Of a DNA stretch of 64,000 bases, positions 1 through 64,000 are shown one piece after another. Source of the stretch: Octopus vulgaris (taxonomy: Eukaryota); contig OX597816.1 of NCBI GenBank assembly GCA_951406725.2, forward strand, positions 154,318,001 through 154,382,000, read 5' to 3'. The notes under the pieces were generated by a model. The model saw only the letters and a list, made by a program, of their open reading frames with translations, searched no databases and had not been told where the DNA came from. The position numbers were made by a program, and so were the translations under genes. How positions within the stretch are numbered: position 1 is the stretch's first letter; each line of letters starts with the position of its first letter.

Positions 1-429
1 AAAATTCTTTTCGTAATCGTCTGAATTCCTGTGTGTAGAACACAAATGCGCAAAAATTTTCAGAAAATTCCTGAAAATAAAAAGTCATGAGGGGTTCATG
101 GGGGTACTAAACGCAGAAATCTGCTGGTAGGTGAAACAAGGGAGATGTATGAGTTGAAGATACCCTGAGTGACGGATGAACAAGACCCCGCCAATCCGAG
201 AATCAGTAACCATTGTCACGATAGAAAATACACAGAGAGAAGGCAGCACACCTACAGTCGAAGCTAAGATGTGTTTATTAGTGATTGAATGTCACTCAGT
301 TTATCTGTGTACGTAGCAATAACACCATCCCATATGTCAATGCGGCACAGCATCGTAGATCTCACTTGAACTTTGTAAAATGACAGCAGCTGTTGGGTGC
401 TGAAATATTTCCTGACCGTAAAGCAAAGG

Positions 430-830
430 ACTAGTATTTGCGAAATAGCTCTATCTATGCTAGGGATCTGCTTTCACCAGGAGATATGTTTGGTAATAAT
501 GATGTCCAGCATTAGGAGTAGCTGTGAGGATTCTAGCAGAGTACATCATGTTTTGAGGAAGATTGGTTTAGTAGGGCTTTCTTGATATGAGTAGTACTTG
601 AGCTTGTCTACTGTTGATAGAAACAATGTTGGAATGATGTCTTTGCTTCAGGAATCAATGCAGGTTTGACATATGGTGTATATGTTGTGTGTGGATGGTT
701 GGGGGTATATTAGGAAAGAATGAAGAATTATATCATCTGCATAAGAAAAGGTATTGTTAGATATGACAGCATTGATGTATAGAAGAAAGAGAGTAAGAGG
801 ACACCAGAGTTGATTGAGAGTGGGACAGAA
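430..830 (-). mobile_element. Decayed CR1/L2-type LINE reverse transcriptase fragment
   Basis: The minus strand reads ...LFLLYINAVISNNTFSYADD... (RT YADD motif near 733-750). No open frame is left. Confidence 0.6.
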
Positions 831-1399
831 AGAACTCCAACATATATCATAATGGTATGCTCTGATACGAAGTTATCAGTTCAAATGATGGAATAATCCA
901 TTTTTCTTTACTGCAGTAACATTTCAAGAGTAATTCTATATCTTTGCCACAAAATAAGGCTTAAAAATATAAATAGAAAATTGTGATCATAAATTCCCAA
1001 TTATTAAAAAATATGTTTATTCTAAATGAAAGTTAGTGGCCATTACTATTTGTAGCTAAGATTTAAGGAGTAAAAAATATTTTCAAATATTTATTTGTTT
1101 GAAAGAAACATAGGACTGAAAATTAATAACAGAAGGAAATTAAAATGATTAATGTTCTGATAAGAAGCCAATGGCAATCAGTGTCACTTCATAAAAAAAC
1201 TATCTTAAGAAACCAATGACAATCAGTTTCAATTCATAAAAAGCTTCCACTGTGCCATAAATTTGGTCTAGACAATCAAATTGTGCTATTTAAGAATAAA
1301 CTACAATCTAATTTACTGTCTGTCTTATAGAGACATTAGAGATGAAAATTTGAGTAAACCGTCTTTTTATATTTGTTTAACATCATAACATCTCTGAAT

Positions 1400-1597
1400 T
1401 GTTTAGTTCTTGTCAACCCTGATTAAGCAAAACTATGATTGGGTGATTCCAGCCATGACAATCCTGTCATTTTTATTTATTAAGAATCACTTTATCTAAT
1501 GTGACCCTTTTTTTAAAACGATAGAGTGTAATTTGAGGGAGATTTGGCTGCAATTTATAACAGGTTGAGCAATCTATTGAGGTATCCTCATTGGCTC
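1400..1597 (+). repeat. Dispersed short interspersed repeat (non-autonomous element)
   Basis: The motif gagggagatttggctgc...caggttgagc...cctcattggct and its upstream part recur near 2740, 2935, 7090, 7160, 22855 and 33240. Confidence 0.55.
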
Positions 1598-4407
1598 AAG
1601 TTAAAACTCCTTTGTTGGTTGAAACAGAGGCTCCATCACTGACTCTGTTGTTAAAAGTAGGTTAACTGATTATTTTAAGAAAGATGACACTAGTTGGTTT
1701 AATTCTCATTCCAAGTTGCTGAGGGGCTTATTGGTTTAACCACAAGGTCTAATTTCACAGTAAGACCCTTTGTGGTTGGTCACTGCTAGAAGTAGCTATG
1801 ACTTTATCAAACATACCAATATGAGTTCATATATATATTTATTCTTACCCTGTGTTGTATTTCATGTTTATTCACTACTCACCCAGTATTGGCACTGTAA
1901 TTATACATCAATTCATTACCCACCTTGCTTTGGATGGGGATGTGGAAGCATGTGGCCTTGTGGTTAGAGTGCTAGGCTCACAAGCATTAGGAGATGAGTT
2001 TGATTCTTGAATTGGTTGACATGTAATGTCCTTGAGCAAGGTACTTAATTTCACATTGCTCTAGTTCAAGCTAATGAAAGTGAGTGCCAATAGCCAGTGG
2101 AGATTAACCCTGCAATGAACTAGCATCCCATTCATAGGAGTCTAGTACTCTCAAGCACCTAAACACCTTTAAAAACTTAAGTTCCAACCCCATGAGCCTG
2201 TAAGCTTGTGGCAAACTAACCCCTGTATTCATGCTGTAGTTATATATTTATTCAAAAGCCATGTTGTAGAAATTTCAAGAATTTTATAATAAGTACACAA
2301 AAAAAATTAAATCTGTGAATTCTATATATCTTTTTCCCTATAATTCCTTAATTTCAAATTCAAATTTCTAATACCACCTCATATTATACAAAAATGATTA
2401 TTCCCCCTTGTAATAGCAACAACCACTAGGGGAACCACATGTTTCATTATTCTTATTGATGTCTGATCTTCGACCTTGAACCATTATGTAAATGAGTTGC
2501 ACTACACACAATCTTGTTTAGATGTTTAATAAGTAGTTCTATACTTGTTTCAACAGTTTGGGAGGTTGAGATAAGTGATCCCTGATATGTTTTATGAAGG
2601 ATCAAACCAGTCATTTTGATTCCTATTCCAAGCTACTTTCACAGTGGGACCAAATATATGTTTAATAAATATACAGATATAATTGTATATTATTAGTCAT
2701 GTACTCCTTTATGAGATAGTTAGGAACGATTTGAAGATTTTGATGCTGCTGCTAGCAAGGTGAACAACCACATGGAGACTCTTTCAAAATGGTTGTTGTT
2801 GATTAGCCTTCAATAAACACATAATCAAAGGTAGCAATGACCATCCCATCTTATTTTCAGATATAGTTTATTTAACATTTCCTTATCAAATATGTTTACA
2901 TTTCTGAAAATAGTAGGCTTTAATTTGAAATATATTGGCTGCTATTTCTAGCAGCTTCAGTGACTACATATATTTATAGTGGTCATTTACTGTAGTGTAA
3001 AAGAAAAAGGGAAAATGTAAGTATTTTTCTAACTCCCATGAAAGTTAGAGTGTGTACTTAGTTGAACTAATGATTCATAATCAAGTAATCTAATATATTA
3101 TTCATTCAGCCATCTCACATTTATATACAACACTGAAGGGAGAGTTGACTTGTTACTATAAGGTTTACATGTAGTGTGAACTGGTAGGTTCATTAAAACT
3201 AGATTCATTTGATATTATTATATATATAATCATTTAGATATGAATAAATATGATTTGACTAAGATTTGTATGACATGCATGAAAGAAAACAAACAGATAT
3301 AGGACTGTTTACATTTTTGAATTAATAGTAACAAATTAGATTTCTTAATAATGATACTTTTTACATAAGCCTAAGGCCTAGGAGGGTTGTTATTGATTGA
3401 ATCACCTTCGCATATTGCTAGTTCTTATTTTATCAGCTTTAGAAGAATGAAAGACTGATAACTCAGAGTAAGCTCTGACTGCAGGAAGAAGAAACAAAAC
3501 ACTACAAGATTTCAGTGAATTATGAGTTTTGATATTTTACAAATTTTTCTTTTTTTCTTTTTTTTTTTGCTTTAGCTTTATTATTAACAACATAGCAAAA
3601 TTGCTTATTACATTCTTGACCACTTTTAATATCTCAAAGTAAAAGAAAAAAAAAATTTTCTCAAATAAAAAATTGCTTTTGATTAAAGATTTCTTTACTT
3701 ACACATAGAAATTAGATACATCTTGAAAGACATACATGCAAATGGTTTGAGAAGTTTGCTTTACAACCATGTGGTTCCAGGTTCAATCCCATTGCACAAC
3801 ACTTTGAGAAAGTGTCTTCTACACTCTCCTTGGGTTGACCAATGATTGAAATTTGGTATATAGATGCTGTGTAGAGGCTCATATAAGTGTGTGTATACAT
3901 GTGTACATCCATTTCAGTTCATGGATACATTCTTATATGTGCACATATACACACCTGTCCCCTCCTTAAGCCTCCTCATAGAACCATATTCCTACTTATC
4001 CATTCATTCCCTTGCTTGTATGTTTTTCCACCAATGACTCTTTTACTCCCTTCCTTTTCTTCTGATGAAAGACTAGCACTTAAAACATCAAAACACTTTC
4101 CCTTCCTTTTCAGCATTAAGCTAATACAACATTTACAACATTATTCATACACATTCACAAGGCTTTAATCTACTGCAGCCATGGGGCAACCAAAGCCTTT
4201 GAGTAGATTTTGAAAGTGGAGACTAAAAGAAGCCTTCTGTATATATATATAATATATATATATATATTATATACATATTAGAGGGAAACCACTTTGTGGA
4301 CACCCTTATGCTAGGAACAGATCCGCTATGGTCTTACCACTAAGAAATGTTCTCAAGAAAATCGATGTTAATTAAATCAATATCTAATTTCTCACCCTCA
4401 TTTTAAA

Positions 4408-4452
<45 letters not shown>

Positions 4453-4932
4453 ATATATATATACAAACATATATATGTACACAAACGCACACACACATAT
4501 ATGGTGTTGGAAATTAGGAAAATTGGAAAATATTTAGACTATCCTTGAAACTGCAATCTGGTACTTTAGAAACTGTTGCTTTTGGTTCTGTTACTGCCTG
4601 CATCTCTCTCTCTCTCCTCCTACACATTGCTTTTCTAACTCCTGTGGGCAGAAAGCTTTCAAGTGATTCATACAGTCACATATATAGAAACTGCACTTTC
4701 AGTCTAAAGGGGTTTTTTTTCTGCATCAGCAATGGAGTACAGCTTTAGAAAGCCTTTATCACCTCCAGGGATCATCAGACACTGCATGTCTATATAGGCC
4801 ATACCTTACTACATATTGTTTCTTATTTTCTCTGTACTTACTACCTACATCTATTGGCCTGCAATGTTGATAGCAAGCCAAGGGTCAAAGCCACTATTAA
4901 TGTTGATGATTGTTACCCTTGTATTCCATTTA

Positions 4933-5770
4933 TGAAGTGGTATCAAAACATTTCCCAGACTAGATCTGTAGCATGCCAATAGATGGCAGCACACAGTTTT
5001 GTGCATAGCAAGAGCTAGGAGTCACCTTCATGAGGCAGTGTGTTGAGTAGCATCACTGTGCTTACTTCACAAGTTTTAAAATTTGTATTTTTGTGATCAC
5101 ATGTATGCTGTAGTCTGTGATTTTATCATGGACAGGAAGTTGGAACAAAGAGTCAACATGAAATTTTGCATTAAACTTGAGAAGCTTGCTACAGAGACAT
5201 TGAACATGCTTTGGTGAGCTTACGGAGATGAGGCAATGAGTCGTATGCAATGTTCTGAGTGGCACAGGCACTTCAAAAGCAGAACATCTATAGAAGACAA
5301 TGAACAATCTGGAAGACCTGCCACAAGTATCATCCCTGGAACTGTGGAGAAAATTCATCATCTTGTGCATAAAGATTGTCAGAGGACAATCAATGATATT
5401 GCTCATGTTCTTAGTCTGTCATATGGATCCATGCAGGCAATCCTAATGTCTGAATTGAACATGCAGCATGCCTCTGCTAAGTTTATCCCCTGCCTGCTGA
5501 CCACTGAGCAGAGAGAACATCATGTCAATGTCTGTCAAGATCTTCATTAGCATGCTGCTGATGACCCATCCTTCATGTCAAGCTTTATCACCAGTGGCAA
5601 GTGTTGGGTCTTTGGGTAAGACCCTGAGATGAAGCAGCAGTCGCCACAATGGAAGAGCCTTTCATCTCCATGATCAAAGAAGGTACAACAGAGTTGCAGC
5701 TCAATCAAGACCATGCACATTGTTTTTTTCAACATCTGCAGTATTGTGCATCAAGAATTCGTCCCCCAGT
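4933..5770 (+). mobile_element. Mariner (Tc1/mariner) transposon remnant, 5' half of transposase
   Basis: ORF 5236-5550 (WHRHFKSRTSIEDNEQSGRP...KFIPCLLTTEQREHHVNVCQ) is mariner HTH plus linker. It continues as decayed ITGDE-WV-YDPE-KQQS-QW. A TIR-like start follows a TA at 4931. Confidence 0.85.
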
Positions 5771-7993
5771 TGTGTTTTCTGTTCAAAACAGTGTACTCAT
5801 CTCTCCTGCACATAGTGGTCACTACTTCTGATGTCCAATCACTTTGTCAACTGACTTATTTCTGCTTGATATTTTTCTTAAATTAACAATGCACATCCAT
5901 AAGTCCATATTCAACTTACACCTATCCAACCACTATATATCTACATTCATTTCATGTTTTGCTGCTGTGCAGTATCACACTTCTTACATGTGCTTCATGA
6001 AAGTGCATGGCCTAGTGATTAGAGTGTTGCACACACGATTGTAAGACTGAGGTTTCAATTCCTGGACCAGGTGGTGCATTGCACTTTTGAGCAAAACACT
6101 TCATCTCACATTCCTCTGCAATCACTTCAACACCTGATGTATAGTACACTGTGTGCCAGTTTAGGCAATGTCACTTTGATGGAGGGAGAACAACACAAAC
6201 ATTTGATCGCTATAAACAAACCATTTGTGCAAGTTGTTCAGCAATAAATTGCAAAACTGTTATTCTTGGTCTATGTGAATTTTCCATCACATAAGCTCAT
6301 GATGTTTGATTTTTGTACAGAAAATGTGATTTTTTTTTATTGCTAAGGGAAGTTAAATTATTTGCAATGTTTTCAGCCCTGTCTACATACAAGCTCCTAC
6401 AACTTTATCATAAACACCTTCAACACTATCAATACCTCCACAGCTCAGCACTAGATGTACTTACTTCTTCTAATGAGCCACTTGAGCAGTCCATAATTCA
6501 TAGCTCATGGCAGATCTTGCTGTTAGTTACTCTAATGTGTCTGGTTGATTATCTATCTGCCAGGAATTCTAGAACACTTTTGTGTATCCATTTTTTGCTC
6601 AGAATAAATATTGGGTTTTCTATCTAGATGGTTCTACATATCTTTTTTTTTTTTTTACATATAACTTAACTTCTCTAAAGAAACTCACTGCATACCCTTT
6701 CTATCTATCACAGTAATCCTCTAGACTGTGCATGAAACACTTCCTCTTGTTCTTCCTTTTCAAGGCTGTAACCCTCTGGTATCTCTTCTTCCCTTCCTCT
6801 TTCTCTCTATCTTATTAGGAAAGTTGAATTTACCTAGAAAAGAAGATGATGGTATTTAGTTGTTTAGCTCCATATCAGCCTTGATAAAGCAAACCTATGG
6901 TCAAAACCTATACTTTATACGCACTTTTGATTACTGCATATACTTTATACGCACTTTTGACAAGTTGTGGTGCACCTGAGCACTCTATACAATAATTTCA
7001 TTATATTATATAAAAGTTGTTTTTTTTTCAACATAAGTACTAAATAAGGTAATATGCTATTTATTTTTAAGATAATAAGGTGTGACTTAAGGGAAACTTG
7101 GTTGCTATTCCTAGCAGGTTGAAAAATGAACATTGTGAATATTCTCTCATTAATATTGTTTAGCCACAGGTCAGTTCTGATTGAACAGACTTATGATTAC
7201 AATTACTTCAGCCCTGAACATTCTGTCTTTTTGTATATCAGAGATCACTTTGTGCAGTGGTATCTTCTTTTATTTAAGGATATATGAGGGAGACTTGACA
7301 TCAGTTTAAACAAGTCTTCGTAATTAGCTCAATGCCCTCCAGAGAAAGACATTAATATATCGACTAAGTTCATTGGTATGTGTAGATACGTGCCTCTCTG
7401 TATATGAGTATTTGTGTCTGTGGGTAAACTACTGCATAGAGGCTACCTCTTTGATTCAAATGTATTCTGTTTTAAACACAATATTCATCAATACAACATT
7501 TTGTATCCTGTTGATTATAGATATCATGTTCATGATATGATGTTGATTGAGAAACAAAGTATCTAGTAGTCTAGGTTTGTTGTATTGTCTGAATGTCCAT
7601 TTTTTTATAAGTCCTTTGTTATAAGAACTATTTTGTAGCTATTGTTTAGTCTGTTATTGTTACTTGTAGTAATAAGCTGGTGGATTTTCAGGCAACATTT
7701 ATATTTTTAATGCCGTTGAGATTGCAAGATTGTGTGGCATTGCCCAGGTGTCGAAACCATAGTGAGTATATTTGGCAGCTGATGATGGGCATACACATTT
7801 ATTCTGTTTAATTGTGAATTTCTTATATCTTAATCATGTTATTCTGAGCTGTCCTTCATTCTTGTAAAGTGCTTGTGGACTCCTAGTTTGTGGAGATCAC
7901 TTACATTGATAATGTTTGGTTTTCTTCATAATTAATCTAATTAGGTTTAGATAATGCTTGGATATTGGTGTCTAGTTTTGGGAGGTTCTGTGG

Positions 7994-8043
<50 letters not shown>

Positions 8044-8225
8044 TATATAGGCACAGGTGTGGGTGTGTCGCAAGAAGCTTGCTTCCCAACCACATGATTC
8101 CGGGTTCAATCCCACTGTATGGCACTTTGGGCAAGTGTCTTCTACTATAGCCTCGACCTGACCAAAGCATATATATGTATATACATATATATGCATGTAT
8201 ATACATACGTATGTATGTATATACA

Positions 8226-9156
8226 TTAGGTTGTCAAGAAAGTTCTTGCTGTTTTTAACCTTAAATTCAGATGTACATATCTCAGCTCAAACAAAACTTT
8301 ATTAATCAAAATAAACACCATCAGAATCAACACACTTTTGCCAACGTGAAACAAGTTTATTTATGTCAGTAGTGTAAAAATCCTGCGTTCTGGTGGTGAT
8401 GAAGTTGTTGAAGGCGTGTTTGGCATCATCTTGGTTTTTGAAGCATTTCTCATGCTTCAAGATGCTTGAAAAAGTGGATTGTTTTTCCAATCCTTTTCAA
8501 GTGGTTAGATATTGTTATATACGTTACATCTAATTCAGAAGCAGGCTCTCGAACAGTTGTGTGTGGATTGGCTTCAACAGAGGCTCTTAGTTGATCATTG
8601 TCAAGATCCAATGGCTGGCTGCTATGCTTATCATCTTCAAGATTCTCATCACTGCTATAAAATTTCTTGAACCACCATTGTGCTGTATATTCATTAGTGG
8701 TTCCTGGGCCAAATGCATCGTTGATATCGTGAGCTGTTTCAGCAGCTTTTCGGCCTAGCTTGAACTGGAATAAGAAAATTGTGCAAATTTGCTTTTTTGT
8801 CCATGTTGTATTCAACGTTCTGGTAAAAAAAATGGCCTAATTATTCTAAAAGGAAAAGAGTAACATGATTAGATAGAGCAAAAAATAGGCTTTAAAATTA
8901 TATACAAAGTGAAAGTAATTTAACAAAAATTTATTTGGAAATACATCATTTAAAACCAAAATTAAAAATTCTGCAAGAACTTTCATGACAACCTGCAGGA
9001 GTGGCTGTGTGGTAAGTAGCTTGTTTACCAACCACATGGTTCCGGGTTCAGTCCCACTGCGTGGCACCTTGGGCAAGTTTCTTCTACTATAGTCTCGGGC
9101 TGACCAAAGCCTTGTGAGTGGATTTGGTAGGCGGAATCTGAAAGAAGCCCGTCGTA

Positions 9157-9213
<57 letters not shown>

Positions 9214-9440
9214 TTGTGTGTCTGTGTTTGTCCCCCTAGCATTGCTTGACAACCGATGCTGGTGTGTTTATGTCCCCGTCACTTAGCGGTTCGGCAAAAA
9301 GAGACCGATAGAATAAGTATTGGGCTTACAAAGAATAAGTCCCGGGGTCGAGTTGCTCGATTAAAGGCAGTGCTCCAGCATGGCCGCAGTCAAATGACTG
9401 AAACAAGTAAAAGAGTAAAAGAGAGTAAAGAGTAACCTAA
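8226..9440 (-). mobile_element. Internally deleted mariner element with both TIRs, SINE inserted in the right TIR
   Basis: TIRs are ttaggttgtcaagaaagttcttgc (8226) and gcaagaactttcatgacaacct (8973-8994) completed by aa-TA at 9439-9442. ORF 8450-8815 is the N-terminal HTH. ORF 8302-8490 is the C-terminus (KLVSRWQKCVDSDGVYFD). Confidence 0.9.
8995..9433 (+). mobile_element. Full-length tRNA-derived SINE (major family in this window)
   Basis: tRNA-like head with A box (tggctgtgtggt) and B box (ggttcagtcc), an internal (TA)n/(TG)n tract, an (aaagagt)n tail and a 5-bp TSD aacct. More copies lie at about 8050, 29898, 32860, 42170, 53665, 56905, 57552 and 58705. Confidence 0.9.
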
Positions 9441-9851
9441 TACATACACAGGTAATTATTTAGACACTGGGTATATGTCTAGTAGTATGCAGATTAAAAC
9501 ACTTTCACTATTTAGGCTACCTGATGTCATCCACGGTTATGATATAATTGTCACTGGATCTATGTCAGGAATTTCACAGTGTTCATTGAGTTCATAATGA
9601 ATGAGGGAAACAGAAAATGGATTTAGCAAAAATCTTTATTCAACGCAGTGACTGTTTCGACCCATCCTGCATCTGTCCCTTGTGGGTAGGACTTAGTACA
9701 TCTAGTTGCGTTGCATCAAATGTCTGACATAAATAAGTCATGTTACTACATATACTGAGATTTGCTTGGCATGTTGTTGCCTGTAGAGTGTTGGCTACAC
9801 TGACATAGGACATGTGTGTGTGTGTGTGTGTATGTGTGTGTGTGTGTGTGC

Positions 9852-9896
<45 letters not shown>

Positions 9897-10624
9897 GGAG
9901 TAAACACATAAATGTGAAACAAGGTGGAAAAAAGAGTACTCAAATACCAGTGGTAGAGTAATATACTTTATTTAAAGCAGCAGAAAATTCAACAAAACCT
10001 GTTACTCTGTTATATATGAATACTTCCAATTGACATGTTATTTTAAGTAATAGGAAGGTTTATTTTTTAAAATGTCATGTTTGAAACTATTTTCTGTTGA
10101 GATATAATAAATTTACCGAGATATGAGTTGCAGGAAATTCCAATTCTATTACTGGAATAACCATGGAATTTAATTTTAATAAATAAAGCCAAAAGATTAA
10201 ATACCTATTTAGAAATACTTCTGCAGTGAGGAAATGACATTGTTAGCTCAATTATTCATTTAAATCCTTTTGACAAGGGGAGATAACTCTAGACATGTTC
10301 AACGTAATTAGAATCTCCTCAGCAAAATTTCACTGTCCATGCTGAAGTAGTGATAAGAAACTCCATATGTAGATGTGCAACAATCTACAAGAGTAGTCAT
10401 GAAAACAATGTATTAAAAGGAATAAATCAGAGTTGTGCAGGCATGGCTATATCATTAAAAAGTTTGCTTTGGAACCATATTGTTAGGAGTGCATGAATAC
10501 TGACAGCAAACTTTCTATACTATAGCTAGAGGTCAACCAATACTTTGTAAGTGAAATTGGTAGACTGAAACTTGAGAAACCTGTTACATGCATGCACATA
10601 CACACACACACCTTTGATTACAGG

Positions 10625-11540
10625 GGATCTATAAAGAATTGAGTAAAGTATGCCTCAGACTGGTTATCCAAAAGTAACCAATGCTGAATGGAACCTTAGG
10701 CATGATGTAAAGATAATAAATTTTCAAGAAAGCAGCCCCCTACTAAAACAATGCCCTAGTCAATAGTAGCTTCAAAGATAAATATATAATGCCACTAATA
10801 TTTATCAGAATAATAATAATAGACCTGGTGGCATCAAAGATAAAATAATACACAACCCATCTAATATTAATAAGAATAATAATAAGATACTTAAAAATAG
10901 GCCAAGGAAAATTATTTGGTTAACCCTTCCCTTTTCCCTTAATATAAAAACTACCTAGACAAATATTTTCCAGCAACGCACAGATACAGGAAAATATTTA
11001 ATAGGCATTCTGTGAAATTATCATACAGTTGCTGCCCCAATATGAAGAGTATCATTGCACAAGGTCAATACCAAGAGCCTGAATCCAGATGTAACTGTGA
11101 CAACCCAGGATCTTGTCCATGAGTCCAATGATGTACGATTAACTCTGTCATATATGAGTCAGAAGTTACTCCAATGCTCAATGATAATACAACAGATAAG
11201 ACCTATATTGGATTATGTGAAGAATTTAAAAATAGCTATGCCAATCACATAGCCATCTTTCAACATAAGGATAAAAGCAAAGCTACTAAGCTGGCAAGAC
11301 AAGTATGGAGTTTGAAAGCTAACGAAACATCATGTGTAATTAAGTAGAAAATAATTGAGAAATCTACACCTTATGTTAATGGATCAAATAAATGCAGGCT
11401 ATGTTTAGCTGAAAGAGCTCAGATTCTTTTCAGATCTAAGATCCCTAACTCTCTACTGAACTCTAGGTCTGAAATTTTCAGCAGTTGCAAACATATGTAT
11501 AAATATATTTTGAAGAAGTGGAAAATTCCACCTATACGAT
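10625..11540 (+). mobile_element. Penelope-like retroelement remnant (RT C-terminus and GIY-YIG region)
   Basis: Decayed frames give RPRKIIWFNP-F near 10900 and GSNKCRLCLAERAQILF...LLNSRSEIFSSCKH near 11380-11500, both typical Penelope motifs. Confidence 0.8.
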
Positions 11541-12599
11541 TAACTTATTGATATCTTTCCAACCTCATAATTTAAGGTCTAAGGAGAATAACTCTTTTAC
11601 CTTATTTTTTTTTTAACTTTCCACATTTTCTATATGCTGCCTTCTCAGCTTTTTCACATTTCTTCTCTTATTCAGTTTTTTTAGTTTGTTATGATATGTC
11701 GTTTATTGTGATGAATGTTTGAGGTATTTCTCAACATATGAAATTATTAGTATCACTTAAAGATATGTATTGTATCCTTTAAATAAATAATATTTATCTC
11801 TCACCAGATGGAGTAGTTTTTTGTTGATGGAACAGTACATTTTATATATACACACACACATATTTGAAATGTGTGTGTGCATGCACATTTCATATAAATA
11901 AGTTCCTTTTTCCCTAGTCTTTATGTGTTTACAGATTATAAGCAAAATAACAGCCTTGCTATTAATAAGCTAGTGTCTTATTTTTCAGTCAAGTGTGATA
12001 GTACACGTTAAGCAACAATGTCCAGGCCATTTGTTGTTTGATAAACTAGGATATTATAATCTGACTTGGAAACAGGTGAGGATTGGCAATAAGAAAAGTA
12101 TCCAGCCATTGAAAACCTGCCCCAAGAAATTCTATCAGATCCAAGGAAATATGGAAAATGGATGTTAAAATGATGATGAAATCACTGAAGTGAATTACTT
12201 TGAGGCATATGAAATGTTGATGTAAAGTAAAATACCTTAATTCAGATCACTTTAAAACAGAATGTTTATATCACAGAACTAGAGATGGCTTCAGATGAGT
12301 TAATATCAATAAGATTAAATAAACAATTAGAAATACTTATGTGGTGCAGAAATTATTTCAACAGGTTAACTTTTCAGCCAGCTCACGTAGTGATTCTCTC
12401 ACCATCACTATTTCAGCTAGTATAGTGAAATCTATACTTCACTAACGAGTTTTAGTAAAACCAAAACATATCTAGAGTTGTCTTCCATACTTAGCTAATG
12501 ATTAAAATAATGTTTGTCATTGCTTTTTCCACATCACATGCATATTAGTAATTAGGTATTTAATGCTCATTACATTAAATATGCTAACAGTAAATCAGT

Positions 12600-13900
12600 T
12601 ATAACTATATCTGCATGAAGAGGTCAATGGTTCTGAAATTCTTTAAGTTGATATGTACAAGAAGGGAATTCCAAAAGATTGACATGACAAGGAGTAAGGA
12701 TTAAGAAAATGTTTAGAGTTAGGTCCAGTTGGTAGAACACTGTAGGAGTAACAAGATGTAGGATGGCATTAAGTGGATGTAAGCAGCTAGTTCAAAGCAG
12801 CAAAGGACATTAAAGTATATAGAGGGGGAAAGGGTCACTTGTGATCTAGAAGCTGTAGTGTATTTTTTTCTGTCTTGGAAAAATGAACTGTACCTTTATC
12901 TTTCCAAGGCCCACCAAAGCTGTGAAATCAACATAGTTAATAATTCTCTTAAACTGATGCAAATAAAAGCCTGAAAAAAAAACAAAGGATATGCAGGGAG
13001 TTTAACCAGATGGTTAATGTAATGTCCTACGTCAGAATGATTGGATGGTATGGTTAATGCGGGGTTTGGATATAATATAGATTAAAGGGAGGATAAATGA
13101 GTAAGTTGGGGGTGCCTAGATTCAGACAGCTCTTTGAAGCATATGACACTGTAGTAACAGTAGAAAAGGCAGAAAGGGGAGATAGCACATCTGTCAGAGG
13201 TTGAAATGTGTTGAGGAATTAAGTGAGTTTTCTTTGGTTGTTGTTTAAGATGTCTGTGTGTATAACAGCATTGACCCACATATAGGAGCAGTACTCCATT
13301 GTGAGTTTCAATTGAACTTTACTGAGGGTTAGTTGTTGTTGGGAGATAAGCATTTTCTAAGTCTTTGTGATGCAGTCACAGATGTGTTGAATAAGTACAT
13401 TTGTAGAGAGAGATCCTCACTAATGGTGATAACTTCCGTATATTAAGACTTTGAAAATTCTAGTTGCAAGTTGTTTAGGGGAAGATGATAATGTTTTCTA
13501 AATATCTGTAGTGATTATCTTTGAGCTATTGAGGGAAATGAGATTGGCATGACCCTAGTAGAAAATGCTTTAAGATCTCTGTTCATGGAGTTAGTCAGTG
13601 TCTAGTATGCATGTTAATGACACTTAGGTACAGAATGTTAAAGAAAAATGAAGCCTAGTATAATCTACATAGGATTGGCATCATTAACAAGTAAGTTGTT
13701 GATGTACAAAAGGAAGAGTGTAGAGAACAGAACTGAGTCCCAGAGCATAACTGAGTTGATATTAGGAGGATCAGAGACAGCTCAATCAACATGTTATAAT
13801 GTTGTAATTGACAGGAAGCCATCAATCATAGAATTCGAAGATAAAGGAAGCATATAAGCAAACAGTTTCACCAGGAAAGCATAGTGTCAGAATCATTTTG
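12600..13900 (-). mobile_element. Decayed CR1/L2-clade LINE ORF2 fragment
   Basis: The minus strand gives INS...SVLFSTLFLLYINNLL (GVPQGSVL-like) near 13690-13760 and MEYCSYMW near 13260-13285. Related fragments lie at 27500-28280 and 32260-32690. Confidence 0.65.
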
Positions 13901-14029
13901 TATGCAGGCTGACATGTTGGTGTATATAATTACTTGATGATGACCCTAGTGAAATGGAAAGGGCAGTTTTGGAGGAAGATTTTCAATCATGTGCATCTGG
14001 ATGCAAAGCAGGCAGCAAATGTGGAAGTA

Positions 14030-14142
14030 CTGCCATGACACTGCATCCTTTAAGGCCCTCATGCTTCCCGAAATCCGTCGAAACTACACCTGATTATATA
14101 TACACTTTAGATGAGTTGTAGTGCACCTGAGCACTGTACACA

Positions 14143-14178
<36 letters not shown>
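14030..14178 (+). mobile_element. CR1 LINE 3' end with (ATT)n tail
   Basis: Near-identical to 60706-60840, the end of the CR1 ORF2 plus its 3' UTR. Confidence 0.85.
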
Positions 14179-14180
<2 letters not shown>

Positions 14181-17100
14181 TTCTTACAGAACCATCATGG
14201 TTATGAAGGAGAATTTCACTAAGTTGTAGGCTGTACAATGCATGGAGGCATCCTTTCTGGTTGGAATGATGGTCTTGCAGAAGTGAAACCACAAAGTAAA
14301 GATGTTCAGATAAATTTTCTCCAAGTGTCATCAGCCAAGTTCTTTTCCTTTCATAAACACAGATGGTATTTAGCCTTTATAATCAACAATATTTTTTTCA
14401 ATATTTGTGTACTTGTGCCTATACTGGAAATCAGAATGTCACACCAGATAAATGTGTCCTTGCTATTGTTGTCATGTAATCTTGTACGTTCAAGGGAGCC
14501 CCTATTCTGTTATTTTTCATCAGCATTTATTATCCACTATTGACGTGTTTGTTTGTTTCGTTTTCTTACTGCGTTGGCAATATTTGCATCTTTCCATAAA
14601 GCACAATAGAGGTAGGGTTAAGATGCTAGACTATCAACAACAACCACTGAGTTTGTGCTACAGGGTAAAGTTCATAACTCTTCTTGCTGCAATTAGTCTG
14701 GCTACCAGACAGGTTCCTTTCCAGCTGTGAAAAAAAAAAACCCACCCAAATAATATGCAAAATTTTAATTTCAAATACCATTTTACCTGTACTGGTATAT
14801 ATATATATATATATATAATAAAAAAAGCAAAAAACATGTAAGGAAATAAACAGACATTTGAAAGTTTCAGGGCAGATTAAATTTAAGTAGATTTATTATT
14901 TGGATCTCTTCAATACTTGCATATGTATACAATACAGAAAATACTATGAAAGATAACATAGATGATAGAATCTCTCATACATGCTAATCAATTATGCTTT
15001 TTATTTGTTTTTTTTTTCCTTTACAATAACCAGTGTTATCATGGTAATATTTATTAGTGACAGTCATTTTTAATATTGATTTCTTACACCACAGACACAA
15101 GGCCTCAGCTTTACAAAGAGGAATAATAATGAGATCATGTGATATTATGTGATATTCATTTTAACAGTCTTGGAGGCATATGTCTACACTTAGGAATTAA
15201 AACTGACTGCAGACTTAGGTTCTCTTAGAATACATTCTAATATATAGTACTCACTATTGTTTAATACTGCTTTTTAAAAATTTTTACCAGGCACAAAGGC
15301 CTTATTTTTTAGGTAGACAATGCAATGTTAATTTGTGACATAACATTAACAAGTTTTAGAGCATTACTGTTTTCAATACATAAAGTATATTTGTTTTTCT
15401 TCTATTTTGTTTCAGCAATTATTTTTACAATTATTTTCCTCTTTTATAATTATCATAAAAAATATACTGATTGAACAATTTATACTTTTTCAAAACACCA
15501 CATTATAGATAAACAATCACATGGTAGCTAAAAACTGCAAAAAAAAAAAAAAAAAACTCTCTCTCTCTCTCCCTAAAGAAAAAAAGAAAAGGGATATAAG
15601 AAAAATACTCATAAAGAAAACACAATGAACATAATGACAAAAGAGAGAGAGAAAATATAGTTTAGTATGTTGCTGTTGCAAAGTACTGTAAGTGATTTTT
15701 AAGGGGGAGAAAATATTTATCACAGAAACACACCCTCTGGCAAGAGGTGCAATATCGCCTGTTATTTTGTTGCACTCATTCCTTCCATACATTTTCAAAC
15801 AAACATTTGCACTTGAATTAAACCTGAATAAATAACAACTTGCAGACATTCATTCATTTATTTATCACTGAGAATATTCAAAAGCACAAATTGAAATTGA
15901 CAGATGCAAAGCATGCTTAAAACTAAACTCGGTGTGTGTGTGAGTGAGTGAGTGAGAGTGTGTGTGTGTAGACATATATACACACATGTATGATGGTAGT
16001 CTCTCATGATCTGAGAAAGACTTCTTGCTGAACAGCCTGCACAGAAGATTCGTTTATAGTGACGAGATATTTGTGCTGTACATTAGCTCACTCCCTCCAA
16101 ACTGACCTTGCCTTTACAGGTGCACAAGTGTGCCACATGTCAGGTGTCAAAAAGTTTTGCTCAAAAATACAATGCACCACCTGATCAAGGAATTGAAACC
16201 ATGATCTCGTGATTGTGAGTGCAATATCCAAACCACTAGGCCACACACCTTCATATACATACATACATATATATACACACACGCATATTTACATCATAAG
16301 AATTTAGAAACTTCAAGAGACCTTTAAATAATTCTTTTTTTGAATAGTGATACTTGAAGCAGACAAAGCTATAGATAATAATGTGTAATTAATGGGTTAA
16401 AAAGCCTTTAGTGTGTGTGTATACACACACAGAAAAAGGGAGAAAGAAATAGATATATTACTATTAATTTATTTGTGATCTAATGTAGATAAACAGAGTC
16501 AACCACTTGGTTTTTCTTCTATCAGTTATCTGAGTTATCTATCAACTGGTGGTCAGTTTCATTGATTTCTTTCAAGAAGAGGAGCTAAAACAGTTGATAA
16601 CACCAGACCTAACAACTGACTGGTACTTATTTTATCAATCCCACAATGATGTGAAGCAAAGTTGACCTCAGAGGAAAGAACACTAACTATATACCAGAAG
16701 ATATTTTCTTTGATCCACTAATGGTTCCACTACTCTCTCTTTCTCTCTCTCTCTCTATATATATATATATTCAATTGAAAACTGAAACTATACTCTGTTA
16801 TTACTCTCACTTATCTATTCTGTGAGTGTCGAGAAATTTTAAACTGGATACAACAGTATATTTATTCTGTTTTCCTTACTATTTGTCATTAATCAAGTGG
16901 AGCAACTTGGCAAAAATAACTGCAATAATTAGATGTTGCCCAGAGTGATCCAGCAACAATAGGATCCTGCTAGACACTGGGATTCTATATTATCTATAAT
17001 TAGAAAAGATTCCTTAATTCTCTGTGCCTCACATTTGGAAGTTTATATGAAATCATCTTGGAATGTTAACTTTGAGAAACTTGTATCTTAACCAAAGACA

Positions 17101-17747
17101 GGGAAAAAATTTACTTCCCTTCACCATATGCAACTGGACTGGAAGCTAATCATCAGTCTCACTTGTTGCTACTGTTTTACAGAAATATTTCTTCTTGGTG
17201 CATAAGGTGGAGGTTTTTGTGGATGGACCTGTTTGCAATATGCAAATACATACACTCACACACACACATTACTCACACAAAACAATTTTGTTCATTTTGT
17301 TTAAAAGAAAAGATACTTGTATTTCTTCATGGTTTACAATGTAGGGTAGAATATATTAATCATAACTCATGATTCGTAGTATTTCATAATTGAAATAAAT
17401 TCACAAGCTATAAAAGAAGTTGAAAATCACAAAAAGGAACTGAACAATTAAGCTAAATTCTCAGCAGTTGAAACCTATATATCAACTATTGGAACAAATA
17501 GACACTTTTGTTGCAAGTACACAGTGCAATAATGCGATCAGGTCTATGTCGAGCAATGATGTGTGAATATGAAAGAAGAAAAAAAAGATGAATTTTTAAA
17601 ATAAATAGTGAAATTGAATGAATTTCATATATTCAGAATTTTGTTTCATAAATGTTTTTGATTAAAGATCCCATTTTTTTTTTTCAATTACCAATACTTG
17701 ACAACAGTGCTCAAATAGCATATATATTCCAAAAAAAAGTCAAGAGT

Positions 17748-20700
17748 TTAAGTAGCATATGTATTCTGAAGATTTTTATAGTGTTCATGTTGATTTTCAG
17801 ATACAGATGGAACTAGATTTCCTAAAGCTTCCAAAAAATCAGACTCTTCAACAGTTATTTTGGATGTATCTACATCACGACCAACTTCTAACTTTTGAAT
17901 GATTTTTTTTGTGGCATTCATCCAAGCATCTGATGCTAAGGCATAAAAATCAGCGCCAGTCAAATCTAGATCACATTTGTCCACAATAGACTTCAGTGAG
18001 AAATTACCAAGTTTGAATTTCCTTGTAACAGCTTGAAGTATCTTTAATTGTGTCTCTTTGTTTTTTGAAGCACCCATATAAAGAACTTTGTCAAATCTGC
18101 CAGGTCGCAGCAGTGCAGGATCCAGTAAATCAACACGATTTGTTGCACCAATAACAAATACATTATTTGACTTGTGTAATCCATCAAGCTCAGCAAGTAA
18201 CTGTGAAACAATACGGTCCATTACACCACCAGTATCTCCACTGCGACCCCTATTGGGGGCTAATGAGTCAAGTTCATCAAAAAAGATAACACATGGTGCA
18301 GCATCACGAGCTTGTTGGAATACTTTGCGTACATTTTCTTCACTTTGTCCAACATATTTGTTCATAAGTTCAGGTCCTCTGACACTGAAAAAATTCAAAG
18401 AACATTCTGTTGCAACAGCTTTGGCAATCAATGTTTTTCCTGTCCCTGGTGGACCATGTAAGAGTATTCCAGAACGTCTCAGACCAGCAGCTAGAAGTTC
18501 AGGACGCAGAAGAGGCAACTGAATTGTGTCTAAAATCTCTTGTTTTACATCACTTAGACCACCAATATCTTCCCATTTAACTTTGGGAATTTTAGGTGTT
18601 CCTAGTTCATCTGCTTGTGAGGCCTGTAAACTATCAAGTGCATTTTCAAAATCACAATGTTGTATGACTACACCTGAAGTACAAAGATCATTATGTGTCT
18701 CGTGCCATTTTTTGTCTTTAATTCCCACAAAATCAGTCACCCGTTTGTAGGCTTCTGCTTGTGCCCTTTTCACCAGATCAACTATATCCCCTAACACATA
18801 GCCTGCAGTACGCCGACTGATGTAAGTTGATGATACATCACCAGAAAAGTATACATCTTCTGTCAAATTAGTGAATATAATTGCACGTTCAGCTTCAGAA
18901 GGAACTTGCATTTTCATATGATGTAGAAATCCCTCTGGAATATTAGGTTGCAATTCTTGTATATTTTCAGTGGTCCCAATAATCAACATAGGATAATCTA
19001 AAGCATATCGCTTAGCTTGCTGCAGAATATCAACAAAAAACGTACCTATCTTCATATCAATGCTATGCTTTTCTGAGCGACCCAAAAATTCCAAATTTTT
19101 CAATACTAGAATGCATGGGGAATATTCTTTTGCTGTCCGAACAATATTTTTAATTTTCTCAATCATGGTAAATGGTGACATACTGCTGAGATCTTGACAG
19201 CTTACTTTGATGACCTGCAGACATAATGTTCTTGCCACTGCATCAATTACAGTTGTCTTGCCAACACCACTAGGACCAGATATTAATATAGTGGGAGATA
19301 GAATTTCTTGAACTTTTGCATCCAGTGTGTCATTAAGAAATGGTAAAATCAATCTTAACAAGTTTTCCACATAAGATTCCAGTCCAGCAGGTTTAGACTG
19401 ACACCAGTAAGGGGGTGAGTCATTGAGGAGATAAGGTACAAAGCTATGGGCAGTATAATTTTCTTTGAGACTTGTAGTTGTATGTTTTGGATGTACAAGA
19501 TGTCTATCACCATGTTCAAGGTTTGGTTTGATGTTCTCAACCTTAAGATAGAAAATCGAACTTTTTTCAAAGGAAAGGTCTGTCTGGGAGAGGCTACTAT
19601 TTTTTATTTTTATGCAGAAAATATCACCCTTTTCCATTAGACGAGGATATGTAAAATATTTTTCAAGTTCCTTAGAAGGTAAATCCTCACTACCAGGTGT
19701 TTTAATTAGGCTGAAAATGACCTTTTTGGCAATCACTATATTCCAGAGTTTCAAATTATCTAAAAAGGAATCGTTTGTTTGCTTTCCATTAACATTTTGT
19801 AGTTTCTTAATGACAATTGCTACACTTGTAGTAGGGAGGTGTTGTGGAGGTACTTGTATATTGAACAGCAGAATTGGAGAAATGAAAGCAAAGCGAGATT
19901 TATCATACCTCCTTCCAAGACACTTCACCATTGCCATCTTGGAGCGAACAATTGTGGTCCTTTTTGGAGAAGATTCAAAGTCATTTTCAAATATATCATC
20001 TTTTTCTCGGAAAAGTTCGACTTTGTTCCCAATACAATACACTTCAACAATACTACTGTCAAATAGTTTGTTGGCCAACATCAGTTTTCGAGACATGCAT
20101 ATAATATAGTTTGGATCAAATTCTTGATCTGAATCAGTTCGTATCATCACATCTCTGAGTCTCTTATCACCAACAATTTTTGCAGGTACCATTATATTGA
20201 TATCTAAACTGTTGTCTTTAGGCTTTTTGCTCCATGGACAGAAGGTTGAGAAGAATAAACTGTCTTTAGACAAACAATCCATGCGAGACCTGCGAGGATT
20301 TGAAGAACTAGTTTCCTCGTGTATAGTAAATATTTCAGTTTTAGCTGTTAGTAGACCTTGTCTAAAAGGACAACATTCAGTGACCACAATATGTTGAAAG
20401 TAGTTCGGTACTGAAGAATTAAGCTTTCCAGGAACCCATAATGCAAGAAACAAATCATTGGTCCGCACCAAAACACCATGTTTACATACTTGCAAAAGAA
20501 GATGACGAAAATCCAAGTTTTTTAATGCCTTATACGTATCTAAATCCTTAACAGACAAAATAACTTTCTCCAGAGGAAAGGGTATTATCCTTCTGAAAAC
20601 TATATTCTGTGATGGTTCCCAACCATAGTGTTGTAAAAACTGGTTAGTGCAATATAGATGGACTTTAGAGTTGATTAGGTTTGATTTTTCATCTACTTCA

Positions 20701-21165
20701 CTACCTTCGTCCAGCTCCCGATTAGTTGGGAATGGAGGGGGAACCAGGGTTTCATCAATAAACACGACACATATTAAATTAGTGTCTTCATCAACTTTAG
20801 GCTCAATATCTTGATCGTCAGGAAGGGTGAAATAAAGGCCCCCTACTGGTAAAGTGCTCTTCCGCACTTCTGGACGTCGGAAAGCAATGAAAAAATATTC
20901 ACAATCATTTTCTAACGACAGAATTGATGATGCAGTTTTTTTATCGACATTCAAATGAAGTGGGTGTTTCGTTAAAAAGGATTCATCTACGCCCTCGACA
21001 TTAGTGTTGTTTTGCTGTGGTGGTTTATCCTCCCGAGTAACAAATTCACCGAGATACGATGATTGATACATATTTTTTATAATCATATCCTTGATTAATT
21101 AAAAATGTAAATATGCAAAACAAAAGAAACATTTAAATTTTGCATTCTCTCACCTTCAGATCCAT
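17748..21165 (-). CDS. PEX6: Peroxisomal AAA+ ATPase PEX6 (peroxin-6)
   Basis: The 1112-aa ORF at 17748-21086 has two AAA domains. D1 has Walker A GPSGVGKT and a degenerate Walker B (ILVLKNLE). D2 has GPPGTGKT, IFFDELD and the PEX6-typical DSLAPNRGRSGDTGGVMDRIVSQLLAELDG. A probable 12-nt first coding exon at 21154-21165 (ATG GAT CTG AAG, good Kozak) splices in frame over a GT-AG intron at 21090-21153. Confidence 0.93.
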
Positions 21166-21633
21166 TTCTGGTAAGGACTTGACATAAGCAAAATTATTTT
21201 CGATTTGTAAAAAGATGACGCAAAAAAAGCTAGAGTTACCTCCTCTTAGTTAAGTTGTTTTGTCGCTAGAGTGCATCATAGTCTGCAATGTTTTTGTAAT
21301 CTTTTAATTACTTTTCCGAATTACTATTTTGCTAATGTTAGGAAATTAAATTCGTATTTTTTTATTCTACACCCAAAATTACATCTAAAATCTCTGTTCT
21401 TTGAAAAACAAAATTTTAACTGATGAATTCGATTGTATTTTCAGTCTGCAAACTAACTGCGAGATAAACTTAAAAGTTTACTTCTAATCTCTTTCGTTGG
21501 ACATGCATATTAATCGTAATAGTTATTATTGATGACGATCTTTTATTAATTTTTTTTTCACGTGTGTTTTATTTAAGAAAGAAACCGTGTAGATAATGCT
21601 TTATTTTTAACGTAAATTGATATTAGGGTACTC

Positions 21634-21854
21634 GTGGGATACAAGGGTCCCGAAATATTGATTTAACGATACAATAAAATAAACATATTTAGTCTATTGC
21701 TTTATAATTATTTCTAACATATATCACTATAAAATGAACAAAGATAATAAATTTTGTAAAAAAAAAACTAGATTAAAAACAATTAAGAATTCACATAGAA
21801 TATTGTCGGACAGTTGTATCGTGAAGTCAATATTTCGGGACCCTTGTATACCAC
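21634..21854. mobile_element. MITE with ~40-bp terminal inverted repeats
   Basis: gtgggatacaagggtcccgaaatattgatttaacgatacaa pairs with ttgtatcgtgaagtcaatatttcgggacccttgtataccac. Confidence 0.75.
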
Positions 21855-21911
21855 TACATTAGTATAACGAATAGAAAGTCCTTAGTACAGTATTCTCTAT
21901 TTGAAAAAATG

Positions 21912-22214
21912 AATAGAAATGGATTTTCTGATAATTTTTCCACTTCAATAATTAGAGGTTTACAAAATGTGACCCTGATCGGAGTCTCACTTAAAAGTGG
22001 TTTTCAAACTGATATTTTTGAGTAAGTTATTCACTGTTTAAATAGGGAGCGTTTAATTACAAACATACAGACAGAAACACCGACACACACAGATACATAT
22101 ACCCATACTTAAACACATATACAGAGAAATGCACACACATACACACGCAAAAAACATAGGACCTTACACATGCATGGCTTTTTTGGAAAAATTATCAGAA
22201 AAGCCATTTCTACT
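21912..22214. mobile_element. MITE-like element with ~30-bp inverted repeats
   Basis: aatagaaatggattttctgataatttttcc pairs with ggaaaaattatcagaaaagccatttctact. Confidence 0.6.
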
Positions 22215-22228
22215 CATATATATGTATA

Positions 22229-22741
22229 TTACATGGAAAAATGTGAACATGTAAAGTAATATTCTTAAGATTATAAACCTGGAAAAGTACAGGACAAGTT
22301 ATTACACCTGTAAAAGTATAGGACAAACTATTACTTCAAGTAAAGTAAAGAATAAGAAACTTTTTACTTAAAATATTGCAGCAAAGAATGCCAGTTCTTC
22401 TAATTTATCACTCTTTACAGTTCTCATCTATTAAATTTATTGTACAAAACTGTTCAGCTAATTTGTAAGTTTGTCTAATTAATCACTTTTTTCTGTATTT
22501 AAGGTAGTAAATTAACCAAATTCTACTTAAATAAGTATAGCGTTATTTGTAAATTATAATAAAATATTTTTTAATATTCAAATTTTAATTTTAGCTGCAA
22601 TATTTTAAGTAAAAGTTTCTTATTCTTTACTTGAAGTAATAGTTTGTCCTATACTTTTACAGGTGTAATAACTTGTCCTGTACTTTTCCAGGTTTATAAT
22701 CTTAAGAATATTACTTTCCATGCTCACATTTTTCCATGTAA
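22229..22741. repeat. Long inverted repeat (~150-bp arms, ~210-bp spacer), foldback/MITE
   Basis: 22229-22382 is the near-perfect reverse complement of 22594-22741. Confidence 0.85.
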
Positions 22742-23964
22742 CCCATGATTTTTCCAGGCAACCCGTGATTTTTCCAGGCGTTGCTGTTATAAGATAATTA
22801 ATAATGTGTCAATTAATAATTTAGGATTTTACCTTATAAAATACTGGGTAGGAGAATACATTGGCTGCTATTTTTAGCGTGTCGAGTGACCAGTTAGAGG
22901 CTCTTTCATTGGTTTGATTGTGTGATGAGATTTCTTTTACACATATATGTATAATATACATATATATCATCAGCAGATGTTAGAGAGTAAGTCAAAACTT
23001 GAGAGTTTCGTGTATTGGCATTTATCAAACACAAATTTGTCCATTGTCACTCTGTAACTTGTGACGAAATAACTTCTAAAACACAAAATTTTGTCAAAAA
23101 TGTTAAGAGTAAATCCTGTTGTATGTGACACATTGTACCAGTATCGGAAGTTTCAAAGTGTTTAGTTAAAAAAAAATTAATTAAATAATCTGTACATCAA
23201 ATTGAATAGCTCCGAAATGGATTAAAAGCAAATTTGAACTCAAAACATAAACACAGGTGAAATACCATTAAGCATTTTGCCTGATATACTAAAATTTCTG
23301 CCAGCTCACCACCTTAGAACATAAATATTCATTTTAGCAATATATTCTTTAATATTCTTATTGATAAGCGTTACTTCCTTACACGAAATTTCATGGTATT
23401 TCACCCCATAACTTTTCTTCTACTAATTTTTGTTCAATATGACTGACAACTCTGAATTCTCCATACATTTTTCTATCATTTAAGCCTAAGAAAAGTATAC
23501 TTTTATTTTAAAATTAAAAAGTTTATTTTAATTTAAGGTGAGTAGGTGCTTTGGAATCAGGATGATCCTGAGGCTGAAAAATCTGTCCTTCATTTGGTTC
23601 TTCAACCTCCAGTATTGGGAATTAGCTACAAAAATAAACATGATCTCTAACAGCTGTTTTGATTCATACTTTAAAGATTATAATTGTAATAATTAAATCA
23701 TTATATAAAGCAGAATCTAAGTATATAAATATACTTATTAATTGATGTATCTCCATTTTCTTATTTTTCTTCAATAAATATAAACCTTGGTTTATCTAAT
23801 TACCTATTATTCGTGAGTATTATAATTAATATTCACAACAAATACCAGTAATTCATTGGATATTACTATCCCTTAATGAAGCTTATCCAACCTCTAATTA
23901 AACTTTCTTCACATGTGTATGTGTGTGTGTGTGTATGTGCATGCATGTATGTATGTATCCCCTG

Positions 23965-24770
23965 AGGTAAATGGTCCAGACAAATCACAAATCCCCACAG
24001 GTAGATGGCCCTGCTTGATCTGTAGGAAAGGTGTAGGTAGAAATTCTGCAAGATGTACCTGGTGTAAGTTATGGATACATAAAAGGTGCAGCAATATCAT
24101 AGGAAACTTAACTGGGAAACTAGTTTTTGTGTGTGGAGGGTGCACAGGTACAATTAACACTAAAAATGTACAGAAATTAGACTACACCAAATGCCAGGAA
24201 GGAAAACTAGAAGTAGTTAATAGCTTCCATTACCTAGGTGACCAATTCAGTTGTGGAAGTGGATGATCGCAGAGCATAGCTGCTAGAATAAGAATAGGTT
24301 GGGCAAAGTTTAGAGAGCTCCTACCTCTGTTGGTAACAAAAGACCTCTCAGGGTGAAAGGCAGATTGAAGCCTGTGTGCAAACAACCATGCTACACAACA
24401 GTGAAACATGGGCTGTGACTGCTGAGGACATGTGTAGGCTTGAAAGAAATGAAGCTGGTATGCTTTGCTAGATGTGCAATGTCAGTGTGCATGTATGACA
24501 AAGTGTAAATGTCTACAGGGAAAAGTTGGACATAAGAGGCATCAGATGTGTGCAACAGAGATGACTGTGTTAGTACGGTTATATGCATGTGGATATGGAC
24601 AACTGTGTGAAAAAGTGCTGATCTCTACCAGTGGAAGGAAGCTGAAGAAGAGGACAAAACCCAGGAAAACATGGGAATGTTGGATCTCACCGAAACAATG
24701 ACTAGTTACCGAAAACTTTGGCAATATGCCATGCTTGAGAAGACCCATCAAGCCAAGTGAAATCATAGTT
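23965..24770 (+). mobile_element. RTE-clade LINE 3' fragment with PHD-like Cys/His finger
   Basis: WPCLICRKGVGRNSARCTWCKLWIHKRCS...CGGC, then EVVNSFHYLG and a decayed LHGSETW. Same family as 30550-31073 and 62940-63500. Confidence 0.85.
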
Positions 24771-25149
24771 TTGGCTGTTGTCAGTGTCACATAACTGGTA
24801 CCTAAGCCAGTGGCATGTAATAAGCACCTTTTGAGTGTTGGGCCTCATGGAGGAAATGTGGCCTATACATCATGGGATCAACCAGGCTATTGGATGTCAT
24901 TATACATTGCTGGTCATAATGTTTTTGCTTTCAAATGATTCCACCCTGCTCACTAGGTTAGCAGATCAACATCCCCTCTGATCAGAAAGTTAATCCATAT
25001 CAGGGTTATCCATTTACAGCTGAATGGACTGGAGCATATGCATAAATGTGTATGTATGTATGTATGCGCATACACACTTATGCACAAATACACATTGTAT
25101 GTGTGCGTGTGTATGTGTGTGTGTGCATGTGCGTGTGTGTGTGTGTGTG

Positions 25150-26400
25150 TGTACCCCAATGGATTTTATGGGGTGCATGAAGGTTTCTGCTTTGACACTA
25201 GAAATGAGGAGGGAGCAAGGCACCTAGAGTTCTGTTCTGCATATGACTTACTGGTCTGCAATACTAACTTCAGGAAATCAGCTAACCACCTAATCACTTA
25301 TCAATCTGGTGGCTATTCAAGCCAAATTGACTACATCCTCACCAGAAACAGAGATAGACAGATATTTGTAAATGCAATGTCCTTTCTCATTGAGGAACGT
25401 ATGACTCAATATAAGTTAGGAGTTGGTGACTTTAGACTTAGAGCTAGATGGACACAGAGATGCAAACTAGTTTTGAAAAGAAAATTATGGAACCTCAAAG
25501 ATCCACCAGACAGTCAGAGATTTAAAAACATTTTAATGAAAGCATTTAGTGGGAAAGAGGAGGAAGTAGTGACATATAACATAGAAGACAACTGGAACTT
25601 CTTACAGTACAATCTTCTGAAGGCTGCGGACCAATTCTGCAGTTGGGGCAAAGTATCTGCCAAACTAAGACTGACATAGTGGTAGAACAATGAAGTAGAT
25701 GGGGCCAGGAAAACAGAGACAGGTTTGGAAAGATTGGAGAAATGGAGACAGCAAAGAGCTATATCAGGTAGCTAAGAGGGAAGCTAGGTGACAGGCTTAT
25801 CTAGCAAGGGCAGAAGTAGAAAGGAAAAGGTTTGCCAATGTCTTAGAGCATGAAGATCAGAGACTTGAGGCGTTCCAGATTGCTAGACAGTGTGTCAGAG
25901 TCAATCAAGATGTTGTGAGAGAGAAATATGTACAGATTGACAATGGTGTGCTTGCAGAGGTGTGGAAGTGACACTATGAAAGGCTATCAAATGTGAAGAT
26001 TGAATGGGTGAAAGAGAGTCTTCCCTACATGACCCCATACATGAATAAGACCACCTATTTGAGTTGACATCAGTATGATAGATAAGGCAACTAATGATAT
26101 GAAAGAAAGGAAAGCCCTTGGTCCATTGGGAGTTACCATTATTGAGATACTTAAAATATCTGGTAAAGTAGGATATGGTCTGGTCACCTGCATAGTTAAT
26201 CAGATTATTCAGGAAGGTGTAATCTCTGTTATAGTCAACTACTACAAGAGTAAATGAGATGCCTTAGATAGAAGTAATTACAGGAGCATCAAATTGCTGA
26301 ACCAGGTCATGAAAGTTACAGAAAGAGTTATAGCCTAATCAATTAGGAACAGAATCAAATTAGATAAAATGCAGTTTGGCTTTATGCTGAGGAGAAACAC
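25150..26400 (+). mobile_element. RTE-clade LINE ORF2 fragment (APE endonuclease to start of RT)
   Basis: RNEEGARHLEFC...NTNFRK...ITYQSGGYSSQIDYIL, then KALGPLGVTIIEILK, NYRSIKLL and QFGF. Stops and frameshifts are present. Confidence 0.88.
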
Positions 26401-26599
26401 TACTTCCAATACATCAATAAAGTTTAACTACATACATGTGGGTTGCACTTACTATGATAGTGATGTGCAAGAGTTTAGGTAGAAACATTTGACCATGTGT
26501 GTGAGAACCCTTTAACCATCATAAAAAAATTACACACTTCCTATCAGATGCAGAGAACAAATCTTGAGGATCAACCCATCCAACACCAGGAACTCAAGA

Positions 26600-27330
26600 T
26601 TGCTAGTAACACTGTTGACATAATGAAAGGTAAATCTTGTGAGATTAAAAAGATGCTAGAGTGGAAGTGATTAGATGTGTACTGTGCATGTGAGGTGAAA
26701 TGGAGAGGAGCCTTAACCAAACTTTTTAAAGACAAGGAACACAAATACAAATTCTTCTGGGTTGGTAACAGTGCTAGTGTAGGAAAGTATGCATATCAAC
26801 GGTGAAATGCATAAATAATGTTACTGAAGTATCCAGAAAATGCAACAAAAACAAAGCTTAGACTAGTTGTAAGGTGAAGCAATGGCAACTGTTATCTCTC
26901 TACCTAATGAGCAAAAGAAATGAGGCATTACTGTGAACTATTTTGATATTAAATGACAGCAACATCGTTATTTATACTAGTAACTTCAGTGAACATGTTA
27001 GATAGAACCATGATGCTTGCTCTAGAATATATGATGTTTATGGAATGTTTCTAGGAATATGGGAGAGATCAAAGTTTTTGAAATTTTGTGGCACAAGGGA
27101 ACTATCTGCAACATGAATTTCAAGGAGCCAACCAAAGACATGATCATCTTCCAATCAGATAAACACGGAAGACAAATAGATTTCGTTCTCAGTAGGAAAT
27201 GAGATAAGCATACATACTAAGTCTTTCCTTGATGAAGAATGTATTACTAATACAAGTTATTGATTAGTGACTTCAGAGTAAGATCCAGACACTCTAAGAG
27301 GTAAAAGACATGCTGGATAAAGATGTAGAC
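26600..27330 (+). mobile_element. Highly decayed RTE endonuclease fragment
   Basis: Residual EVKWRG, YKFFWVG and QIDFVL motifs. Confidence 0.6.
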
Positions 27331-30300
27331 ACTGAAACATCCTTATGCTAAATATATATTCAAGGCAATAGGTAAGATGAAAAAGAAGAAATTGAAAACT
27401 TTGTAAAAAATGATACAAAGACAGAGAAAGCCCACGATCCATTGGGAGTTACAACATTGGGATTTAAAAGTCTTGCTGTAAGCTGACAAAGGACAGTTTA
27501 CAATCACACTATGTTACATTATTGCTACATTTGCTGAATGAATGAAATGATATTGCAAGGTTCTCTGGTGTGGAGTAGGAAGATGATGCTGATTGTCAGT
27601 CAAAAATCCCTTGATTCTATAGTGAGGAGGTTGAGCTTAAACTTCAAGACCTCAGTTGACATATACTGTATTGTTATGGTTTGACAGGAAGCTTCCATTC
27701 CATGAAATGAGTAAAGCTCATAGGGGAACAACTTATAAGGTTAAGAGGTTCTTGAGATGCATAACCAAAGGATTCACTGCTGTTAAGTGTAGTCTTGGAA
27801 AACTTGAATGAATCATAGATACTTGATTCATAAGAAAATAAGCCAGCATAACATTAACTGGAGTTCTTGAGGTCAAGTTAGCCAATATGTATGCAAGTTT
27901 TCAGTAGATCTGACTTCGGATGCCATATTTTTAGTGGACACTGAGAAGGAAGAGAGATTCAAGTGATTAAGGAGATGACTAGTACATCTTTTTCCATTAA
28001 CTCATTTAGAGGGCACGATATATTGTAGTACATCTGAAAGATTGGGACAGGCTTCTGTGGAGATTGGAAAGTTTAGCAAAGATAGGAACTACTTTTTGAG
28101 CATACTTTGAGGTTGATAGCAGGAATACTGTCTGAGTTTGATGCTTGAATTAAAGGCTAGTGGGCAGCAAATCTGGAGCAATTTTGGTTCAAATGGTGAA
28201 TTAGATAATTTTGAAATGTTGGCTTCATTTACAGGGATCAGAAAGTTCTGCCACAATTTGTGAGGCAGCATAAATTGTAGAAAAGCAAAATCTGGTGTTA
28301 TAAAAATAACTGTTCAAAAAATAATTGCAGTTACCAAATATCAAGATTTTAACTCAGATGTGTATCAAACCAGTGATTCTGTTTACATCTAATTTTCTCT
28401 GAGATAATTGTCTTATCCCTCCATATTTTATTCTGTACTCTAAATATCTTATAGTGCTTGCAGCTTTAACAGAATTTCTTTTACCTTTAGTTTCAATAGT
28501 ATTGTTTTTATTGTTTAGCCTCTTGATCAATGGTCAATGGTGTTCCACCCATGATGATTTCATCTGTGACCATAAAACTGCTGAACAAGCAACTACAATT
28601 TTATATGTCTTCTGCTTTAGACATGGGAAAGTTTGCCTCTGATAACAATATCAACAGGAGTTTCAGTTCTAGTAGGATCACTCAAGTTGGTAACACCCAG
28701 GTTAAGAAACTCAATAAAATTGTAAAACATAAAGAGAGAGTTACAATTGTTACATTTAGCAATAAGTATATTGAGTCAAAATCAGCTGTTTGGGGCTACA
28801 GGCTTATGAGGTCAGAGCTTATCTAGATGTTTAAAGCATAGAGGCTGATAGTTCATGACTATACCTGAATGGGATGCCAGTTCATCACAGTATTAATCCC
28901 AGGTGCCACTACTACTCACTTTCAACTGAATGCCAGCAGATGACATGAAATGAAGTGCTTTAACCAACGGTACAATGTACCATTTGGAGTATGAAAGAAA
29001 CTTGCAATCTAATGATTGTGAGCCCATCACCCTAACCACTAGGTGATGGACCTTCACAGTTCTAGAGTGGGCAGAGAACAGACCTACTTCACCCCCATGT
29101 TTAAAAATAGGGTCTTAGAGCAAGCTACAACTCAATCATTGAAATAGAATGAATTTTGCATTAGCATTCAGTACAAGATTCAACTATATACAAATGAAGA
29201 ATGGAAATGCTGACTTATATTTGAAAACTAGTTTTGTTGTGGTGAGCAACACTACAATAACATCAATCAAGTAGTTTAGTTTTTCTTAATCTATCTACTG
29301 TAGGCTAGTACATCACTTCACTTATTTCACTGTATGAAAGTAAGACTAATAACTTTATTTCACTTGATGTACCAAATGTTGGTATTACTGTACAACATGG
29401 ATCCCAACAATTTACTTTCATTATTGAATATTTTAAATCTTTAAATATACTTTGATGTGTTAGTTGTCTATTTCCACCAATACTAATAAATGTGAATTTC
29501 TGTGTGTTCACATGGTTTCCTGGTTTATACACTTAGCCCCTGAGATGTATCTCAATGAACAGGACATATTTGGGATCAGAGTAACTCAAGGAGATTTTTA
29601 CCTATTTTACTTTGGTGCATCCACCTGTCATACAAATTAGTACCACCTTACAACACCTTTAGTTCTTACAACCACCAAAATGTGAATTATGTAGAGTAAC
29701 AATGGAAGTAGAAGTATAGAGAACGAAAAAGCTGAATATTCTTTGGAGAAATGTTTAACCTATCAAGAAAATTGATGACAAGCAGTGAGAGCAACCAACA
29801 TCTTTGGAACTCCTTTAACTTTTATAAATGCTTATGCAGTAAAGTACTCTTCATGTTGATTTAAGATGAAATGCCTTTGAATAATAATGTTATTGATCGC
29901 GGGCATGGCTGTGTGGTTAGGGAGCTTGCTTCCTAGCTACATGGTTTCGGGTTCAGTCCCACTGCGTGGCACTTTGGGTAGGTGTCTTCCACTATAGCCC
30001 CGAGCCGACCGGAGCTTTGTGATTGAATTCGGTAGGTGGAAGTTACTGCCGTGTGTGTATGTGTGCGTATAGCTGCTCAGTGCCTCTCCGAAAGAGACAG
30101 AGGGAAACACATAGAACTTGAAGTAATAGTCAGTTTTTTCATATTGAATCCATTCTCCAAGAAGAAAAACTTTTATATGATGAGCCAACATAATTTTGTT
30201 TTCAAATGGTGTTTAAAAGTCAAATTAGAATTTGTGAAATGAGTTATAAAAATTGTGCTTATCAATATCAAGATAGAAAGCTGGCAAGACAAGATTGGAA

Positions 30301-30549
30301 GTGAGGAGAAGTGATATCTTGAAAAAAGTCAAAAGCCGGAATAGCAAAAATTTGTGGATCCCTGTGAAACAGTGAGAAAAGATCCAGTAAAGTTTTGACA
30401 TGATTGGGTGAAGTTTTAGACGAGACAAATCATGAAAAATTTGCAGGATCAGAAGATCAGGTCAAGTTTTGACAAGACAAATTTCTACACAATAAATTTC
30501 ATATGCAAATAAAAAAAATATTGATGAAATCTCATGTTTCCTTTTTTTA

Positions 30550-31073
30550 AAGTTCTAGTAAGTAGGAAGGCAAACTCATCACACACACCCTTAGGTAGGT
30601 GGCCATGCTCGATCTGTAGAAACTCTATAAGATGTACCCAGTGTAAGCTATGGACACATAAGAGGTGCAGCAACATCAAAGGAAAATTAACCAAGAAGAT
30701 AGCTTTCATGTGCAGTAGATGCACAGGGGCAATAAACACCATAGATACTCAGAAAACAGATTCCATCACACTCCAGGGGGGAGAAACAAGAAGTAGTTGA
30801 TAGCTTCCGCTACCTAGGGGACCAAGTTAGTAGTGGGGGTGGATGCTGAGAGAGTGTTACCACTAGAATAAGAATAGTCTGGGCAAAGTTTAGAAAGCTT
30901 CTTCCCCTACTGGTGACAAAGGGTCTCTCGCTCAGAGTGGAAGGTAGATTGTACGATGCATGTGTGCAAACCGCCATGCTTCACGGCAGTGAAACATGGG
31001 CCATGACTGTGGAGGACAAGCGTAGGCTCGTAAGAAATGAAGCTAGCATGATCTGCTGGATGTGTAATGTCAG
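30550..31073 (+). mobile_element. RTE-clade LINE fragment
   Basis: ORFs 30534-30800 (WPCSIC...CTQCKLWTHKRCS) and 30913-31104 (GRLYDACVQTAMLHGSETW). Confidence 0.88.
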
Positions 31074-33079
31074 AAAGAAGCACAGCTCTTCATTTATTTA
31101 TTGATTTATTTTAATTTATGGTTTGCTCTGATTGATAAGACTGTGCCCATGATTATCAACAGCATCTTAGAAACTGGTAAGGTTAATATTTCTCTGAGAG
31201 TTAATGGCTGCAGAGAAAAGACAAGCTGAGAAGAAAGGACTGGGTGTAGTGCTTAATGTAAAGGCTGGGGTGGAGATGAAAGGAGGAAAGACAAGTTAAT
31301 AGTGCTGAAATGAATGTGGTACAAGATGCCAAGCACAAAAGAATAAAGCTCACTGTCGTCATCATCATTTTATATCTGCTTTCCATGCCAGTATGTGTTG
31401 GTTGGTTTGACAGGATTCAATGGATTAGAGGACTATGTCTTGCCCTAATGTTCCAGTTTTGGCATCATTTGTATGGCTTTACCTTCTTCTTAACACCAAT
31501 CACTTTACAGAATTTACTTGACTTTTTTTTTTGTGGTGCCAGCAGTTAATGAGGTTACCTTGTAACTCAAGACTGAAGTGCTCTAATGACGGAGATGAAG
31601 GGAAAAAGATAAAGTATGATGGAGAAGCAAGAACAGGTTTAATGTCTGTGGAGAAGATTCATGGCTACCTTGTATTTTACATAGGTGGATGAGAGAGGCT
31701 TAAGTGTTACTCAGACAAGTCCAAGAGATGTAGTATAGAAGACAGTTGAAGGCAGAAAAATCAAGTTGGGTGGTGAGTAAGGTTGTAAGAGTGTGGGAGG
31801 AGTTTAAGCTAACATAAACATGGGAAAAAGTAGGTCAGATATATATAAAAGATGAATGTAATGACTATTGAACAAAGGTGGGTACATAAAGACAAAGAAT
31901 GAATAGTAGCTGGCAGAGAAGAGGGAGCCTAGCAATACAGAAATTGAGATATGAGATGGTACATAGTAACAGGTTCTGCTTTCATTTCTTACAGTAGCAG
32001 AATAACATAGTAGAGAGGAGAGTGATGGAGGGATGGATAATAAGATGATGAGGATGGGATTAAATGTTGCAAAATAGTAAGAATATGAGATGAATACTAA
32101 CGAGTCGGGGAACTGATGGTAAGAATGAAGTGTAGGTATGTATAAGAAGTGCTGGGGCTAGAGACTGCAAGTTAGGGGATGCCAACGGGAGTGGGGTTGT
32201 TGAAACATAGTGGACAACACGTCTGTGGACTATAAGCTGAAATGTGTTGGTGAGTGATTTCAATACCAATCAGTCAGGTATGTTTTTTTGTAGAGTGGTG
32301 GGATGTACTGCATTGGGGATTCACCCAAGCTTTGTAATGGATTTGTAATTGTTACTGGTTCTGAGGTGGAATTCTAGTTGTTAAAACAGTTTTTGTTATG
32401 CTGAAGATGTGCATTTACCAGGAGAGATCCTCAGTGATTATGAGACTCATTAATTTGTAATGACCTTGAGGGTCCTAGTTGTGCGCTGTTCATGTTTAGG
32501 AGAGATTGATACAATATTGCGAAATGGAGTATGAGCTGTCAAAGTTGCATATAAAAGCTCAAGTAATTATAGAGGAATGGAAAATGGTATAATTTACACT
32601 GGAGTGGTATTTGTTGGTGATGATGGGGAAACATGTTGTTGATGTACAAATGTAAAAGTATTGAAGTGAAGTCAAATTGTAGGGTAAACCAAACATTTTT
32701 TGTGATATTTTTGCTGCTGTTTAATAAACAAATATATATATATATATATATTCATTAATGTAACTCAGATAACTTACATAGGTTCCAGCCAATATAGGGC
32801 CCAGGCCATAGCCAACTTAATAAGACCACCTGGTGGTGCTATTATATATTTACAGATATGTGTGTGTCTGTTTGTCCGTCACCAACGCTTGACAATCGGT
32901 GTTGGTATGTTTAAGTCCCATAACTTAGCGGTTCAGCAAAACAGAACGATAGAATAAGTACTAGGCTTAAAATAAGTTCTGGGGGGGCCATTTGTTCGAC
33001 TAGAACCCTTCAAGGTGGTGCCCCAGCATGATCGCAATTAAAAGACTGAAACAAGTAAAAGAGAAAAGAGAATTAGATG

Positions 33080-33525
33080 GATTTCTGTTTAAGGCATGGG
33101 ATATAAACCCCTCATAATTTTTTTCATTTTTTTGAATTTTCAGGAAATTTTTGCGAATTTGTATTTCACACACAGAAATTCAATAGATTATGCAAAATGC
33201 AAAAAAAAAAAAAAAAAAAAAAAAAATGCTGCATCATTTAAGAGCTATTTAGCTGTTATTTTTAGCAAATCTCATGACCCATTCTCTCCTCGTCTGTTTG
33301 TCAGTCTGACGTATTCATGTTTTTCGATATCTTTCTTCCCTTAAACACATTTAATGGTCTGTTTCTTGGATTTAAGCTCTAAAGTCGTATTTTTAACTAT
33401 AATTTAAAAAAGAAAAATTTTGTAAGATAAATTTTTTTCCATAGTTTTGTGAATTCTCGTGTAGAGAATTCGCAAAAATTTTATGAAAATTCCAAATAAC
33501 AAAAAAGTTGAAGGGTTATGGGCAC
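33080..33525. mobile_element. Old MITE-like element upstream of RPLP0
   Basis: 33100-33190 is an imperfect reverse complement of 33450-33520 and of window positions 20-125. Confidence 0.55.
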
Positions 33526-33712
33526 ATTGAATAATTTCCGACTCCTTAGAAATTAACTTTAACAAGACTTTAATGTCTCAAATAAAATGACTTTATTATC
33601 TTGAATTAGTATTTTCAAACGATTTAATTAATATATTACCTACTTCCCAAGATGGGAGTTAGCTCCTCTTATTTTCAATATTTTGTCGGTAGATGGCAGT
33701 ATAGCGCAAGAC

Positions 33713-33791
33713 TATATAAAACGTACTCCACCCGTCATCCGCCTCTTAGTTGCCATACTGTTTTAACAGGCGGCATATTATACATTCTCAG
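33713..33791 (+). promoter_or_regulatory. RPLP0: RPLP0 core promoter (TATA plus TCT/TOP initiator) and non-coding exon 1
   Basis: TATATAAAA at 33713-33721 and a pyrimidine initiator CCTCTT at 33742-33747, about 30 nt downstream. Donor CAG|GTGAGA at 33791/33792. This is the usual layout of ribosomal protein genes. Confidence 0.75.
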
Positions 33792-34112
33792 GTGAGAGTA
33801 TTTTTTATTTTTTAAGTCATTCCATCTAAAATTTCTGTCAAAGAAGTGCAATTTGTTTCATCATTAGGTTTTAATTGAAAAATAGTCGATGATTTAATCA
33901 TTGTTTAGCGGATGATATTAGATTATGATTACACGAGGTCAGCCTAAGCATGGGATGCTTATACTTAGCGAAAGTTCTCCAAATTTTTAATACTTTATCA
34001 GTCTTTCCAAATTCTCTCCTATCTATCTATCTTTCATCTATCTCTATCTATCTATATATATATATATAAATAAATTAAAGCTTTTAGAATTAGCTTCGTT
34101 GGCTAAAATGGC

Positions 34113-34348
34113 TACGACGTGATTTACAAGATCATTGCTGATATAGTCTTGTAAAGTGGCAAACGGGAGCTGACTTTACTGTACTCTTCGGAGTATAGTT
34201 GTTTTGTGCAGTGAAATCCCATTCCACCATGTCGAACATAAATACTTGTCCCCTGGTTGCCAGCTGAGGACTTGAACAGGGTATATTCCAAAACTTCTCG
34301 TAGTCTCTGTGACTATTACCGGGGAGTGAGACCATACTCGGTACAGTT
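34113..34348 (+). ncRNA. SNORA73: U17/SNORA73/snR30 H/ACA snoRNA, copy A (RPLP0 intron 1)
   Basis: 5' stem cgacgtg/catgtcg, H box ACATAA at 34236, m1 ATATTCC at 34283, m2 AGACCAT at 34329, ACA at 34343-34345. AAGTGGC and TCCCATTCCAC blocks match recalled vertebrate U17. Confidence 0.88.
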
Positions 34349-34945
34349 CCATTATAATAATACTTTCTTTGGTAGAAAGCCTACAGGATTCTCTGGGATA
34401 TATTTTTTTCATCAATACTTGTTAATAGTCCATTTCATCTGCTGTTATTGTAATTTGATAAATTGGATCGTTCTAAGAACCAAAAAGATATTTAAAAAAT
34501 CGAGTATAAAGATTACTAGTATATTCTCTTAAAAGTAGATTAAAATTAAACAATGCAATGACTAGGTGAAAGTGTGATGGATTTCAGGCCATGTGCGTTA
34601 TGGCGGGTGCCTGCTTACGTGTGTCATTTCGTCGGAAATTTTTTTTCGAACCATATGCTATTTCTTTGAAGGCTAATTATCTTTCAGCGTATACACTAGA
34701 TATGTAGAAAAAGTTTCTGTACACTTAAGATTAATTTTGCTTTATACCATGTGAATGAACTCCTAAGAGTAAAATATACTCTTCTCCCAGTCAACCATTC
34801 CCTTGTATTAAGTACGGAGAATAAAACGCATGTAGTATATGTATCTGTTCATGATTGCCGTTATCTATTTACGCTTCGATATCATTAAAGTTGCAAAGGT
34901 GCGGGTTAAATTTAGTATAATAGTTTAATGTATGCGTTTAACTTA

Positions 34946-35183
34946 ACCGACGTGATTTATGAGATCATTGCTAAAATATCTTGTAAGTGGCAAACGGGAG
35001 CTGACTTTACTGTACTCTTTGAGTACAGTTGTTTCGTGCAGTGAAATCCCATTCCACCATGTCGGAAATAAATCTTGTCCCCTGGCTGATAAAGTCAGGT
35101 GAGGACTTGAACAAAGTATATTCCATAACTTCTCATAGTCTCTTTGACTATTACTGGGGAGTGAGACCATACTCGGTACAGTC
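34946..35183 (+). ncRNA. SNORA73: U17/SNORA73/snR30 H/ACA snoRNA, copy B (RPLP0 intron 1)
   Basis: ccgacgtg...ccaccatgtcggAAATAA (H box), m1 ATATTCCATA, m2 AGACCAT, ACA at 35178-35180. Confidence 0.9.
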
Positions 35184-35813
35184 TTATCAAGTGTTGTCGG
35201 TTTAAGACTGTATAGCGAGTAATTTGAATTCGAATACTGTACCACGTTCTTTCACAAGAGATCATACTTCGTCAACGATTTTCTACGCTTCTTTTAATCT
35301 TGAAGTTGTACATAACGAAGGAATTTCTAGTGATGGAGTGGGAGAAAAATGAGTCGTTTAGGATGCAAATAGCTGCTATTCGAACAACTGCATTGTACTG
35401 TTCGAGAGTTCATTTAAATGGCCTCAATTTTTTGGCGGGTTTTCAGAATATCCCTTCACATAAGTTGAAATTTCTCGGGATGCAAATTCTTGAAAAAAAT
35501 TCAATCTGAAGTGGAACAGCTATCTCAATAGTTTAAATTTTTTTATTTCCGGAAAACAGTTTGCGCTAAGTATAGTGTTTTTTATGCCTTCGGAAGGTGT
35601 ATATATCTGATCATTTGCCGAAGAAAAGGAACAGCATTGTAAGAAGTTAAGGTTTTAGTATAGTTCTGGGGCTACATTAGCCCCAAAGTATATTAAGCAC
35701 AACTTAAATTCTTTTTCCGTTTAAGGCTTCTTTTTTTTTATTACAACAATGGTTTAAAAAATTTTTTCAGATTTATCTTTAAATTGCTGTGGTGCAGTCC
35801 CTGATCCACCGAG

Positions 35814-35867
35814 ATGGTCAAGGAAGATAAATCAACCTGGAAAGCCAACTATTTCATCAAGATCATT
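35814..35867 (+). CDS. RPLP0: RPLP0 coding exon (exon 2, acceptor at 35770)
   Basis: [18 protein letters not shown] followed by gtaagt. Confidence 0.95.
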
Positions 35868-38800
35868 GTAAGTACAATTGTTTAATGTAAGCGTTTAACT
35901 TAACCGACGTGTTTTATGAGATCATTGCTAAAATATCTTGTAAGTGGCAAACGGGAGCTGACTTTACTGTACTCTTTGAGTACAGTTGTTTCGTGCAGTG
36001 AAATCCCATTCCACCATGTCGGAAATAAATCTTGTCCCCTGACTGATAAAGTCGGGTGAGGACTTGAACAAAGTATATTCCATAACTTCTCATAGTCTCT
36101 TTGACTATTACTGGGGAGTTAGACCATACTCGGTACAGTCTTATCAAGTGTTGTCGGTTTAAGACTGTATAGAGATCAGTATTTTAAAGTGTCTTCATTT
36201 TCTTTCAGCAATTGCTTAATGAATATCCCAAATGCTTCATCGTCAATGCAGACAATGTTGGCTCCAGGCAGATGCAGACCATCCGTATGTCACTCAGGGG
36301 CCATGCAGGTGAGAAAATTTTAAATAGTTTAATTTGTTTTTTCGTTCGCGTCTCAACCACATGCTTTGGGTTCAATTTCATGGGTTGCAACATGGGTAAA
36401 GTTGAAAGTTGTGTGCGTGTGTTGTGTACTATGACTTCGCGTGATAGTCGGTGTCACAAATAATTGTCATTCGTTTCCAATCTTTCATCGAAACTCATCT
36501 TCTTGGTCAGGGACAAATATCTTGTTTGGAAACGCGTGTGGTTTGGTGACTAGAAGAATGTTAATTGTCAGAGAATTTTATTCAATCTAGAAGGAAAAAT
36601 GAACGTTAAATTGGATATAAATTTTGAGGTGTGATGATGAAGTAACTGCTATTAAGTGTTCAGCTTTTGGCACTAGTAACCGAAAGGTTGAACCCACTAG
36701 TGTTTGCTGGGCGCTATGACAAAATGTAGCCAAGAATGGCTGTCTGAACACCCTATTCTTAATACTAAGAACTTCAGCATGCTTTTGATATTACTATACT
36801 AATTTGAAGAAAATTACTATACTAATTTTCTTTTCATCACATTCAGTTGTCCTCATGGGTAAAAACACAATGATGAGGAAGGCCATAAGAGGTCATTTGG
36901 AGCACAATGCAGCCCTTGAAAGGTAAGTTCGAGATTTTTTCCACTAAAATGCATATTGCCAGTTTCGATTTCGATGTTGCTTGGGTTATTCTTGATCAGA
37001 AGCAATCTTGAACTGGTATAATAATCCGGTCACTTTTTTGCCTTGTAGTTCTTTGATACTGGACACTACAACTTCCCCTTAAGTGATACAATTTTTAATT
37101 CTAAAATGTTCACCTTGTGTTCTATAAGGACGTGTCAATTAAATAATGGTATCTTTGATCATGCAGAAAATAAAGATTTACTTGCAACTATTGCATGAAG
37201 TTTTAAATGCAGATGCTGCTAAATTTGCAACCAGTGTGGGTTCAGACCGTCATTTTTTTTCTATTATAGCCTTGGACCACTCAAAACCTTGAGACTGGAA
37301 AGACTAGTCATGGTGTTTCATGCCTGTAAATGTCACTTATGCTAGCAGTGACCATTTCCAATCTCTTGTGAAAATTCATCTTAGCTATGGGGAAATAAGT
37401 GAAGGCTGGTGAATGGCAGGATGGCTGTAGAAGATCCATCTGTAATTCTGTTCTACCCATTCCTCAATGGGAAGGTGGTCTTGCTCATCCCCCACCTAAC
37501 AACCAATAAAATGCTGGATATAAGTACTGAAGTCAATTTTGTTAAAATCAAAATCGTAATCTATAAACATCAATAGAATTTGTAGCTCTGATACCAGTGC
37601 CGGTGGCATGTAAGAGGACCATCCGAACGTGGCCGTAGCCAGCCTCGTCTGGCACCACCTGTGCCGGTGGCACGTAAAAAGCACCCACTACACTCACGGA
37701 GTGGTTGGCGTTAGGAAGGGCATCCAGCTGTAGAAACATTGCCAGATCAGACTGGGTCTTGTGCAGCCTTCTGGCTTCCCAGACCCCAGTTGAACCGTCC
37801 AACCCACGCCAGCATGGAAAGCGGATGTTAAACGATGATAACTCCTGTGTTGCCCTAGCATGGCTGGAATATGAAATGAGTAAAAGATTTGCTTGATTAT
37901 ACAGTGTTGGTTGTAATGTGTTAAAATTTAGGTTATTAAACAAATACTTGTCTGTTGTAGGTTGCTACCACACATTAAGAACAATGTTGGTTTTGTGTTC
38001 ACCAAGAATGACTTGGCTGATATCAGGGATAGATTGCTGAATAACAAAGTAAGTTGATTTTCATTCCATCTAAACAGTGAAACTTTATTTTGATTGATTC
38101 TCATTCCCCTACTGATAAATTCATATTTATTTATAGGTAAAAGCTCCAGCTCGTGCTGGTGCTGTTGCTCCCTGTGATGTGTTGATACCTGCTCAAAATA
38201 CAGCTCTTGGTCCTGAAAAGACTTCTTTCTTCCAAGCTTTGTCTATCCCAACAAAAATCTCCAGGGGTACTATTGAAATCTTGAATGATGTCCGTTTGAT
38301 AAAGGAAGCTGATAAAGTTGGAGCTTCTGAGGCTACATTGCTAAACATGTTAAACATCTCACCATTTTCATATGGTTTAGTTATTGAGCAAGGTAGGTTG
38401 CGTATAATTTATTTTGCAGCCCTCAAGAATGATGAAAAAAAGAATGACTTTCGCTCTACTGAAAACTATGTAGATTCTTTATCACTGACTTAAGGGCTTT
38501 ATTTATTTAGTGTCTTGTCTGATTTATTAATTTTTTTGTTTATTCTTATACTAGTGTTTTTATTCTTATACGGTTAATATAAAGCGTTACGCCTTTCAGA
38601 AAATCAAAAAAAAGTGTGTAATAGGTGTAAAACAACTTCCTATGAACGAATATGAAAAAAAAAATGCCCGCACGCGAAAGGGGTGGGGGAGAGGACACGG
38701 AAAATTCACATCGGGAAGTTCCGAAAGCGTCTGAGGGGCCTCCCCGGGCACCAAAAAAAAATAGTGTAATATGTGTAAAACAACTTGCTCTAAACGAATA

Positions 38801-40824
38801 AAAATGCGCACTCGCGAAAGAGGGGTGGGGAGAGGCATCGGAAAATTTATATCGGGAATTTCTGAAAGCGTCTGAACCGGGCACAAAAACAAAAACAGCG
38901 TAATAGGTGTGAAACAACTTGCTCTAAACGAATATGATTAAAAAAATGCGCGCTCGCGAAAGGGGGGTGTGGGAGAGGCTTCGGAAATTTCCCATCTTCA
39001 GTCCACAGCCTTTAAACTAAGAAAAAATAGTGTAATTGGTGTAAAACTACTTGTTCTAAACTAGTATCAAGAACACACACTCACACATGAATCATAAACT
39101 CCAGGGGTACTATTGAAATCTTGAATGATGTCCGTTTGATAAAGGAAGCTGATAAAGTTGGAGCTTCTGAGGCTACATTGCTAAACATGTTAAACATCTC
39201 ACCATTTTCATATGGTTTAGTTATTGAGCAAGGTAGGTTGCGTATAATTTATTTTGCAGTCCTCAAGAATGATGAAAAAAAAAGAATGACTTTCGCTCTA
39301 CTGAAAACTATGTAGATTCTTTATCACTGACTTAAGGGCTTTATTTATTTAGTGTCTTGTCCGATTTATATTTAATTTTTTTGTTCATTCTTATACGGTT
39401 AATATAAAGCGTTACGCCTTTCAGAAAATCAAAAAAAAATGTGTGTAATAGGTGTAAAACAACTTCCTATGAACGAATATGAAAAAAAAAAATGTCCGCA
39501 CGCGAAAGGGGGGTGGGGGAGAGGCCACGGAAAATTCACATCGGGAAGTTCCGAAAGCGTCTGAGGGGCCTCCCCGGGCACCAAAAAAAAAATAGTGTAA
39601 TATGTGTAAAACAACTTTCTCTAAACGAATAAAAATGCGCACTCGCGAAAGAGGGGTGGGGAGAGGCTTCGGAAAATTTATATCGGGAATTTCCGAAAGC
39701 GTCTGAATCGGGCACAAAAACAGCGTAATAGGTGTAAAACAACTTGCTCTAAACGAATATGATTAAAAAAATGCGCGCTCGCAAAAGGGGGGTGTGGGAG
39801 AGGCTTCGGAAATTTCCCATCTTCAGTCCACAGCCTTTAAACTAAGAAAAAATAGTGTAATTGGTGTAAAACTACTTGTTCTAAACTAGTATCAAGAACA
39901 CACATGAATCATAAACTCCAGGGGTACTATTGAAATCTTGAATGATGTCTGTTTGATAAAGGAAGCTGATAAAGTTGGAGCTTCTGAGGCTACATTGCTA
40001 AACATGTTAAACATCTCACCATTTTCATATGGTTTAGTTATTGAGCAAGGTAGGTTGCGTATAATTTATTTTGCAGCCCTCAAGAATGATGAAAAAAAGA
40101 ATGACTTTCGCTCTACTGAAAACTATGTAGATTCTTTATCACTGACTTAAGGGCTTTATTTATTAGTGTCTTGTCTGATTTATATTTAATTTTTTTGTTT
40201 ATTCTTATACTAGTGTTTTTATTCTTATACTAGTGTATGACTCTGGAACTGTTTTTGCACCTGGTGTCTTGGACATTACTGATGATGATATCCGTAAGAA
40301 GTTCATGGCTGTAAGTACTTTTTTCATTTATAAACTCGTTGCAGAATGTTTAAAACTGCCTTCATCATGATATTCAAGTAATATATATATCTTCTTTGCA
40401 GGGTGTGACAAATGTTGCCAGCTTGTCTCTGGCTATTGGATATCCAACATTGGCTTCTATACCACATCTTCTTGTCAATGGCTTCAAAAATCTGGTTGCT
40501 ATATCTTTGGAAACAGATATTGAGTTTGAAGAAGCAAAAGAGGTATATTAGTTTTGAATTTTTTTTTTTTTTTTTCACTTGTTAAATCTGTCAATAAATT
40601 ACATCTGTGTTTTTATTGGATGAAACTATGAAAATGATTTGTATTTTCAGATCAAAGAGTTGTTATCAGATCCTGAGAAGATGGCAGCTGCTCTGGCAGC
40701 AAGTGCTGCTAGTACTGCTGCTGCAGCTCCTGCAGCTGCCTCTGCAGCAGAGGAAAAGAAGGAAGAAAAAGTAGAGTCTGAAGAAGAGTCTGACGAGGAC
40801 ATGGGTCTTGGCTTGTTTGATTAA
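35814..40824 (+). CDS. RPLP0: 60S acidic ribosomal protein P0 (uL10), 8 coding exons, 321 aa
   Basis: Coding exons are 35814-35867, 36209-36308, 36847-36922, 37961-38048, 38137-38392, 40234-40310, 40402-40542 and 40651-40824. All introns are GT-AG with consistent phases (966 nt total). The protein runs [36 protein letters not shown]...[19 protein letters not shown] at 40829. Confidence 0.97.
35903..36140 (+). ncRNA. SNORA73: U17/SNORA73/snR30 H/ACA snoRNA, copy C (RPLP0 intron 2)
   Basis: Almost identical to copy B including flanks. H box AAATAA, m1 and m2 present, ACA at 36135-36137. Confidence 0.9.
36209..36308 (+). CDS. RPLP0: RPLP0 exon 3
   Basis: tttcag|[33 protein letters not shown]|gtgaga. 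Confidence 0.95.
36628..36752 (+). ncRNA. SNORD22: U22/SNORD22 C/D snoRNA (RPLP0 intron 3)
   Basis: C box ATGATGA at 36634, D box CTGA at 36744 and terminal stem ggtgt/acacc. The central AAAGGTTGAACCCACT and the 3' hairpin plus TGTCTGA match recalled human U22 (AAAGGTGAACCCACT...TGTCTGA). Length is 125 nt. Confidence 0.8.
36847..36922 (+). CDS. RPLP0: RPLP0 exon 4
   Basis: [24 protein letters not shown] with canonical splice sites. Confidence 0.95.
36957..37093 (+). ncRNA. Box H/ACA guide snoRNA (RPLP0 intron 4)
   Basis: Hairpin 1 has stems ccagtt/aactgg and ttgctt/aagcaa. H box ATAATA at 37018. Hairpin 2 has stems tcactt/aagtga and ttgtagt/actacaa. ACA at 37088-37090. About 137 nt. Confidence 0.75.
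37580..37842 (+). mobile_element. SINE or RTE-related 3' tail in RPLP0 intron 4
   Basis: ggttggcgttaggaagggcatccagctgtagaaac...catggaaagcggatgttaaacgatgat. Related copies lie at 12080-12180, 56675-56780 and, reversed, 62660-62890. Confidence 0.75.
37961..38048 (+). CDS. RPLP0: RPLP0 exon 5
   Basis: [29 protein letters not shown] with canonical splice sites. Confidence 0.95.
38137..38392 (+). CDS. RPLP0: RPLP0 exon 6
   Basis: [35 protein letters not shown]...[12 protein letters not shown], donor gtaggt. Confidence 0.95.
38419..38497 (+). ncRNA. SNORD59: SNORD59/snR54-like C/D snoRNA, copy 1
   Basis: C box ATGATGA at 38429, guide AATGACTTTCGCTCT before D' CTGA at 38459, D box CTGA at 38485, terminal stem gccctcaag/cttaagggc. 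The guide matches recalled human SNORD59 (AATGACTTTCGTTCTTCTGA) except at two positions. Confidence 0.85.
38572..39098 (+). mobile_element. Single arm of a modular foldback-type transposon, copy 1
   Basis: Starts GGTTAA and contains three ~130-nt modules (gtaaaacaacttgctctaaacgaat...cgcgaaaggggtggggagagg...cggaaa). Homologous to arms 42657-43069 and 43820-44225. Confidence 0.8.
39099..39232 (+). pseudogene. Duplicated 3' half of RPLP0 exon 6 (pseudo-exon, copy 2)
   Basis: Identical to 38259-38392 at offset 840. It keeps the donor but not the native acceptor. Confidence 0.9.
39259..39339 (+). ncRNA. SNORD59: SNORD59/snR54-like C/D snoRNA, copy 2
   Basis: Same boxes and guide as copy 1, with a longer A run and one C>T change in the 5' stem. 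Confidence 0.8.
39397..39915 (+). mobile_element. Single arm of the foldback-type transposon, copy 2
   Basis: Tandem copy of 38572-39098 with scattered substitutions and small indels. Confidence 0.8.
39916..40049 (+). pseudogene. Duplicated 3' half of RPLP0 exon 6 (pseudo-exon, copy 3)
   Basis: Copy of 38259-38392 with one C>T change (CGT>TGT, R>C). The donor is retained. Confidence 0.9.
40076..40154 (+). ncRNA. SNORD59: SNORD59/snR54-like C/D snoRNA, copy 3
   Basis: C box at 40086, D box at 40142 and an intact stem. It lies about 80 nt upstream of the exon 7 acceptor, the usual position for intronic C/D snoRNAs. Confidence 0.87.
40234..40310 (+). CDS. RPLP0: RPLP0 exon 7
   Basis: (V)[25 protein letters not shown] followed by gtaagt. 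Confidence 0.93.
40402..40542 (+). CDS. RPLP0: RPLP0 exon 8
   Basis: [47 protein letters not shown]. Confidence 0.95.
40651..40824 (+). CDS. RPLP0: RPLP0 exon 9 (terminal)
   Basis: [10 protein letters not shown], Ala-rich hinge, acidic tail [13 protein letters not shown], stop TAA. Confidence 0.96.
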   Translation: MKELLSDPEKMAAALAASAASTAAAAPAAASAAEEKKEEKVESEEESDEDMGLGLFD

Positions 40825-42169
40825 AGATAATAAACATCACTTTCATCTTGGAATTGGGTTTTTGTTTTTCACATGGTTGATAGACTATTTTTGCTTCTAG
40901 TTTTCTTAGTGACTGAGATGCAACTGGGCAGTGGAAAATCATTTATTTAATTGGTGACTTGATGACCTGTATTAGTCTATGGGTTTCACAAGACAGTTCT
41001 TTGCTAATACTGCTTTGGAGTAGGAATGAGTGGAACTACTGTTGGAAAAACTAGCTTCTAAACTGCACACAAATATTAAAATGCCTTCTTAGGTCATGGG
41101 CAGAAGTACAAGTCAAGGCAAGGTTTATGGAAGTCTAGCAGTTGCTCATGCATACTAGTTGTGCCATTGATGCCATGCAAGGCAAAGGCTGATACATATT
41201 GATATTGCAAGGACATGATGCAGCATGGTCTGGAAATTGAATACCCACCTGGTCGTGAGACAGGCTCTTACACTGAGCCATGCACCCTCTCTGAACTGCA
41301 CATTCATGACTATACACACTGCTTTTTATGTTATGGAAGTGCTGTTTGGGATTTTTCATAGGATTCCATAAACATTCTGCAATTTAAACTTCACATACTG
41401 TAATCTGGGGTGAATGGGGACAATTTTGAGGTTCAAATGCATGTCATTAAGCAACTGCAAATAGCATTTACTGATTTAGTTCATTGAAATTTTATCAAAA
41501 TTCGTCGGTGCACCGTTTTTATAAAAAACCACTGACCCTATTCACCCTGTCAATTGGGGTGAATGGGGATAGTTGTCTACAACACACTATTGGACCTATT
41601 AAACTAGCTGCAGGGTGAATACAGATAAATAACTGGTAAAGAAAGTGGTATGAAGTGAACAGATTATTGGCAGAATAAACGAGATTTAGTTATTTTCAAC
41701 ATGAGACAAATGGCACTGTTCTTAATTATAGTTTCTGATTAAATCCATGTCTGGCAACTGATCTGAGATGGAATGTTGCTTACGATTTAAATCCAAATAT
41801 ATCTCTGCTGTTGATGATCAGTTGTTGGTATTGATACAGTTGTCATTCTCGTCTGTTTTGCCATCATTATCATTTGTCTCCATATCCTCTCCAGAGTGTA
41901 TACCCTTATCAGCATCCTGTGGAACACCTCGCGAAGTTTCCTCACTTTTACCAGGTTCTACTGTCACTTTTCATTCTTTTAAACTGTCTGAGAAATGACA
42001 TCCCAAATTTACACAAGGCATATTCCCTTTGAATCTTTTCAAATCAACACCTAAGTATCCTTTAACAATCAGTCGCAAATCACGAGTCCATCGGATAGCC
42101 CCAAGTGGCACACACTATGAGCCTTTGTACAAGAAATCCCTCCTCAATGATAAAAGTCTGTTCACCATG

Positions 42170-42512
42170 TTAACTCTTATTTTTTCAGTCATTTGACTGG
42201 GGGCATGCTGGAGCACCGCCTTTAGTCGAGCAAATGGACCCTAGTACTTATTCTATTGGTCTGTTTTGCCGAACTGCTAAGTTACAGGGATCTAAACACC
42301 ATCGGTTGTCAAGCAATGTTAGGGGAGACGTGTATGTATGTATATATATATATATACGACGGGCTTTCAGTTTCCATCTACTAAATCCACTCAAGGCTTA
42401 GATTAGCCCAAGGCTATAAGTAGAAGACAGTTGCTCAAGGTGCCACGCAGTGAAACTGAGCCTGGCACTGGTTCGTAAGCATGCTACTTACCACACAGCT
42501 ACTCCTATGCCA
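42170..42512 (-). mobile_element. tRNA-derived SINE inside the pogo element
   Basis: Reverse complement of the 8995-9433 family. Confidence 0.85.
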
Positions 42513-42656
42513 TCATATTTTTCCCCAACTTGATGTGCCAATAAAGAACACTTAGAAATTTTGAAGTCCTTCTGCTTTTCTGAGTGTCATTCTGTTGGTG
42601 AAGGCTCTTTTGGCAGCCTCTAGCCACTCAGGATCTATTTTGGTGTATTTTTTTTC

Positions 42657-44225
42657 GGTTAAACACAAAAAAAAAATTTTTTGTAATAGGCGTAAAACAA
42701 CTTCTAAACGTATATGAAAAAAAAAAATGCGCGCACGCGAAAGGGGAGGAGAGGCCTCGGAAAATTCATATCGGGAATTTCCGAAAGCGTCTGACCCGGG
42801 CACAATAACAAAAATAGTGTGAAAGGTGTAAAACAACTTGCTCTAAACGAATATGATGAAAAAAAATGTGCGCTCGCGAAAGGGGTGGGGAGGGGGAGAG
42901 GCCTCGGAAATTTCACATCTTCAGTCCACGGTCTTTAAACTTAGAAAAAAATAGTGTAATTGGTGTAAAACTAGTTCTAAACGATTATCAAGAACACGCT
43001 CACACATGAATCATAAACTCCGTATTTTTGTACGTATTTCGCAAAAGAAAATTCTGGAAAAAGTGAAGAAATGTTGGATCTCCGCCGTATGAATCAAAAT
43101 GCGTGACAGAATCTAACTATATATAAATCAATTGACAATGCATATGGATTCGTCTTTCTCTTTGCTTAGTCGTTTTTACCGAATTTTATTTGGCCTGATT
43201 AAGTTTATAAGTATTTTCTCCATTTCAGATAAGCATCTGATGGGTATTTTACAGATTTACTAGCGTAGCAAGATTGTACTCAGTTGGCTACAATAGGTTA
43301 TAACATACTGTATGATTGTATTAAGTTCCAGTAAAAATAATAAAATAAAAAGTAAGCAGATCATTTTTTTTAAAGAATAATATAAATGTACGTTTGTAAT
43401 GTACACTTTTAAAATTCTCGGGTATCTATCTATCAAACAAATATCAAGTGTTTTAAAATTTGTTCAGTGGAAAAAACAGGTGAGATAAATTTGGTCGTTC
43501 CTCCCTAAGTCTAGAATAACAAAGTAATATTAATCATAATTTTCCAAAAAGCCTAACAATTTGCAAATGTTTAGCTCTAAGTGCAGAATATTTTCATTTC
43601 TATTACCAGCAGGTCATCTATTAGTTAACAGCAAGAAAAAGATTAACTGCGATAAATGCATTTTCATTCGGAAGGATTATAAATAAACCAATCAAAGAAT
43701 GTTTCGCTTCACCTAAGTGTGTTTAACTGTATTTCTTGAAAAGATCTTGTAGAAAAACATGGTACTAACAAGTGAAATTAAGTTATCTCATAAGGAATGT
43801 TTTCTTTAACTTTAAAATATCTTCACTTTTTCCAGAATTTTTTCTTTTTTTTTTTTTTTTTTTGCGAAATACGGAGTTTATGATTCATGTGTGCTCTTGA
43901 TAATCGTTTAGAACTAGTTTTACACCAATTACACTATTTTTTTCTTAGTTTAAATGCCGTGGACTGAAGATGTGAAATTTCCGAGGCCTCGCGAGCGTGC
44001 ATTTTTTTCATCATATTTGTTTAGAGCAAGTTGTTTTACACCTATCACACTTTTTGTTTCTGTGCCCGGGTCAGACGCTTTCGGAAATTCCTGATGTGAA
44101 TTTTCCGAGGCCTCTCCTCCACTCCCCTTTCGCGCATTTTTTTTTTTTCATTCGTTTAGAGGAAGTTGTTTTACGCCTATTACAAAAAATTTTTTTTTGT
44201 TTTTTTGACTGGGTTTAACGCTTTA
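42657..44225. mobile_element. Foldback-type element with ~410-bp modular inverted arms and a 750-bp spacer
   Basis: 42657-43069 and 43820-44225 are reverse complements built from the same modules as the arms in RPLP0 intron 6. The element splits the pogo transposase N-terminus. Confidence 0.85.
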
Positions 44226-46326
44226 GTTTTCTTCCCAGGAACTGGTCTGCACTGTTGCAGCATGGTGTCCCTATTCACCCTTACAAAACACCAAAGTAGG
44301 AGTAAAAGCAGAAATAGGATAACAATGGATTTTCCAGGAAATCAGAGGTGCACTGTTTGGAAACCTGCTGCAAGAGACTGAGTGGGTTGGAGTACCCTTG
44401 CTGGTACAACCTCTCCTGCAGAAAGAAAGTTCTGACAACTTTACCTTTTTTGTGACAAAAATGAAACTGGGAATTCCGGTTGCCATGGCTACTGGCAGGG
44501 TGATAATATCAAAGTGATCTCATTGAATGAAAGGCATATGTACCTACAAAATAACTAGAAGAAACAGCACAATTTGAGTCTTCTCAAATTTATTGTTCTA
44601 AAATACTTTTTCCAGGTTATTGTCCCTATTCACCCTGGTAGAAAGGGGAAGTTGACAGTGAACTAGTCATGAAATTACAAAGCTGGTTGACAGATGAGCT
44701 TTACACAAAGCAATTTGGGCTTCTGGTTCTATTGCTGTTTACTTATGAAACCAGTATAAGCATAGGTAAATATTTAATATTTGGTTCGCTTTCTATTGAA
44801 CTGGATCTAGTGTGACTAGTGGAAGTTAGGTGAGTGTAAATGGAAAGTTCAAAGTAGCTAAAAGCAGGAGTTAATTATTCTGAAGTTGCACTTGCTATGC
44901 ATAATAATAAGTCATAACATGGATTACAATGGGAGAAAATTGCTCACCTACAAACTTTGCATTTATCCAAAATGTAAAGAATTACTTAAAACTTTCCAGA
45001 CTGCAGCCCTTAAAATCTTGACCAATCCTCCATTGCTTTCACTTCTGAACAGTAATAGCTACATTTGGAATATTTCCACAAACATAATATAACTATACAG
45101 TGAATTGCCAAAAATGTTCTTATATATTCATGCATCTTCAGTTTCATCAAACTCCCCAATACACTGTTCTGATCTGTGGCATATCCCCCAAATGAACTAT
45201 CAAGCAAACTATTGAGGAAAATAATTAACAACCATCTTGAATTTGTTGCTCATAATTTGTACGTTATCCCAACTATTTCTGACCCTTATGTCTGTCCTAC
45301 CCAGGTTCTAGCTAAACCTTCCCTTGAATATCAATCCTCTAGAATTTCTCTGCCTATTCCCCCCACCCCGTAACTTTCAGCTTTAAATCATGAACTATAT
45401 TATCACTGGTTTTAGAGAGCTGGTAAGGAGCATAATCAAATCCCCCGCTTTTAGGTTAAAAAAAAAACAAACCTAGTCAGTGCTTATTAATGCTATGCTT
45501 TTTAAAGTTACATCAAAGGTCAGTTTTATGTCACAGGGAATAAAATCGACCTTTAATTCATTACTTTAAAATTGGAGATTTACACAATCAAAAAAAAATT
45601 TTTATTATTGCCTATAGTGAACGGTAAGTACATAGTAGTACATTTCTGTAGTGTAATGCATTATTTTGTAATGACAAATCTCCACTGAATATTTCCTTTA
45701 TGAAATGAAGTTGTGGTTTTACAAAAGATGTCTGACTACCTAGTATTTCATAGAAACAGCCGCGTCAAATTATAACTATGTGATCAGTAATTTGTGCACA
45801 ACTTGCTTATCGTAGCTGTAATTGTTTTCAAGATAACGAAGTTATTTCCCTTCTGTTAACCGATTGAATTGTAGTCATAAGTGTCAAGTGTTTCCTCTTT
45901 CATTGTACCTGATAGTGGAAAGTAAAAGCTGGTGTAATCAAGTTGATTGTTCAGTGCTTTCCTGTCTCTGAACCGTTAATATACCTCACTCTATAGTCTC
46001 TCTTTTAAGAATAAAATGTTTTTGTCACAATACTTACTTAAACATTTTTTCAACAAAGTGAGACTATTCTTACATTCTGAATACTTTTTATATTTTTAAA
46101 TTTCAGCTTCTTAGTCATGTTATGTCAGATAACATTTAGCAAACTGAAGACATTTGTTATCTGTAAATCTTTGAAATTCTCGATTATGGTTTCTTTTTAT
46201 TTTTTGGTTCTTACATAGTTCCTTAATGGGATTTTTACCTAAGGTAAAAGATCCCCTTAATGTTTCAGTTATATTTTATTAAATATAACCTGTGTGAATG
46301 TATAAATAGCAGCGGTTTGTTGGTGA

Positions 46327-47400
46327 GTGTTGTACCAGTGGAAAGGAATGTATTCGAACCTTAGCGAGTATGAACTATCCTCAGCAGAGGAGGAGCTCGA
46401 TAAGGCAGTAAACAGAATGGACGAGCATTTGGAAAGAGTAAAGAGTTTGGCTGAGGCTGCAGAGGTAAAGAATAGGGAAGTAGACCTAACCGGACCGAAG
46501 GAGCTGTGTAAGATGACAGAAGGTGGGCAGTGATGTAAAGTTAATACTCCCGAAAAGGGTTATGGTAAATATGGAAAAGAAAACCATTACCTACAAGGTG
46601 CACTCAGTGGAGAGTAGGAAGGTAGAACGGATGGAGATGGAAAAAGTAGAAAAAGCTCTGAAGGGGCTTTCAAAGGAAGTAAGATACAGCAAAAGGAAAC
46701 GGATATGGGATGGTGGTTGTCCAGTTTAGGACAGCAGAGGAGGTAAAGAGGCTGGCGAGTACAACTGTAAAAACTGAGGAACTAGTACTTCTACCCATGC
46801 ACCTTGGAAGAAAGACATCTAAGGTGAGGGTAGAAGGAATTCCACATGGCAGCTGTCTGTCCTCTATGCCACAGAGACGGAGAAAGGAAGCTATAAAGGA
46901 AAGATACTGGGAATTATCATACAAGTGGAGGCAAAGCAGCTGGAAAATTTGGCGGAAACGGTGACGTTGGGAGAAATAGCATTGAGAGTATGGGCAGAGG
47001 GCAGAATTCCGCAATGCTTTAAATGTGTCCAAAAAGGCTACATTGTCCTCTCCAGAAGAAAACAACAGATGAACCAGTTGTGGAGAAGGAGGGGAACAAA
47101 AGAAAGTCAGAGGAAAGGAGGAAGAATGGATAGTAACAGAGTATAAGGAAGAAAAGAAAGAATACTGATTGTGATGTGGTACCCCAGTCCAACTTCATCC
47201 TACCCACCCTATACAGACACAAGAACCATCCACTCCCTTTCCCCACAGGAAAAAAGAGCAGAAACCACAGAATTTAGAAGACATCTCCACTGGTGAAAAA
47301 GGTTACGAAAGAATGTTGTCATTGAGCGATAGTGAGAGTGGAAATAGAAGGACAAGACAAGAAACTAAAGACGAATTAGGACTCAGAGGCAGTGAGTGGT
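46327..47400 (+). mobile_element. Decayed gag-like LINE ORF1 (Tx1/L1-type) with zinc knuckle
   Basis: A chain of overlapping frameshifted ORFs (46327, 46523, 46710, 46925) with RRM-like segments and PQCFKCVQKGYI (decayed CX2CX4HX4C). Confidence 0.6.
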
Positions 47401-48193
47401 GTTACTCAGTGTAGAAATGGATGCAAATTTGTTATATAACAGGCAGAATTCTTATTCTGAAAAATACAATGTATCAACCCAAGTATCTTATTGATCCTAG
47501 AAGGTTGCAAAATTCAATAGAATTTCCTTTCAGAACAAAGTATTTTGTCACTCAAACAAATCTACTGGAGGGGCAAAAGTGATACATAGAAATTAACAAT
47601 TATTATATACTACATAAATCATATATCCCTGTTCTTCTAGAATTGCACTGTGCTGGAACAGCAACTTTTAGATATAATCCAAATACAACCTATCAGATCA
47701 TTAACATGTAAAATAGAAAATTTGGAATGAAAGAATGCAATTCGGCCTTCATTTAGTGTGTTTGCTTGGAACAAACTACTAATAGTGTGAAGTTCAACTG
47801 AGTACTTTGTAAATGAAAGGCTCATCAGTTATGTAGTACTGTGACTGCTTGGTATCGAACTATTTCCATATTGTACCTGCTTACAATTAAATGTCATGAC
47901 ATTAATACACTGCTGGTAACAGTATGAACTCCTGATCCTTTAGCTGGTAGTTGCTATGCAATTATAGCATACAGTTATAGTATTCAAGAAAGACCCCTTA
48001 CCTAAAAAAAAAAAAAAACTTTTTCAGCCTGTTGCTTGTTTAGAATGTCTGAGTATTTTTTTATACATAATAATCAGAGCAAGTGGTGATTAACCATTTA
48101 CATGAAAGCTAAAATATTTATCAATGTGCACAAATAAATATACCACCAATAAATTAGCTGGTTAAATCGAATCTGATATTATTTTATTTTACC

Positions 48194-48324
48194 GGGCGCC
48201 GTGCTTAAAGAGCGACAGCTGCCACCGGTTGTTAAAAATTGCGTCTCCGAAATCTCTTGATTGTGATTCCGCCCAGACGCTCGCAAATCGGCAACTGGGT
48301 GTCACTGACGACAAAGACCCTTTT
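48194..48324 (-). ncRNA. RNU11: U11 snRNA (minor spliceosome)
   Basis: The minus strand reads AAAAGGGTCTTTGTCGTCAGTGACAC...CGATT...GCGGAATCACAATCAAGAGATTTCGGA...AATTTTT...GGCAGCTG...CGGCGCCC, collinear with recalled human U11. About 131 nt. Confidence 0.92.
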
Positions 48325-48364
48325 AATAAACTAACATTTCATTAACTAATATATACCGCTACTA

Positions 48365-48381
48365 CAATAACTTTAAAGTGA
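48365..48381 (-). promoter_or_regulatory. Proximal sequence element (PSE) of the U11 gene
   Basis: TCACTTTAAAGTTATTG starts 57 nt upstream of the U11 5' end, which fits the expected PSE position and its TCAC start. Confidence 0.6.
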
Positions 48382-48902
48382 TATTGCAATTGAAGTTCTG
48401 CTTAAAATTTAAATAAAATCTAAATACAAGCAAATATAAGTACATTTTTCGATATTTACAAACAATATCTAATAATTTTCTGTTAGTAGTTAATTATTTT
48501 GTTTTAAAGTAAGCTAGGAAAATATCAAAAAAATTTATTTGGCATGTATTTCCAGACAATCTTTTCTAAAAGTATCCTACGTAAGGGAGGTAATTCATAG
48601 CAAATAGGTTCGCTCTTTAGAGATATCATACTTGCATTCAATGTCAGTAATAATTGAATAAGTTAAATAAAAATTTAAAAAATCGCTTCTACTAATACAT
48701 GACTCGTTACTCATACTTGATAATTCAGTTTATATAATAGTATTCTACGTTTGTGAAAAGAAAATCACGTTTCACTATCTTAAATTTGTGCGTGTTAGCG
48801 TTGATTTTTACCAGTTCTTTATCTTTCACAGCAACCACTGTCACTGATTTTATCTTTCAGTTATTTGGTTAACCGGTAATTTTCAGTTGTCTTTTCGACT
48901 CT

Positions 48903-49250
48903 ACGCACAAGGCCCGAAATATTTGGGGAGGGGGCCAGTTGATTATATCGACCCCAGTGCGTTACTGGTACTTAATTTATCGACCTCGAAAGGATGAAAG
49001 GCAAAGTCGACCTCGGCGGAATTTGAACTCAGAACGTAACGGCAGACGAAATACCTATTTCTTTACTACCCACAAGGGGCTAAACACAGAGAGGACAGAC
49101 AAACAGATTAAGTCGATTACATCGACCCCATTGCGTAACTGGTACTTATTTCATCGACCCCGAAAAGATGAAAGGCAAAGTCGACCTCGGCGGAATTTGA
49201 ACTCAGAACGTAACGGCAGATGAAATACTGCTAAGCATATCGCCCGGCAA
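48903..49250 (-). mobile_element. Second tRNA-derived SINE family, two tandem copies
   Basis: Direct repeat of atcgaccccagtgcgt...ggtactt...gatgaaaggcaaagtcgacctcggcggaatttgaactcagaacg. A B-box-like gagttcaaattcc reads on the minus strand. A plus-strand copy lies at 61358-61560. Confidence 0.8.
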
Positions 49251-49357
49251 CAGCTCTCTCGGTCTGCCGAATATTACTTGTGTTAGATTCTGCCAAGCTG
49301 TTCTTATTTATGGTTTTGTATAACTAGTTTGGAATCCTTTACTCCTACTTTGTATAG

Positions 49358-50291
49358 TTATAACTTTTCGCCGAGTAAAAAATTACACTGAATCGGCCAT
49401 ACATACATACATATATACACACACACACACACATACATATACACATACACCGAGTAAAAAATTACACTGAATCGGCCATACATACATACACACACATTCA
49501 GACATACATATACACATACACCGAGTAAAAAATTACTGAATCGGCCATACATACATACACTCACACATACATACATATACATATACACCGAGTAAAAAAT
49601 TTCAGTTATCTCTCTTTCACACACACTAACAGAAGCACTTCACTTACACAACATACTGTCTGTCTCCCACACCTCATCAAATACACACACACATGTACAT
49701 CAATGCTTCGGTAACTTCAAAAGAAATTCCCTCGTCATAAAATCGCTTCCTCTTAGTCTCTTTCGCTCTCATTACTTCAAATGTTCCCGCAAGCCCATAT
49801 GTAAAAAAATTAAAGTTTTTTACGGAAATCATTGACGGAAACGTGCTACTACAAACGAAAGATCGCCAAATAATTTTTCTTAAAACGAAAACAAATTTTT
49901 TCTAAAGAAATTAAATAAAAATAACACACTACCTGTTTTTGGTACCCCCATCATACTCTTAAAACGTCGTTTTACGTTCTTCTAATAACTTTCAACCGAT
50001 TTTGTATGAACATTTGTTATAAGATCGACAAAGTTTTCGGAATGGTTCACCTTGAAATGGGTGTATTTTGGTGTCACATCTATTTCACCAAACCCATTAT
50101 TGTACGCACTCCAAATTTATTTACGTTGTTTAGAAAAAATAATTTATTTTCACGTGTTTACTGTGAAAATCCTTATAAATAATTTATTTTGTTTTAAAAA
50201 AAACCCCACCATAGGTAGTCGTTGTAAGATCGACTAGCCACGACTAGCTAGCGGGGATGCGCGCACCGGGACCACCCTTCTTAAATAGTAG
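49358..50291 (+). mobile_element. Non-autonomous Helitron/Helentron-like element with an internal minisatellite
   Basis: Four units of ccgagtaaaaaattacactgaatcggcc plus (CATA/CA)n at 49371, 49450, 49521 and 49588. CpG-rich body and a GC-rich 3' palindromic segment at 50230-50290. Confidence 0.45.
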
Positions 50292-50787
50292 GTATGTACA
50301 TACATATCTGTATGTATACATGCATATATTTATTATATATATATGTGTGTGTATATAACCTAATGGTTAGGATATTAATTCATAGTTAAATGAAAGCTTG
50401 GGAAAGTTCACGTGATAAGTGAAAGCAAATCATTTGCAGAAGTGAGTGTAAACTTTAGGACTGTTCACTTCCATATTCTAAAACATAGGAAAATATATTA
50501 ACAAAAGAAACAATAACAAATAAGACACCAAATTCGAAATAATTCCTAAAAATAAAATAAAACAACAGGACCCCAGAGGATACGTTTTATTAATAAATAT
50601 CAGGGTGTTTCACGAATGTGTAACATGCAAACTCAATTCACACACACACATGTATAAACAAAGTGTGTGCTGGCATTAAAGTGAATCTACAACGTACCTG
50701 ATTAATGTATGTAAAGGCCGAATGGAATGATTTATTTGTGATTATTTGAAATCTGAAAGAAATAATTACAATTTTTCTTTCATACAA

Positions 50788-51735
50788 TTAAGATGATTCT
50801 GACAAAGGATAGTAAGTTCTAATGCATTTTATAAATGACATAAACACCTTCTGCTTATGAGAACGTCGCCAGCAAAATTCTTGTAAATATGTATCAAAGA
50901 GATTATCTGAAGTTCCATGCATGTTGCGATATTTGTCTTTAAATTCTCTCCACGTTCTTTCTATGGTATTTGTATTAAAAGTTGCATTACGAGGATCAAC
51001 GAAGTGCAGATTGCAGTTTATGTCTGAGTGGTTTAACAGTTCTTGATAAGCAAGCCCGCCATCAATAATAATACGAGTCTCTGGCAATACATGCTGAGCA
51101 ATGATAGGCAATAAAGTGGAAGCATTTCGATCGGAGATAGGCACAAAGACACATCTCAGACTTCGGCGTTCTACCATTCCTAGCAACAAACGGTTTTCAT
51201 AAGGACCAGTATAGTGCTTGTGGCGCGTAAATTTCGTTTCGCCAATCTCCACAACCGTCCCTTCGCCTCCAATCTGCATTGCATTATCGTTACACCATAC
51301 AGCACATATTTCTCTAAAATAGTTATACCATTTAACAATTGCTTCTGGACCAATACCGACCTGCTCCATAACTACACGTTGTTTGCATTCAAATACTGCC
51401 CACCAATATATAAGATCTATAAGGCGAGCCAATGGGAGATGGGACCCAGAGAAGAAAGAATCTTGTCTAATACTTCGATAATGCGAGCATACATAGCACC
51501 TCCAAGCTTTTCCATCCGATGAAGTCGATCGAGTCATTAAACGCATTGGTTGATTACAGCACATTGCTGAATTATGAATTAATCCCAAAGAGGCAAGAAA
51601 GTTGATTGTACTTTCATTGTTCATTGTCATCGCATGAATATCCCGAAAAACGTAACTCTTTTCGGTCAGCTTATCAGCATCAATAATTTCATCTACAATT
51701 CTCCCGGTTGTTTTTCGTTTCACAGGGCCAGCCAT
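50788..51735 (-). CDS. Merlin/IS1595 (ISXO2-like DDE) transposase-derived protein, 315 aa, first catalytic Asp lost
   Basis: N-terminal Cys finger (CCNQPM...DGKAWRCYVC..RSIRQDSFF), then IGGEGTVVEIGETKF, VPISDRNASTLLPII, IIIDG, FVDP, TNTIERTW and YLQEFCWRR. The ORF is uninterrupted. Confidence 0.88.
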   Translation of the reverse strand: MAGPVKRKTTGRIVDEIIDADKLTEKSYVFRDIHAMTMNNESTINFLASLGLIHNSAMCCNQPMRLMTRSTSSDGKAWRCYVCSHYRSIRQDSFFSGSHLPLARLIDLIYWWAVFECKQRVVMEQVGIGPEAIVKWYNYFREICAVWCNDNAMQIGGEGTVVEIGETKFTRHKHYTGPYENRLLLGMVERRSLRCVFVPISDRNASTLLPIIAQHVLPETRIIIDGGLAYQELLNHSDINCNLHFVDPRNATFNTNTIERTWREFKDKYRNMHGTSDNLFDTYLQEFCWRRSHKQKVFMSFIKCIRTYYPLSESS

Positions 51736-51965
51736 TTCTGGTTTATATTAGATGTTTCTAAATAAACTTTCGATTTCCAAAAATACACTCAAATTTTAAC
51801 TGAGTTTTAGTCCACTATTGCCAAACATTGTTTTACTTTCACTTTATTAAAATAAATCACTGTAATTCAGATCATCAATGTTTATAATGTCAGTTACAAT
51901 TACGATACCTGTCATCTGAAGAAATCTTTCTGTATTCGTATATTAAGTCATGCAGATGCTTTATC

Positions 51966-52593
51966 GGCATTCCTTCGATATAACTCAACAACATTTGACG
52001 GTACAGTTCGGGTATCTTCGATGTAACTCGACAATTCTCTTCGGATATCTCCGTGACAACTGCTAAAATGGGAGGAGGAGAAGAAAGCTAATGGGTTGTG
52101 TGTGCGTGCGTGCTTGTTCTTGTCTATCTGTGTTTGTGTTCTATATAAAAACAGAACAGGTACACACACAGACAAGAACAAGCACTCACACACACCTCAT
52201 TAGCTTTCTTCTCCTCCTCCTCCCATTTCAACAGTTGTCACGGAGATATCCGAAGTGAATTGTCGAGTTATATCGAATTGATGTTTTGGTTTCGTCGAGT
52301 TATATCGAAAGAACGCAAAAAAAAAAAAATTTATTTTCACACATTCTACCAGTATACGAAGTTTAAACGTGTTTAGTTAACTAGAAATTGTGTTGAAAAC
52401 TGCCGTTCAAAAGGAAAAGATTCTGTTTTTGTTCAGCTTTCGTGTAAATCAAAAATGATATCGGTTTCACCATCTCATGAAAAAAAAAAGTTAAGAAATA
52501 GAATGTTTTTACGTAAATTGCCGAACACGTAGTTACATCGAAGATACCCGAACTGTACCGTCAAATGTTGTTGAGTTATATCGAAGGAATGCC
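51966..52593. mobile_element. MITE with perfect 63-bp TIRs starting GGCATTCC and an inner inverted repeat
   Basis: 51966-52028 is the exact reverse complement of 52531-52593. An inner IR pairs 52017-52103 with 52190-52278. A third end copy lies at 53246-53390. Confidence 0.8.
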
Positions 52594-52603
52594 TTTTTTT
52601 CTT

Positions 52604-53093
52604 TTGGCTTTCTTGAGAAAATTGTAATTTGTAAATTTAACGTAGTTTAATTTTTCGAATTTTAACCAATCAATCGCCTCTATTGAGCTAAAATCATTTG
52701 CTGCGTCTAAAACTGAGACAACATCCTGTCACTAACCCTAACTCTAACCCTAACCCTAACTTTTAGCCTTTCGTTTTTTTTCTTAATTGTTAAATTAATA
52801 TAGTTGTTACGCGTGTGTCTAAAATTATTCGTTTTGTTTTTGTTTTGAGATACTATTTTCCATTGCTTAAGAAAAAAAAAACGAAAGCAATGGAAAATAA
52901 TTTAAACAATTAACAAAATAATTCTATAATTTTATACACACGTTTCCCGTACGTAAACATAACAGTGACAGGATGTTGTCTCAGTTTTAGACGCAGCAAA
53001 TGATTTTACCTCAATAGAGGCGATTGATTGGTTAAAATTCGAAAAATTAAACTACGTTAAACTTACAAATTACAATTTTCTCAAGAAAGCCAA
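52604..53093. repeat. Inverted repeat element with 130-bp arms and a telomere-like tract
   Basis: 52604-52733 pairs with 52964-53093. A (TAACCC)n-like run lies at 52733-52760. Confidence 0.8.
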
Positions 53094-53664
53094 GAGAAAA
53101 AAATATTTTATTTTGACATATTCTACCAGTATACGAAGTTTAAAAGTGTTTAGTTAACTAGAGATTGTGTTGAAAACTGCCGTTCAAAAAGGAAAAGATC
53201 CCTAAAACACACACAGGCATACATACATCCTTTTTTTTTTTTTTTGGCATTCCTTCGATATAACTCGACAAGATTTGACATTTCACTTCGGATATCTCCG
53301 TGACAGTTGCTGAAATGGGAGGAGGAGAAGAAAGTTTATGGGTTGTACGTGCGTGCTTGTTCTTATCTGTGTCAATGTGTGCGTGCCAGCAATGTCTCAT
53401 TTTAAACTTGAAGGAAAAAAAGCTTGATTATTTGTTCCTGACCTGGGTGTAACTTCGGTATAAGTACCGGATACATTCCAAGAAAGTGTATTTTTATTAT
53501 ATTGGGGGTGGGGGGTGGCTACGGGTGGGAGAAAAGAGTTTCTGTTATCTTCAGAAATGTAAACAAAGTCACGTGTGTACTTGCACCGAAGGATCGCCCT
53601 TAACCTGCTTCATGTGTGTATGGAAAATCTGCAAATTTCCAAGCAACACGCATCAATTACACTA

Positions 53665-53871
53665 CTCGTTTCAGTCATGTGACTGTGGCCATGCTTGAGC
53701 ACCGCCTTTAGTCGAGAGAATCGACCCCAGGACTTATTCTTTGTAAGCCTAGTACTTATTCTATCGCTCTCTTTTGCCGAACCGCTAAGTTACGGGGACG
53801 TAAACACACCAGCATCGGTTGTCAAGCGATGTTGGCGAAACAAACACAGACACACAAGCATACACACACAC

Positions 53872-53936
<65 letters not shown>

Positions 53937-54066
53937 GCTTCTTTCAGTTTCGGTCGTCCCGAGGCTATAGTAGAATCACTTGCTCAAGGTGCCACGCAGT
54001 GGGACTGAACCCGGAACCATGTGGTTCGTAAGCAAGCTACTTACCACTCAGCCACTCCTTCGCCTA
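53665..54066 (-). mobile_element. tRNA-derived SINE
   Basis: Reverse complement of the 8995-9433 family. Confidence 0.88.
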
Positions 54067-54169
54067 TAGGAAAATAAAGAAATTTTTTTCCTTAAATTGC
54101 TAAACACAGATATGACATATATGAATACCAAAAGATTGTCATTGTTTATGGTGTTGTCTTTCGTTTCTT

Positions 54170-54630
54170 GAAAGCTTTACACACACATTTTCCATACCAG
54201 TTAGCGACATGTATGTATGTCATTATTCAGTTTATTTCAAGATTTCTAGCCAATAAAGAACCGGTTTCTAACCTCGATCCAAGGTTCATTCATTGGATTT
54301 TCAACATCAACAACAGGGTATTTTTGTATGTATGTATTTATGTGCAGATTAGTATGTTTTATCTATGTATTCTCATGCGTAGAGTTACATATCTAGACAT
54401 GCTCATATATATTTAAATGATAAACTTCTGGAAAGTTTTACAGATTTTTACCATTCCAGTGATGGATTCCATCTGTAACCTTCGAATTAGCTTTCACTTT
54501 TCTGGTTTTGAGAAGCCACATTTCTCAAGATTGGTATTTAGGCAATGTGTTACATATCCCAGGACCCTAATAATTACAGGTATAAACCTGAACTTGTAAT
54601 CTGGATAGAGCAACTGTAGATTTCCCTCAG
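54170..54630 (-). mobile_element. R4/Dong-like (RLE-type) LINE 3' end
   Basis: The minus strand gives NLQLLYPDYKFRFIPVII-VLGYVTHCLNTNLEK, resembling the C-terminus of restriction-like-endonuclease LINEs. Confidence 0.6.
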
Positions 54631-55549
54631 AGCGAAAAGCAGATGATATGATGCCTTTGTATGAACAGCTATGCTACATGGGAGTGAGACATAGGCTGTA
54701 ACTATTGAGGACATGTGAAGGCTTGATGGGTAATGTTAACATACGTGTGACAATGTACACTAAATTGAGTATAAGAGGCATCAGATGTAGTTTGAAAGAG
54801 AGAAGGGGTGGTCTCTATTTGCAGAGGGAACATGTAGAAGATATGGGGTAAAGTGGTGAGAAAGGATCTTCAGACGTTGGGCCTCGCTGAGATGACAGTG
54901 GAAGAGACTTCTGGCATTTTGCTGTGCTTAAGAAGACACATCTAGGTAAGTAAAAGTGTAGCTATCTATACAAACAGGCATGTTCCTCTGTCAGCCAAGA
55001 GGTCCTCGTTTTGTGGTCTCATGTAGGCTGGTGCCACATAAAAAGTACCTGTGTTTGTGTCACATAAGGACCTGTACCAGTGCCACCTAGAGCAGCACAT
55101 GTTTGGGGGCTATGTAAAAAGCATGCATGTACACACATTCTACAAAGACACCAAGCTTAAAGATGCACCCATTTTCCCATAAACCCTTTTCCAGAAAACT
55201 CTAGCCAACTTACAACAACCACCCACAGAGATGGTGTTTTTGGTACCAAGGGACATAACTCTTAACTTAACCCTGGTTTGATTTATTTCATTGTCTTTTT
55301 TATAGCAACCACAAACTGGATTCGTCTGCTCGCCTTCAACAATAGAGAGCAGTCACCATATTTCATACCATAATGGCTTTCTCTGTGGAGCACAAGGTTA
55401 CATAATCAGGCTGTTACCTAACACTCTGTTGAACCTCTCGCGTGAAACTGATTTGTAAGATTGGCTGTAATGGAGATATAATATTAGTATACCCACTCTA
55501 CTAACAATTCAACAAGTGCATTTTTTCCTGACTTATGGATTCTTAGACA

Positions 55550-55606
<57 letters not shown>

Positions 55607-55844
55607 ATATATATATATAATTAATAATATCAAAGGGTAATCAGAAATATTCGAAATTTCTATTACCAGTGGCCTAGCATGTAAAAATTTAGTCGATAGA
55701 CTCTGTATTATTCATATAAATACAGTGTACATTTAAACACATAAGAGGTATCCATCATAGGATTCATTGCATGCTAGAGAGGACAGTTAAATTCTAAACC
55801 ACTATTAGGAATAAAAATTCGAAGGGAATGAAAAATAAAAACAT

Positions 55845-56625
55845 TTACCATCTAACTCCAGCTAAATAGTAAATGCTCCTCCATGTTTAACAGTTGGAAG
55901 AAGACAGTCTGGGTCAAATGCTTCTTTTGGCTGTCTCCACACGTATACTCAGCCGGTAGTCAGAAATAAGGTAAAGGATGACTCATTCAAGAAAATAACA
56001 TTCTTCCACTGCTCTTGGGACTAATTCTATAGGTTTTTACTTCACTCTAAATGCTTTGTAACGTTTGTTTTTGAAAGTAGTGGTTTTCTGATTGCAGCCC
56101 TCCCGTGAAATCTGGCTTTGTGCAGCTCCTGGCTAGCAGTTTTTGTGGAAACTGGGTTCTTGAGGTGGTCATTAAGCTCTGCAGTAATTTTGGGAGCTGT
56201 ACTTTTGTGATCCTTTCTAACAACTCGTGTAAGAGTCCGACAGTCCCTATCTGAAACTTTTGGTTTTCTTTTGTAGTTTTGTTTTGACGAGGAGGTTTTT
56301 CCTTCTTTTTCAAAAGCTGTTATTACTTTCGAGACAGTACTTCTTGATACACCAAACATTTTGGCTGTTTCCATTACGCTAGCGCCTGCTATATGAGCAC
56401 CAATAATTTGATCTCTTTCAAAGTCCGATAGATCTGTCATTTTAATGAATTTTAATTACCTTTTTCTGATGATATCTGAAAAGAAACTGCAAATTTAGCA
56501 AAATTAAGCAACACTAATAATAAATCAAAAAACATAAAAATAAATAAGCGTTTGACTGTTTTATAGATTTTTCGAAATTATGATGCTATGATGCTAGGTG
56601 TTTCCATTATTTTGTCCGACCCCTG
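55845..56625 (-). mobile_element. Tc1-like transposon, 5' portion
   Basis: ORF 56042-56440 (MTDLSDFERDQIIGA...GVSRSTVSKV...GRAAIRKPLLS) followed by a decayed WKNVIF-DES and TVKHGG. The TIR CAGGGGTCGGACAAAATAATGGAAACACC ends at 56625 beside a TA. Confidence 0.9.
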
Positions 56626-56904
56626 TATAAATATGTACATATATAAATGTACAAGATCTGGCTTGAAAATGATGAGGATTAGCATCGGAAATGGCATCCA
56701 TCCATAAGAAATCTGTGTCAAATAATTTCTTCAGATCCATGCAAGCTTAAAATAGTAGGGGTTAACATGGTGGTGATGATAAGGAAGGGCTTCTGTCTCC
56801 ATCTCACACCTCTATCTTCACTTGTGAAGTATTGGTTGACCTTGCTATAGTACATGACTATCATACAGGACACCAATGTATGTATATATGTGTATATATA
56901 TACA

Positions 56905-57424
<520 letters not shown>

Positions 57425-57551
57425 TTAAAATTCAAGGTATGACCTCTTGAGTCACATCTGTTTATTTCAGTATTCCAAATCCATATGTAGATTTGTTTAA
57501 GGTATGCATAAAAATTGAAAATTCTGGAAAATATTTTAATATTTTCCACAG

Positions 57552-57870
57552 AGGCACAGGTGTGGCTTTGTGGTAAGAAGCTTGCTTCCTAACCATATGA
57601 TTTCAGGTTCAGTCACACTGTGCAGTACCTTGGGCAAGTGTCTTCTATAGCCTCAAGCCAACCAAAGTCTTGTGAGTGGATTTGTTAGAGAGAAACTGGA
57701 AGAAGTCTGTCATATATATATATGTATATATTTGTGTTTGTCTGTGTTTGCCTCCCAGCATCAACTTGACAACTGATGCTGGTGTGTTTATGTCCCCATA
57801 ACTTAGCGGTTCAGCACAAGACATTGATACTAGGCTTACAAAGAGGGTTTTAGTCGAAGAAATCAACCCT
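57552..57870 (+). mobile_element. tRNA-derived SINE
   Basis: Same family as 8995-9433, in inverted orientation to the copy at 56905-57320. Confidence 0.85.
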
Positions 57871-58704
57871 AAGAATTCTTGGGGTTTATTTCTTCGACTA
57901 AAACCCATAAGTGGGATGGTTACACCACTGGCATAGTCCAGGGGTTATGGTCTCACTTGGCTTGCAGGGTCTTCTCAAGCACAGCATATTTCCAAAGGTC
58001 TCGGTCACTAGTCATTGCCTCGGTGAGGCCTAATGTTCGAAGATCGTGCTTCACCACCTCATCCCAGGTCTTTCAGGGACTACCTCTTCCACAGGTACCC
58101 TCAACCGCTAGGGTGTGACACTTTTTCTGAATATATTAAACCACGGTTTACCCTTAAATTACCAACTACTGTTAGCCTTACAACAAGGCCCATACATAGT
58201 TAGGTAATGCACCAGTATGGATACATTTATCCCTTAGACGGTTGCCTAACCTCTAACTCATAATTTCTTTCTCTCTCTCTCTCACACACATACACACACA
58301 TACACACATATATATATATATATATACAACTGATGTCCAATATTTTAAATCTGAGTTTGTCCCCATTAATGGGGGTGGTTAGATCTACCTCATTCTTACA
58401 GCAGCTGGTCTCATACCATCTCGCCATCTCACCTGGTTTTGGGCATTCTCCCTCCTTAAGCCAACCCTCCCAATCTCCTTCTCCACCTGTTCTCCTCTTT
58501 GGTTCTTTGGTTGACCTTGCTTTCGCAGTTTATTCACTCTAAATTTAAGCACTCTCCTCAGAACATGTTCTTCATTCTTCCTCAACACATGTCCATACTA
58601 CCACACTCCACACTCCTCAACACATGTCCATACTACCAATTCCTCCAACCCCAGCATCCCCAGTAAGTCCTCCACCCTCCTTTTATCCAATGTATATATA
58701 TATA

Positions 58705-59056
58705 TTTTATTCTTTTATTCGTTTCAGTCATTTGACTGTGGCCATGCTAGAGCACCGCCTTTAGTTGAGCAAATCGACCCCAGGATTTATTCTTTGTAAG
58801 CCTAGTACTTATTCTATCGGTCTCTTTTGCCAAACCACTAAGTTACGGGGTCCTAAACACACCAACATCGTTTGTCAAGCACAGACACACAAACATATAC
58901 ATATATATGACGGGTTTCTTTCAGTTTCCGTCTCACAAAGCTTTGGTTGGCCTGATGCTATAGTAGAAGACACTTGCCCAAGCTGTCACACAGTGGGTCT
59001 GAACCCAGAACCTTGTGGTTGGTAAGCAAGCTACTTACCACACAGCCACTCCTGCA
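58705..59056 (-). mobile_element. tRNA-derived SINE
   Basis: Same family as 8995-9433. Confidence 0.85.
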
Positions 59057-59954
59057 TATATATATATATGCATGCATATATGTATATATATGTGTGTGAA
59101 TATATATACATATGTGTGTGTGTGTATATTCAAAATTAATTGAAATGAAGGTAGTGTGTTTTAGCAGAAATATAGTAACAAAAGGGTTAACATACAGTCA
59201 GAGGAGGAGGAAAAAATTTCACCAATATATTTTTGTAGATCTGGAATTTTGTCAGTTGTTGAATAACTAAGCTGAATGTATAGAGGAATATCTGCTATCA
59301 AAGACTTTTGATACACTTTATGCAAACATTTCAGAAATACCTATAGGATAAGTGTAAACATCGGACAAGCACATTATCCCCTCCCATAAGAGTTCAATAT
59401 ATGTTGCGCATTTAATAAATCCACATACAAGGGTGATTTATAGTGACTGTTATTATTATTCCTTTCCCGTTATTAAATGTAGAAACTTGATGTAATGGAA
59501 TAAATGTACATGAATTACATGAATTACCTCCCTTACATTACATTGTACTTTGTTTTAAACTTGGAAGTTATTTAATTTTATACGTTATGATATATTGCCA
59601 TTCTTCAGAATTGAACGTTAATATTATTTTTATTTCCTTTTTATCACAGGTTTTGTCGGAACTCCTGGAGTGGTACATGCATAGTGGGCTTGCTACCTGC
59701 AGCCTATTGTAACATGCTATCCGTTCTTTTCAACAATCTAATACTTTACTGATTATTCTGGCCGTGCCAAGGAGGCAAACCTTCTGTTACAGTTCTATTA
59801 GGCATTCTGTTTCAATTTCCGTCCCCTTAATGCCTTCTGATACTGTCCCCAAGGACCTAACAATAACTGGCACTATCTACACCTTCTTCATTTTCTATAG
59901 GCGGGCTATTTCGTACTTAAGAAGGCTGTATTTATCTATTTTTTCGCCTTCCAT

Positions 59955-60840
59955 CAATACAGACGACATCAAGCTGTACCTTGAAATCAAGAGGACAGAT
60001 CCTGTTGTCTACAGCTCTTTCCTGCAATAAGACCTGGACACAATGCAGCAATGGATCACAGACTGGCAACTGAAACTGGCTGTGGACAAGTGTACCACCA
60101 TGCATTTTGGGAGAAAAAACCCTGCGTCCACATACTCCCTCCACAACACTGATATCAAGAAATCCTTTTGCGAGCGTGACCTAGGCATCACTGTCAGCAG
60201 TGATTTGCGTTGGACAAAGCATAGCTCTAAAATTGTCAAGAAGGCCGAGGGTGTCTTGGCATCACTCAGCAAGACTTTTGTTAGCCGCTCTCCAGCCATC
60301 TATTTAAAACTGTATACAGCTATGGTACGACCATACTTAGAATTCGCATCATCAGTTTGGAACCCCTATCTTGCTCAGAACATTGACCTCCTGGAATCTG
60401 TTCAGAGACGTGCAACCAAACGCATAACCTCCATCAGACACCTACCATATTCTGAGCGCCTTGTTTCCCTGGGCATGGATTCACTGAAGCTCCGGTGTCT
60501 GGCGACGGACTTGGTAAATGCCCACAAAGTTGTCAACCACCTCACCAATAACAACACTGAACACCTTTTTGATCTTCATGTGTCTAACACACGTGGACAT
60601 GCCTACAAAGTCAGAAAACAACACAGCTCCCATGACTTTCGGAAACATTTCTTCACACTCAGAGTCGCTGAAGCATGGAATAAACTGCCTGCGTCAGTTA
60701 TTGACTGCCATGACACTGCATCCTTTAAGGCCCTCATGCTTTCCGAAATCTGTCGAAACTACACCTGATTATATATGCACTTTAGATGAGTTGTAGTGCA
60801 CCTGAGCACTGTACACAATGTTTATTATTATTATTATTAT
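59955..60840 (+). mobile_element. CR1-clade LINE, 5'-truncated (ORF2 C-terminus, 3' UTR, (TTA)n tail)
   Basis: ORF 60043-60768 has ERDLGITVSSDL, LYTAMVRPYLEFASSVWNP, LESVQRRATK, TRGH and FFTLRVAEAWNKLP. A decayed ADD motif lies at 59960. Confidence 0.92.
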
Positions 60841-60959
60841 TCATGTGTCAAATGGACATGCAACATCAACTATATAGCACATGCGGTGCATCTTGTCCAC
60901 CACCGCTAGGTCTGGTCTGTTATGCTCTAGTACCAGATCTGTTTGGATTAGGAAATCCC

Positions 60960-61282
60960 AGAGGATTTTCTTAGTCTTTGACTGCAGTTTCTGCTCATAC
61001 TACATCTTACCTCTCTCTTATTCCCACTTTGCGCACAGTTTCCAATAGATAGCACTTTTGCAACCTTACCATGTCGCTACAGCTTGCAGTCATTTTGGGC
61101 AAGTCTAGGGCCGTGATATGGACAATGGTTTCATCCACTGTATTACAGATGCGGAGACATTTGCTCATTCCTAAGGTTGACCCTCCAGTTCGTGGCTAAA
61201 GCTTTGTTTTGTGCTGCCAGTATAGTGCTCTCGATCCCCTTTTTTAATGTTCCTTTCTTCAGCCAATCCCACCTATGTTTAC

Positions 61283-61285
<3 letters not shown>
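60960..61285 (-). mobile_element. R4/Dong-like LINE fragment
   Basis: WDWLKKGTLKKGIESTILAAQNKALATN, followed by a decayed ETIVHI and CCHC region. Confidence 0.7.
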
Positions 61286-61341
<56 letters not shown>

Positions 61342-61357
61342 ATTATTATTATTATTA
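61283..61357. repeat. (ATT)n microsatellite
   Basis: Seen directly. Confidence 0.9.
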
Positions 61358-61924
61358 AGGCAGTGAACGTTAGCACACCTGGCCAAAATACTTAGCGGCA
61401 TTTCGTCTGTTACTATGTTTTGAGTTCAAATTCCGCTGAGGTCGATTTTACCTTTCATCCTTTTGGGGTTGATAAAATAAGTACCAGTTGAACACTTGAG
61501 TCGATGTAATTGATTCATCCCTACCCCCAAGCTGCCTTGTGGCAAAAATTTGAAATCATTATCATTATTATTAATATTATTATTATTATTTATAGTTCTA
61601 ATTTGTTAAATGATATTTCTATAATACATAATTTTTGAGGGCTTTTTATTTTCATACTAAAATTTATTTCATTAAAATTAATTATCTTTTACTTGTTTAA
61701 TTCATTGGACTGTGATCATGCTGGAGGTGGGGGTGGGGGCCTAGCCGAAGGGATTAGTTGAACAAATTGACCGTGGAACTTTATTTTCTAATGTCTGGTC
61801 TTTATTCTGTTGGTAATGTTTGTTGAAGCGCAAAGTTACAGGGTCATAAAGAAACCAAGACCTGCTGTCAAGTAATGGTGGTGGTGGAACAAAGACAAAC
61901 ACACACACACACACACACACATAA

Positions 61925-62112
61925 CAAAGGTGTTAAAAGGTATCACTTCACAAGCATTCCAGGACTGCTTCGAACAATGGAAAATGTATCTGGACTGATG
62001 CATTGCTTCAAATAGAGAATACTTTGAAGGAGGCGATAAAAGTGTAAATATGTAAAATTAAGTGAATAAAAAAATATTGCAAAGTTCTGGTTTCCTTCGA
62101 GTACCCCCTTGT
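61925..62112 (+). mobile_element. Mariner 3' end fragment
   Basis: AFQDCFEQWK...CIASNREYFEG followed by a TIR-like end and TA. Confidence 0.7.
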
Positions 62113-62939
62113 ATATGGGCATATGTACTAGTATATCTGTGTGTATGTCTGTATGTGTGTATGTGTATTTCTCTTTCTTCCTTCACCAAGGTTGTTTGTG
62201 CTCTTCCTGATTACTATCTAAATATAAACACTCCATCCAAATGTAAAATTTGTATTATAATTTTTCTGTCTGAAGAATTTCTAATAGGAGATTCCTTGCA
62301 TGTTTCTCTTACATATAAATCTTTGTAATTCCTATTAGCAAATGAAACGTGTGTAATAGAGAATAAATAGCACCAAAAAATTTCGAATTTCCAATATGTA
62401 TATATATGGATATATATCTATGAGTGTGCAGCTTTGTTTGCGTTTGTCTCCCACCTCTGCTTGATGCCTAGTGTTGGCTTGATTATGTTCCTGTAACTTA
62501 GCTGTTTGACAAAAGAGACTGATAGAATAATCACAGGCTTAAAACTGAGTACATGGGTCAATTTGTTCAACTGAAAACTTCAAGACAGTACGTCAGCATA
62601 GTGGGAGTCTAATGACTGAAATGCTGCCTTCCAGCTTACTAGCTCTGGTGTGACCAGAGTTAGCAAGCCAAGAGTCTGCACCCGACTTCAATCTGATTTG
62701 GCATGGTTTCTATAGCTGGATGCCCTTCCTAATGTCAACCACTTTACAGAGTGTACTGGATGCTCTTTCATGACACCGCATGGGTGATTTTATGTGGCAT
62801 CACATGGGCAATTTTATGTGATCCACATGGGTGCTTTTGTGTGTTGCCACACAGGTGCTTTTACATGGCATCACCATGAGTGCTTTACACAACCAGAAAG
62901 ATTGGTCTTAACACTTCTGCTGTAACATAAGAGTCTTCT

Positions 62940-63500
62940 TGAGTATGGCCAGGCACCAGGTATCTCAGTCGTCTTGCCTGAAAGGTTCAGCTTCCTGAAG
63001 TTGTTCTTCAGTACTTAATCCTATGTCTTCCTGGGTCTCCCACTTCCATGTGTTCCATCTACTTTGAAAGATTGGCACTTCTTTATGGAGCTGTCAGCAT
63101 TCATCTGCATCACATGACCAAACCACCACAATCTCCTCTCTTGTATACAGCAAGAAATTCCTCTTATGCCTAACTTCTCTCTCAATACACTAGCACTCTG
63201 TCAAACATGTACACTTACATTACACATCCAGTGGAGCATACTAGCCTTATTCCTTTCTAACCTTTGCATGTCCTCTGCATTTAGGGTCCACATCTCACTA
63301 CCATGTAGAATTGCTGTCAATATACATGCATTAGCAAATCTTCCTTTCACTTGGAGAGAGAAATCTTTCTTGGCCAACATAGGTAGCAACTCTCTGAATT
63401 TCACCAGCCTATTATTCTAGCTATCACACTCTCTGTGCATCCTCTCTCACTACTAGTTTGATCCCCCCCTAGGTAGCAGAAATGATCTACTACCTCTAAT
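62940..63500 (-). mobile_element. RTE-clade LINE 3' fragment
   Basis: ORF 63201-63404 KFRELLPML...VKGR...LHGSEMW, then LWWFGHVM and GRPRKT. Confidence 0.85.
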
Positions 63501-64000
63501 GAGCCATGTGGCAGGTGTGCCAAGATATGCTGTCTTGGCATATAAAAACCTTAGCAATAGATTCCACTGTAGTATACAACAAAAGAAGTATTTTATACCC
63601 CTGGGAAAATCAGTCAAGGTACATTAATAGAACAAAATCCCTGGCTCATTCTTGGATGTTCCTACAGCAAGTTGGGTATGATGAATTGCACAGAGTAGAG
63701 AAAGCTTGATGTTGATATTTATTTTGTACATAATGGCATTTTATGACTAATGGAAATGTTAGGCCAAATATACTCTGGAGAAGGCAGAGGAAGAAGTTGA
63801 AATTTCAAAGAATAATTTCAAAATTTGTAGAATTCTTCATTTTTGTTCTGATCAATTGCTAGCAGGTGAGGATTGATGAACATAGAAGTGTGCAGTGTAT
63901 TAAAATGGATTTGAAAAGGGGCATCAGTTGCAGAATTATCTGAATTCTTAATGTGGTAAATATCAGTCATATACTGCAATATGTAGCTGAGATGGTATAT

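Follow-up and report, generated by a model that had tools for sequence, protein, structure and literature searches.

A box C/D snoRNA in octopus RPLP0 whose changed guide base matches a changed 18S rRNA base at the Am1031/Am974-equivalent site

Results

The octopus gene RPLP0 hosts three copies of a SNORD59/snR54-type box C/D snoRNA, all of which carry C instead of U at the fifth base upstream of box D′ (D′+5), and the 18S rRNA of the same genome carries G instead of A at the base that this position faces. Since the guide C and the 18S G pair perfectly, the C-type guide is predicted to direct 2′-O-methylation of G1539 in the octopus 18S, giving Gm in place of the Am found at position 1031 in human and 974 in yeast, a reading to which we assign a probability of about 0.8. 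The coordinates below refer to the window, that is, the whole 64,000-nt stretch of DNA that was analysed.

The host gene and the snoRNA copies

35814..40824, + strand: coding span of the host gene, RPLP0 (uL10), from exon-by-exon matches to Octopus P0 proteins (tblastn)
38252..40230, + strand: tandem triplication with a unit of about 830 nt (self-BLAST, tblastn, repeat contigs)
38420..38496, + strand: snoRNA copy 1, SNORD59/snR54-type box C/D (sequence; Rfam RF00273, 26.7 bits, E 0.049)
38445..38457, + strand: D′ antisense element, with 12 Watson-Crick pairs and one G:U to positions 1536-1548 of the own 18S (duplex computation)
38454..38454, + strand: D′+5 base, C where the reference families have U, facing G1539 of the own 2643-nt 18S (sequence, pairing)
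39260..39338, + strand: snoRNA copy 2, with the D′+5 C at 39296 and two additional A after the C box (sequence, Rfam)
40077..40153, + strand: snoRNA copy 3, with the D′+5 C at 40111 (sequence)

Copy 1 has the RUGAUGA C box and CUGA D box of a box C/D snoRNA, read from the sequence as ATGATGA at 38429-38435 and CTGA at 38485-38488, and these are closed by a terminal stem in which seven of eight pairs form (38420-38427 with 38489-38496). Its C′ box is degenerate, with a C′-like ATGTAGA at 38468-38474. Box D′ (CTGA) lies at 38459-38462, and counting upstream from it (A38458, T38457, C38456, T38455, C38454) puts C at the fifth base. The window contains the guide 17-mer GACTTTCGCTCTACTGA in exactly three places (38446, 39288 and 40103), always on the + strand; 0.08 occurrences are expected by chance with up to three mismatches, and three were reached in none of 100 shuffles. 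The count and the exact matches bear out the preliminary description of this DNA, which had reported a guide with C at this position in three copies.

SNORD59 was the top Rfam family by E-value, with 26.7, 26.7 and 23.6 bits for the three copies, all below the gathering score of 45. Compared with the RF00273 consensus GACUUUCGUUCUUCUGA, the guide differs only at +5 (C for U) and at +1 (A for U). The A at +1, next to D′, is unpaired with the target and is also found in the Rfam consensus of yeast snR54 and in 8 of the 87 metagenome matches listed (see below); it is not part of the guide change. Judged by its guide and its predicted target, the octopus snoRNA is a functional orthologue of SNORD59/snR54 and not a formal member of RF00273. 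For the guide upstream of box D, we found no credible target in the own rRNA, the best runs having 8-10 pairs with one to three wobbles.

The triplicated unit spans codons 148-191, from the 3′ portion of an RPLP0 exon, and the snoRNA-bearing intron, together with a high-copy repeat (about 38570-39090) whose insertion lies immediately upstream of the 3′ splice site; many repeat contigs cover 38585-39090. In self-BLAST the units are 95-98% identical. The three snoRNA copies are one recent tandem triplication, and the guide change therefore counts as one observation and not as independent evidence from three copies. Copy 3 is probably the native copy, given that the 3′ splice site in use, at 40233, lies 88 nt past the end of its D box. 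In contigs of runs X8 and X15, the exon end at 38392 is joined directly to the exon at 40234, such that the triplication is skipped; this junction fits two places, and X15 lacks coverage of the intron. The triplication could be a polymorphism or a feature of the assembly. The snoRNA is likely freed from the spliced RPLP0 intron, a step on which assembled contigs are silent, as they cannot show a processed snoRNA; run X8 does include an intron contig, and its status as RNA is a guess. The guide contigs were free of differences in three of the four sequencing runs compared. Organism A contributed two of these, both DNA runs and one of them possibly the assembly source, and organism B contributed the third; the fourth run was X15. 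The changed guide is established in this genome and in one close relative, the changed 18S in this genome.

Besides these copies, RPLP0 hosts three SNORA73 copies and, in a different intron, a SNORD22/U22-like snoRNA (36629-36752; 38.1 bits, below the gathering score of 50). A second copy of the RPLP0 exon stretch 38135-38282, about 90% identical and likely a pseudogene fragment, is present elsewhere in the genome (DNA runs X9 and X13). The window also holds a U11 minor-spliceosome snRNA gene at 48192-48325 on the - strand (94.5 bits).

The target base in the own 18S

Searching the genome with the Rfam SSU family identified 11 full-length copies of the 18S, each of which has G at the target base and reads GATCAAGAGCGAAAGTC. 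The preliminary description, made from the window, had predicted that the 18S of this lineage would read AGAGCGAAAGUC, and this sequence is present in 11 of 11 full-length copies. It had also asked whether the 18S has G or A at the target and named retention of A as its own refutation; a 26-nt 18S pattern with one mismatch allowed, which is able to report an A at this base, gave 28 matches, every one with G and none with A, so that retention of A is excluded. An earlier 13-nt 18S pattern was at chance level in the own genome (230 matches against 213 for the control) and was superseded by the Rfam search and the longer pattern.

The target is G1539 (context AAGA[G]CGAAAGUC) of an 18S of 64% GC, and it aligns to the AAGagCGAAAG columns of RF01960, which is the site equivalent to human 1031 and yeast 974. 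Cephalopod 18S is described as long, GC-rich and fast-evolving in PMC2841657. Apart from an array on C20 with a period of about 18 kb, 18S copies are scattered over many contigs of the genome (L031-L041, on C20, C1, C5 and C28 of G000), and diverged copies are found among them (L007/L043, L039 and L050).

Positions 2-13 of the guide all form Watson-Crick pairs with the 18S, 12 in total, and +5 is C:G; this supports at the DNA level the compensatory guide change that had been suspected. Across one rDNA unit (18S, 5.8S and 28S), the best site is 18S 1536-1548, with a duplex of -21.4 kcal/mol against -15.3 for the next-best rRNA site, in the 28S, and a perfect 12-mer is expected 0.0005 times by chance in the 7.7 kb of rRNA. 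The pairing agrees with the rule in PMC7668251 that positions 2-10, counted upstream from D or D′, should form at least nine pairs with the target and that +5 should be Watson-Crick. A genome search for either type of guide gave no U-type snoRNA copy; its three matches beyond the window all lack a C box, and the control gave seven matches.

How unusual the guide base is

The preliminary description took U as the norm at D′+5, correctly: U stands there in the Rfam consensuses of SNORD59, snoR23 and snR54, and in 62 of the 63 distinct snoRNA-like metagenome matches among those listed. The metagenome scan looked for C box, guide and D′, with 80 of at least 126 stretches listed, of unspecified taxonomic make-up. 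Among the matches listed (87 in 80 loci), D′+5 was T in 83 and C in four. A snoRNA-like filter that requires a RUGAUGA box and a downstream D box dropped eight T and three C, leaving, among the matches listed, 75 T and one C (62 T and one C as distinct sequences). The three C-type matches that were set aside, L077, L089 and L078, have no D box or no C box of the RUGAUGA type. Two of them, L077 and L078, fall within long open frames of bacterial-like character, and the letters around the match in L089 are identical to those in L077. The single C-type snoRNA-like match among those listed is L116:270-338 on the - strand of contig JGI24158J21664_10001456 (28.2 bits on SNORD59), which may represent an independent origin of C at D′+5. 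The search of viral contigs gave no 18S match.

The assignment of the SNORD59/snR54 site to Am1031 in human agrees with Table 2 of PMC11542601, which lists as the equivalent site Am1031 in human, Am974 in yeast, Am978/977 in Arabidopsis, tomato and tobacco, and Am946 in Ostreococcus. In Plasmodium, Am1043 is predicted, with snR54/U59/AtsnoR59 as the homologues, according to PMC2656528. The universal V4 primer TAReukREV3 carries the same T, hence the U-type sequence (PMC10376359). This widely used primer has a mismatch with the octopus 18S (near 1528-1546) where the base has changed, a point of possible relevance to metabarcoding.

Other snoRNAs matching the octopus 18S

35163..35168, + strand: SNORA73/U17 m2 motif (G)AGACC, consensus AAACC; the same at 34328-34333 (sequence, Rfam)
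36120-36125, + strand: SNORA73/U17 m2 motif (U)AGACC (sequence, Rfam)
G000:C2:106457186-106461623: six tandem U14 (SNORD14) copies, L192-L197 (family search)

Two further snoRNAs, SNORA73 and U14, agree with the own 18S at points where its sequence leaves the Rfam consensus. All three SNORA73 copies have AGACC as their m2 motif, which is complementary to rm2 of the own 18S, GGUCU(C) at 1399-1404, a sequence present in 10 of the 11 18S copies (the pattern missed it in L039). Six m2-rm2 pairs are possible for two of the SNORA73 copies and five for the other one, and on these sequences the m2 motif looks like a second compensatory change.

In U14, domain A has G for the consensus A in 6 of the 6 copies listed and forms 11 Watson-Crick pairs with the own 18S at 85-95; this G-for-A change was predicted from the 18S before the copies were found. 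The matching 18S variant is common in invertebrates and is therefore probably older than cephalopods. Domain B has undergone a C-to-U change, resulting in a G:U wobble with an unchanged 18S. This change explains why the pattern for the U14 D guide had no match in the genome, U14 being found by the family search. The pattern for the U36/snR47-type guide also had no match in the genome. An 11-nt match of U14 to 28S 1278 was noted as well.

Discussion

In the Rfam SSU model, GagC (the target being its third base) pairs with GcuC in a helix of the central domain, which we take to be helix 20 in the E. coli numbering, and the target column faces the C of GCUC. In octopus, 10 of the 11 18S copies have GCUC as this 5′ strand and the remaining one has GCUU, so the new G makes a C-G pair, like C578-G763 of E. 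coli. By the model, whose 5′ strand has C, an A at the target would face C.

The base methylated by fibrillarin is the one opposite position 5 of the guide, counted upstream from D or D′ (PMC7038934), and a Watson-Crick pair at N+5 is reported in PMC6009581 to be essential for methylation. The simplest path would start with the rRNA, and we infer its order and timing from the sequences as follows. The fast-evolving, GC-rich 18S would have changed first, from A to G, gaining the Watson-Crick C-G pair of helix 20. The ensuing U:G wobble at +5 would have held the duplex equally well, and methylation should have weakened. The change of the guide from U to C would then have restored the Watson-Crick pair needed by fibrillarin. 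The computed duplexes are -18.8 kcal/mol for U:A, -18.8 for U:G, -21.2 for C:G and -14.5 for C:A at +5; as U:G and U:A are equal in energy, pairing alone did not require a change of the guide. The change to C arose in an intron of 28% GC. That the guide re-matched a mutated target at +5 suggests selection for the methyl group of the ribose at that position, whatever the base.

It is unlikely, in our estimation, that the snoRNA acts as a folding chaperone on pre-18S, or that its guide has simply drifted, with the G unmethylated or only partly methylated. Such a situation has precedents, in that conserved guide-target pairs without methylation exist (PMC6009581). The known non-methylating cases, however, have a mismatch at +5, where the octopus has a restored Watson-Crick pair. 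The drift tolerated through a wobble in U14 domain B, in the same genome and without a change in the rRNA, shows that guides here also drift; it speaks against strict co-evolution and implies that a single U-to-C transition in the guide could be neutral, and with the C-G pair of helix 20 in place a stabilising methyl may be less needed. Yet a U:G wobble would have been as good a pair as the ancestral U:A, and boxes C, D′ and D and the stem are all intact.

Another way to account for the C is a second or different target gained in the 28S, G1339 in AGGGGCGAAAG, presumably two bases before the G that corresponds to yeast Gm805. This is the second-best site for the guide, paired at positions 2-11, where an unbroken run of seven Watson-Crick pairs begins at +5 and two pairs are G:U, and the guide C makes the +5 pair Watson-Crick there too. 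The zebrafish rules of PMC7668251 require positions 2-10 to form nine pairs, few of them G:U. At G1339 the two wobbles adjoin the box, and the site is 6 kcal/mol weaker than that in the 18S and only about 1 kcal/mol better than background sites (-14.3 to -14.1). As the 18S change fully accounts for the C, we consider a role for G1339 highly improbable. A dead or mismatched guide, with an 18S that retains A (C:A at +5) or with a U-type paralogue acting from elsewhere, is refuted at the DNA level by the 28 pattern matches, the 11 full-length copies and the genome search described above, unless the expressed rDNA is an unassembled A-type class.

Directed methylation of G1539 would have a bearing on why such marks are kept. 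To our knowledge, most single 2′-O-methylations of rRNA have no clear knockout phenotype. Cephalopods are a possible source of many covariations of the kind described here. It is conceivable, although we put it forward tentatively and with some doubt, that their long, GC-rich and fast-evolving rRNA dragged the whole guide set along, with Am turned into Gm at the present site and the m2 motif of U17/snR30, an essential snoRNA, changed in step with the 18S. If this were true, cephalopods would constitute a natural covariation screen for modifications that matter by position and not by base, and for indispensable snoRNA-rRNA pairings.

Comparison with known systems

The octopus snoRNA shares its box C/D layout and its intron-encoded nature with SNORD59 (RF00273), yeast snR54 (RF00473), plant snoR59 and Plasmodium PFS12 (clan CL00065). 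The D′ guide ACUUUCG-UCU directly upstream of CUGA and the 18S site are also the same. It differs from them by C and not U at D′+5, by a target that is G and not A, by RPLP0 as its host and by an Rfam score below gathering. In the literature searched, mostly without subscription papers, we found no report of an octopus or cephalopod case or of a changed Am1031/Am974 guide, and the change in guide and 18S is probably unreported; PMC3917833 and PMC6984369 contain nothing about the site. Equivalent sites with different bases are listed for eukaryotes versus archaea in Table 2 of PMC11542601.

A natural compensation between a snoRNA and a divergent 18S is likewise described for m1-rm1 of snR30/U17 in Trypanosoma brucei (PMC2664660), although there it concerns an H/ACA processing snoRNA, unlike the methylation guide of octopus. 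The same paper, in a survey of few animals, terms m2 invariant, yet m2 varies in the octopus SNORA73 copies of the window.

The closest precedent is zebrafish SNORD34 (PMC7668251). Its target LSU-2824 carries Um in human but Gm in zebrafish, three pairs are compensatory, and methylation was mapped by RiboMeth-seq. The authors call this case remarkable and, in the text available, report two other compensatory instances only, among about 93 assigned sites. Both systems keep the methylated position, in octopus by prediction, while the base changes, with compensation in the guide. However, the zebrafish case is measured and rests on a comparison of two vertebrates that differ in three base pairs, whereas that of octopus is predicted, involves one change and concerns a site where yeast, plants and human all have Am. 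With a measured event of this kind on record, the octopus case is a rare and clean example, at a site more deeply conserved than the zebrafish precedent, of a principle that is itself already established.

Follow-up and report, generated by a model that had tools for sequence, protein, structure and literature searches.

Intronic snoRNAs are freed by exonucleases that trim the host intron from both ends (PMC11028025). For C/D snoRNAs, a distance of ~70 nt from the 3' splice site has been reported to be optimal, and one snoRNA per intron is reported to be usual in animals (PMC1821038). The same source describes the Drosophila mfl gene, which carries four copies of DmSnR60 that were ascribed to duplications, each copy in an intron of its own and ~70 nt from the acceptor. 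The sno-lncRNAs of the human PWS region and of mouse RPL13A (SNORD33-SNORD34) are reported to arise from spliced-out introns that hold at least two C/D snoRNAs with skipped exon sequence between them, where two different snoRNAs are paired by alternative splicing (PMC4234469, PMC11028025). The uncoupling of snoRNA output from host-gene output by nonsense-mediated decay (NMD) has already been described for human snoRNA hosts (Lykke-Andersen et al. 2014, PMC4233243). Multiplication of snoRNAs within host genes is known, and it is rarely caught with the breakpoints intact.

Here we analyzed a window of 64,000 nt of Octopus vulgaris DNA, in which the RPLP0 gene harbors a tandem array of a snoRNA-bearing unit; the locus displays the two junctions, the family of the donor element and recombinant alleles that segregate. 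Similar to mfl, one C/D snoRNA is repeated within one host gene; in contrast to mfl as described, the duplicated RPLP0 units lack a working acceptor, and the copies share one intron, in which only the last copy is so spaced. Similar to the reported sno-lncRNA loci, at least two C/D snoRNAs reside in one spliced-out host intron, separated by skipped exon sequence, in a lineage-specific arrangement, and mouse RPL13A is likewise a ribosomal-protein gene. Unlike the pairing by alternative splicing reported there, the pairing in RPLP0, known here from the DNA layout, is fixed in DNA by duplication of a single snoRNA together with a transposon arm. As in the NMD-coupled human hosts described in PMC4233243, RPLP0 is a multi-snoRNA host whose internal splice sites would give premature stops, whereas its nonsense isoform is not among the listed joints and its candidate acceptors are either weak or not present in every allele. 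A search of the open-licence literature turned up no publication that deals with this locus or with sno-lncRNAs in molluscs. Altogether, the RPLP0 array is a real, lineage-level structural variant, the origin proposed for it in an earlier note is plausible, and the regulatory role proposed there is unsupported.

The RPLP0 (uL10) coding region (35814..40824, + strand) is intact and consists of eight coding exons (35814-35867, 36209-36308, 36847-36922, 37961-38048, 38137-38392, 40234-40310, 40402-40542 and 40651-40824) that encode 321 residues. The translated splice product shows 0 differences from the O. vulgaris protein CAI9720271.1 (P0122) and differs by three residues from that of O. sinensis, which bears out the earlier claim that the array leaves the protein unchanged. 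The intron 3' of exon 38137-38392 is 1841 nt long, compared to 184 nt for an intron with a single unit.

The array comprises three units and two arms, all on the + strand. Unit 1 (38259..38571) contains the 3' half of the real exon (to 38392), the GT donor, snoRNA copy 1 and an intron tail with the full proximal acceptor (AG 38553-38554). It is followed by arm 1 (38572..39098, 527 nt), one arm of a high-copy palindromic element that is built of ~140-nt modules and cut at a CTCC. Unit 2 (39099..39396) consists of a pseudo-exon (39105-39232), the donor, snoRNA copy 2 and a tail that lacks both the 20-nt duplication and the acceptor, and adjoins arm 2 (39397..39915, 519 nt). Unit 3 (39916..40233) consists of a pseudo-exon (39922-40049), the donor, snoRNA copy 3 and the native intron end, where a 20-nt tandem duplication in the acceptor region 40198-40236 creates two AGs, the proximal AG 40213 and the used AG 40233. 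A CTCC opens each unit (38259, 39099 and 39916), and the units measure 313, 298 and 315 nt. The GT donors of the three units are identical. Between units, there are 0-1 substitutions in the 128 nt of exon and 0-2 in the ~160-180 nt of intron, an identity far above chance, and the two arms differ by 8 substitutions in 519 nt plus 6 indels. The pseudo-exons do not appear more constrained than the arms (Fisher p 0.37-1.0, low power). The earlier note had placed the units and arms correctly and had correctly described a unit of half exon, donor, snoRNA and intron tail, but it missed the 20-nt acceptor duplication and the fact that copy 1 ends with a complete acceptor and copy 2 with none.

Each unit contains a box C/D snoRNA with a SNORD59-like guide. 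Copy 1 spans 38421..38495, with the C box at 38429, the D' box at 38459 and the D box at 38485-38488. Copy 2 (39261..39337) has an A-run of 9 and one C>U change in the stem that keeps a G-U pair, and in copy 3 (40078..40152) the distance from the end of the D box is 88 nt to the used acceptor and 68 nt to the proximal AG; both copies are also on the + strand. Boxes C, D' and D are found in proper order in all three copies, whereas by reading of the sequence C' is degenerate. These three boxes and the guide are identical across the copies, and the sequencing runs list no variant within them. The terminal stem that closes the C/D boxes has nine pairs with one mismatch (z -2.3, -1.3 and -2.3 for copies 1-3).

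At the gathering level, the Rfam search reported no C/D snoRNA in the window; against the SNORD59 model (RF00273), copies 1-3 score 26.7, 23.6 and 26.7 bits (E 0.046-0.34), compared to a gathering cut-off of 45. The guide 5' of box D' (38444-38458 and its counterparts) agrees with the family consensus at 12 of 14 positions, with exceptions at -1 and -5, the latter being C in octopus and U in the consensus. The guide base at -5 from D' pairs with the methylated base, the fifth-nucleotide rule, so octopus 18S would need a G where human has A1031, or else a mismatch would fall on the methylation site. SNORD59 (U59) is reported to guide 18S A1031 and to be hosted by human ATP5B (PMC3766210). The octopus snoRNA thus resembles the described U59 in guide and box layout but departs from it in score, in the base at -5 and in its host gene. 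We therefore retain only the weak label SNORD59-like for what the earlier note had named SNORD59. The core of the snoRNA has 0 exact matches in metagenome contigs.

Three further studies, under two organism labels, each contain at least two copies of the unit. Twenty of the 24 runs listed contain part of the stretch, and four were examined against positions 39350-40550, namely X1 (DNA, organism A), X3 (DNA, organism B) and the RNA-like X8 and X9 (organism A); organisms C, D and E were left out. This target holds one arm and one unit, so that tandem joins appear as go-back joints or two-piece contigs. X1, of which 80% was covered, is possibly the source of the window itself and hence not independent. 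The run data are contigs, in which rare variants are dropped and variants are collapsed, and from which RNA ends and levels are not readable. The intron-to-arm junction is directly present in three of the four runs, X3, X8 and X9: with a copy-2-type tail and 0 differences in both X3 and X8, and in X9 as the joint 40220>39387, which is of the copy-1 type with the 20-nt duplication. This recurrence under two organism labels rules out an assembly artefact as the source of the duplication, a possibility that the earlier note had raised. In X1, the unit contig reaches 2.36x the downstream depth and ends at a fork at 40230. The arm-to-exon junction is listed as a contig in one of four runs (X8) and can be deduced from bin depth in X1 (~1.0x) and X3 (1.6x), whereas X9 lacks such a contig, which was likely lost in graph simplification.

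The number of copies is a separate matter. The unit occurs three times in this assembly, as the earlier note had stated, whereas the runs independently support at least two copies and leave the third unconfirmed. It is possible, though the less probable case, that the assembly gained its third copy by joining two different two-copy alleles within the identical 128-nt exon piece. In line with such a join, the sequence in X3 splits into exactly two paths past the snoRNA (39.8 + 46.2 vs 85.9), X1 combines its 2.36x unit depth with an arm-to-exon junction at ~1.0x, the copy-1-type and copy-2-type junctions are never listed together in one run, and neither the copy-3 T at 39950 nor the private changes of copy 2 are found in any of the four runs. 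Against it, unequal crossover of the same two alleles would yield the identical sequence, contigs collapse variants, coverage of X1 is incomplete, and contig depth is a poor measure of copy number, given 1.0x in X1 and 1.6x in X3 for the same junction.

The arms belong to an abundant family, with an arm depth of 3,400-12,600x the single-copy depth in the bins computed (a rough sum). An intact member lies at 42657..44225 (no strand assigned), where inverted arms of ~415 nt flank an AT-rich spacer. The RPLP0 arms are 80-84% identical to both of its arms, and the element runs on past the CTCC at 43021, where the RPLP0 arms stop. Its inverted repeats (42661-43075 vs 43814-44204) share 82% identity over 423 nt and contain internal ~140-nt modules, as in Foldback/Mutator-like elements. 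Foldback and Mutator-like DNA transposons generate a target-site duplication of 9-11 bp; none of this length was found at the one intact element, which has 4-5-nt matches only, or at the RPLP0 arms, and the element contains no ORF longer than 96 aa. As for Cryptons, for which 4-6-bp terminal direct repeats within 11-13-bp inverted sites and a recombinase gene were sought, the element has a ~10-nt subterminal inverted motif common to both ends, with neither an ORF nor a clear direct repeat; Cryptons of animals have been reported without terminal repeats (PMC3212892). We considered Crypton, Helitron/Helentron and Mutator and assigned the element to none of them, as it does not match the feature set of any. 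In its first third, the O. vulgaris repeat paper PMC13282606 does not name the family, though its supplements may. Two metagenome contigs (L001 and L002) match the inner 21-mer of the element; we rejected these matches as homology, with ~0.05-0.16 expected by chance. The two contigs have one unrelated repeat in common, and their likeness to the octopus arm ends at 22-25 nt. A short palindrome followed by a GTCC-type microsatellite was observed in both (L002 1380-1490 and L001 1-90), which resembles the ends of Helentron-associated elements.

The junctions point to how the array might have formed. Microhomology-mediated end joining or template-switch repair can give tandem duplications with templated inserts and microhomology. 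The RPLP0 array shares with such duplications the direct repeat, a foreign insert at the junction, a 4-nt microhomology and a small duplication beside the breakpoint; it differs in that its insert derives from one arm of a transposon present in many copies and that a snoRNA lies within the duplicated piece, and here the pathway is one that we infer. The 4-nt CTCC microhomology, together with the lack of a transposase-type target duplication, would argue that the array arose by repair, with template switching and a templated insert, rather than by ordinary transposition. In the proposed sequence of events, a break would have occurred 3 nt before the acceptor, and repair would have copied ~520 nt of an element arm, then switched at the 4-nt CTCC match to the upstream exon and copied on to the next exon. 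The X3 and X9 contigs contain element copies that run past the CTCC, like the intact element, which lends plausibility to the earlier proposal that the arm was joined at the CTCC with a ~310-bp duplication that was later re-duplicated.

The variants are distributed as a mosaic over the units and runs. Copy 1 of the window and X9 carry the 20-nt duplication ahead of the arm, whereas copy 2 of the window, X3 and X8 lack it. In X3, a copy-2-type tail and a copy-3-type tail co-occur as the first and last copies, and a change at 40124 is common to all three X3 contigs, whereas X8 joins a copy-2-type tail to an arm that is mostly of the arm-1 type. Such mosaics suggest gene conversion or unequal exchange between units, and unequal crossover or gene conversion would have mixed the variants and given rise to two- and three-copy alleles. 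Most likely, then, the array arose as a duplication during break repair, with transposon sequence copied in as a templated insert, and was reshuffled by unequal exchange.

In RNA, the joint that removes the whole array is the one observed. The joint 40049>40234 is listed in both RNA-like runs (depth 8250 in X9 and 4.5 in X8), as is 40310>40402. By contrast, the go-back joint 40049>39922, which would mark pseudo-exon inclusion, and any joint to the proximal AG 40213 are both missing from the 15 joints listed of 26 in X8 and X9, where NMD was not inhibited. Moreover, the X9 exon contig is continuous across 39916-39922. The detection floor in X9 is ~1%, in that intron read-through at 1.3% of exon depth was kept and the arm-to-exon path, expected at ~0.6-0.8%, was lost; the depth of X8 is too shallow to limit inclusion much. 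Intronic paths in X9 amount to 0.6-1.3% of exon depth, as for pre-mRNA.

The earlier note had proposed that cryptic CAG acceptors at 39104 and 39921 define frameshifting exons of 128 nt, that their inclusion would give each snoRNA its own intron and make the mRNA an NMD target, and that snoRNA output could in this way be uncoupled from P0 protein output. The CAGs (39102-39104 and 39919-39921) and the 128-nt frameshifting exons are indeed present in the sequence. As acceptors they rank 55 and 56 of 95 intron AGs, with 4 T in the 20 nt upstream compared to 7-12 for the seven true RPLP0 acceptors, and with their use copies 1 and 2 would still sit 616 and 591 nt from the acceptor, compared to the reported optimum of ~70 nt. 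A premature stop more than 50-55 nt before the last junction triggers NMD. The stops predicted after pseudo-exon inclusion (39122 and 39939) would lie 326 nt before the last junction, so the predicted mRNA would be an NMD target as claimed, whereas inclusion itself was found in neither RNA-like run (floor ~1%, X9). With weak acceptors and no inclusion joint in either run, the uncoupling of snoRNA from P0 output via NMD finds no support.

A stronger internal site exists at the retained AG 38554, which ranks second of the 95 (behind 40213 and ahead of 40233) and lies 66 nt from the D box of copy 1. We consider it improbable that this AG or either cryptic CAG is used in some transcripts, yielding NMD-destined RNA along with extra snoRNA. 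Every inclusion tested would place a premature stop 326-716 nt upstream of the last junction (the stops for AG 38554, 38585, 38600 and the inner arm AGs are approximate), NMD and contig simplification would conceal such isoforms, and NMD-coupled uncoupling is documented in human hosts (PMC4233243). On the other hand, the cryptic CAGs are T-poor and ~600 nt from the snoRNAs, neither the inclusion joint nor the proximal-AG joint is listed in the two RNA-like runs, and the alleles of X3 and X8 lack the retained AG, whose use would give an exon of ~680 nt. As a separate observation, the proximal AG 40213 has the best T-tract of the 95 AGs, yet only the distal in-frame AG 40233 is listed in RNA; its use would shift the frame and create an NMD target without any pseudo-exon, and the duplicated acceptor is present in the DNA of X1 and X3.

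We favor the reading that error-prone repair created the duplication, that the array is spliced as one long intron, that the mature snoRNA derives from the last copy, and that the extra copies are probably near-neutral passengers. Internal donors without a usable upstream acceptor would be skipped. At 903 and 1745 nt from the acceptor in use, the two copies further upstream would likely assemble poorly and be trimmed away, and favorable spacing for copy 3 alone would hold the output at one snoRNA per transcript. The intact 321-aa ORF, the normal joint in both RNA-like runs, the weak cryptic acceptors and the pre-mRNA-like intron depth in X9 are consistent with this reading. Against it stands the presence of the arrangement in all four runs (three by junction and X1 by the fork and 2.4x depth), under two organism labels; the persistence of the array in a highly expressed gene could reflect a benefit. 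In addition, the boxes and guide are kept intact in every copy, and the 9-bp terminal stem predicted in each may permit snoRNP assembly without splicing.

Should the first and last copies both assemble snoRNPs and block trimming, a sno-lncRNA of ~890-910 nt (two copies) or 1727 nt (three copies) would result, which would hold a transposon arm and 128 nt of exon sequence and would lower, rather than raise, the amount of mature snoRNA. This outcome seems unlikely, though the layout suits it. The prerequisite for sno-lncRNAs is two snoRNAs in one intron, with a species-specific precedent reported in mouse RPL13A (PMC4234469, PMC11028025); at least two copies lie between the donor 38392 and the acceptor 40233, the only joint listed is the one that keeps all copies in one intron, and the boxes and stem are kept in all copies. 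In X8, contigs between the snoRNA copies cover most of the inter-copy stretch at a depth of 2.3-4.0, near the 4.5 of the spliced junction, and in X9 the tail of the first copy reaches 1.46x that of the last. X8 has no cover at 40170-40210, past the last snoRNA, and in the intron 40311-40401 and yet covers the inter-copy stretch; a hole at depth 2-4 proves nothing. However, X8 is close to the floor in depth, no library record exists for it and the run may include DNA, and the ends of an RNA are not readable from contigs. Cover in X9 extends past the last snoRNA into the intron tail (depth 56.6), which plain pre-mRNA explains, and pre-mRNA accounts for the inter-copy cover in X8 and the 1.46x excess in X9 as well. 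Furthermore, seven sno-lncRNAs were reported in human H9 cells, even though 48 snoRNAs are paired in single introns (PMC4234469). That a one-step, transposon-templated repair created a constitutive sno-lncRNA locus, with a snoRNA-capped 0.9-1.7-kb RNA whose length varies with array copy number, is accordingly a doubtful proposition.

Introns with multiple snoRNAs occur in flies and plants. Endonuclease cleavage between the copies, as in polycistronic precursors, would raise mature snoRNA two- to threefold, and it has a described counterpart in the Rnt1 processing of yeast polycistronic snoRNAs (PMC10557570); intron 1 of RPLP0 may likewise hold two SNORA73 copies. We give this route little credence: our search of the open-licence literature found no such activity described for molluscs, and no cleavage signal was identified at the array. 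Neither trimming with passenger copies nor a sno-lncRNA would triple the mature snoRNA, which would need internal splicing or an endonuclease. The earlier statement that the array triples the snoRNA therefore holds for the DNA of this assembly but not for the mature snoRNA, since trimming of one intron does not free three snoRNAs.

The RPLP0 locus represents a natural experiment on the one-snoRNA-per-intron rule, in which alleles differ in copy number, two or three, and in the retention of an acceptor. This allele set makes it possible to ask whether the extra copies are degraded, released or made into a sno-lncRNA. If they are simply degraded, as in the favored reading, the array is an ordinary structural variant that shows the tolerance of a ribosomal-protein gene for orphan donors and pseudo-exons. 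If the sno-lncRNA reading were true, the locus would record, in a form that can be traced, how an invertebrate sno-lncRNA was born, and would provide a natural test of two snoRNAs in one intron.

Further features were observed in and around the gene. The RPLP0 intron after exon 36209-36308 contains a SNORD22 (U22)-like snoRNA at 36629-36752 (38.1 bits, cut-off 50, E 2e-5). Three SNORA73 (U17) copies lie toward the 5' end of RPLP0, namely a (34114-34348), b (34947-35183) and c (35904-36140), of which b and c are 98% identical over 300 nt including the flanks, and b is accompanied by a decayed version of the donor of c. Copies a and b may sit together in intron 1 (33793-35770), forming a second candidate two-snoRNA intron, with the caveat of a possible small UTR exon between them (candidate acceptor 34687, donor 34899). 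An A>G change at 40182 in one X9 contig, which is not listed in the two DNA runs, is either an allele or an A-to-I edit. The intronic arms (38572-39915) run in the orientation opposite to that of the intact element's right arm (43814-44225), ~3 kb past the gene end, and a read-through transcript could pair them into a long double-stranded RNA. A gene for the U11 minor-spliceosome snRNA (94.5 bits) lies on the - strand at 48192-48325.

Follow-up and report, generated by a model that had tools for sequence, protein, structure and literature searches.

The Merlin/IS1595-type open reading frame on the minus strand of a 64,000-nucleotide window of the Octopus vulgaris genome (the window gene; residues are numbered on its 315 amino acids) is probably a domesticated transposase gene. 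This reading is supported because the gene is present as a single copy, has lost its transposon ends, has kept its frame, has a likely positional orthologue, has a polyadenylated-looking transcript, and bears signs of selection in its N-terminal half. On balance we think that a single-copy gene was fixed near PEX6 before the split from O. bimaculoides, with its N-terminal half conserved, and that its product would now be a non-cutting binder of Merlin ends that damps a younger Merlin family; if domestication is granted, end binding is the probable mechanism. Features are collected in Table 1.

Table 1. Features at and around the window gene (positions are those of the window).
Feature	Position	Strand	Basis
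Coding sequence, Merlin/IS1595-type transposase derivative, 315 aa, one exon	50788..51735	-	ORF, Pfam, unbroken in aligned contigs
Residues 1-155: Cys zinc-ribbon (C59, C60, C80, C83) and helices, presumed DNA-binding half, probable purifying selection	51271..51735	-	Column conservation, decayed-copy comparison, predicted model, zinc-ribbon lead
Residues 157-297: RNase-H/integrase-fold core, apparently drifting; D225 and E259 kept	50845..51267	-	Predicted model, fold search, column conservation
Codon 165: Gly for first catalytic Asp; Asp in O. bimaculoides	51241..51243	-	Codon, alignment
3' UTR, AATAAA 50586-50591, likely poly(A) site 50572	50572..50787	-	Two contig ends, one T9 tail
Unspliced 5' leader with upstream ATGs	51736..52049	-	Contigs aligned to 51965
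Sub-terminal remnant common to the window locus and the extinct sister Merlin family; TIR itself gone	51757..51857	-	DNA comparison with extinct-family copies
Palindromic repeat (51966-52593) and adjoining young high-copy inverted-repeat element (52577-53120), at likely transcript start	51966..53120	.	Repeat search
Solo arm, young Merlin-type MITE, outer end facing window gene	49478..49867	+	Arm comparison, genome-wide terminus count
PEX6 coding exon, synteny anchor, not part of window gene	17748..21086	-	ORF, protein matches

The reading frame is free of internal stops and frameshifts, as the earlier note on this DNA had stated; its product matches Pfam DDE_Tnp_IS1595 (PF12762) at E 7.9e-17 (62 bits against a cut-off of 27) and is 100% identical to the public O. 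vulgaris protein over its first 296 residues. Of 117 family representatives, 105 have D at position 165, whereas the window gene has G (codon GGC), which agrees with the replacement of the first DDE Asp (VEIGETKF) already noted. The reported change of the VNH and HTQ/HTN motifs to INC and NTN was likewise found, as H241C and H254N, in columns where 86% and 75% of the representatives have H. The four cysteines, the second Asp, and the final Glu were said to remain, and they do (C59/C60/C80/C83, D225, E259); the triad thus reads G165, D225, E259 and is not intact. Three further changes in the active-site region (W183L, T224I, and W227G) had been missed. Loss of the first Asp from a DDE enzyme is expected to abolish metal-dependent cutting, and the window gene product should, judged by its sequence, be unable to cut.

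The full-length predicted structure has a pLDDT of 92, and residues 157-297 correspond to the retroviral-integrase/RNase-H fold (best Z 12.9, rmsd 2.9 over 122 residues, in fold searches that took in the catalytic core only); predicted in isolation, residues 1-155 reach a pLDDT of 34. Merlin proteins are said, in the available text of PMC8101967, to be without the IS1595 zinc-ribbon domain; in contrast, this domain (PF12760) was weakly matched by 7/85 relatives here, and the resemblance of residues 1-155 to PF12760 clusters scored 0.92, which is a lead only. Taken with the four conserved cysteines and general transposase architecture, these matches suggest that the N-terminal half may bind DNA.

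A protein search of the genome with the window gene gave 128 matches (126/864 candidates scored), none above 63% identity besides the gene itself. The next DNA matches were 66% over the full length or 73-75% over 250-400 nt (40/60 candidates scored), and the best other match to the 3' half was at most 75% (12/12 candidates); these candidate lists set lower bounds on copy count. Dispersed near-identical copies, which as many copies with TIRs and TSDs would have marked a mobile element, were absent among the matches listed, and the window gene is single copy and immobile. The 73-75% DNA matches belong to a decayed, extinct Merlin family, in which both ~65-nt terminal repeats were present in 5/10 copies examined. 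None of 38 matches to the family's 5' end is young (70-83% in long matches, and as much as 91% in those of 41-51 nt). In the tree, the extinct-family copies form a star with branches of 0.17-0.34, and the window gene is sister to the star, not inside it. Of 30 extinct-family loci tried, 21 were aligned, the other nine scoring too low and being dropped; over 7,899 nt, the aligned loci have accumulated 129 frameshifts and 66 stops. Elsewhere in the 64-kb window, transposase remnants were seen as partial HTH matches.

When ten natural arms of the extinct family were compared with both flanks of the window gene, all scored at the level of shuffled sequence, bar one sub-terminal match. No flanking TIR pair with a TSD was found in 8 kb on each side, and an 8-9 bp TSD was absent in the best 15 of 21 GG..CC pairings flanking the gene, although decay could erase one. 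The earlier claim that no TIR is visible downstream therefore holds for the gene's own TIR, but the solo arm of another element, a young Merlin-type MITE, is present there (Table 1). This arm was considered as the gene's TIR and rejected because its orientation is wrong: its outer end, at 49867, points toward the gene.

Young Merlin elements are nevertheless present in the genome. The proteins of one young family are 58-60% identical to the window gene product and come from intact DDE ORFs, and a full-length element (C16, from 25033338) is ~9 kb long; its 353-bp TIRs are 97% identical, and its 8-bp TSD is perfect. That element sits among Ty3/gypsy-like remnants and carries a LINE-like ORF inside; a second multi-copy Merlin family with intact DDE occupies loci L019-L026. 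Two Merlin families with 11 recently active insertions are described in the available text of PMC13282606. The 13-nt terminus GGCGATGTTTCGT is common to the extinct and young families, and the MITE family terminus has one base different within this stretch; a pattern covering the MITE and young-family terminus gave 96 exact matches genome-wide, with a control of 0.

The O. bimaculoides protein XP_014781859.1 is 80.8% identical to the window gene product and is its sister in the tree (support 100/99). Its accession is consecutive with that of O. bimaculoides PEX6 (XP_014781860.1), and in the window PEX6 lies 30 kb from the window gene, with RPLP0 between them; PEX6 itself is 98.7% identical between the two species. 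The O. bimaculoides synteny is that of accession order, not DNA, and a second numbering appears to be derived from the same annotation; on this good, if indirect, evidence XP_014781859.1 is likely the positional orthologue. A candidate for the syntenic orthologue sought in other cephalopods was thus seen in O. bimaculoides by accession order, whereas no Argonauta, squid, or O. sinensis protein surfaced for the window gene in a word-limited, annotation-dependent search (10 hits and controls named), in which Argonauta PEX6 did. XP_014781859.1 keeps D165, W183, W227, H241, and H254, and its triad is D, D, E. Because this sister keeps the Asp, D165G was not the founding event of domestication; most likely the gene was immobilized with its triad intact, and D165G would have come later, on the O. 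vulgaris lineage. The two species split ~34 My ago (10.1101/2023.05.16.540928, in the text available) or 13.3-33.5 My ago (PMC13282606, in the available text, where the neutral rate is put at 0.0036 per My). As to the neighboring genes themselves, PEX6 occupies a single unbroken 3.3-kb ORF and may have a tiny exon upstream of it. RPLP0 exons lie at 36188-40147 (+), and a portion of one of them is found three times (38137, 39091, and 39908), one copy with a substitution, reflecting either tandem exon duplication or an assembly artefact.

At the rate of the extinct family, ~23 frame breaks are expected in 945 nt, and none was seen in the window gene, despite similar divergence at fourfold sites (3/23, a small sample, versus 33/252 in the extinct copies). 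Counted since the split in both lineages together, 9-29 breaks are expected and none was seen (P <= 9e-5); stops alone give P 0.04 at the youngest split date. The frame has been kept far beyond neutral expectation. Over residues 1-155, the two species differ at 1/37 conserved versus 19/96 variable columns (p 0.013; permutation p<5e-5), and over residues 156-315 at 15/72 versus 19/83 (p 0.85; permutation p 0.28). Against the extinct copies, 3/34 conserved codons of the N-terminal half have changed, compared with a rate of 0.297 (p 0.0035), whereas its variable codons changed at about the neutral rate (19/69 versus 0.345). These comparisons support purifying selection confined to the N-terminal half, with the catalytic half apparently drifting.

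A dN/dS check had been proposed at the outset; selection was visible as the sparing of conserved N-half columns but not in the C-terminal half or in plain pN/pS against the extinct copies, which for the N half was no lower than in decayed copies (0.127/0.195 versus 0.135/0.198). Under neutrality, a protein identity of 81% would be expected after 13.3 My, no different from the 80.8% observed, and one of 60%, well below it, after 33.5 My; overall constraint on the protein sequence is evidently weak. Since the window gene is sister to the extinct-family star and not inside it, part of its conserved-site signal may predate domestication and date from life as an active transposase.

The stretch of the window gene is contained in 20 of the 24 sequencing runs listed, all of them RNA by guess if at all, none being on record as such. 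Contigs were aligned from four: X2 and X11 (guessed RNA, from two studies and two organism codes), X15 (of DNA size), and X21. X2 and X11 gave one contig each, covering the window from 50573 or 50572 past 51965 without a single difference or gap, and the X11 contig ends in nine untemplated T, 14 nt past the AATAAA at 50586-50591; X15 continues past this end. X21 (organism D) gave just 18-nt matches at 80% likeness and was uninformative. In the long contigs of all three covering runs (3/3), the ORF has the same sequence. A word share of 0.85 in many small runs, two of which were among those aligned, fits an end at 50572 (0.855 expected; 0.74 if spliced). The transcript reads as polyadenylated and unspliced, with the runs taken as RNA by guess.

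Both AATAAA sites, at 50586 and 50731, had been put forward as signals; the first is indeed followed by the contig ends and the T9 tail, whereas the contigs run straight through the second. The 5' UTR intron proposed at 51758-51908 has its GT..AG, but 2/2 covering contigs cross it unspliced; contigs drop minor forms and could miss a rare spliced one. Nor does the proposed intron count as a host-gene feature, because 51757-51857 is ancestral sub-terminal transposon DNA. The check on splicing thus yielded a transcript with a poly(A)-like end and no intron. A spliced C-terminus in the public gene model (exon at ~50749) was not seen in the aligned contigs either. Upstream, the contigs run 84 and 138 nt beyond 51965, to ~52049 and ~52103 if colinear, and the unspliced leader contains six upstream ATGs. 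The palindrome at 51966-52593 has 63-nt arms that are 100% identical, and only one other locus, at 82%, was among the hits listed.

The following course of events would account for these observations. An old Merlin copy may have become fixed near PEX6, with its triad intact, before O. vulgaris and O. bimaculoides split; its cutting half would then have drifted, and D165G on the O. vulgaris lineage would have yielded a non-cutting protein. The N-terminal zinc-ribbon half may still read the 13-nt terminus GGCGATGTTTCGT, and occupied ends, or a dead subunit in transposase multimers, would lead to less transposition of the young Merlin family; binding at dispersed ends could also regulate nearby genes. 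Any such host function is putative. Co-option of transposases for DNA binding and for TE repression is noted in the available text of PMC8101967. The earlier note had suggested an exapted DNA-binding protein: domestication stands, whereas neither the D>G change as its founding event nor the spliced 5' intron does.

The preferred account has to be weighed against others. It is possible, though we consider it improbable, that the gene was kept for cutting, as the intact triad of O. bimaculoides would allow, and that in the O. vulgaris lineage it is on its way out, its frame as yet unbroken. Against the preferred account stands a window gene branch three times longer than that of O. bimaculoides (0.18 versus 0.063). 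When changes were polarized per branch by column-wise outgroup counts, 17 of 22 on the window gene branch fell in the catalytic half (5 N + 17 C, versus 12 N + 5 C in O. bimaculoides, with 21 unpolarized; Fisher p 0.004). Conserved C-half columns were departed from seven times by the window gene and once by O. bimaculoides (p 0.07), and under neutrality the C half would stay unbroken on one lineage with a probability of 0.09 at 13.3 My, all of which would suit a dying gene. Such a gene would nonetheless have to have changed less in its N half than the O. bimaculoides gene (5 versus 12) and to have lost there no conserved residue that O. bimaculoides kept; moreover, the neutral probability of a whole intact frame on one lineage is <= 0.01, the ORF is identical in 3/3 covering runs, and the transcript end is precise.

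Scarcely different in our estimate, and also unlikely, is that the product is a domesticated host transcription or chromatin factor with targets or partners unrelated to present Merlin ends. The same evidence for domestication applies to it; in addition, the near-neutral variable positions of the N half mean that specificity could have shifted, and the young transposase is only 58% identical. However, the terminal 13 nt are the same in the old and young families, so that the ancestral site remains plentiful and offers the simplest target. There is little prospect that the gene is an immobile source transposase persisting by mobilizing MITEs in trans, with no host benefit. O. bimaculoides does keep the DDE, and young MITEs with a near-identical terminus exist; an immobile copy, however, gains nothing by moving other elements, autonomous young copies with intact DDE can do the job, the extinct family's own ends are without young copies (38/38 candidates), and the window gene copy is not expected to cut. 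An ordinary recent Merlin insertion with chance mutations, conceivable only in that young Merlin families are present in the genome, is largely refuted by the want of a close copy or a TIR/TSD, by the sister protein beside PEX6 in O. bimaculoides, and by divergence like that of old copies.

Other Merlin-derived genes were met in the same genome. Two intact paralogues, at C12:76504219-76505159 and C12:79976192-79977132, are 91% identical in DNA, with no closer kin, and have Ala for the first Asp in both members. They have one-to-one O. bimaculoides partners at 95.5% and 97.9%, and dN/dS between the pair is 0.21; H254N is common to both and the window gene, and W183L to one member. This pair is a cleaner and stronger domestication candidate than the window gene. 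In the region of C24:13119368-13119841, an open 191-aa Merlin ORF has kept the zinc-ribbon half and the C-terminal helix and has its catalytic core deleted in frame; no orthologue of it was found. An intact, distant Merlin ORF at C7:30422548-30423492 has Gly for the first Asp (VELGESKF). A Merlin-type terminal arm faces the C7 ORF, as is also the case at locus L011 and at the window gene.

A broader and more speculative reading would be that Merlin transposases have been tamed repeatedly in octopus, giving rise to a few end-binding repressors (the window gene, the C12 pair, and the copies on C24 and C7), the window gene being caught in mid-conversion. Tentatively, the O. bimaculoides form would then be armed still, and disarming would have occurred in O. 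vulgaris, where a young family with the same terminus is spreading; disarming could, just as tentatively, have proceeded via partly the same substitutions (first Asp, W183L, and H254N).

Whichever reading is taken, nature supplies here two orthologues, of which one is armed and the other disarmed; dead relatives serve as the neutral control, and the young family is a candidate target. Two questions can thereby be put to a direct test: whether domestication begins as a defence against transposons, and whether catalysis is lost after domestication and not as its founding step. New regulators are known to arise from domesticated transposases.

In CENP-B, SETMAR, THAP, and ZBED, the host keeps the end-binding module of a transposase, and SETMAR binds the ends of its parent element. 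These proteins differ from the window gene in that they come from other superfamilies and are far older or fused. Mobile Merlin/IS1595 elements (PF12762; PMC8101967, in the available text) share with it the DDE_Tnp_IS1595 domain, a length of ~310 aa, and an integrase-like core, and its sister families in O. vulgaris have GG..CC TIRs, one with an 8-bp TSD. Unlike them, the window gene is single copy, has no TIR/TSD, has lost the first Asp, has changed active-site neighbors, and likely occupies a fixed locus in two species.

In the literature searched, which most subscription journals lie outside, no animal gene derived from the Merlin superfamily was found, and Merlin domestication in print was found for protists only. 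The available text of PMC8101967 gives candidates in Stentor, Symbiodinium, Perkinsela, and Bodo; like the window gene, these have preserved ORFs without TIRs/TSDs and sometimes an altered DDE, with synteny in Stentor, and they appear in that portion of the paper without a selection test. The present case differs in being from an animal; in addition, decayed relatives provide it with a neutral control, selection is resolved by domain, and the end of a transcript is seen. The same source, as far as available, counts 191 Merlin-like proteins in O. bimaculoides and calls none domesticated; its appendix lists O. bimaculoides Merlin proteins, and XP_014781859.1 may be among them. Merlin, IS1595, and ISXO2 are unmentioned in the available part of a survey of octopus TE-derived factor families (PMC10027918), and the corresponding part of PMC9004415 lists Merlin as fossils only.

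The nearest parallel is LOC26532114 of the Drosophila obscura group, a recently domesticated Tc1/mariner gene (PMC13548663, in the text available). It, too, is lineage-restricted, with its DNA-binding half kept, its catalytic half decayed, and mild constraint (its dN/dS is 0.7). It belongs to another superfamily and gained a spliced 5' UTR intron, whereas the intron proposed for the window gene was not seen spliced in the covering contigs; and, in contrast to LOC26532114, the orthologue of the window gene still has its DDE.
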